The position numbers were made by a program, and so were the translations under genes. From the NCBI RefSeq assembly GCF_000025925.1, contig NC_014033.1:2940001-2972000 (forward strand): a stretch of DNA of 32,000 nucleotides, given 5' to 3'. Below are positions 1 to 32,000 of this stretch, piece after piece. This DNA comes from Xylanibacter ruminicola 23. Lineage in GTDB: Bacteria > Bacteroidota > Bacteroidia > Bacteroidales > Bacteroidaceae. Positions within the stretch are counted from its first letter, which is position 1, and each line of letters opens with the position of its first letter. Below the pieces are notes generated by a model. That model saw only the letters and a list, made by a program, of their open reading frames with translations, had not been told where the DNA came from and ran no database searches.

Positions 1-1668
1 CAGTGGTTCTACGATCGTTATCACATGTCGGCAGAACTGCCAAACAGCGACCCTGCTACACGTGGCGTAAACCGCAACTCATCGAAGACCTTCAACTGGA
101 ACCTCAACAACACGCTGACATGGGATCGCACCTTTGCTAATCTGCATCATGTCACAGTAACTCTGGCTCAGGAGGCTGAGGAGAACCGTTATTGGAGCGA
201 CAATATCTCTGCACGCAACATCACTCCTACCGATGTGCTTGGTTTCCACTATATCTCGGGTGCCAACAAGGAGCAGAGCTCATTCTCAACCAACGACACT
301 CACTACACAGCAGCCGCTTATCTGGGTCGTGTATTCTATGGTTTCATGGATCGCTACATGCTGACTGCTACTGTACGTCGTGACGGTTATTCAGCATTCG
401 GACAGAACAATCCTTGGGCCAACTTCTGGTCATTAGGTGCCAGCTGGGTTCTTTCTGAGGAAAAATTCGCTCAGGATTGGAAGTGGCTCGATATGGCTAA
501 GCTGCGTTTGAGTTATGGTACCAATGGTAACCGCTCACTCGCCGATACATATCTGGCTCTCTCTAACTTGGCTAACGGTGGTCTCTATGCTTACTATAAG
601 TACGGTTCAACCTCACAGGAGGTGCTCAATGCTTTGAGCGTAGACCGTCTGGGTAACCCCAACCTGGAGTGGGAGAAGACCTCATCATGGAACTTCGGTA
701 TCGACTTTGCCGTTCTCAACAAGCGTCTCTCTGGTAGCATTGATATCTACCACAAGAAGACCCACGATATGATTATGTCACAGCGCCTGCCAAACTTCAC
801 AGGTTTCAGCAGCATCACTACCAACCTTGGTGAGGTTACCAACACCGGTTTTGAAATTACGCTGAACACCAAGAATATCGAAACAAAGGACTTCAAGTGG
901 GGCACCTCTCTCGGATTCTCATACAATAAGAATAAGATTAAGCACCTGTACTACGAGTACGACGAGGATGGCAAGGAGATGGACGATACTAGCAACGGTT
1001 GGTTCATTGGCAAGCCTATCGGCGAAATCTGGTACTGGAAGACCGACGGCATCTGGCAGGCCAACGAGGCTGAGGAGGCTGCATTGGTGAACCAGAAACC
1101 TGGTGATCCAAAGGTTGTAAATGTTTATACCGAAGACGATAAGATTCTGGCCGACGGTACACGCGTACCTGTTTACAACGACAAGGACCGTGTTTACCAG
1201 GGTACTACCCAGCCACCAATCTACTGGAACATGCGTAACGATTTCCAGTACAAGGACTTCACCTTCTCGTTCTCAATGTACAGCTACATGGGCCACAAGA
1301 GCCTGAGCGGTAACTGGCTGAATGGCGATAACTCAGGTTCTATGTTCACTCAGACCTGTAATACCTACAAAAAGGAATACTGGACACCTGAGAACCCAAC
1401 CAACGAGTATGCTCGTCTGAACGCTGTTGGTCCTTCTGGTGTAACAGGTATTAATAAGCTCTACAACCGCAGCTTCGTACGTGTGGACAACATTACACTG
1501 GGTTACACTATCCCACGCGACATCACTAACAAGTGGGGTATCCAGCGTGTACATGTAACTGCCGGTATCCACAATGCATTCACTATCGACAGCTGGGAAT
1601 ATGGCGATCCTGAAACAGGAGGTTTTGCCAACCGTCAGTTCCAATTCGGTCTTAATGTAACACTTTAA
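1..1668 (+). CDS. SusC/RagA-family TonB-dependent outer-membrane transporter, C-terminal barrel portion (5' end lies outside the window)
   Basis: The frame is open from base 1 (QWFYDRYH precedes the ORF-track Met at 25), so the gene starts upstream of the window. The sequence is SusC-type barrel (LRLSYGTNGN, GNPNLEWEKTSSWNFGIDF, NITLGYTIP, terminal FQFGLNVTL). A SusD-like gene starts 13 nt after the stop. Confidence 0.9.
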   Translation, partial: QWFYDRYHMSAELPNSDPATRGVNRNSSKTFNWNLNNTLTWDRTFANLHHVTVTLAQEAEENRYWSDNISARNITPTDVLGFHYISGANKEQSSFSTNDTHYTAAAYLGRVFYGFMDRYMLTATVRRDGYSAFGQNNPWANFWSLGASWVLSEEKFAQDWKWLDMAKLRLSYGTNGNRSLADTYLALSNLANGGLYAYYKYGSTSQEVLNALSVDRLGNPNLEWEKTSSWNFGIDFAVLNKRLSGSIDIYHKKTHDMIMSQRLPNFTGFSSITTNLGEVTNTGFEITLNTKNIETKDFKWGTSLGFSYNKNKIKHLYYEYDEDGKEMDDTSNGWFIGKPIGEIWYWKTDGIWQANEAEEAALVNQKPGDPKVVNVYTEDDKILADGTRVPVYNDKDRVYQGTTQPPIYWNMRNDFQYKDFTFSFSMYSYMGHKSLSGNWLNGDNSGSMFTQTCNTYKKEYWTPENPTNEYARLNAVGPSGVTGINKLYNRSFVRVDNITLGYTIPRDITNKWGIQRVHVTAGIHNAFTIDSWEYGDPETGGFANRQFQFGLNVTL

Positions 1669-1681
1669 AATGTAGAATCGT

Positions 1682-3712
1682 ATGAAAATCAAAAAGAACA
1701 ATATACTCCGCGGAGGACTCATGTTAGCCCTTGCGGGAACCATGGTAGGATGTTCGGACGGCTTCCTTGAGCAGGATCCACTGTCATTCTATGAGCCAGC
1801 AACTACCTATAGCACGGAAGCCGGTCTGCAGGCTGCTTTGGCACAGTGCGACAAACAGTTAAAGACATACCGTATCGACGGTAACTGGAACAACGTTGGT
1901 ATCTTTACCAACTACCTGATGTCGGATGTAGGCATGTACGCCAAGACCGATATGGGTGGTGGCTTCCAGGACAACTTCGATGCCAAGCTCACACCAACCT
2001 CTGGTATGGCAAGTGGTGGCGATGCCAACTACATGCAGCGCTTCTGGGATCAGGGATTCAGCATGGTAAAATATGCCAATACCATCCTGACTTATATCGA
2101 TCAGGTGAAAGGTCTTGATGATGCTACTCGCGATGCTTATAAAGGTCGTGCATATTTCCATCGTGCCTACGCTTACTACAACCTGGCACTCCAGTTTGGC
2201 GATATTCCTTTGATAACAAAGCTAATCAGTGTGCCCAAGCGCAACTATACATCAAGCAGCAAGGAAGCTATCTTCAAGATGCTGGTTCACGATTTGGAGT
2301 TCGCTGTTCAGCACGTTCCCGCTCAGGCCAAAATGACCTATGTAGGACAGGTAAATCAGGAAGCATGTATGCACCTGCTTGTAAAGTGCTATCTCGCTGT
2401 TGGTGAGTATGCCAAGGCCGAGTCGGTAGCTACCGACCTGATTAACAACCACGGTTTAAAGCTGATGACCGAGAACTTTGGTACATGGCAGCCCTCTGGC
2501 GCCGAGAACACTTGGAAGGTAACACGTAACGTGGTTTGGGATTTGCACCGCACACCCAACATCGCTGATCCTGCCAACAAGGAGACCATCATGATGATCT
2601 CTAACTCGAACGACCAAGACTTCACTACCTATAATGTGATGCGTGCCTGCTTTGCTCACTGGAGTAATGGTATCATCCGCGATCCTCACGGACTGGGTGG
2701 TCCTGGTAAGAACATTGCCCGTAACAACTGGGAGTACAACGACACTCTCGACTGGGTACGTGCTGCCGGACGTGGTATTGCTGTGAACCGTACATCGTAC
2801 TATTACAACAAGACCATCTGGAACTACGACGGTGAGACCGACTGGCAGGACCTGCGCCACAACCGTAAGGTAGGTAACTGGATGGAGATGGAAGACTTTA
2901 AGTACAACAACAAGAGTTCAGACTGTTACGGCCAGAACTATCAGCTTTATGCTACCGAAGACTATGCAGATCCTTCAGATCCCTCAAAGATTCTCGTACA
3001 CAAGGGCGATATCCTCTGCTCTGACACCATCCGTAGCTGGTATCCTACTCCATTGTATCAGCTCTACATCCTTGATACTCCAAACGAAAACAATACTGGT
3101 GCCAACCAGTTCCAGGGTGCATCAGGTAAGGGTGCCAATGGCGATATGTACCTGTTCCGTCTGGCCGAGACTTATCTGCTGCGTGCAGAGGCTCGTTTCT
3201 ATCAGGGCAACGCCTCAGGCGCTGCTGAAGACGTGAATGCCATTCGTAAGCGTGCCAACGCCAAGAAGATGTACACCACAGTTACTATCGGCGACATTAT
3301 GTCGGAGCGCGCACGCGAGCTCTATCTCGAAGAGTTCCGCCAGGCAGAGATGGTACGTGTAAGCTGGTGTCTGGCTCGTAGTGGCAAACCCGATGAGTGG
3401 GGCAACACCTACGATCTGAATACTTGGGATAAGCAGGAAGGTACCGACCTGAACGGTGGTAGCTACTGGTATCGTCGCTGTGTTAACTACAACGTATTCA
3501 ACCATGACTATGGTAAGGGTCAGCAGGGTAACCAGACCTTCGAGTACAAGATTAACAAGCACAACTTGTTCTGGCCAGTTCCTAACTCGGCTATTACCGC
3601 CAACAACAAGGGAACACTTCGTCAGAACTATGGCTACGACGGCTATAATGAGAACATCCCCATGTTTACCAACTGGGAGGACGCTGTTGCCGATGAAGAA
3701 TCTGCAGATTAA
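1682..3712 (+). CDS. SusD/RagB-family nutrient-binding outer-membrane lipoprotein
   Basis: 676 aa. It has a lipoprotein signal with lipobox (LALAGTMVGC|SDGF), lies directly downstream of a SusC gene, and has typical SusD-like composition (LFRLAETYLLRAEARFYQGN, ERARELYLEEFR). Confidence 0.9.
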   Translation: MKIKKNNILRGGLMLALAGTMVGCSDGFLEQDPLSFYEPATTYSTEAGLQAALAQCDKQLKTYRIDGNWNNVGIFTNYLMSDVGMYAKTDMGGGFQDNFDAKLTPTSGMASGGDANYMQRFWDQGFSMVKYANTILTYIDQVKGLDDATRDAYKGRAYFHRAYAYYNLALQFGDIPLITKLISVPKRNYTSSSKEAIFKMLVHDLEFAVQHVPAQAKMTYVGQVNQEACMHLLVKCYLAVGEYAKAESVATDLINNHGLKLMTENFGTWQPSGAENTWKVTRNVVWDLHRTPNIADPANKETIMMISNSNDQDFTTYNVMRACFAHWSNGIIRDPHGLGGPGKNIARNNWEYNDTLDWVRAAGRGIAVNRTSYYYNKTIWNYDGETDWQDLRHNRKVGNWMEMEDFKYNNKSSDCYGQNYQLYATEDYADPSDPSKILVHKGDILCSDTIRSWYPTPLYQLYILDTPNENNTGANQFQGASGKGANGDMYLFRLAETYLLRAEARFYQGNASGAAEDVNAIRKRANAKKMYTTVTIGDIMSERARELYLEEFRQAEMVRVSWCLARSGKPDEWGNTYDLNTWDKQEGTDLNGGSYWYRRCVNYNVFNHDYGKGQQGNQTFEYKINKHNLFWPVPNSAITANNKGTLRQNYGYDGYNENIPMFTNWEDAVADEESAD

Positions 3713-3761
3713 AAGATTGTTCAGACATATTAAGGTAATTTGTTAGTATTTCTAAGGTGGA

Positions 3762-3798
3762 GGGGCGGCCTATAATCCTTTAGGCTGCCCCTTTTATT
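3762..3798 (+). terminator. Rho-independent terminator after the susC/susD pair
   Basis: The stem GGGGCGGCCTA (3762-3772) pairs with TAGGCTGCCCC (3781-3791), giving 11 bp with one G-T wobble and an 8-nt loop. TTTTATT follows. Confidence 0.6.
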
Positions 3799-3840
3799 AA
3801 AAAATCACCTACTGAATCGCGCTATTTAGAAAGTTATTTA

Positions 3841-3848
3841 TATCTTTG
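3841..3848 (+). promoter_or_regulatory. Bacteroidetes-type -7 promoter box (TATCTTTG) for the enzyme operon
   Basis: TATCTTTGc matches the Bacteroides sigma-A -7 consensus TAnnTTTG and lies 22 nt upstream of ATG 3870. I found no clean -33 TTTG at the 20-nt spacing. Confidence 0.45.
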
Positions 3849-3869
3849 CAACGAAAACTAACGAACAAT

Positions 3870-4985
3870 ATGAGAAAACTATTATTATTGGCATGTTTGC
3901 TGAGCACCATGATGGTTCAGGCCAAGCGATGGACTACCGACGAGGTAAAGGACATGATACGCCTGGTTAACACCTACTGGCAGACCAATAATCCGGCCGA
4001 GGTGCGCTCTTTCTGGGACAACGCCGCCTACCATACAGGTAATATGGAGGTGTACAAGTTGCTGCAGGATGAGCAGATGCTGAACTACAGCATTCGCTGG
4101 GCGGAACACAACCAGTGGAAAGGTGCCACCGAACCCAACCCCGCCAACTGGAAATACAAGAACTACGGTGAGGGACAGGACTATGTACTGTTTGGCGACT
4201 GGCAGATATGTTTCCAAACGTACATCGACCTTTACAACCTGGCCCCTGACGAGAAGAAAGTGGCTCGTGCCAAGGAAGTGCTGGGTTACGAGGCTGACTC
4301 GAAAGCCAACGACTACTGGTGGTGGGCCGATGCACTCTACATGGTGATGCCCGCACTCACTAAGATGTACAAACTGACTGGCGACACCAAGTATCTGCGC
4401 AAACTCTACGAAAACATCTGCTACAGCGATAGTATCATGCTCGACAAGGAGACTGGACTGTACTTCCGCGATGGCAAATACATCTACCCAAAGCACAAAA
4501 CCGCCAAGGGCAAGAAAGACTTCTGGGCACGTGGCGATGGTTGGGTGCTGGCCGGACTGGCCAAGGTGTTACAGGATATGCCCGAGACTTACGTCCGTCA
4601 GCCATTCTTTGTTGAGAAGTACGTGAACCTGGCACGCGGCGTGAAGAAGTTGCAGCAGCCACAGGGCCACTGGACCCGCTCGATGATGGACCCAGAGCAG
4701 GCGCCTGGCTATGAAACCAGCGGTACAGCCTTCTTCTGCTACGGCTTGTTGTGGGGCGTTAATCACGGTTATCTGTCGAAGAAGGAGTTTGCCACCACCA
4801 TCGATAAGGCGTGGAACTATCTCACCACCATCGCCCTGCAGAAGGACGGTAAGGTGGGTTACGTACAACCCATCGGCGAGCGCGCTATTCCCGGACAGAC
4901 AGTAGATGCCAACTCGCAGGCCAACTTTGGTGTTGGTGCCTTCCTGCTGGCCGCATGTGAATACGTGAAATACATTGGCCGATGA
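3870..4985 (+). CDS. GH105/GH88-family unsaturated rhamnogalacturonyl/glucuronyl hydrolase (YteR-like)
   Basis: I moved the start to ATG 3870, which gives the signal peptide MRKLLLLACLLSTMMVQA; the track start at 3846 is a TTG. The motifs DYWWWADALYMVMPALTKMYKLTGD and FWARGDGWVLAGLAKVL are characteristic of the (alpha/alpha)6 GH88/GH105 fold. Confidence 0.8.
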   Translation: MRKLLLLACLLSTMMVQAKRWTTDEVKDMIRLVNTYWQTNNPAEVRSFWDNAAYHTGNMEVYKLLQDEQMLNYSIRWAEHNQWKGATEPNPANWKYKNYGEGQDYVLFGDWQICFQTYIDLYNLAPDEKKVARAKEVLGYEADSKANDYWWWADALYMVMPALTKMYKLTGDTKYLRKLYENICYSDSIMLDKETGLYFRDGKYIYPKHKTAKGKKDFWARGDGWVLAGLAKVLQDMPETYVRQPFFVEKYVNLARGVKKLQQPQGHWTRSMMDPEQAPGYETSGTAFFCYGLLWGVNHGYLSKKEFATTIDKAWNYLTTIALQKDGKVGYVQPIGERAIPGQTVDANSQANFGVGAFLLAACEYVKYIGR

Positions 4986-6727
4986 ATCTGTTATTAACAA
5001 TAGCACTCGGTATAGCCAACCTGTTACCGCAGGCCGAGGATGCCTTTTGGCGCGACTCCATCCCTCAGGAGATGAAGCAAAGCTATACCGTATATGGCGA
5101 ACAGTATCTGGGCAAAGCGTGGACGGCTTTGCCCTGGACTGTTTTTGCCGAGAACAAGATAACCGGTAACCGCGTAAACTACGAGGGTATCTGTTTTGAG
5201 AAGCGCCGTCATCTGGCAGCCCTCGTGATGGCCGAGATTGTAGAGGGCAAGGGCCGGTTTATGAACGATATCATCGATGGAATCGGTAGTTTTTGCGAAG
5301 AAACCTGGTGGGGCATCCCCGCCCACTATGGCAAACGCATCCCCCTGCAGGAGATACAGGAGGTTGACTTGTTTAATGCCGAGACAGCCAGTTTGATTGT
5401 ATGGACACGCTATATGCTGGAGAAGCAGTTGGATGCCTTCTCGCCCGATATCTGTCAACGTATCGACCGAGAGGTAGAGCAGCGCATTCTGAAACCTGCC
5501 GTAGCCAACAACTACTGGTGGAAGACAGCAGGCATGAACTGGAACCCATGGATCTGCAGCAACTGGCTGGCCTGTGTGCTGATCTGTGAGAAGGACGAGG
5601 CCCGCAAAGCCGAAGCCATCGCCCAAATAGAAAAGGCCACCCATGCGTTTATCGACGCCTACCCCGAGGATGGCGGTTGCGATGAGGGTCCTGGCTATTG
5701 GGACCGCGCCGCAGCCTCGATGTTCGAGGTACTGAGATTACTGCCCGATGCCTCACATTTCGATGCGCAGGCCGAAAAAATAAAGAAAATGGCTGCTTAC
5801 AGCTATAAGACCTATATCGGGCATGATTACTGTGTGAACTTTGCCGATGCACACGAGAACAAGGCTGTGCAACAGGTAAACATCGTGTATCCATTCGGTT
5901 ACTGGCTGAACGATAAAACCATGCGCGAGTTTGGCGCTTACTTAGGACGAACCAAGCAAGTGCTGACCCAGCCTGCCAAGCTTTACGATAAGAGCGGCAA
6001 CTTCCCAACACTGGGGCGCGAGCTGTTCTTCTTACGAAATATTCGCGATTTCATCGCAGAAAAGCCCCAGGAGCCACTCATTAAGGATGCGTGGTTACCT
6101 AACCTACAGATTATGACTGCGCGCCGTGGTGGCCATTTTACGGCCTTTAAGGGCGGACACAACGGTGAGAGCCACAATCACAACGACGTGGGCTCGTTCA
6201 TAGTATATGTTGATGGCGAACCGCTGCTGATTGATCCAGGCGTGGGCGAATATACCGCCAAGACCTTCAGCAACAGTCGCTACGAGATATGGACCATGCA
6301 GTCGGGCTATCATAATCTGCCACAGATCAACGGTACCGACCAGCAGGACGGAAAGGCGTTCGGCGCCAAGGTGGTAAGTCACCAGAACGGAAAACTGACA
6401 CTCGACATTGCTGGAGCCTATCCCCAAGAGGCTGCAGTAAAATCGTGGAAACGCACCGTTACAGCCACTAAATCGGGTGTATCGGTAACCGAGGACTTTG
6501 AGCTAGATGCCTACAAAGCTCCTACCCGATTGATGCTGATGACCACCAACCGCGATGCGCTGAAGCACATCAGCTACAACGCCAACCAACTGGAAGCAGT
6601 TATCGAGGATATCAGCAACCAACTCGACCCGCTGCTGCAAGGCATGTGGGGAAAAGAGATGTACCGCATTGTACTAACGGTGAAATCGGCAAAAACTAAG
6701 CAACAAATCAAATATAGTATCAAATGA
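4982..6727 (+). CDS. Heparinase II/III-like family protein (polysaccharide-lyase fold, secreted)
   Basis: 581 aa with an N-terminal signal peptide. GHNGESHNHNDVGSFIVYVDGEPLLIDPG matches the Hepar_II_III C-terminal domain signature. Its ATG overlaps the upstream stop as ATGA (4982-4985). Confidence 0.8.
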   Translation: MNLLLTIALGIANLLPQAEDAFWRDSIPQEMKQSYTVYGEQYLGKAWTALPWTVFAENKITGNRVNYEGICFEKRRHLAALVMAEIVEGKGRFMNDIIDGIGSFCEETWWGIPAHYGKRIPLQEIQEVDLFNAETASLIVWTRYMLEKQLDAFSPDICQRIDREVEQRILKPAVANNYWWKTAGMNWNPWICSNWLACVLICEKDEARKAEAIAQIEKATHAFIDAYPEDGGCDEGPGYWDRAAASMFEVLRLLPDASHFDAQAEKIKKMAAYSYKTYIGHDYCVNFADAHENKAVQQVNIVYPFGYWLNDKTMREFGAYLGRTKQVLTQPAKLYDKSGNFPTLGRELFFLRNIRDFIAEKPQEPLIKDAWLPNLQIMTARRGGHFTAFKGGHNGESHNHNDVGSFIVYVDGEPLLIDPGVGEYTAKTFSNSRYEIWTMQSGYHNLPQINGTDQQDGKAFGAKVVSHQNGKLTLDIAGAYPQEAAVKSWKRTVTATKSGVSVTEDFELDAYKAPTRLMLMTTNRDALKHISYNANQLEAVIEDISNQLDPLLQGMWGKEMYRIVLTVKSAKTKQQIKYSIK

Positions 6728-7902
6728 TTAGACTACTACTTACTATAGTTTTGCTGGGTGCACTGACCAAAGGGGTCAGTGCCCAGCAACCAACCCTTAC
6801 GGTAACCAACCCAAGCGACTACCAACGTCAGGAGGTAGTAGAAGCCGACTTACAGACGGTATCTAACCGATTAGGCTTAAACGCAGGCGAGGCATTCATG
6901 ATTAAGAACGGCTTCGGCCAGGAGCAGGCTTACCAGCTATCGTACGATGGCAAGCTACTGATGTATGTGTCGGTTCAGCCCCACAGCAAAGCTGTATTCA
7001 CCATCGAGAAAGGACAGCCAGCTGCGATGAAATCGTATGTTTATGGAAGATTGTTCCCCGAACGTGCCGATGATATGACCTGGGAGAACGATCTGGGCAT
7101 CTATCGCATGTACGGTCCAGCCCTGCAGCGTAGCGGTGAGAAATCGTTCGGTACCGACGTATGGACCAAAAGCACCCCAGAACTGGTTTTAGAGAAACGT
7201 TATAAGATGCACCTGTGGGGTGTGGGACAACGCGACTCGCTGAAAAGAGCTGGCAAGTCAAAGGAGGCCAACGAGATATACCTGGGCACATCGTTCCACC
7301 ACGACCATGGTGAGGGAATGGATGTTTACTCTGTTGGTCCGAGTTTAGGTTGCGGCGCACCTGCACTGATGAAGAATGGCGAACTGGTATATCCTTATTG
7401 CTTTAAGGACTACAAGATACTGGACAACGGTCCGCTGCGTTTCACCGTAGAGCTGACCTACCATCCCAATAATGATGGCGCAACAGAGCACCGACTGGTG
7501 AGTCTGGATCGCGGTTCACATTACAACAAGATAACCGTATGGTACGACGGTATGAAACAGAAAACCGGCTGGGCTACAGGTGTGGTGCTGAATGGCGAGG
7601 GTGAGTTAGCGCTTGGCAAAGACTATGTGCTGTATGCCGACCCCACCGATAACCCAAAAGTAAACCAGTCGCAGATTTACGTGGGCACCTTGTTCCCTAA
7701 CGGTGTGGATGAAACCACCCGTCTTAACGGCAACAAGAACCACGCCTTGGGCATTGTGCGCCATTATAATGGCAAGCCCTATACCTATTATTTCGGCTCA
7801 GCCTGGAGCAGCAACGACGTGAAGACGATGGCCGAGTGGCAGCTTTTGGCCGACAACTATCTGAACAATATCAAGAATCCACTAATAACAGACATCAAAT
7901 GA
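6724..7902 (+). CDS. DUF4861-like secreted protein (family often linked to uronate/pectin loci)
   Basis: 392 aa with signal peptide MIRLLLTIVLLGALTKGVSA. WENDLGIYRMYGPALQ and FHHDHGEGMDVYSVGPSLGCGAPAL resemble DUF4861 as I remember it. There is an ATGA overlap with the upstream gene (6724-6727). Confidence 0.55.
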   Translation: MIRLLLTIVLLGALTKGVSAQQPTLTVTNPSDYQRQEVVEADLQTVSNRLGLNAGEAFMIKNGFGQEQAYQLSYDGKLLMYVSVQPHSKAVFTIEKGQPAAMKSYVYGRLFPERADDMTWENDLGIYRMYGPALQRSGEKSFGTDVWTKSTPELVLEKRYKMHLWGVGQRDSLKRAGKSKEANEIYLGTSFHHDHGEGMDVYSVGPSLGCGAPALMKNGELVYPYCFKDYKILDNGPLRFTVELTYHPNNDGATEHRLVSLDRGSHYNKITVWYDGMKQKTGWATGVVLNGEGELALGKDYVLYADPTDNPKVNQSQIYVGTLFPNGVDETTRLNGNKNHALGIVRHYNGKPYTYYFGSAWSSNDVKTMAEWQLLADNYLNNIKNPLITDIK

Positions 7903-9161
7903 AACGAACAACAACCTTGTTGGTATTAGCCCTGATGCTAGTAATACCAACGCAAGCCAAAAAGACAAAAACGCCAGAACAAACCGACCGTCAGTACTGG
8001 TGCTCGTTAGCCTACAAGATGGCCCAGCCCGTATTGGAGAATATGGCCAAGGGCGAGCTGCAGAAGAACATGAAGACAGAGTTCTCGCCCTCGTTTGATA
8101 ACCGCGACCGCTCGGTGGTATATATGGAAACCTTCGGACGCCTGATGGCTGGTGTAGCCCCTTGGCTCGCACTACCCGACGACAATACCGCTGAGAGCCA
8201 GCAGCGCCACCAACTGCGCGAGTGGGCATTAGCCTCGTATAAGAACGCTGTTGATCCTGCTTCGCCCGACTATCTGTGCTGGGGTAAGGCCGGACAGAAC
8301 CTGGTAGATGCCGCTTATATCGCCGAATCGTTCCTGCGCGCCTGGGACACCCTGTGGCAGCCGCTCGACGAGGTAACCAAGCAGCGTTACATCAAGGAGT
8401 TTCAGGCCTTAAGAAAGATCGACCCTCCCTATACCAACTGGTTCCTGTTCTCATCAACCATCGAGAGCTTGCTGGCTAAGGCTGGTGCTCAGTACGATGA
8501 GTTCCGTGTAAACACCACCTGCCGTAAGGTTGAAGAGTGGTACGTAGGCGATGGCTGGTATGCCGATGGCCCCGTGTTTGCTTTCGACTACTACAGCAGC
8601 TATGTGTTCCATGCGATGTATCTGGAGACTCTGCAGGCTATGGTAGATGCTAAGGCCAACACTCGTTTGGACTATCAGAAGTACTACGATCGCGCCCTGA
8701 AGCGTGCACAGAAGTACGCTATCATCCTGGAGCGATTCATATCGCCAGAGGGAACTTTCCCCGTAATTGGCCGCTCTATCCCCTATCGTACAGCCGCTAT
8801 GCAGACGTTGGCTTTGATAGCCTGGTATCAGAAGCTGCCTAAGGAACTGAGCAACGGACAGGTTCGCGCTGCCCTTACCAAGGTGCATCACCGTATGTTC
8901 GACTATCAGCAGAATTTTAACGATGCCGGTTATCTTACTATCGGTTTCTGCGGTTCACAGCCTGAGGTTGCCGACTGGTACACCAACAACGGTTCGCTTT
9001 ATCTCACCAGCTTGAGCTTGATGCCACTTGGTTTGCCAGCCGATCATCCTTTCTGGACCGATGCTGCTGAGCCTTGGACACAGGTAAAAGCCTGGAACGG
9101 ACAGAAGTTCCCTAAGGATCACCGCTGGGGTGATGATATCCGCACGCACGATAAGTGGTAA
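7899..9161 (+). CDS. DUF2264-like secreted protein
   Basis: I moved the start to ATG 7899 (MKRTTTLLVLALMLVIPTQA signal peptide), which overlaps the DUF4861 stop as ATGA (7899-7902). The track start at 7836 would lie inside the upstream gene. The GDGWYADGPVFAFDYYSSYVFH region resembles DUF2264. Confidence 0.5.
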   Translation: MKRTTTLLVLALMLVIPTQAKKTKTPEQTDRQYWCSLAYKMAQPVLENMAKGELQKNMKTEFSPSFDNRDRSVVYMETFGRLMAGVAPWLALPDDNTAESQQRHQLREWALASYKNAVDPASPDYLCWGKAGQNLVDAAYIAESFLRAWDTLWQPLDEVTKQRYIKEFQALRKIDPPYTNWFLFSSTIESLLAKAGAQYDEFRVNTTCRKVEEWYVGDGWYADGPVFAFDYYSSYVFHAMYLETLQAMVDAKANTRLDYQKYYDRALKRAQKYAIILERFISPEGTFPVIGRSIPYRTAAMQTLALIAWYQKLPKELSNGQVRAALTKVHHRMFDYQQNFNDAGYLTIGFCGSQPEVADWYTNNGSLYLTSLSLMPLGLPADHPFWTDAAEPWTQVKAWNGQKFPKDHRWGDDIRTHDKW

Positions 9162-9192
9162 TAATTCCCACACGCGGGAATAAAAAATGATA

Positions 9193-9222
9193 CACGGGCC
9201 GTCCAGATTTGGGCGGCCCGTG
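9193..9222. terminator. Strong hairpin between the two convergent operons; canonical terminator for the minus-strand susCD, possibly bidirectional
   Basis: CACGGGCCGTCC pairs with GGGCGGCCCGTG in a 12-bp stem (one G-T wobble) with loop AGATTT. The AATAAAAAATGATA upstream on the plus strand becomes a U-tract on the minus strand. A weaker hairpin TTCCC/GGGAA lies at 9165-9180. Confidence 0.65.
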
Positions 9223-9251
9223 CTAATAGAGAAAAACGGTTATCTAACTAA

Positions 9252-11201
9252 TTAATTTCTGTAAGCAGGGTTCTGATAAGCAGTCTTCTCCTCCTCGGTC
9301 ATCTCCATACCATCGAGCTGTCCCTGTGGGATAGGACGGATATAGTAACCAGCAGGAATATCACGCTTAACTGTCTGCAGATCCTTATCGGTGTAACCAG
9401 CACCTGCGATGCGGTATGTACCGGCACGCTCACCCCACTTCTGTGTACGAACGAGGTCGAACCAACGATATCCCTCACCCCAGAACTCACGGCTACGCTC
9501 GTCGAGGATAAAGTCGATAGTGATAGTAGCAGGAGTAGCAGCTACCATTTCAGCGCTCTTATCTACAGATACAGCCTTGTCGTCGTTCTGGCTATAGGTC
9601 TGCTTACCGGCACGGGCACGGAGCACGTTAACCAATTTCTTAGCCTCCTCGTTCTTGCCGAGTTTAACAGCAGCCTCAGCACCAAGCAGGTAGAGCTCAG
9701 AGAACTTAGCAACGTTCCAAGGACGTGGGCTACCACCATTAACCTTTGAACCCAGACCACCATCGTTATCAGTACGATAGATACCAATCTTCCAGTTGAT
9801 GGGGTACTTCTTACGGCTGATGTGGTTAACAGCAACTACGAAGTCAGGACGACCTGCCATCTCACCGAAACCGAGCTTACCATCGGCACCAGTGTAGTTA
9901 ATCTTGCTGTCCTCGCTCTCAGGAACCCAGCTGAAGTAAACCTCGTTTGGATATACCTTCTCGCCATTAGCACCGATTACGTAAGGCTCAGTGTTACCAC
10001 TCTTCTGCCAGTTGGTGTGATAGCGCAGGGTGAAGGTTGCATCGTAACGTGAGTCGATAGCCTTAACAGCATCTTCCCAAACACCACCTTCCATGAAGTT
10101 GTCGGCGATAGGAGCCATACGGGTCCAAGGACGACCGAGGGCCTGAACAGCCTCACGCTGGATTGGGTTGATAGTGTTACCAGAAGCGGCCTTGGCAATC
10201 ATCTCAGTGTAGTTCCAGGTCTCCATCCAGTAAGCGAAGTTCTCAGGAGAACCACCGCTACCCCAACCGTAACCAGCACCACCGTTACCATATTTCTCGT
10301 CCTCGTCGTGATCAGCATAGAGCATGATCTCAGAGTTGCGGTCGTTGGTAGCAACGTTTACATCATAGAATGTAGGCTGCAGAGCGTATGGGCCAGGATT
10401 GTTGATGGCAGCCATAGCGGTATCGTAAGCCTTCTGGAAGTAGCTGTTAGCCTGGCTGGCATCACGGCTACACTCTGGGAAGGTAGGAATGTTGTTAGGA
10501 TTCTCCAACCACCAAGCGTAGGTCAGATAAGCCTTTGAGAGATACAGACGAGCCAGGTTCTTGGTAGCAGTACCTGTGAGACGTGGGTTATCGGGCAGAT
10601 CGTTAACAGCCTTCTCAAGGTCGCTGAAGATAGCAGCATAAACCTCAGGAACGGTGTTACGTACAGAGGTACGAACGGTAGAAGTGTTGAACTTCAGTTC
10701 GCCAGCACCCAGATCGAGGGGCACACCACCGTAGGTCTGCACCAGGATGAAGTAGTCGAATGCACGGAAGAAGTGAGCCTCGGCGAGCAGAGCTGGATCG
10801 ATACCAGCCTCAGCACCATTCTCGATAATACCGCTGGCGGTATTGATGTTTGCAAACAGGGTACCCCATGCGCCACCAGCAACGGTGCTTGAAGGAGTAA
10901 CAGAACCTACACCTGAGAGGTCGGCATCCTTAAAGTTACCATCGGCACTCTGTGCGTATGTGTACTCATCGGTACCTGTCTCGAGGGTGTTCAGGTAGTA
11001 ACCGTTGCCATAGAAATAGCGCAGGTGAGCGTAGAGCGATGTCAGACCGCCCTCAATACCCGCCTTCGTATTGAAGAAGGTTGGGTCGAACTGGCTACGG
11101 GGCTGCTCATCGAGCACGTTATTGCAGGATGTCATGGTTGTAGAAAGACCACAGCATACGAGACCCGCAGCAAGAATATATTTGATACTTTTAGTTTTCA
11201 T
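9252..11201 (-). CDS. SusD/RagB-family nutrient-binding outer-membrane lipoprotein
   Basis: 649 aa with a lipoprotein signal (GLSTTMTSC|NNV). Its start lies 24 nt downstream of the SusC stop on the same strand. Confidence 0.9.
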   Translation of the reverse strand: MKTKSIKYILAAGLVCCGLSTTMTSCNNVLDEQPRSQFDPTFFNTKAGIEGGLTSLYAHLRYFYGNGYYLNTLETGTDEYTYAQSADGNFKDADLSGVGSVTPSSTVAGGAWGTLFANINTASGIIENGAEAGIDPALLAEAHFFRAFDYFILVQTYGGVPLDLGAGELKFNTSTVRTSVRNTVPEVYAAIFSDLEKAVNDLPDNPRLTGTATKNLARLYLSKAYLTYAWWLENPNNIPTFPECSRDASQANSYFQKAYDTAMAAINNPGPYALQPTFYDVNVATNDRNSEIMLYADHDEDEKYGNGGAGYGWGSGGSPENFAYWMETWNYTEMIAKAASGNTINPIQREAVQALGRPWTRMAPIADNFMEGGVWEDAVKAIDSRYDATFTLRYHTNWQKSGNTEPYVIGANGEKVYPNEVYFSWVPESEDSKINYTGADGKLGFGEMAGRPDFVVAVNHISRKKYPINWKIGIYRTDNDGGLGSKVNGGSPRPWNVAKFSELYLLGAEAAVKLGKNEEAKKLVNVLRARAGKQTYSQNDDKAVSVDKSAEMVAATPATITIDFILDERSREFWGEGYRWFDLVRTQKWGERAGTYRIAGAGYTDKDLQTVKRDIPAGYYIRPIPQGQLDGMEMTEEEKTAYQNPAYRN

Positions 11202-11225
11202 AACTCTTAATTCTTTAATGATTCA

Positions 11226-14200
11226 TTAGAATGTTACATTAACACCGAAGATGAAGTTGCGGGTAGCAGGTGTGTTATAACCTACGATAGGCATCCTGTG
11301 ACTACCGAATGAGTAACCTACAGCCGTATTCTCGTTTGACCAAGAGTTGGTCTCTGGATCAAGTCCGCTCTCGTTGTTGTATGGCGAGAAGAGAACGAAT
11401 GGGTTCTGAACGGTAGCGTACAGGCGCAGACGGCTGATACCAAGATCCTTAACAGCCTGCAGCTTGTCGAAGTTGTAACCCAGTGTGATGGTGCGGAACT
11501 TCAGGTAACCAGCATTGAAGTAACCCAGTGTAGAACCGTACTTGGGGTTATCACTACTCATGATACCACCTGGTTTTGGATACTTAGCACCAGTGTTGTT
11601 CTCAGTCCAGTAGTCAACGTCGAGGTTGTTACGACGACCAGAGAGCATATTCAGGTAACCGTTAGAAGAGTGGATGGCAGAAATCAACTTACCACCAATC
11701 TGGAACGAACCGATAACGGTCAGGTCGAAGTTCTTGTAACCAATAGTAGTATTGAAACCACCAACGAGATCGGGCTCCATGCTCATGATCTGACGGTCGT
11801 CAGGACCAATCTGGCGTGTAGGCAGTCCGTTGGCATCATAGTCGCCAGTGTATTTAACCTTAATCATACCAGCGTTACCACCTGGCTCCAGGATGTTCAT
11901 TGCAGCCTCTTCGCCCTTCTGCCACAGACCTACATATTCATAGTCGTAGATAACATCGATAGGATGTCCAACGAACCAGAGGTTACCCTCGTCTTTACCA
12001 TCAGGATCATTTGTAGCCAGCTTGGTCAGCTTGTTACGGTTCTGGTAGAAGTTGATACCAGCCTCCCAGTTCCAACCATTCTTGTTGTCGATGATGATAC
12101 CGTTCAGAGAGAACTCCCAACCCTTATTCTCGGTGTTACCGATGTTACCAGTATAGCTGCTTACACCTGATGTATCAGGCAGCTTAACGTTCAGCAGGAT
12201 ATCGTTGGTTTTCTGAGTATAGTACTCGAACGATCCAGACAGACGACCATTGAAGAATGAGAAGTCGAGACCGAAGTTCCAAGTCTTAGAGTACTCCCAT
12301 CCCAGCTCTGGGTTAGGCAGAGAGTTTACATAGTAACCTGACTTATAAGTAGAACCGAAGTTGTAGTTACGTGTAGCCAGTCCACCAAGAGTAGAGTAAG
12401 GATTAATACTCTGGTTAGAAGTCTCACCATAACCTACGCGAAGCTTCAGGTTGTCGATCCACTTGAGGTTCTCCATGAAGTTTTCACGAGCGATGTTCCA
12501 ACCGGCACTTACTGCAGGATATGTGTGCCACTGATGACCCTTAGCCAGACGTGAAGAAGCATCTGAACGGAGGGCGGCTGAAATCATATACTTATTATCA
12601 TAAGAATACATCACACGTCCCATCCAAGAAACGAGACCGCTCTGCCAGTAGTTGTAACCAGTGAGGTTAGCCTGACCTGTAGCCTTGTCGAGTGCATAGT
12701 ACTGGAAGTAGTCGGCAGGAATCTCCTGAGCCGAAGCACCAGTCTGCTCGTAAGTAGTCTGCTCGGCAGAGTACATAGCAACAACGTTCAGGTTGTGCTT
12801 CTCGGCGAATGTGCGGTCGTAGGTCAGCAGGTTCTCAACAGCCCAGTTACGTGTCTGGTTCTCGTAGATAGAACCGCTGTTAACAGCATTGGCATCCTTG
12901 TTGTTGATACCAGTACCTGTGAAGCTACCGCTCTTAGAGCTGCGGAAGTTCAGACCTACGTTAATACGATAGGTAAGACCCTCGATCCAAGGGCACTTCA
13001 ACTCAGCGAACAGCGTGTTGTAAGTACCGATACCCTTGTTCTCGCTCATCCAAACATCCTTGTCACGCTCAACAGTCTCCTTAGTAACCACAATCTGGTC
13101 GTCGGCAGGCAGAGCATTGTAACGCTTCAGGTTACCGTTCTCATCGTATGGGCTTGACAGAGGAGATGAACCCAGTACAGCGTACATATTGTTCACACCC
13201 TGAGTTTTGCGATAGCTGTTGTTGGTGCTCAAGCCGAAACGGAACCACTTACCAATCTTCTGGTCGAAGTTACCACGAACAGAGATACGGTCGTAACCCT
13301 CGGTAGGAACAACCGACTCGTCCTTATAGTAACCAGCACCGAAGCTGAAGCTACCACCATTGGTACCACCAGAAACACTCAGGTCGTGGTTGTGGCTGAT
13401 ACCAGTCTGATAGTACAGATCCTGCCAGTCGGTGTTAGTGCTTTCGCTCTCGTCGAGTGAGTTCTGGTAGATACCAGCATACTGACGCATCTTAGAGAAC
13501 GTAGGTCCGTCCATCATAGGATACTTGTGGAATACTTTCTTGAAGCTTACATATCCATTATATGTAACCTTAGCAGGTGCTCCCTGTGTACCCTTAACGG
13601 TTGTGATGATGATAACACCGTTAGCACCACGCGAACCGTAGATAGCGGTAGCAGAAGCATCCTTCAGGATATCCATCGACTTAATATCGGTTGGGTTGAT
13701 ATCCGACAGCTGACCCATGAATGGAATACCATCGAGCACAATCAGAGGGTCGTTACTTGCAGTCAGTGAGCGCTGACCACGAATACGAATCTGCATCTCA
13801 GCACCTGGCTTAGAAGATGTCTGTGTCATCAAAACACCAGCTACACGACCCTGCAGAGCCTGAGCGGCGTTAGTAGCTGCAACCTGGTTAAGTTTCTCAC
13901 CACCAATGTTTGCAACAGAACCGGTAACGGCCTCACGACGCTGGGTACCGTAACCGATAACAACAACCTCGTTTACAACGTGGCCGTCTTCCTTAAGATT
14001 GATTTTTAAGTTATCGCCGGCCTTAACCTCCTGCGATACGTAGCCTACATATGATACAACGATTGTTGCACCTGGCTTTACATTAAGAGTGAAGAAGCCG
14101 TTGAAATCGGTAACGGTACCATTATTAGTACCCTTCTCCATAACCGTGGCACCAATCAGCGGACCCTGTGAGTCAGCTACATAACCGGTTGCCTGCTTCG

Positions 14201-14312
14201 TTTGCTGTACGGAAGCTACTGCTGCGGTAGCTGCCGAAGCCTGCTGTACAGGAGCCATGCCTAAAAAGCACAATCCTGCAACTAAGGCTGTTTTCTTTGC
14301 TTTGAAACTCAT
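11226..14312 (-). CDS. SusC/RagA-family TonB-dependent outer-membrane transporter (full length)
   Basis: 1028 aa. It has a signal peptide, a carboxypeptidase-regulatory-like N-domain (GYVADSQGPLIGATVMEKGTNNGTVTDFNGFFTL), a plug (IQIRIRGQRSL, DPLIVLDGIPF) and a barrel ending in FIFGVNVTF. Confidence 0.95.
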   Translation of the reverse strand: MSFKAKKTALVAGLCFLGMAPVQQASAATAAVASVQQTKQATGYVADSQGPLIGATVMEKGTNNGTVTDFNGFFTLNVKPGATIVVSYVGYVSQEVKAGDNLKINLKEDGHVVNEVVVIGYGTQRREAVTGSVANIGGEKLNQVAATNAAQALQGRVAGVLMTQTSSKPGAEMQIRIRGQRSLTASNDPLIVLDGIPFMGQLSDINPTDIKSMDILKDASATAIYGSRGANGVIIITTVKGTQGAPAKVTYNGYVSFKKVFHKYPMMDGPTFSKMRQYAGIYQNSLDESESTNTDWQDLYYQTGISHNHDLSVSGGTNGGSFSFGAGYYKDESVVPTEGYDRISVRGNFDQKIGKWFRFGLSTNNSYRKTQGVNNMYAVLGSSPLSSPYDENGNLKRYNALPADDQIVVTKETVERDKDVWMSENKGIGTYNTLFAELKCPWIEGLTYRINVGLNFRSSKSGSFTGTGINNKDANAVNSGSIYENQTRNWAVENLLTYDRTFAEKHNLNVVAMYSAEQTTYEQTGASAQEIPADYFQYYALDKATGQANLTGYNYWQSGLVSWMGRVMYSYDNKYMISAALRSDASSRLAKGHQWHTYPAVSAGWNIARENFMENLKWIDNLKLRVGYGETSNQSINPYSTLGGLATRNYNFGSTYKSGYYVNSLPNPELGWEYSKTWNFGLDFSFFNGRLSGSFEYYTQKTNDILLNVKLPDTSGVSSYTGNIGNTENKGWEFSLNGIIIDNKNGWNWEAGINFYQNRNKLTKLATNDPDGKDEGNLWFVGHPIDVIYDYEYVGLWQKGEEAAMNILEPGGNAGMIKVKYTGDYDANGLPTRQIGPDDRQIMSMEPDLVGGFNTTIGYKNFDLTVIGSFQIGGKLISAIHSSNGYLNMLSGRRNNLDVDYWTENNTGAKYPKPGGIMSSDNPKYGSTLGYFNAGYLKFRTITLGYNFDKLQAVKDLGISRLRLYATVQNPFVLFSPYNNESGLDPETNSWSNENTAVGYSFGSHRMPIVGYNTPATRNFIFGVNVTF

Positions 14313-14353
14313 ACGTTTGGTTTGTTAGTTAAAATTTAATTAATTGAATAAAA

Positions 14354-14391
14354 GAAAAAAATCTGCCGCAAAGATAGGCAGATTCTTTTTT
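14354..14391 (-). terminator. Rho-independent terminator of the HTCS gene
   Basis: AATCTGCC (14360-14367) pairs with GGCAGATT (14377-14384) in an 8-bp stem with a 9-nt loop. An A-run lies on one side and a T-run on the other, so on the minus strand the hairpin is followed by TTTTTTCTTTT. Confidence 0.6.
14369..14376 (-). promoter_or_regulatory. -7 promoter box (TATCTTTG on the minus strand) for susC, located in the loop of the HTCS terminator
   Basis: Plus-strand CAAAGATA is minus-strand TATCTTTG. It lies 57 nt upstream of the susC start (14312). Confidence 0.45.
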
Positions 14392-14431
14392 AGAGGCTTT
14401 AACGTATGTTGCGTTTCGTTTCACTTTTGTC

Positions 14432-17400
14432 TCAACCGGGATTTTTTAGCCCTTTTTGCTCGATATATTCGGTTGGAGACACTCCAAACTGCTTACGGAA
14501 CACCGTTGAAAAGTGTGCTAAGTTACTAAATCCAACTGAATATGCAACCTGTGTAACATTGATTTTTTGCTCCTCGAGCAATCGTACGGCTTGCTCCAAA
14601 CGAATGTTTCTGATAAACTCGCTGACGGGGATACCGGTGAGTTCCTTCATTTTTCGATGCAACTGGGCGCGACTGATACCAACACCCTTGGCCAGCATCT
14701 CAACACTAAAGTCGTTATCGTCCAAATGTTCGTTCACTTCTTTCAGCACACGTTCCATCAGCAGCTCGTCGTTACCCTTAATAGGTTTCTCCTCAATCTT
14801 ATCCTTGGGCTGTTGCAAACCCGAGTATTTACCCTTCAGTCGCAGGTTGGTGCTAATCAGGTTATTGATCACCATGTGCAACTCGTCCATATCAAACGGT
14901 TTGGCCAGGAAGGCGTCGGCACCTTTCTCCAAGCCCTCCAGACGGTTGGCCACAGCAGCCTTCGAGGTAAGCATCACTACTGGGATATGATTCAGGTTCA
15001 TATTGGTCTTAATCATTCGCAGCAGCGTAAAGCCGTCCATCTCGGGCATCATCACATCGCTCACCACCAGGTCGAACTGCTTCTCGGATTCAGAAAGCAG
15101 CAGGCGCAGGGCCTCACGACCGCTGGTTACGGGGGTGATATGATAGTAGCAGCCCAACTCCTGAGCGATATAGCGACCTATCTCCTCATCGTCGTCAACA
15201 ATCAGTACCTGATAGCTATACTGCGAGCGCTGGCGTGTTGTCTTCTCTTTCTCCTCAACCTTCAGCAGCTCTTCTTCCTTCAGATGTTCACAGCCCAAAG
15301 GCAGGTGAACGGTGAACACACTTCCCTGCTCGTCGCTGCGATTGGCGGCCTCGATAGTGCCGTGATGCATCTCAACCACCATCTTGCACAGGTTCAGACC
15401 GATACCTGTACCCTCGATATGCATGCTGCGCGAGCTGGCACCCTGATAGAAACGGTCGAAGAGCTTGCGTGGGTCGCCCTTGATGCCCATACCATTATCA
15501 ACCACCTGCAGGATAGCTGTCTGCGTATCGGTATCCTGGGATACACACACCTCAATCTCACCACCATCGTAGGTGTACTTGAAGGCGTTCGAGAGCAGAT
15601 TGTCGACCACCTTATCGATGGCCTTACGATCGAACCACACACTGAGTTTATCGAGCGTAGGTGCATAACGGAAGTTGATATGACGCTCGTTGGCAGTATA
15701 TTCGTACGACTTGAGCAGGTTGCCAACATACTGCACCATATCGGTTTCCTGGCATTGCAGCTTCATCTGCTGGCGGTCCATCTTACGGATATCAAGTATC
15801 TGGTTCACCAGATTCTGCACGCGCTGGGCGTTATGCTCGATGGTCTTCAGCTCGTTGGTTACCTCTGGGTCGAAGTCGCGCTTCAGCAGTTTGTGCAGCG
15901 GACTCATGATGAGCGTCAGTGGCGAGCGGATATCGTGGGTGGCGTTGATGAGGAACTTCATCTTATCCTCGTCCAACTCCTGGCGACGACGACGAACATA
16001 GCCCCAAACCAAGGTGCCAAGTGTCAGCAGTCCTATACATATATATATAATGTACGCCCACGAGGATCTGTACCAAGGTGCATGCACAATAATGTGGTAG
16101 ATCTCGGTATCAGAATATATACCGTTGTCGTAGGCTCTCACCTCGAGGATATACGAACCGGGCTGCAGGTGGGTAAACGATACCACGTTACGACCTACTT
16201 CGGTTTGTCCCCACTCGCGGTTGCCGTTCAATCGGTACTCGTAAATCACGTTCTCGGCATTGGCAAAGTTGAGCGACGAGAACTCCAACGCAAAGGTGTT
16301 GTCGATGAAATCGAGCTCGATGCGCTTGGTGCTGGGACGTGCTACACCGCCTACATAGATGCCTGTAAGCAGCACTTTGCCTATTTCGGAATTCTTTATC
16401 TGCAGGTCGGCAGGATTAAACGAGGTGATACCATCGCTGAAGCCGAACCAGATGCGACCATCGTGGGTGCGCATAGCTGTACCGCTGACATACTCACGAC
16501 TGGCCAGACCATTACCGTAAAGATAGCTCACAAACTGCTGGTCGGCATGTTTGTACTGCCAAAGTCCCATGGTAGTACTGATCCATAAGTCGCCAGCCTG
16601 ATCCTGGATGATACCGTTCACCACCTTGTTGCTCAGCACTTCGGCATCGGGGAACGGTTTGGCTTTTTTCTCCTTTTCATCGTAATAATACAAACCGGAA
16701 TAGGTGCCAAACAGTATCTTGTGGTCGTGGGTTTCGCAGACTGATTCGATGGTGTTATAATCAAGCAGCACCTCCCAGCCGTACGAACGGAAGCTGTCTT
16801 CGGCAGGGTCGTAGCAGTTAATACCCGAAGCCGAACAAATCCAGAGCTTACCACGACTGTCAACCAGCAGTTCTCTGATCCAGTCGTTATGCAGTCGACC
16901 TTTCGGTCCGTCGCCATCGTACATACTGAAATGGCGCAATTCATCGGTATTGGTATCGTACGAAAAGAAACCCGCCGAATAAACCGAGAAGAAGAGTTTG
17001 CCCTTTCCATCGTCGGTAATCGAGTTAACAAAGCCGCTCTTGAACGATGTCTTAAGCTGATACTGTCCGGTAAGAGGGTTGTAGGCATAAAGCCCTGCGT
17101 TGGTACCAAGCCAATAACGGCCCATTCCATCGCGGTATATCACATACGTACCATCGGGCGAGGCTGGATGAGCCACCAAGCGACCCGCAGCATCAAATCC
17201 GAATACACCGTTATTCTGTACAGCACACCAGGTCATACCGTTGTCGCCAGCACAGATAGAACTGAGCGAACCGCCTGTACTCAGGTGCTGATCGATGAAC
17301 TTCCACGAACGGAAAGGCGACTGGTGCTGGGGAATGAGCAGCAGACCGCGACTCTGACAACCAATCCACAGGTTCTCCTGATTATCCTCGAACAGCGCCC

Positions 17401-18286
17401 AGATAGTAGCTGTGTTCAAATCCAACGAGGCATTCTGGAACTCATAGCGGCGCATACGTCGCTCGCCACGAGGCACCCACCACAGACCATCGCCCATGGT
17501 GCCGATATACAGGTTGCCAGCCTTGTCGCACTTGGCGGTACGCAACACCAAGTCCTTACCACGCATCTCGCCTGGGTCGATATAATCGGATGTCAGCTGT
17601 CCGTTGCGATAGTAAAGCAGTCCGTGATTGCACACTATCAGCACACCGCCCTCGTAACCTACAAAACCGGTTACCATACCGTAAGGCGACAGCAGCTCCT
17701 CGATCTTACCTTTGGGCGAACGGCGGATAATGGAATTACCATGACCCGATTTCCAGAAATAGCCCTTTTGATCGATAAAAATATAACTAAAATAGTTTTT
17801 ATCTGCCTTGGCGTAGCCCTCAACACGCTGCGAGTTGTTGTTGCGGGTATCTACTCTGAAGAGTCCGTAACCGGCAGTACCAATCAGCAGGTGGTTGGCA
17901 TCTTCCTGAATGATGGCATTGATACGAGGTGTGCTGGTGGCACCTTTCATCTCAACCGAGATAAACTGGTTGGTAACAGGATCGAAGCGGTCGAGACCCA
18001 ACTGGGTACCCACCCAGAGAGTGCCGTTCACATCCTCGAACAGATACGATATCACATTGCTGCTCACGGTATTGGGGTTACCTTTCTCGTGCAGATAGTT
18101 GGTAAAACGGTAACCGTCGTATTTGTTCAAACCATACTCGGTACCAATCCAGATGTAGCCGTCCTTATCCTGGCATATCTGGGTTATCTGGTTACTCGAC
18201 AGTTTCTCTGACGTGTAGAAGTGCGATTGACCAGAACTTAGTAGTGTAAATGTTGATAGTAATGTAAGTAGTAGATAACGGAACAT
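14432..18286 (-). CDS. Hybrid two-component system sensor histidine kinase/response regulator with AraC-type DNA-binding domain (PUL regulator)
   Basis: 1284 aa. Reading N to C: signal peptide; periplasmic beta-propeller repeats (repeated WIGT/WVGT/LWI motifs); TM segment WAYIIYICIGLLTLGTLVWGYV; H-box NATHDIRSPLT; HATPase (VVDNGMGI, GTGIGL); receiver (DLVVSDVMMPEMDG); C-terminal HTH_AraC (GFSNLAHFSTVFRKQFGVSPTEY). Confidence 0.95.
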   Translation of the reverse strand: MFRYLLLTLLSTFTLLSSGQSHFYTSEKLSSNQITQICQDKDGYIWIGTEYGLNKYDGYRFTNYLHEKGNPNTVSSNVISYLFEDVNGTLWVGTQLGLDRFDPVTNQFISVEMKGATSTPRINAIIQEDANHLLIGTAGYGLFRVDTRNNNSQRVEGYAKADKNYFSYIFIDQKGYFWKSGHGNSIIRRSPKGKIEELLSPYGMVTGFVGYEGGVLIVCNHGLLYYRNGQLTSDYIDPGEMRGKDLVLRTAKCDKAGNLYIGTMGDGLWWVPRGERRMRRYEFQNASLDLNTATIWALFEDNQENLWIGCQSRGLLLIPQHQSPFRSWKFIDQHLSTGGSLSSICAGDNGMTWCAVQNNGVFGFDAAGRLVAHPASPDGTYVIYRDGMGRYWLGTNAGLYAYNPLTGQYQLKTSFKSGFVNSITDDGKGKLFFSVYSAGFFSYDTNTDELRHFSMYDGDGPKGRLHNDWIRELLVDSRGKLWICSASGINCYDPAEDSFRSYGWEVLLDYNTIESVCETHDHKILFGTYSGLYYYDEKEKKAKPFPDAEVLSNKVVNGIIQDQAGDLWISTTMGLWQYKHADQQFVSYLYGNGLASREYVSGTAMRTHDGRIWFGFSDGITSFNPADLQIKNSEIGKVLLTGIYVGGVARPSTKRIELDFIDNTFALEFSSLNFANAENVIYEYRLNGNREWGQTEVGRNVVSFTHLQPGSYILEVRAYDNGIYSDTEIYHIIVHAPWYRSSWAYIIYICIGLLTLGTLVWGYVRRRRQELDEDKMKFLINATHDIRSPLTLIMSPLHKLLKRDFDPEVTNELKTIEHNAQRVQNLVNQILDIRKMDRQQMKLQCQETDMVQYVGNLLKSYEYTANERHINFRYAPTLDKLSVWFDRKAIDKVVDNLLSNAFKYTYDGGEIEVCVSQDTDTQTAILQVVDNGMGIKGDPRKLFDRFYQGASSRSMHIEGTGIGLNLCKMVVEMHHGTIEAANRSDEQGSVFTVHLPLGCEHLKEEELLKVEEKEKTTRQRSQYSYQVLIVDDDEEIGRYIAQELGCYYHITPVTSGREALRLLLSESEKQFDLVVSDVMMPEMDGFTLLRMIKTNMNLNHIPVVMLTSKAAVANRLEGLEKGADAFLAKPFDMDELHMVINNLISTNLRLKGKYSGLQQPKDKIEEKPIKGNDELLMERVLKEVNEHLDDNDFSVEMLAKGVGISRAQLHRKMKELTGIPVSEFIRNIRLEQAVRLLEEQKINVTQVAYSVGFSNLAHFSTVFRKQFGVSPTEYIEQKGLKNPG

Positions 18287-18310
18287 TGTTTTAAAATTGA
18301 GGTTTACAAG

Positions 18311-18913
18311 TTATAAATAGTATATGCTTTCGGGCCCCATGTTAAATAGCAGGTCTAACACCGACAGATTGGGCAGGAACCCATGTTTCTGGGCGTACAC
18401 CTGATAATAGGGCTTAGGCGAGAAATCGGCATCGGGTGCCGGATGCTTAGGGTTGATGGCTGAACGGTAGTCAGTCAGATCTATTGGTTCGGGGATGAAC
18501 TCAGTGGTTCGGGCCACTTGGGGCTGAATATCGATGAGTTCGCACATTTTCTGGCTGATGGCCTCGTTAAAATCTACCAGGTAGTCCCATCGCTGCTCAA
18601 AGAACGGGCGGATGTCGTCCTGGTAATACTCAAAGAAAGGCGATTCGCCATAAGCGCTCTGCAGGGCCATCCAGTGCAGATGGCGCCAGTTGCCATGATC
18701 GCTGATGCGGATATCCTTGATAAGAGGCGATGTGCCACGTTCAACGGGCACGGTAAGGGCTTGCACACCATTGGTGGTGGCTATCAGGCAGCGGTTGCGA
18801 TAGGTCTGCTTCAGGAAACTCTCCCACTGTTCAATCAGCACAGTGTCAGCCCGATGCAGCTTCTGATACCACTGCACCGGGCCGAAATAGGTTGTACTGA
18901 GCAAAACCTGCAT
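18311..18913 (-). CDS. WbqC-like family protein
   Basis: 200 aa. The N-terminus (LLSTTYFGPVQWYQKL) and overall length resemble the WbqC-like family. It follows lepB, as is common in Bacteroidales. Confidence 0.65.
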   Translation of the reverse strand: MQVLLSTTYFGPVQWYQKLHRADTVLIEQWESFLKQTYRNRCLIATTNGVQALTVPVERGTSPLIKDIRISDHGNWRHLHWMALQSAYGESPFFEYYQDDIRPFFEQRWDYLVDFNEAISQKMCELIDIQPQVARTTEFIPEPIDLTDYRSAINPKHPAPDADFSPKPYYQVYAQKHGFLPNLSVLDLLFNMGPESIYYL

Positions 18914-18922
18914 GGTTCTACC

Positions 18923-20350
18923 TTATTTAATATTATCTACGATGTTACCGATACGGCTCCAGCGAATGCCGCCAAATCCGTTGCGGTCGGGATCGCTACT
19001 CCACCAGATGAAGATAGGCTTACCCACAATATGATCCTCGGGCACAAATCCCCAGTAACGAGAGTCGGCCGAATTATGACGGTTATCACCCATCATCCAG
19101 TAGTAATCCAGCTTAAAGGTGTACTCGTTGGCCTGCTTGCCGTTAATAAAAATCTTGCCTTCGCGAACCTGCAGGTCGTTACCCTCGTAGGCACGGATAC
19201 AGCGCTCGTAGATAGGCAGATTCTCCAGCGAGAGATGGATGCTGGCACCCTTCTTTGGAATCCAGATAGGACCGTAGTTATCGCGGGTCCAGTGGTAGTT
19301 GCCGTTCTGTGGATACAGGCTCCATGTTTCGCGGTCGTAATGGAAAGCGATGCTCTCCAGCAGGTCGCCGCATTGTTTCATCTCGCTCACCACGCGATTG
19401 GTAAGTGGCATGTAACCATTATTGTTAAGCGATACCAGTTCCTCCTGGGTAATGCCCCACTTCTCCATCTCCTCGTCGGTAAAATGGCGCTTCAGGCGCA
19501 GTTCGTAGGTGTACTGCACGTTGTCGGGCTCCTTGTTGGCCTTGCCGTCCAGATATACCACATGGTCCTTAATCTGCAAAGTTTGTCCGGGCAATCCCAC
19601 ACAACGCTTTACATAGTTCTCACGACGGTCGGTTGGACGGGTAGCAATCTCGCCAAACTCCTGTGGGTGGTCGGCGATAATCTTCTTACCTGTCTCATAG
19701 ATATCGGCGTACAGCTTCAGTCGCTGCTCGGCTGAAAGGTTATCGGGGTTGGGCATGTTGGGATAGTTGCCAACACCGTAGCCGTAGCACAGGTTGTAAT
19801 ATTCGGTCTGATACTGCAGGGCGGTACAGATGGTATCGCCGGCAGGATAGTTGAACACTACGATATCGTTCAGCTGCACGTTACCCAAGCCTTTTACACG
19901 ACGATACTCCCAGTGTGGCCACTCAATGTAGCTCTTGCACTCTACCACAGGCAGGGTGTGCTGGGTAAGAGGCATCGTCAAGGGTGTCTGAGGAATACGT
20001 GGACCGTAGCTTACCTTTGATACAAACAGGTAATCGCCTGTCAACAGCGACTTTTCCAAAGAACTTGATGGAATCACGTAGTTCTGGAAGAAGAACTGGT
20101 TGATGAAGTAAACGGCCACCAGCGCAAACACCAGGGCATCGATCCACGACATTACAAACTTAACGGGCTTTTCGGCCTCTTTCCACCACTGCCACTTTAT
20201 CTTTTTGGTAATGTACACGTCAAAGATAAATGGTATTACCAGCAGTCCCCACCAGCTGCCAACCCAATACAGGAAGAGCAGATACAGCACCAGCACGCCA
20301 ATAAACTTGACCCACTGCACCTTGGGGTCGAATTCTTTCTTTTTTACCAT
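18923..20350 (-). CDS. lepB: Signal peptidase I (S26 family)
   Basis: 475 aa with N-terminal TM segments. The catalytic Ser region is IPSSSLEKSLLTGDYLFVSKVSYG and the Lys/box E region is MGDNRHNSADSRYWGFVPEDHIVGKP. Confidence 0.9.
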   Translation of the reverse strand: MVKKKEFDPKVQWVKFIGVLVLYLLFLYWVGSWWGLLVIPFIFDVYITKKIKWQWWKEAEKPVKFVMSWIDALVFALVAVYFINQFFFQNYVIPSSSLEKSLLTGDYLFVSKVSYGPRIPQTPLTMPLTQHTLPVVECKSYIEWPHWEYRRVKGLGNVQLNDIVVFNYPAGDTICTALQYQTEYYNLCYGYGVGNYPNMPNPDNLSAEQRLKLYADIYETGKKIIADHPQEFGEIATRPTDRRENYVKRCVGLPGQTLQIKDHVVYLDGKANKEPDNVQYTYELRLKRHFTDEEMEKWGITQEELVSLNNNGYMPLTNRVVSEMKQCGDLLESIAFHYDRETWSLYPQNGNYHWTRDNYGPIWIPKKGASIHLSLENLPIYERCIRAYEGNDLQVREGKIFINGKQANEYTFKLDYYWMMGDNRHNSADSRYWGFVPEDHIVGKPIFIWWSSDPDRNGFGGIRWSRIGNIVDNIK

Positions 20351-20362
20351 TATTGCTAAGGC

Positions 20363-21079
20363 TTAGAATTTAAACATATCGCTGATGGTGAGCAGTCCCT
20401 GATGCTGACTTGTGTACTCGGCTGCCAGCACGGCTCCCAGGGCAAAACCCTTACGACTGTGGGCATCGTGAGTGATGGTAATCAGGTCGGCATCGCTATC
20501 ATAGCGGATAGTGTGGATACCAGGCACCTCGCCACGACGGATATGATCCACACGCAGGTACTTCTTGTCGGTAGTATCCTCTTTCCAAGCTTCCTTGCGG
20601 TCGATGTTATCTACAATCTCTTCGGCCAGTGTGATGGCAGTTCCGCTGGGATGGTCGAGCTTGTGCACATGATGTGTCTCCTCCATCTCCACATCGTACT
20701 GTGGGAACTGGTTCATAATCTTAGCCAGATAGCGGTTTACGGCAGAGAAAATGGCCACACCGATTGAGAAGTTCGACGCCCAGAAGAGTGTTTTACCCTC
20801 CTCATTGCAAGCCTTGCGCACCTCGTCGCCATGCTCGGTCATCCATCCGGTTGAACCACTAACAACTTTTACGCCCTTAGCCCACGCCTTAAGATAGTTG
20901 CCATAGGCAGCCTGTGGGGCCGTAAACTCGATGGCCACATCGGCCGATGCGAACTCAGGCGAATCGAAATCCTGCTGATTATCGATGTCGATAATACTTA
21001 CAATCTCATGACCACGGTCGAGGGCTATCTGTTCAATCATCTTACCCATCTTGCCGTAGCCGATTAAAGCTATTTTCAT
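20363..21079 (-). CDS. dapB: 4-hydroxy-tetrahydrodipicolinate reductase
   Basis: 238 aa with a dinucleotide-binding N-terminus (MKIALIGYGKMGK) and the DapB signature EETHHVHKLDHPSGTA. Confidence 0.95.
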   Translation of the reverse strand: MKIALIGYGKMGKMIEQIALDRGHEIVSIIDIDNQQDFDSPEFASADVAIEFTAPQAAYGNYLKAWAKGVKVVSGSTGWMTEHGDEVRKACNEEGKTLFWASNFSIGVAIFSAVNRYLAKIMNQFPQYDVEMEETHHVHKLDHPSGTAITLAEEIVDNIDRKEAWKEDTTDKKYLRVDHIRRGEVPGIHTIRYDSDADLITITHDAHSRKGFALGAVLAAEYTSQHQGLLTISDMFKF

Positions 21080-21101
21080 AATTAATTCGAATTAAAACGC
21101 C

Positions 21102-21109
21102 GCAAAGAT
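21102..21109 (-). promoter_or_regulatory. -7 promoter box (TATCTTTG on the minus strand) for the dapB-lepB-wbqC string
   Basis: Plus-strand CAAAGATA lies 23 nt upstream of the dapB ATG. The 12-mer GCCGCAAAGATA is identical to the one at the susC promoter (14365-14376). Confidence 0.5.
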
Positions 21110-21160
21110 ACTACTTTTTAGTCAACAAACACCCATTTTCAACAGAAAATAACTAAAAAA

Positions 21161-21192
21161 TTTGCTGATATTAAAATAATGTAATACTTTTG
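21161..21192 (+). promoter_or_regulatory. Canonical Bacteroidetes promoter for the pan/coa operon
   Basis: TTTG (21161-21164), then 20 nt, then TACTTTTG (21185-21192). It lies 37 nt upstream of panB ATG 21229. Confidence 0.6.
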
Positions 21193-21228
21193 CACCCTCA
21201 AAGGGAGTATAGAATTCTATTTCAGGAA

Positions 21229-22080
21229 ATGAGAAAATCTATTTTTGACTTACTAGAACGTAAGGGAAAGCAGCCTGTCAGCATGCTGACGGCTTATGAT
21301 TATCATACAGCTTGCACAATTGATGAAGCTGGAATCGACATGATTTTGGTTGGCGATTCGCTCGGCAACGTGATGCTGGGTTATGAAAATACACTTGCAG
21401 TAACAGTTGATGACATGATTCATCACGGTGCAGCCGTGTGCCGTGGTGCCAAGCAGGCATTCGTGGTTATCGATATGCCGTTTATGTCATATCAAGTATC
21501 GGTAGAGGATGCTGTACGCAATGCCGGACGTATCGTAAAAGAAACTAACTGTCAGGCAGTTAAGCTCGAGGGCGGCGTAGAATATGCCGACCGTATCAAG
21601 GCTATCGTACAGGCAGGCATCCCTGTCGTGGCACATATCGGACTCACACCACAATCTGTTAATGCCATGGGTGGCTACAAGGTTCAGGGCAAATCGCTCG
21701 AACAGGCCAAGAAGCTTCTGGCTGATGCTAAAGCTGTAGAAGAGGCTGGTGCATTTGCCATCACATTGGAGTGTGTGCCTGCAGAATTGGCTAAGCTCGT
21801 CACCTCACAGACCAAGGCATTGACCATTGGTATCGGAGCTGGTAATGGCTGCGACGGCCAGGTGTTGGTTTATCAGGATATGCTGGGCTATAACAATGGC
21901 TTCATACCTAAGTTCGTGAAGAAATATGCCGACTTGCACAGTGTGATGCTTGAGGCTTTTAAACAATATAAACAAGAGTGTGAAGAGCGTACCTTCCCAG
22001 CAGCAGGACATACCTATGCCATCAGCGAAGAGGTGATGCAGGCGCTTTTTGAAACGGAGTTAGAAGAAGTAAGAAGATAA
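21229..22080 (+). CDS. panB: 3-methyl-2-oxobutanoate hydroxymethyltransferase
   Basis: I moved the start to ATG 21229 because the track start at 21190 is a TTG inside the promoter. PanB motifs are present: MLTAYDY, MILVGDSLGNVMLGYENTL, AVKLEGG. Confidence 0.95.
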   Translation: MRKSIFDLLERKGKQPVSMLTAYDYHTACTIDEAGIDMILVGDSLGNVMLGYENTLAVTVDDMIHHGAAVCRGAKQAFVVIDMPFMSYQVSVEDAVRNAGRIVKETNCQAVKLEGGVEYADRIKAIVQAGIPVVAHIGLTPQSVNAMGGYKVQGKSLEQAKKLLADAKAVEEAGAFAITLECVPAELAKLVTSQTKALTIGIGAGNGCDGQVLVYQDMLGYNNGFIPKFVKKYADLHSVMLEAFKQYKQECEERTFPAAGHTYAISEEVMQALFETELEEVRR

Positions 22081-22086
22081 GAAAAT

Positions 22087-22932
22087 ATGAAAGTTGTTAA
22101 GACAGTAAAGGAGGTAAGAGAGATTGTAGCCGGTTGGCGTAAAGAAGGACTCACCGTAGGACTGGTGCCTACGATGGGATTCCTACACGAGGGTCATCAG
22201 AGCCTCATCCGCAAGTCGGCCAGTCAGAACGACCGCACGGTGGTTTCGGTTTTCGTTAACCCCATCCAGTTCGGTCCTAACGAGGATCTGGAGGCTTATC
22301 CACGCGATTTGAACCGCGATATGCAGAAGGTTGAAGAGGCTGGTGGCAACCTGATTTTCAACCCCGAGCCCGCCGAGATGTATCCTGGCCACTTTACATC
22401 GTTTATCGATACCACCGAGACTACCGAGCTGCTTTGTGGTGCCGTTCGCCCCGTTCACTTCCGTGGTGTGTGCACCGTAGTAGGTAAGCTCTTTAATATT
22501 GTTTGTCCCGATCGTGCTTACTTCGGACAGAAGGATGCCCAGCAGCTGGCTACCGTTAAGCGTTTTGTGCGCGATCTTAACTTCCCCGTTGAGATTGTGC
22601 CCTGCCCTATCGTTCGCGAGGACGACGGACTGGCCAAATCGAGCCGTAACACTTACCTGAATGCCGACGAGCGCCAGGCAGCGCTGATTCTTTCAAAGAG
22701 CTTGAAGCTGGGTAAGCAGGCTATCGAGGCTGGCGAGCGCGACGCTCAGAAGGTGATCGACATCATCCGAAAGAATCTGGAGACCGAGCCTATGGCCCGT
22801 ATCGACTATGTTGAGGTGGTTGATTTCGAAAATATCCAGCGCACAGCCAGTATCCAGGGCGAGGTTCTGGTTGCCATCGCCGTTTATATCGGTAAGACCC
22901 GACTGATTGATAATTTCATCGTAAATATTTAA
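22087..22932 (+). CDS. panC: Pantoate--beta-alanine ligase
   Basis: 281 aa with [14 protein letters not shown] (HxGH) and YFGQKDAQQ motifs. It starts 6 nt after the panB stop. Confidence 0.95.
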
Positions 22933-22939
22933 GATAGGT

Positions 22940-23329
22940 ATGGATATAACACTGCTGAAGGCAAAGATACATCGTGCTGTGGTTACCCAGGCCGATCTGG
23001 ATTACGTGGGCAGTATCACTATCGACTCCGACTTGCTGCGCGAGAGTGGCATTCTGGAGTACGAGAAAGTAGAGATTGCCGATATCGACAACGGCAGTCG
23101 CTTTGCCACCTATGCCATTGCTGGCGAGGCCGGATCGGGCATTATCTGCCTGAACGGTGCCGCTGCCAAGTGCGTGAACGTAGGCGACAAGGTGATTATC
23201 ATGGCCTATGCCACGATGACGCCTGAGGAGGCCCGCGACCACAAGCCTACTGTGCTGTTTGTAGATGAGCACAACAAGGTGGTTCGCAAGGCCAACTACG
23301 AGAAGCACGGCCTGCTGGTTGAACAGTAA
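22940..23329 (+). CDS. panD: Aspartate 1-decarboxylase proenzyme
   Basis: 129 aa. [25 protein letters not shown] includes the Gly-Ser self-cleavage, pyruvoyl-forming site. Confidence 0.95.
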
Positions 23330-23341
23330 AAACATAAAGAT

Positions 23342-24532
23342 ATGCTGACGGGAAAGACCATCGTACTGGGCGTTACGGGCGGTATTGCTGCCTACAAGAG
23401 CGCCAATCTGGCTTCGATGCTCATTAAGCTGCATGCCGATGTGCATGTGATTATGACGCAGAACGCCACCAAGTTTATTACGCCCATGACGTTCGAAACG
23501 CTTACCAACAATAAGTGCATTGTTGATACCTTCGACCGCAACTTTTCGTTCGATGTCAAGCATGTATCGCTGGCCAAGCGCGGCGATCTTTTTGTGGTGG
23601 CTCCCTGTACAGCAAATGTCATCGGCAAACTGGCTCACGGCATCTGCGACGACATGCTCACCACCACCATGCTGGCCACTCGCGCTCCCAAACTGATTGC
23701 GCCCGCCATGAATACCGGCATGTGGGAGAACCCCATCCTGCAGGATAATCTTACCAAGCTGAAGGGCTATGGTTATCATATCATCGATCCTATCATAGGC
23801 CGACTGGCTTGTGGCGATACGGGCACAGGCAAGATGCAGGCAGAAGAGGTGATCGTAGAGCATATCCTGGCATTTATGGCCAAGGAAAAGGACCTTGCAG
23901 GCAAGCGCTATCTCATTACCGCAGGCCCTACACAAGAGGCTATCGACCCCGTGCGCTATATCACCAACCACTCATCGGGCAAAATGGGCTACGCCATCGC
24001 TAAAATGGCCCGTTTGCGCGGCGCTCAGGTCACACTGGTGTCAGGTCCCGTTAACATCAAGCCTTTCTGTGGCGTAGATGTGGTGCCTGTTAAGAGCGCA
24101 GCCGATATGTTCGAGGCTGTTACCAGCCGTAGCGCTGAGGCCGATGTGGTGATTATGTGCAGCGCTGTGGCCGACTACACACCCGCCGTTTATGCCGACC
24201 AGAAGGTGAAAAAGCACGACGGCGACCTACAGATTGAACTCAAACGAACACAAGATATTCTTGGTTGGCTGGGCGAACATAAGCCCGCCAAGCAGACTTT
24301 GGTGGGATTCTCGATGGAGACAGAGAATCTGATTGAGAACTCGCGCGCCAAGCTCCTGAAGAAGCATGCCCAGCTGATTTGCGCCAACTCGATTGCTGGC
24401 GGCAATACGGGCTTTGCAGTTGATACCAACAAGGTTACGCTCATCAGCAGCCAGGAGGTAAAAGAACTGCCACTCTGCTCGAAGGAGGAAACAGCCGACC
24501 TGATTATCGACCATATCCAAACCCTTGCGTAA
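23342..24532 (+). CDS. coaBC: Bifunctional phosphopantothenoylcysteine decarboxylase / phosphopantothenate--cysteine ligase
   Basis: 396 aa. The N-terminal flavoprotein domain has GVTGGIAAYKS and PAMNTGMWENP. The C-terminal CoaB domain has ITAGPTQEAIDPVRYITNHSSGKMG. Confidence 0.95.
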   Translation: MLTGKTIVLGVTGGIAAYKSANLASMLIKLHADVHVIMTQNATKFITPMTFETLTNNKCIVDTFDRNFSFDVKHVSLAKRGDLFVVAPCTANVIGKLAHGICDDMLTTTMLATRAPKLIAPAMNTGMWENPILQDNLTKLKGYGYHIIDPIIGRLACGDTGTGKMQAEEVIVEHILAFMAKEKDLAGKRYLITAGPTQEAIDPVRYITNHSSGKMGYAIAKMARLRGAQVTLVSGPVNIKPFCGVDVVPVKSAADMFEAVTSRSAEADVVIMCSAVADYTPAVYADQKVKKHDGDLQIELKRTQDILGWLGEHKPAKQTLVGFSMETENLIENSRAKLLKKHAQLICANSIAGGNTGFAVDTNKVTLISSQEVKELPLCSKEETADLIIDHIQTLA

Positions 24533-24535
24533 CGT

Positions 24536-25294
24536 ATGCATATACTCATAGATATCGGCAATTCTACCGTGGTAGTTGCTTTGGCTGATGACCAAGGTAA
24601 CATCGCCGACACATGGCGTTTCAAGACCAAGAAGGAAGAAACAGCCAGTTTTTATCGCTACGAACTGCGCCAAGGTCTGCGCAAATATGGTGTTGAGGCG
24701 GCTGATATCCAAAAAATCACCATCTCGTCGGTAGTTCCCGAGGTGAACGATGATATGGCCCAGGCCATTACCGACCTGACGGGCTTGCAGCCCCATTTCT
24801 TCTCGATTGCCGATGCACAGGGCATTATCTCGATAGATGTAGAATCGCCCACCCAGTTGGGTAAGGATCGTCTGGCCGACGCCATCGGTGCTGCCTGCTG
24901 CTATGGTGTGCCCGCCATCGTCATCGACTTTGGCACAGCTACCACCATCGGCGTTATCGACGAAAACCGAGTGTTCCGCGGCGGCATCATCATCCCCGGC
25001 GTTAAAACCTCGATGAACGCTCTGAGCGCCCGTGCCTCGCAGCTGCCCGCCATCACCATCGAGAAGCCTCAGCATCTGATTGGTCGCAACACCCTTGAGT
25101 GCATGCAGAGCGGCATTGTTAACGGCACTGCTGCCATGATTGACGGACTTATCCATCAACTGCTGCCCACCCTAAACGGCGAGCCCCACATCATTGCCAC
25201 TGGCGGCATGTCGCGCACCATCGCTCAGCATTGCCACCACCAAATCACCATCGACCCCTACCTCCTCTTCAAAGGCCTGTTCCAGGCCAAATAA
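24536..25294 (+). CDS. coaX: Type III pantothenate kinase
   Basis: 252 aa with ILIDIGNSTVVV (phosphate-1 motif) and DFGTATTI. It starts 3 nt after the coaBC stop. Confidence 0.9.
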   Translation: MHILIDIGNSTVVVALADDQGNIADTWRFKTKKEETASFYRYELRQGLRKYGVEAADIQKITISSVVPEVNDDMAQAITDLTGLQPHFFSIADAQGIISIDVESPTQLGKDRLADAIGAACCYGVPAIVIDFGTATTIGVIDENRVFRGGIIIPGVKTSMNALSARASQLPAITIEKPQHLIGRNTLECMQSGIVNGTAAMIDGLIHQLLPTLNGEPHIIATGGMSRTIAQHCHHQITIDPYLLFKGLFQAK

Positions 25295-25327
25295 CTTAAA
25301 TCTTGTTAATATTCTAAAGTTTTAGAG
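25295..25327 (+). repeat. Left copy of a ~33-bp direct repeat bracketing blaI-blaR1
   Basis: CTTAAATCTTGTTAATATTCTAAAGTTTTAGAG starts immediately after the coaX stop codon and includes operator O1. Confidence 0.7.
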
Positions 25328-25392
25328 TAAAATATTTGCTTGTTCTAAAAACTTAGAGTACATTTGCCAACGGTAATTCTAAAAACTTAGAA
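25312..25392 (+). promoter_or_regulatory. Three 16-bp palindromic operator-like sites (TTCTAA-N4-TTAGAR), candidate BlaI-family repressor binding sites
   Basis: O1 is TTCTAAAGTTTTAGAG (25312-25327). O2 is TTCTAAAAACTTAGAG (25343-25358) and abuts the -7 box. O3 is TTCTAAAAACTTAGAA (25377-25392), a perfect palindrome that ends 1 nt before the ATG. Spacing is 31 and 34 bp. Confidence 0.55.
25335..25366 (+). promoter_or_regulatory. Canonical Bacteroidetes promoter for blaI/blaR1
   Basis: TTTG (25335-25338), then 20 nt, then TACATTTG (25359-25366). It lies 28 nt upstream of ATG 25394. Confidence 0.6.
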
Positions 25393-25393
25393 T

Positions 25394-25768
25394 ATGAAAG
25401 AAAAGAAACAATTGACTAAGGCTGAAACGCAAGTAATGAACATACTCTGGTCGTTGCCAGAGAGTAAGGGTTATTCGGCTGAGATTATGGAGAAATTCCC
25501 TGAGCCCAAGCCTGCTCTTACCACGCTGCTCACATTCTTGAAGATACTCAAGGAGAAAGGCTTTGTGAGCTCGGAAAAGATAGGAAAAGCACAGCTTTTC
25601 AGCACCACCATCAGCAAAGAGGATTACACACGCGCCTATATGAAAGAGGTGAAGAATACATTCTTTGGTGGCTCGTTCGCCTCACTCGTTTCGTTCTTTG
25701 CCAAGGATGAGCAGCTGAGCGACGATGAGGTTAGTGAGATTATGGAAATCATAAAGAATCGCAAGTAA
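25394..25768 (+). CDS. BlaI/MecI/CopY-family winged-helix transcriptional repressor
   Basis: 124 aa. The N-terminal wHTH (LTKAETQVMNILW...) and the size are typical of the family. Its stop overlaps the start of an M56 peptidase gene as TAATG. Confidence 0.85.
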   Translation: MKEKKQLTKAETQVMNILWSLPESKGYSAEIMEKFPEPKPALTTLLTFLKILKEKGFVSSEKIGKAQLFSTTISKEDYTRAYMKEVKNTFFGGSFASLVSFFAKDEQLSDDEVSEIMEIIKNRK

Positions 25769-27126
25769 TGACTGAATTTCTGACCTACGACCTGAAGGTA
25801 GCCGTGCTGATAGCGGTATTCTATTTCTGCTATCGTCTGCTGATGGAACGCGAAACGTTTCACAGGCTTAATCGTATAGTGCTGTTATCGTCCATCGCAC
25901 TCTCGCTCGTTCTGCCCCTTTGTGTTATCACTTTCCATGAAACGGTAGAGGTAGAACAAACGACAGCAACGGCTAATCCTAACCCACAATCGCCCATTAC
26001 GGATATGTCAGCCGTAACAGCCGCAGATAGCGTGCAGATGGCTCCTGTTGATCAGTCAGCCGTTATCTTTGCCATCTTTATAATTGGTGTACTTTGTAGA
26101 TTGTTCTTTATAGCCAACAGTTATCGGCTTTTGCGCCGAATTATTAGTGATAGTGAGCAACATACGTTGGAGGATGATGTAACGCTGGCAGTTGTCGACC
26201 TGCCTGTTGCACCGTTCTCGTGGATGCGTACCATCGTGTTAAGCCGGATTGACTACGATGAGCGCAACCCTTCGATACTTGCCCACGAGCGTGGACATAT
26301 CCGCCTGCATCACAGCTGGGATATCGTCTTCGTCGAAATGCTTACGGCCCTGCAATGGTTCAATCCTGTGGTATGGCTCCTGCGTCGCGACCTGCGAACC
26401 GTCCATGAGTACGAAGCCGATGCATCCGTCCTCTCGTCAGACTCAGACGTGAGTCAATACATTCAACTACTGATGCGGAAGGCGATGGGTACAAAGGCCA
26501 GTATCCTAGCCAATGGCATCAACAACAGCACCATTAAAAAACGAATTTTCATGATGTTAAAACATAAGTCAAACAGGCGAGCATGGCTCAAAGCCCTTTA
26601 TATCGCCCCCATAGTAGCAGTATCGTTGGTAGCAACGGCAAAGACGGTGACTGAGTTTAAGCCCAAACCAGCCAATCCTGTTACGCCCACCGCTGTCTCG
26701 AACGACACTATAAACAAAAGTAACACACTCGTATGGGTGTTAACCGATGAGGAGAAAAAGCAAGCCAAGACAATAACTCCTGGAGCACCTGGCTCTATCA
26801 ATATCAGCGCGGCTATACACGACAATGGTGTCAAGCAGAATTTCGATGGTTCCTGCTATATAGTCCGTGTACCAAAGGGTTGCTGGATAGAAGACGACGA
26901 AGATTCCTGGATAGAAGTAAGCTGGGACAGATTCTTATTCGCTGGCAAGACCACCAAGATACAGCTCGATGGTGTACCTTTCGATGAGAATAGCGCACCC
27001 AAATTGCATTATTCTGTCCTCAAGAAAATCGAAAACCACCGCAAAGGCAATGTCAACGTGGTAAATCTGATTACCAAGCCCGTATCCATTCCATCGGGTA
27101 TAAAGAATAACGCGTCAAAAAAATAA
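25768..27126 (+). CDS. BlaR1/MecR1-like M56-family membrane metalloprotease signal transducer
   Basis: 452 aa with N-terminal TM helices, the zinc motif HERGHIRLHH (HExxH) and EYEAD downstream. The C-terminal ~170 aa are extracytoplasmic and not recognisable to me. Confidence 0.85.
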   Translation: MTEFLTYDLKVAVLIAVFYFCYRLLMERETFHRLNRIVLLSSIALSLVLPLCVITFHETVEVEQTTATANPNPQSPITDMSAVTAADSVQMAPVDQSAVIFAIFIIGVLCRLFFIANSYRLLRRIISDSEQHTLEDDVTLAVVDLPVAPFSWMRTIVLSRIDYDERNPSILAHERGHIRLHHSWDIVFVEMLTALQWFNPVVWLLRRDLRTVHEYEADASVLSSDSDVSQYIQLLMRKAMGTKASILANGINNSTIKKRIFMMLKHKSNRRAWLKALYIAPIVAVSLVATAKTVTEFKPKPANPVTPTAVSNDTINKSNTLVWVLTDEEKKQAKTITPGAPGSINISAAIHDNGVKQNFDGSCYIVRVPKGCWIEDDEDSWIEVSWDRFLFAGKTTKIQLDGVPFDENSAPKLHYSVLKKIENHRKGNVNVVNLITKPVSIPSGIKNNASKK

Positions 27127-27147
27127 CCCCAATCATTACCATGCTTA

Positions 27148-27198
27148 CCCCCTCGCCCGCTGAAGGTTTTCTTCTCTCTCTCCATCAGCAGCGAGGGG
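27148..27198 (+). terminator. Long-loop GC hairpin after blaR1 (possible terminator)
   Basis: CCCCTCGC (27148-27155) pairs with GCGAGGGG (27191-27198), and an inner GCTGA/TCAGC pairing adds to it. The loop is pyrimidine-rich. The hairpin is followed by CTTAAATCTTGTTATTATT, with no clean U-tract. Confidence 0.35.
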
Positions 27199-27231
27199 CT
27201 TAAATCTTGTTATTATTCTAAATTTTAAGAT
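27199..27231 (+). repeat. Right copy of the ~33-bp direct repeat
   Basis: CTTAAATCTTGTTATTATTCTAAATTTTAAGAT has about 29 of 33 positions identical to 25295-25327. It retains the left operator half-site TTCTAA, but the right half is degenerate. Confidence 0.7.
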
Positions 27232-27264
27232 ATTTCTTTGGATTTTTTTATTTTTGCCGAATTA

Positions 27265-27296
27265 TTTGTTTGGATAATTTCTTTTTTGTATATCTG
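27265..27296 (+). promoter_or_regulatory. Candidate promoter P1 upstream of the GC-rich block
   Basis: TTTG (27265-27268), then 20 nt, then TATATCTG (27289-27296), which has one mismatch to TAnnTTTG. The -33 context CGAATTATTTG is duplicated at P2 (CGAATAATTATTTG). Confidence 0.35.
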
Positions 27297-27299
27297 CCG

Positions 27300-27455
27300 C
27301 TTGGCGACAATGCCGTGCCACGTAGAGATAGTTCCGCTATATGCCATATCGCAAATCAACGGATAATCGCCTGCCACAGAACCGTCCCCTGGCAGGTTAC
27401 ACCCGCAGGTTTTAATAAAGCCACGAAACAGCCCCTACCATCACACTCTTTTTCA
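27300..27455 (+). ncRNA. Candidate structured non-coding RNA or leader upstream of the abi gene (putative RNA partner)
   Basis: A GC-rich block of about 155 nt is embedded in AT-rich spacer. It contains an 8-bp hairpin, GCCTGCCA (27369-27376) pairing with TGGCAGGT (27390-27397), with a 13-nt loop. GGCGA (27303-27307) can pair with TCGCC (27367-27371). A competing CCTGC/GCAGG pairing (27370-27374 with 27405-27409) is possible. The block ends at CTCTTTTT. No convincing protein-coding signal. Boundaries are approximate. Confidence 0.3.
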
Positions 27456-27484
27456 ATAATCAACTCAAATATTTCGAATAATTA

Positions 27485-27516
27485 TTTGGCTGATTGAGAA
27501 TAAGTCTGTACCTTTG
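27485..27516 (+). promoter_or_regulatory. Canonical promoter P2 for the abi gene
   Basis: TTTG (27485-27488), then 20 nt, then TACCTTTG (27509-27516). It lies 50 nt upstream of ATG 27566. Confidence 0.55.
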
Positions 27517-27565
27517 TCGGCAGAATTAAAAAACTGATAATAACCAGCAAAATTTGTCTATCACA

Positions 27566-28255
27566 ATGAAGTATACAGACTTTGAAAACATTATATCAGC
27601 CGACCGCATGAGAAAATATCTCGTGGCCTGCAATAACGATACACGTAGGGCAATGACCCTCTATCGCCATAATCTTAAGCTCTCACAAGAGATGTTTACA
27701 ATGATTAGCTGTTTCGAGGTAGCACTTCGTAACAGAATCGACATGGAGATGAAACAACATTGGGGTAACGACTGGTTGCGAGATTTTATTATGCCAGGTG
27801 GTCCTTTTGCTACTGACGGAAGAGCTGATGGTACAAGGAAAATTATTAAAAAGGCGTATGATGATTTGATGCGCACCAATACCTATAGTCATTCTAAATT
27901 GCTTTCTAAAATGGAATTTGGCATTTGGAAATACATGTTTAATAATGTACAATATAGGTTGGGAGGTAGGTATCTGCTGAAAATTTTTCCCAATAAACCT
28001 CGCACTACAAAAAATAACAAGTTTGACAATTCTACAATCTTCTTAGAGTTGGATTATATAAACAATGTTCGTAATAGAATTGCTCACCATGAGCCAATTT
28101 GTTTTGGATGTCCGATTTGTATTGATACAACCTATGTTCTACGTAATTATGCCCGCATATTTACCTTGTTTGGTTGGATGGGGATAGATGCACCGCGATT
28201 GTTATACGGACTTGATCATGTTGGTGAAGAATGTGGCAAAATCATGTGTGTGTAA
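27566..28255 (+). CDS. Abi_2-family (AbiD/AbiF-like) abortive-infection protein, HEPN-type predicted RNase
   Basis: I moved the start to ATG 27566 because the track start at 27554 is a TTG. 229 aa. The N-terminal pattern (YLVACNNDTRRAMTLYRHNLKLSQEMFTMISCFEVALRNRI) is typical of the short Bacteroidetes 'Abi-like' proteins. The C-terminal NNVRNRIAHHEP carries an Rx4H HEPN motif. G+C is visibly lower than in the neighbouring genes. Confidence 0.75.
   Translation: MKYTDFENIISADRMRKYLVACNNDTRRAMTLYRHNLKLSQEMFTMISCFEVALRNRIDMEMKQHWGNDWLRDFIMPGGPFATDGRADGTRKIIKKAYDDLMRTNTYSHSKLLSKMEFGIWKYMFNNVQYRLGGRYLLKIFPNKPRTTKNNKFDNSTIFLELDYINNVRNRIAHHEPICFGCPICIDTTYVLRNYARIFTLFGWMGIDAPRLLYGLDHVGEECGKIMCV
28070..28090 (+). 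other. HEPN Rx4H catalytic-type motif (RNRIAHH) within the abi gene
   Basis: Codons CGT AAT AGA ATT GCT CAC CAT are in frame with ATG 27566. Confidence 0.6.
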
Positions 28256-28305
28256 CGTTCAGAATGTTAATTATTTAGATAAAATAGAAGAAAAATTGCA
28301 AAATA

Positions 28306-28337
28306 TTTGGAGTGTATTAATTAAATTCTTATCTTTG
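28306..28337 (+). promoter_or_regulatory. Canonical promoter P3, 50 nt downstream of the abi stop
   Basis: TTTG (28306-28309), then 20 nt, then TATCTTTG (28330-28337), followed by C as in the other promoters of this window. Confidence 0.45.
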
Positions 28338-28358
28338 CACCGTTCAGTCCTGGTAGTC

Positions 28359-28391
28359 CCTGAAGTTTTTCAAACTATCAGGTGTTTTTTT
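28359..28391 (+). terminator. Rho-independent terminator (for abi and/or a ~45-50 nt P3 transcript)
   Basis: CCTGAAGTTT (28359-28368) pairs with AAACTaTCAGG (28372-28382), giving 10 bp with one bulged A and loop TTC. TGTTTTTTTG follows. Confidence 0.6.
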
Positions 28392-28455
28392 GCTCAAAAT
28401 TTCACCCTGCCCGTTTTTACAACATACTCAGTACAACGCCAAGTTGCGGGTATAC

Positions 28456-28490
28456 AAAAAAATGCCCCGCGTCGTCGCGACGAAGGGCAC
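28456..28490 (-). terminator. Minus-strand terminator-like GC hairpin
   Basis: TGCCC (28463-28467) pairs with GGGCA (28485-28489). The inner palindrome TCGTCGCGACGA (28472-28483) adds to the stem. A7 upstream on the plus strand gives a U7 tract after the hairpin on the minus strand. Confidence 0.45.
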
Positions 28491-28544
28491 TTGAACTTAA
28501 AAATACGATAACGTTCTTATTATGTAATAAGTATCCGCATGAAT

Positions 28545-28592
28545 ATAAAAAACAGGAACTACCAGTTTCGGATACTGAAACTGATAGTTTCC
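28545..28592 (-). terminator. Minus-strand rho-independent terminator (long hairpin plus U-tract)
   Basis: GGAACTACCAGTTTC (28555-28569) pairs with GAAACTGATAGTTTCC (28577-28592) in a ~14-bp imperfect stem with loop GGATACT. Plus-strand AAAAAACA just upstream gives TGTTTTTTAT after the hairpin on the minus strand. Confidence 0.55.
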
Positions 28593-28662
28593 TACTTTGG
28601 AACCAAACAGATTATAATATGGCTGATGATGACATGTGGATAGTTTCTCGAAAAGCGAATCC
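28545..28662 (-). ncRNA. Candidate small RNA on the minus strand (~115 nt)
   Basis: A minus-strand -7 box TATATTTG (plus-strand CAAATATA, 28669-28676) lies about 80 nt upstream of the 28545-28592 terminator. No credible ORF lies between them. The 9-mer GATAGTTTC occurs twice (28583 and 28639). I found no -33 box, and the 5' end is a guess. Confidence 0.25.
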
Positions 28663-28924
28663 CGGCTTCAAATATATTTACACAATTAAATTCGGAGGCG
28701 ATGAGGATTCCTTACCCCGATTTTGTTCCCTAGTTAGGGGAAATTTGCTACCTCACTAGGGAAATATTTTTTCTATTAATACCCGCAAAATGCGGGCGCG
28801 CACGGGCATCATAATACAATTAAAAATATTTTACCTTTTGATGATTATAGCCCTTATATGGATAGTACGGAAGTATTTGTGCGATAATCGTAAAGTATCT
28901 GTTAGATTGCCGTAATGCAGGGGT

Positions 28925-28956
28925 AGAAACGTGGAAACAGGGAAACGTGGAATCAG
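28925..28956 (+). repeat. Four tandem octamers (AGAAACGT GGAAACAG GGAAACGT GGAATCAG)
   Basis: Read directly from the sequence. The 11-mer GAAACGTGGAA occurs twice (28926-28936 and 28942-28952). Confidence 0.7.
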
Positions 28957-29007
28957 GCCAGTATTCCAAAACCCAAAGCAAGGGGGCTCGCGATGAGTCC
29001 CCTTCTT
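28956..29007. repeat. Copy 1 of a ~52-56 nt hairpin-containing repeat element
   Basis: GGCCAGTATTCCAAAACCCAAAGCAAGGGGGCTCGCGATGAGTCCCCTTCT, with stem GGGGGCTC pairing with GAGTCCCC. Confidence 0.75.
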
Positions 29008-29080
29008 TATTTGCTACAAAAATGGGGATTCCCCTACCGCATAGTAGGGATTTGTATGCAAATTTCAAAAACGGATGCTT

Positions 29081-29088
29081 TACCTTTG
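29081..29088 (+). promoter_or_regulatory. -7 promoter box (TACCTTTG) for the small lipoprotein gene
   Basis: TACCTTTGc lies 32 nt upstream of ATG 29120. Confidence 0.45.
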
Positions 29089-29119
29089 CAGCATAAATGT
29101 ATGATTAAAGCTTAGGATT

Positions 29120-29440
29120 ATGATGAAAAGGATTAGAAAAATGGCCATGGTGGGCGTGTTGGGAATTGTGATGAGTTCGTGTGCATCGATGTTTTTAACG
29201 GTTACCGATAAGGCGGCACGCATACAGCAGGGTATGACCAAAGATGAGGTAACAGAGATTATGGGCCGGACACCCGACTACCGACGATTTGCCAACGGGC
29301 ACGATGAATGGGAGTATCGTACGCTGCTTAACAACGACGATTACGATGTGGTGGTGCTCGATTTCCGCAACGGTCGTGTGGCACAGATGGACTCGTTCCG
29401 CGAGGTTCGCCACTATCACCCCGATGGCGAGAAGAAGTAG
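29120..29440 (+). CDS. Small lipoprotein, BamE/SmpA_OmlA-like
   Basis: 106 aa with a lipoprotein signal and lipobox (GIVMSSC). GMTKDEVTEIMGRTPD ... VVVLDFRNGRVAQMDSF resembles the SmpA/OmlA fold signature. Confidence 0.65.
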   Translation: MMKRIRKMAMVGVLGIVMSSCASMFLTVTDKAARIQQGMTKDEVTEIMGRTPDYRRFANGHDEWEYRTLLNNDDYDVVVLDFRNGRVAQMDSFREVRHYHPDGEKK

Positions 29441-29441
29441 C

Positions 29442-29497
29442 GGCCAGTTTTCCAAAACCCAAAGCAAGGGGGGCTCAGCGATTGAGTCCCCCATTCT
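29442..29497. repeat. Copy 2 of the hairpin repeat element; likely terminator of the minus-strand TonB-dependent receptor gene
   Basis: GGCCAGTTTTCCAAAACCCAAAGCAAGGGGGGCTCAGCGATTGAGTCCCCCATTCT, with stem GGGGGGCTCA pairing with TGAGTCCCCC. On the minus strand the hairpin is followed by CTTGCTTTGGGTTTTGG. It lies 45 nt past the receptor stop. Confidence 0.7.
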
Positions 29498-29541
29498 ACT
29501 GTGTGTTTTCCCCACACTATCAGCAGGCATCTGCCCTCTGA

Positions 29542-31959
29542 TCAGAAATCAAGTCGGTAGAAGATGTTTGGGAATGCGATACCGCCATCGTCTATGCGGA
29601 CATCGCGAGTCCCCAGGTCGAAGCGCTGGTACTGTGGCACCTTGGCGCCCAGAACGTTCAGACCCTCGAAAGCGATGGTGTGGCTCACCTTACGCTTGTT
29701 GATCTTATAGCTGATGGTGAGATCCACTACGCCTGTTGGATCGAAGCGCTTGGTGAATTCCTCGCCTTCCTTGTAGATAGGATCATCATCAATGATACCC
29801 ATGTTCACACGGGCACGCATCTGATCTACGTCAACCGGTGTATAGCGCAGACCGCCCTGGATGCTGTACTTGGCACTGACGTTTAACACGTTCTTACCAA
29901 TCATCCACTCCTTACCGGCCAGGATCTTGAACATGAAACCACGGTCGTACAGCTGGTTGCGCCATACCTTATCCTGTCCGCGATACTCTGCCTTATAGAG
30001 CGAGAAGTTGGTCTGTCCGAAGAATCCATGCGACATGTAGTGCTCCAAGGTGATGTCACCGCCATAGTTGCGGGTATTGCCCTTGTTCACCAGTGGCTCG
30101 TCGGTATAGTTGTAGTAGCGGTTTGTCACACAATAGGTGCTGCCGTTGATGCCCACTGGCGTGTCGAATCCATACTCGTAGAAGGCATTCACGCGCAGTG
30201 TCAGGTTGCTGTTGAACTTATGCATGTAGGTGGCATGCAGGTGGTGTGCCTTGGTCAGTCCCAGGTCCTTGTTGACCAGACGGTCGTTGCCGTCGCGATA
30301 GAAGTAAGCGTCGAGCTTCTCAATCATTGAGTGCAGACCGTAACCCATCGAGAAACTGTTCTTCTCGTTTGGTTCCCACTTGAAGCTCACGCGTGGCTCA
30401 ATCGAGAGGTCCTTCGACAGCAGGAAATAGTTGCCAGAGATACCTGCTGACAGACTGAACTTGTCGCTCAGGTTAAAGATGTTATGCCAGAACAGGTTGG
30501 CCAGTCCGGTGTTGTCCTTCATCTTGGTATATTCAGTCATGGGGTTCACCGTGTCGTAGAGCTTGTCGTGCGAGCGGTAGTAGAGGTTGAAGAAACGATG
30601 CGAGTATTCACCACCGAACTGTGTGAGCCACTTGCTGGTGACCTGCTTCGAGAGCTCTGTGTTGAATACCAGTCGGTCTTCGTTCATCTGCTGCTGGCTG
30701 TAGGGGTACATCTTACTATTTGGGTTGTTGGGATCCTCGTATGCCAATGGCTGCTTGATGGTACCATTTTCAGTGCGTGCAAATCCATAGTAATGCATGT
30801 TGCTCTTCAGGTGCTGCATATTGTAGGCCACAGTGGTGCGCCAGGTCCACTTGTTGTTGAAGTGGATTTTGTGAGATGCACCTGCCAGAATCTGCGTCAG
30901 TTTGCTGTCATTATTCGAAGCGTCGTAAACCGAATGCGCATCTTCAATCTTCAATGGGTCGTCGTGGTTAGTATCAAACAGACCTAAACCGAAAATAGAG
31001 AAGGTACCAGCACGCTTGGTGGGGAAGTTCAGCTTGACTGAGAAATCTTGGAAGCCCAAGTGCGAACCCTCAGTGTCAACCAGTCCCAGTTTATCTACCA
31101 GTGATGTGAAACCATATCGGTAGTTGATGATATAACTACTGTTGTTCTTGCGAGAGATAGGACCCTCGAGTGTCAACTCCTCTGATACGGTACCAATCTG
31201 CAGGATGTTCTCGTGCTTGGAGTTGTTTCCCGAGCGCATCTTCACGTCGAACACACCACTCAGGGCGTTGTTGTAGTTGGCGTTGAAGGTCGAAGTAAAG
31301 AAGTCGCTGTTGGCAATCACGTTCGAGTTCATACCGCTCACCAGTCCGTAACCGGCATTCCACATATCGTTAAAGTGGTTGGGTGTAAACACCTCAACGC
31401 CCTCAATGCGGTACTGCATGCGCTCGGGTGCATTACCATGAATCGAGAGTCCGCTACCGCCAGCATCGCCCGATACGCCGGCAAACGACATCACCAGTCG
31501 GGCGGGGTCGTTATAACCGCCTGCAAATCGGCTGGCCTCTTCCATCGAGAGCATCACACCACCGGTGAGTACCGACGGGTTAACGGTGGCCTCCTTGTTT
31601 ACACGGGGCTTAACCACCACCTCCTTCAGCTCGGTGCTGTTCTCGCGCAGAGCAATCTCCAGCACTACCTCCTTGGGTCCCGAAATCAGGATTTCCTTCA
31701 TCACACTGGGCTCATAACCAATATAGTTGGTCTCGATGGTGTAACGTCCGCCCTTGCTTATCTTGATGGTAAAGTTACCATCCATGTCGGCAACAGCAGC
31801 CGCATTCTCTAATTCTGCAATTTTTACCGTAGCACCAATCAGCGCTTCGCCTGTAACGGCATCTTTTACAGTTCCACGCAGGGTTTCGGCCTGCACGCTC
31901 ATAGTTCCGCAAAGTAAAATAGCGGTCGACAAGAGGTTAATAATCGTTGTTTTGCTCAT
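29542..31959 (-). CDS. TonB-dependent receptor with N-terminal carboxypeptidase-regulatory-like domain (not SusD-paired)
   Basis: 805 aa. It has a signal peptide (LLCGTMSVQA), a CarboxypepD_reg-like domain (TLRGTVKDAVTGEALIGATVKI...DGNFTI), a plug, and a barrel ending in FPNIFYRLDF. Confidence 0.9.
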   Translation of the reverse strand: MSKTTIINLLSTAILLCGTMSVQAETLRGTVKDAVTGEALIGATVKIAELENAAAVADMDGNFTIKISKGGRYTIETNYIGYEPSVMKEILISGPKEVVLEIALRENSTELKEVVVKPRVNKEATVNPSVLTGGVMLSMEEASRFAGGYNDPARLVMSFAGVSGDAGGSGLSIHGNAPERMQYRIEGVEVFTPNHFNDMWNAGYGLVSGMNSNVIANSDFFTSTFNANYNNALSGVFDVKMRSGNNSKHENILQIGTVSEELTLEGPISRKNNSSYIINYRYGFTSLVDKLGLVDTEGSHLGFQDFSVKLNFPTKRAGTFSIFGLGLFDTNHDDPLKIEDAHSVYDASNNDSKLTQILAGASHKIHFNNKWTWRTTVAYNMQHLKSNMHYYGFARTENGTIKQPLAYEDPNNPNSKMYPYSQQQMNEDRLVFNTELSKQVTSKWLTQFGGEYSHRFFNLYYRSHDKLYDTVNPMTEYTKMKDNTGLANLFWHNIFNLSDKFSLSAGISGNYFLLSKDLSIEPRVSFKWEPNEKNSFSMGYGLHSMIEKLDAYFYRDGNDRLVNKDLGLTKAHHLHATYMHKFNSNLTLRVNAFYEYGFDTPVGINGSTYCVTNRYYNYTDEPLVNKGNTRNYGGDITLEHYMSHGFFGQTNFSLYKAEYRGQDKVWRNQLYDRGFMFKILAGKEWMIGKNVLNVSAKYSIQGGLRYTPVDVDQMRARVNMGIIDDDPIYKEGEEFTKRFDPTGVVDLTISYKINKRKVSHTIAFEGLNVLGAKVPQYQRFDLGTRDVRIDDGGIAFPNIFYRLDF

Positions 31960-32000
31960 AAAAATAATTGTTTTAGATATTATAAATTCTGAAATTCATC

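Follow-up and report, generated by a model that had tools for sequence, protein, structure and literature searches.

Two genes make up the locus studied here, which lies in a 32,000-nt stretch of the Xylanibacter ruminicola 23 genome (the window): abi, coding for a compact AbiF-like protein, and a gene for a small RNA, whose promoter begins about 50 nt 3' of the abi stop codon and whose hairpin lies 94 nt after it (Table 1). An earlier note, made from the DNA letters, had described a solitary Abi_2-type HEPN gene without a protein partner and had proposed that an RNA encoded in one of its flanks neutralizes the product.

Table 1. Features of the abi locus (positions are those of the window)
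Feature	Positions	Strand	Details and basis
abi promoter	27485-27516	+	-33 TTTG at 27485-27488, 20-nt spacer, -7 TACCTTTG at 27509-27516; read from the sequence
abi gene, compact AbiF-like HEPN protein, putative RNase toxin	27566-28255	+	ATG start, 229 aa
N-terminal motif E51-V-A-L-R55-N56	27716-27733	+	conservation in 40 diverse family members
HEPN Rx4H motif R169-N-R-I-A-H174	28070-28087	+	conservation in 40 diverse relatives
Small RNA promoter	28306-28337	+	Bacteroidota-type; -33 TTTG at 28306-28309, 20-nt spacer, -7 TATCTTTG at 28330-28337
Small RNA, ~50 nt, candidate RNA antitoxin	28342-28392	+	5' end placed from the -7 box
Hairpin, 34 nt	28349-28382	+	RNAalifold and covariation
Outer stem of the hairpin	28349-28357 with 28374-28382		9 bp
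Internal loop of the hairpin	28358-28360 facing 28373		CCC facing A
Inner helix of the hairpin	28361-28364 with 28369-28372		UGAA with UUCA
Terminal loop of the hairpin	28365-28368		
U-run (T7) ending the small RNA	28385-28391	+	at least four T after the stem in 90 of 92 copies

The reading frame is found where the note had placed it, and the gene is real, since it has more than 2,200 homologues (clusters at 90% identity, mostly 229 to 230 aa long) and its AF2 model reaches a mean pLDDT of 96.5. At least 574 stretches in species-representative genomes carry this compact clade, with a predominance of rumen and gut Bacteroidales. The HMM search that the note had suggested was positive for Pfam Abi_2 (PF07751; E=6.1e-8; 33.6 bits, the cut-off being 25.6), with a match covering profile positions 21-182 of 184, and PF07751 is carried by all the listed homologues. 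The suggested PADLOC search gave PD-T4-5 as the best profile (2.7e-11) and also AbiD (8.9e-5). The RNRIAHH stretch (28070-28090) to which the note had drawn attention holds the Rx4H motif, with R169, N170, R171, A173, and H174 at least 90% conserved among 40 diverse relatives. Closer to the N terminus is a second conserved motif with a putative role, in which R55 is invariant and E51, L54, and N56 reach at least 90% conservation across 40 diverse members of the family.

The AF2 model is all-helical, and the Rx4H motif sits at the end of the helix formed by residues 155-173, so that the predicted protein has what characterizes the HEPN superfamily, an Rx4H motif closing a core helix within an all-alpha fold. 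The comparison with AbiF structures, also proposed in the note, was positive as well: a Foldseek search with the model retrieved PbAbiF (8vz6_A, E=7e-4, probability 1.00, query-normalized TM 0.63, 15% identity), and the PbAbiF-ncRNA complex 8VZ6 was the sole significant fold match in the PDB, the next having E=0.4. Sequence searches of NCBIfam and the PDB with the single protein gave no match and a 40-sequence profile of the clade reached 8VZ6 at E=0.62 only; hence, the fold search was needed. Going by its profile match and predicted structure, the 229-aa protein is an Abi_2/HEPN member with the AbiF fold. RNase activity and toxicity would follow by analogy with AbiF, and a role of the module in phage defense is suggested by family membership only.

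The abi promoter, already marked in the note, is a good Bacteroidota-type site and matches the -33/-7 consensus of Bacteroides promoters. A sigma-70 scan did not list it, as expected for a site of this type. A TAnnTTTG box is found no more than 200 nt from the abi ATG in 56 of the 62 same-strand loci; the promoter segment is missing from locus L001, whose module is 99% identical. Homology with L001 stops at 28480, a position that we rejected as a module boundary because L001 carries an IS3-like insertion there.

The claim that the flanks hold no credible ORF was broadly right; mechanical ORFs of 75 to 125 aa are found there, and the two that were tested (28382-28759 and 28820-29068 on the minus strand) have no Pfam match. 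The 864 nt downstream of abi are not empty: besides the small RNA gene, they contain a repeated element resembling a terminator and, on the minus strand, two terminator-like hairpins. Conservation of the upstream flank is limited to the near-identical L001, and there is no partner upstream in the layout of the window. Across related loci, the conserved flank sequence is the RNA element alone, a block of 60 to 110 nt. Clustering of the neighboring ORFs at 81 loci revealed no conserved protein partner, in agreement with the note, the largest cluster being a repeat-domain surface protein present at 13 of the 81. The abi module is found in unrelated genomic contexts, and in the window its neighbors are housekeeping genes (pantothenate kinase, BlaI/BlaR1, a BamE-like gene, and a CarboxypepD_reg-domain, TonB-receptor-like outer-membrane protein) and not a defense island.

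A covariance model of the small RNA (R1) has one match in the 32-kb window, at 28337-28393 (69.8 bits, E=4e-14). The RNA folds with a minimum free energy of -15.5 kcal/mol (z=-3.9), and RNAalifold gives the same hairpin independently. In the hairpin alignment, 96.3% of the cells are paired and 7 of the 13 pairs show compensatory changes, values that none of 500 shuffled controls equaled; in a second set, composed of phage and distant copies, 8 of the 13 pairs are compensatory. Pair 17-42 is G.U in 33 of 42 sequences and A.C in 5, and since these wobbles exist on the plus strand only, they fix the strand of the RNA. Unpaired nucleotides are invariant as well, and the internal loop has the consensus 5'-C(C/U)C-3' facing A, next to a UGA/UCA inner helix; C22, C24, and A36 do not vary in the alignment, and the conservation of A37 is at least 90%. 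The 5' tail (GCAnCGUUnAnU) is conserved as well, and the terminal loop varies from 2 to 6 nt. Rfam searches of the flanks, of an 81-nt segment around the element, and of the whole window found no relevant family.

The promoter of the small RNA is also conserved: in 85 of 92 copies the stem is preceded, at a distance of 11 nt, by a perfect TAnnTTTG box, and 82 of the 92 have a -33 TTG at 17 to 23 nt; the box is present in all 62 same-strand loci. From promoter to U-run, the element reads as an independent transcription unit. The note had drawn a terminator of abi at 28359-28391; a hairpin with a T-run is real, but its limits are those in Table 1, and it belongs to this separate gene and thus to the candidate RNA partner itself. 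The U-run probably also ends the abi mRNA through read-through, because a terminator scan found no terminator-like site between the abi stop codon and the small RNA promoter; the mRNA would then carry one copy of the hairpin at its 3' end, where the hairpin would double as its terminator.

Linkage between the RNA and the gene is near-obligate and comes in two layouts. In 79 of 80 homologous loci, and in the window, an R1 match of at least 58 bits lies beside the abi gene; elsewhere in the 495 kb searched there are only two such matches, extra copies in locus L030 that adjoin unrelated genes. Among the 80 loci and the window, the RNA is downstream on the same strand in 62 to 63 and upstream and divergent in 15 to 16, sometimes in two or three tandem copies. 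A search starting from the RNA gave 96 metagenome loci that could be decided. Of these, 79 have the abi gene, in 63 cases with the RNA upstream and divergent; in at least 12 of the 17 loci without the gene, the toxin ORF has been deleted or truncated and the RNA gene is intact. Relatives at 36% identity retain a diverged version of the RNA in the same place. [quoted passage not shown]

AbiF proteins are toxic RNases that an ncRNA encoded next to them neutralizes by binding them directly (PMC12373285; for PbAbiF, PMC12737573 and PMC13064643), and AbiF processes its own ncRNA and has been proposed as the ancestor of Cas13 (PMC12737573); what the note says on AbiF toxins and Cas13 agrees with this literature. 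The closest known systems include the Prevotellaceae protein PbAbiF (PDB 8VZ6) and AbiFCd-RCd22, from the Clostridioides difficile phage phi027 (PMC12373285). The view that Bacteroidota versions are uncharacterized does not hold for PbAbiF, although it appears to hold for the 229-aa clade. In PbAbiF, R210 and H215, equivalent to R169 and H174 here, are needed for activity, according to the citation of Zilberzwige-Tal 2025 in PMC12373285.

The small RNA is distinct from the known abiF motif, RF03085. This model gave no match at E<=10 in positions 26500-29800 or in the 81 nt from 28325 to 28405, nor any at its gathering score in the whole window, whereas positive controls run with the same tool scored 58.5, 55.7, and 37.6 bits (canonical sites, 37 to 58 bits); conversely, R1 did not match the RF03085 sites. 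The locus in the window shares with AbiF/AbiFr an Abi_2/HEPN protein with the Rx4H motif and the same fold, no protein partner, and, beside the gene, a hairpin RNA of some 35 nt that precedes a U-run and is now and then repeated in tandem. Like the small RNA, RF03085 is associated with Abi_2 genes and forms a hairpin of comparable size with ...GGGU at its end; the two RNAs have short blocks in common (CCCG..AGCCUCU, UCAA, CGGGU), and in the PbAbiF-type locus L090 the -7 box is also 11 nt before the stem. However, AbiF has about 300 aa, against 229 aa here, with 15% identity in the fold alignment with PbAbiF, and the topology of the RNA helices differs: here a 3-nt/1-nt internal loop separates the 9-bp outer stem from the UGA/UCA inner helix, whereas RF03085 combines a stem of 6 bp with a bulge, a helix of 3 bp, and an internal loop of 6 nt on the 3' side. 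The position of the RNA is also different. In AbiF-AbiFr the ncRNA is immediately upstream, on the same strand and co-transcribed, as in the PbAbiF-type loci L090 and L093, where RF03085 is in the leader of the gene; the RNA described here has its own promoter and is downstream or divergent, and the window has neither that layout nor a cognate ncRNA of the RF03085 type.

The hairpin is also found in phages. Of 17 phage contigs that carry it, 15 have no abi homologue in the DNA examined, and the phage nature of several contigs was confirmed. The copies directly follow a gene for a major head protein, adjoin a tRNA-Met gene and the gene of the large terminase, or are placed inside an array of 26 tRNAs, and some have their own Bacteroidota-type promoter. 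They retain the bases of the internal loop and show compensatory changes in the stem; the orphan copies keep the hairpin and not the 5' tail, and those in tRNA arrays are without a U-run. A viral scan for the hairpin with a 3-nt loop returned no matches, and neither RNA motif was found with the distant Abi_2 genes (21 to 32% identity) on viral contigs.

Considering these data together, we propose, with a probability of roughly 0.7, that the locus is a two-part protein-RNA toxin-antitoxin and abortive-infection module of the AbiF kind, following type III logic with a distinct RNA and layout. The toxin would be the compact 229-aa HEPN ribonuclease, and the separate, strongly consensus promoter would drive an RNA of about 50 nt composed of a short 5' tail, the 34-nt hairpin, and the U-run terminator. 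The hairpin would bind the protein, which probably forms a dimer, and shut off its Rx4H active site, in the way known for AbiFr and PbAbiF. If phage infection stopped host transcription or sped up RNA decay, the RNA pool would fall and the freed RNase would arrest or kill the cell before the phage matures. The AbiF mechanism is here carried over to the 229-aa clade through protein homology at 15% identity and by analogy.

An alternative is a type I-like control of abi, exerted chiefly on the RNA level through antisense pairing or transcription interference and not by binding of the RNA to the protein. In at least 11 of 17 divergent loci an abi-strand TAnnTTTG box lies just past the terminator of the small RNA, which seemingly puts the abi promoter beyond the small RNA gene; the 5' leader of abi would then be fully complementary to the small RNA. 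However, in the layout of the window (62 to 63 of 81 loci) the RNA has the same sense as abi and the two do not overlap, and selection on the folded hairpin, its conserved unpaired bases, and the isosteric G.U/A.C position argue for recognition of shape. The loss of the 5' tail from phage orphans that keep the hairpin and the direct RNA binding of homologous AbiF proteins (PMC12373285) argue in the same direction. As the general mode of action antisense control seems unlikely, although it, or transcription interference, could contribute, and even be the main mode, in the upstream-divergent layout.

It is very unlikely that the hairpin is a cis element only, a terminator or 3'-end stabilizer of the abi mRNA with no antitoxin role, the protein being otherwise controlled or nontoxic. 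A stably folding hairpin with a U-run at this distance from the abi stop codon and no terminator in between does look like an ordinary abi terminator in the layout of the window. However, in 85 of 92 copies a consensus promoter precedes the stem by 11 nt, the unpaired loop bases are invariant, which a terminator does not require, and the upstream-divergent units (15 to 16 of 80 genome loci, 63 of 79 metagenome loci) cannot terminate abi. RNA copies that persist after the loss of the ORF, as well as the phage tRNA-array copies without a U-run, also contradict it.

We give still less credit to the RNA as a cofactor, guide, or substrate and not an inhibitor, in which case the protein would be an RNase devoted to processing or an RNA-guided, proto-Cas13-like enzyme needing the hairpin as a handle. 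The processing of ncRNA by AbiF, together with its proposed ancestry of Cas13 (PMC12737573), and a hairpin similar in size to a crRNA repeat handle are consistent with this, but the toxin-deleted remnants that keep the RNA fit the logic of an antidote better. CRISPR-Cas13 joins two HEPN domains in one protein and has a CRISPR array; the 229-aa protein has one Rx4H motif, and the window contains no repeat array. The guide version is rejected, as the RNA lacks a variable, spacer-like segment, having a conserved 5' tail, a 3' U-run, and a loop of 2 to 6 nt. Finally, a DNA-level, attC-like recombination site of a gene cassette, conserved for mobilizing abi, would agree with the unrelated genomic contexts of the module, with the many contigs of about 1 kb or broken beside the element, and with the cassette-like array of L030, where the element follows three different genes, but it is scarcely credible and was rejected on the single orientation in which promoter and U-run are conserved and the strand-specific wobble pairs, to which can be added the common divergent upstream position, the absence of a linked integrase, and the phage copies within tRNA arrays and after a capsid gene.

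A protein-RNA module of this kind can be compared with other known systems. PD-T4-5 resembles abi in being a single protein-coding gene; in the profile match the alignment covers only profile positions 6-204 of 309. PD-T4-5 is not known to have an RNA partner. It is a distant, plasmid-borne AbiF/D relative from Escherichia coli that acts against T4 by abortive infection (PMC9519451). ToxIN and other type III toxin-antitoxin systems are also made of an RNase toxin and an adjacent structured RNA, and in some abi loci the RNA is repeated in tandem, as in ToxI. However, the fold of the ToxIN toxin is unrelated to that of the abi product, and the ToxI repeats are upstream, co-transcribed, and processed by the toxin, whereas one RNA unit, under a promoter of its own, is the usual arrangement here.

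Antidote-like RNAs without the toxin have precedents in phage genomes, such as the pseudo-ToxI of PhiTE (PMC3475682), and the abiF RNA motif RF03085 also occurs in some phages (PMC9964418). We tentatively suggest, at somewhat less than even odds, that the phage orphan hairpins are antitoxin decoys that keep the short-AbiF RNase of the host inhibited during infection. Embedding in a tRNA array or a late operon would provide high expression and precise processing of the hairpin. If this is true, RNA mimicry directed at an AbiF-type system would be natural and widespread among the Bacteroidales of gut and rumen, and the phage hairpins would offer an arms-race pair from the gut microbiome that can be tested directly.

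AbiF-type proteins rank with the commonest single-gene defense candidates, and they have been recognized only lately as toxins neutralized by RNA and as the likely root of Cas13. The short-AbiF locus is likely a variant of the AbiF protein-RNA system with a hairpin RNA gene previously uncatalogued in Rfam, and the 229-aa clade extends the recent picture of AbiF to a large and compact group. Since the RNA is absent from Rfam, surveys based on known motifs would score these compact abi genes as partner-less. An independent RNA unit that is either downstream or divergent provides natural comparisons of how the supply of the RNA is coupled to the control of the toxin, and the short blocks shared with RF03085 within a different helix topology are material for the study of RNA-protein co-evolution. 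With 229 aa and about 50 nt, the protein and its RNA would also lend themselves to structural and engineering studies as a HEPN-RNA pair of very small size.

The gene abi, which the earlier note had taken for an Abi_2 HEPN gene, encodes a protein matching Pfam Abi_2 (PF07751) at 33.6 bits (curated threshold, 25.6; E=6.1e-8) and the PADLOC profiles PD-T4-5 (2.7e-11) and AbiD (8.9e-5); NCBIfam yielded no model and a single-sequence search of the PDB no match. In an alignment of 40 relatives (lowest identity, 28%), residues R169, N170, R171, A173, and H174 of the Rx4H region RNRIAH (28070-28087) are at least 90% conserved, as are E51, L54, and N56 in the N-terminal motif E-x2-L-R-N, in which R55 never varies. 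The AlphaFold2 model obtained with the same alignment consists of helices only (mean pLDDT, 96.5), and among PDB structures only 8vz6_A, entitled "PbAbiF dimer bound to ncRNA," resembles it significantly (E=7e-4, probability 1.0, TM 0.63, 15% identity), the runner-up being at E=0.4. Family and fold are established, the Pfam, PADLOC, and structural comparisons with AbiF that the note had proposed all having turned out as it expected. The product is annotatable as an Abi family protein, and such systems are already known. Its homologs form more than 2,200 clusters at 90% identity, nearly all of 229 to 230 aa, and at least 574 abi-encoding stretches are found in species-representative genomes, overwhelmingly from rumen and gut Bacteroidales.

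No conserved protein neighbor of abi was found, as the note had supposed in placing an RNA partner in one of the flanks. Both flanks were compared with 80 homologous loci. The upstream flank showed no conservation across them, except in the near-identical locus of Prevotella sp. MA2016. A downstream block at about 28291-28400 recurs in more than 50 of these loci with 72 to 92% identity, exceeding what coding DNA would predict at 56 to 86% protein identity. This is the site of a small RNA gene (sRNA) with a promoter of the same geometry as that of abi (see the table). The abi promoter itself, assessed against the Bacteroides consensus, is a good Bacteroidota-type site, in agreement with the note; the terminator that the note placed at 28359-28391 is the inner part of the sRNA hairpin.

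Features of the abi-sRNA module and lists of compared loci (window coordinates unless a locus handle is given)
Feature	Location	Strand	Remarks
abi promoter	TTTG 27485-27488, 20 nt, TACCTTTG 27509-27516	+	read from sequence
abi ORF	27566-28255	+	ATG start, 229 aa; window ORF scan
sRNA promoter	TTTG 28306-28309, 20 nt, TATCTTTG 28330-28337	+	
sRNA hairpin	28349-28382	+	starts 11 nt after TATCTTTG box
sRNA T7 run	28385-28391	+	3' of hairpin
Divergent-layout loci	L060-L066, L068, L070, L071, L073-L077, L079, L080		in at least 11 of 17, box about 150 nt upstream of abi ATG
Decayed modules	L108, L114, L116, L121, L126, L148, L162, L173, L197, L199, L211, L217		sRNA gene and promoter intact
Orphan hairpins	L081 2350-2400; L087 8500-8554; L095 1838-1894; L083 4229-4283		viral contigs, no abi nearby
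Orphan hairpins, further	L086; L088; L094; L096-L102		viral contigs, no abi nearby

The structure of the sRNA is established by an alignment of 42 distinct copies, for which unguided RNAalifold gave the same fold as that drawn by eye: a 9-bp outer stem, a 5' internal loop C-(C/U)-C facing a single A, and an inner helix UGA(N)/(N)UCA closed by a loop of 2 to 6 nt that is frequently GNRA-like. Standard pairs occupy 96.3% of the cells, with both-sided changes in 7 of 13 pairs; none of 500 column shuffles matched the observed pairing or covariation, and shifting the partner by 1 to 3 columns reduced pairing to 24 to 42%. No variation is seen at C22 and C24, which are unpaired, at A10 and U12 on the 5' side of the stem, at U47 on its 3' side, or at A36 of the inner helix; A37, also unpaired, is conserved in at least 90% of the copies. 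At pair 17-42, 33 sequences have G.U and 5 have A.C; both are isosteric wobbles, which the opposite strand would present as mismatches, and therefore the functional RNA is that of the plus strand. The window copy folds at -15.5 kcal/mol (z=-3.9). Across 92 copies, a perfect TAnnTTTG box lies 11 nt ahead of the stem in 85, a -33 TTG at 17 to 23 nt in 82, and a T-run 3' of the stem in 90, the promoter-less copies being mostly second or third units in tandem arrays.

The note's expectation of an RNA in a flank is borne out by the linkage of the two genes. R1, a covariance model of the sRNA, has one match in the 32-kb window (28337-28393; 69.8 bits), and in 79 of 80 loci abi is adjoined by matches of at least 58 bits; elsewhere in the 495 kb searched no comparable match occurred, save two extra copies in one locus (L030). 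This locus holds a cassette-like array (319-4707) with three repeats of a 162-nt promoter/palindrome element, a gene, and a 101-nt sRNA element, the genes being a PDDEXK_2 transposase-like gene, abi, and a DUF4325 pair; the array places the sRNA element after three different genes, hence the two copies that do not adjoin abi. Among 81 sources, the sRNA lies downstream of abi on the same strand in 62 to 63 (median of 67 nt from stop codon to RNA) and upstream and divergent in 15 to 16 (RNA 5' end 50 to 100 nt from the abi ATG), with two or three tandem copies at ten loci. On viral contigs, a diverged form of the hairpin still occupies the divergent position beside abi relatives of 36% identity. 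Reciprocally, when the RNA pattern was searched first in metagenome contigs, 79 loci had an adjacent abi homolog, 17 had none (with at least 1.1 kb on either side), and 25 were undecidable. At least 12 of these 17 retain the abi start codon region or an ORF fragment beside an intact sRNA gene, the remnant being only the first 10 to 16 codons or an internal fragment. Decay of the toxin gene while the RNA persists is the asymmetry expected of a toxin-antidote pair, and it is suggestive.

The module's neighbors in the window are genes for a pantothenate kinase, BlaI/BlaR1, a BamE-like lipoprotein, and a CarboxypepD_reg-domain (TonB-receptor-like) outer-membrane protein. MA2016 encodes a protein 100% identical to that of the window; abi and sRNA together are 99% identical in the two genomes and the flanks 94%. 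MA2016 has 79 unrelated nucleotides (L001 2895-2973) in place of window positions 27205-27538 (334 nt, including the abi promoter), and its contig stops at the counterpart of 28480, where an IS3-like transposase ORF has been inserted. Two terminator-like hairpins lie on the minus strand. One (28557-28589) contains in its arms AAACTATCAG and CTGGTAGT, the strings of both sRNA stem arms in swapped order; it has no R1 match and is not conserved in other loci. The other (28467-28480, with a T-run) lies 75 nt beyond the sRNA and is conserved in MA2016, and no convincing minus-strand gene leads into it. A 31-nt direct repeat (97%; 28956-28986 and 29442-29472), followed by a GC-rich hairpin, has one copy as the apparent terminator of the BamE-like ORF (29120-29440) and the other in noncoding DNA upstream of it, and a 32-nt direct repeat (91%; 25295-25326 and 27199-27230) brackets the blaI-blaR1-like pair (25394-27126).

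AbiFCd, from a Clostridioides difficile prophage, is toxic and is neutralized by direct binding of RCd22, a cotranscribed upstream ncRNA with two abiF motifs (Rfam RF03085) (PMC12373285). According to two further articles (PMC12737573, PMC13064643), both citing Zilberzwige-Tal et al. 2025, the PbAbiF of a Prevotellaceae bacterium was solved in dimeric form together with two ncRNAs, and AbiF is regarded as a type III toxin and Cas13 ancestor; the three sources agree with the note on an ncRNA-neutralized toxin and the origin of Cas13. Relatives of PbAbiF were reached through a partial 8VZ6 sequence from a weak profile match (E=0.62), and in both loci examined the gene is immediately preceded, on its own strand, by RF03085 (58.5 and 55.7 bits), the order being -7 box, 11 nt, hairpin, U-run, 17 nt, ATG. 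The window sRNA did not match RF03085, even at E<=10 over the 81 nt searched, nor did R1 match the RF03085 sites of these loci. The two RNAs are alike in length, in the 11-nt distance from box to stem, in the closing CCC...GGGU, and in the blocks AGCCUCU and UCAA. Their helix topologies differ: that of RF03085 comprises a 6-bp stem, a bulge, a 3-bp helix, and a 6-nt internal loop on the 3' side (CAAAUC), and that of the sRNA a 9-bp stem, a 3/1 internal loop, and a UGA/UCA helix. The likeness may reflect either common descent or convergence on homologous protein surfaces. In one PbAbiF-type locus (L090 2447-3034; also L091 and L092), RF03085 is intact (58.5 bits) and the abi ORF is cut to 177 aa, diverging after residue ~165, ahead of the Rx4H motif; comparably short ORFs are found for many of the PbAbiF relatives in databases. 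Abi_2 genes on other viral contigs (L228-L258), 21 to 32% identical to the window protein, had neither R1 RNA nor RF03085 within 1.5 kb, and other RNA partner types, or none, may occur in the Abi_2 superfamily.

The reading we favor, with a probability of about 0.7, is that abi and the sRNA form a type III-like module in which the hairpin RNA would keep a compact HEPN RNase inactive. The sRNA would be transcribed from its own strong promoter, and since the abi mRNA meets no terminator ahead of the sRNA, it would in the window layout carry one further hairpin copy at its 3' end; upon infection, loss of the RNA pool would free the RNase. The RNase activity, RNA binding, trigger, and defense role are drawn from homologous systems and are presumptive here. 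The main rival to protein binding, which we consider improbable, is control at the RNA level, with the sRNA acting as antisense to the abi leader: in at least 11 of the 17 divergent loci the strand of abi has a TAnnTTTG box immediately beyond the sRNA terminator, and transcription from it would give abi a 5' leader antisense to the sRNA. At these loci, RNA-level regulation may act in addition to protein binding or even in its place. Less likely are a plain terminator, a guide or cofactor RNA, or an attC-like site. With three corrections, the interpretation of the earlier note is supported.

Searched for by pattern in IMG/VR, the hairpin appeared on 17 viral contigs; only two loci (L082 and L224), on one contig, have an adjoining abi, and no abi homolog was detectable in the DNA around the hairpin in 15 of the 17. 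The contexts of the orphan hairpins are those of real phages. In L081 the hairpin directly follows a major head protein gene, a junction shared by L094 and L102; in L087 it adjoins the large terminase gene, immediately on the 5' side of a tRNA-Met gene; in L095, on a 166-kb contig, it stands within an array of 26 tRNA genes, flanked by tRNA-Asn and tRNA-His; and copies also lie near exonuclease VIII, baseplate hub, and endolysin genes. The phage copies have no bacterial CGUU tail, and some are missing the promoter or the U-run; the internal-loop bases and inner helix are retained, with compensatory stem changes in 8 of 13 pairs (96.4% paired) in an alignment fitted to the model. Judged by the literature examined and by Rfam 15, three things are new: the RNA motif cognate to the compact abi clade, its existence as an independent gene, downstream or divergent, and its orphan copies in phages. 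Considering the precedent of antidote RNA mimicry by pseudo-ToxI of phage PhiTE (PMC3475682), we tentatively suggest that the phage hairpins could be RNA mimics of the antidote, acting as antitoxin decoys.
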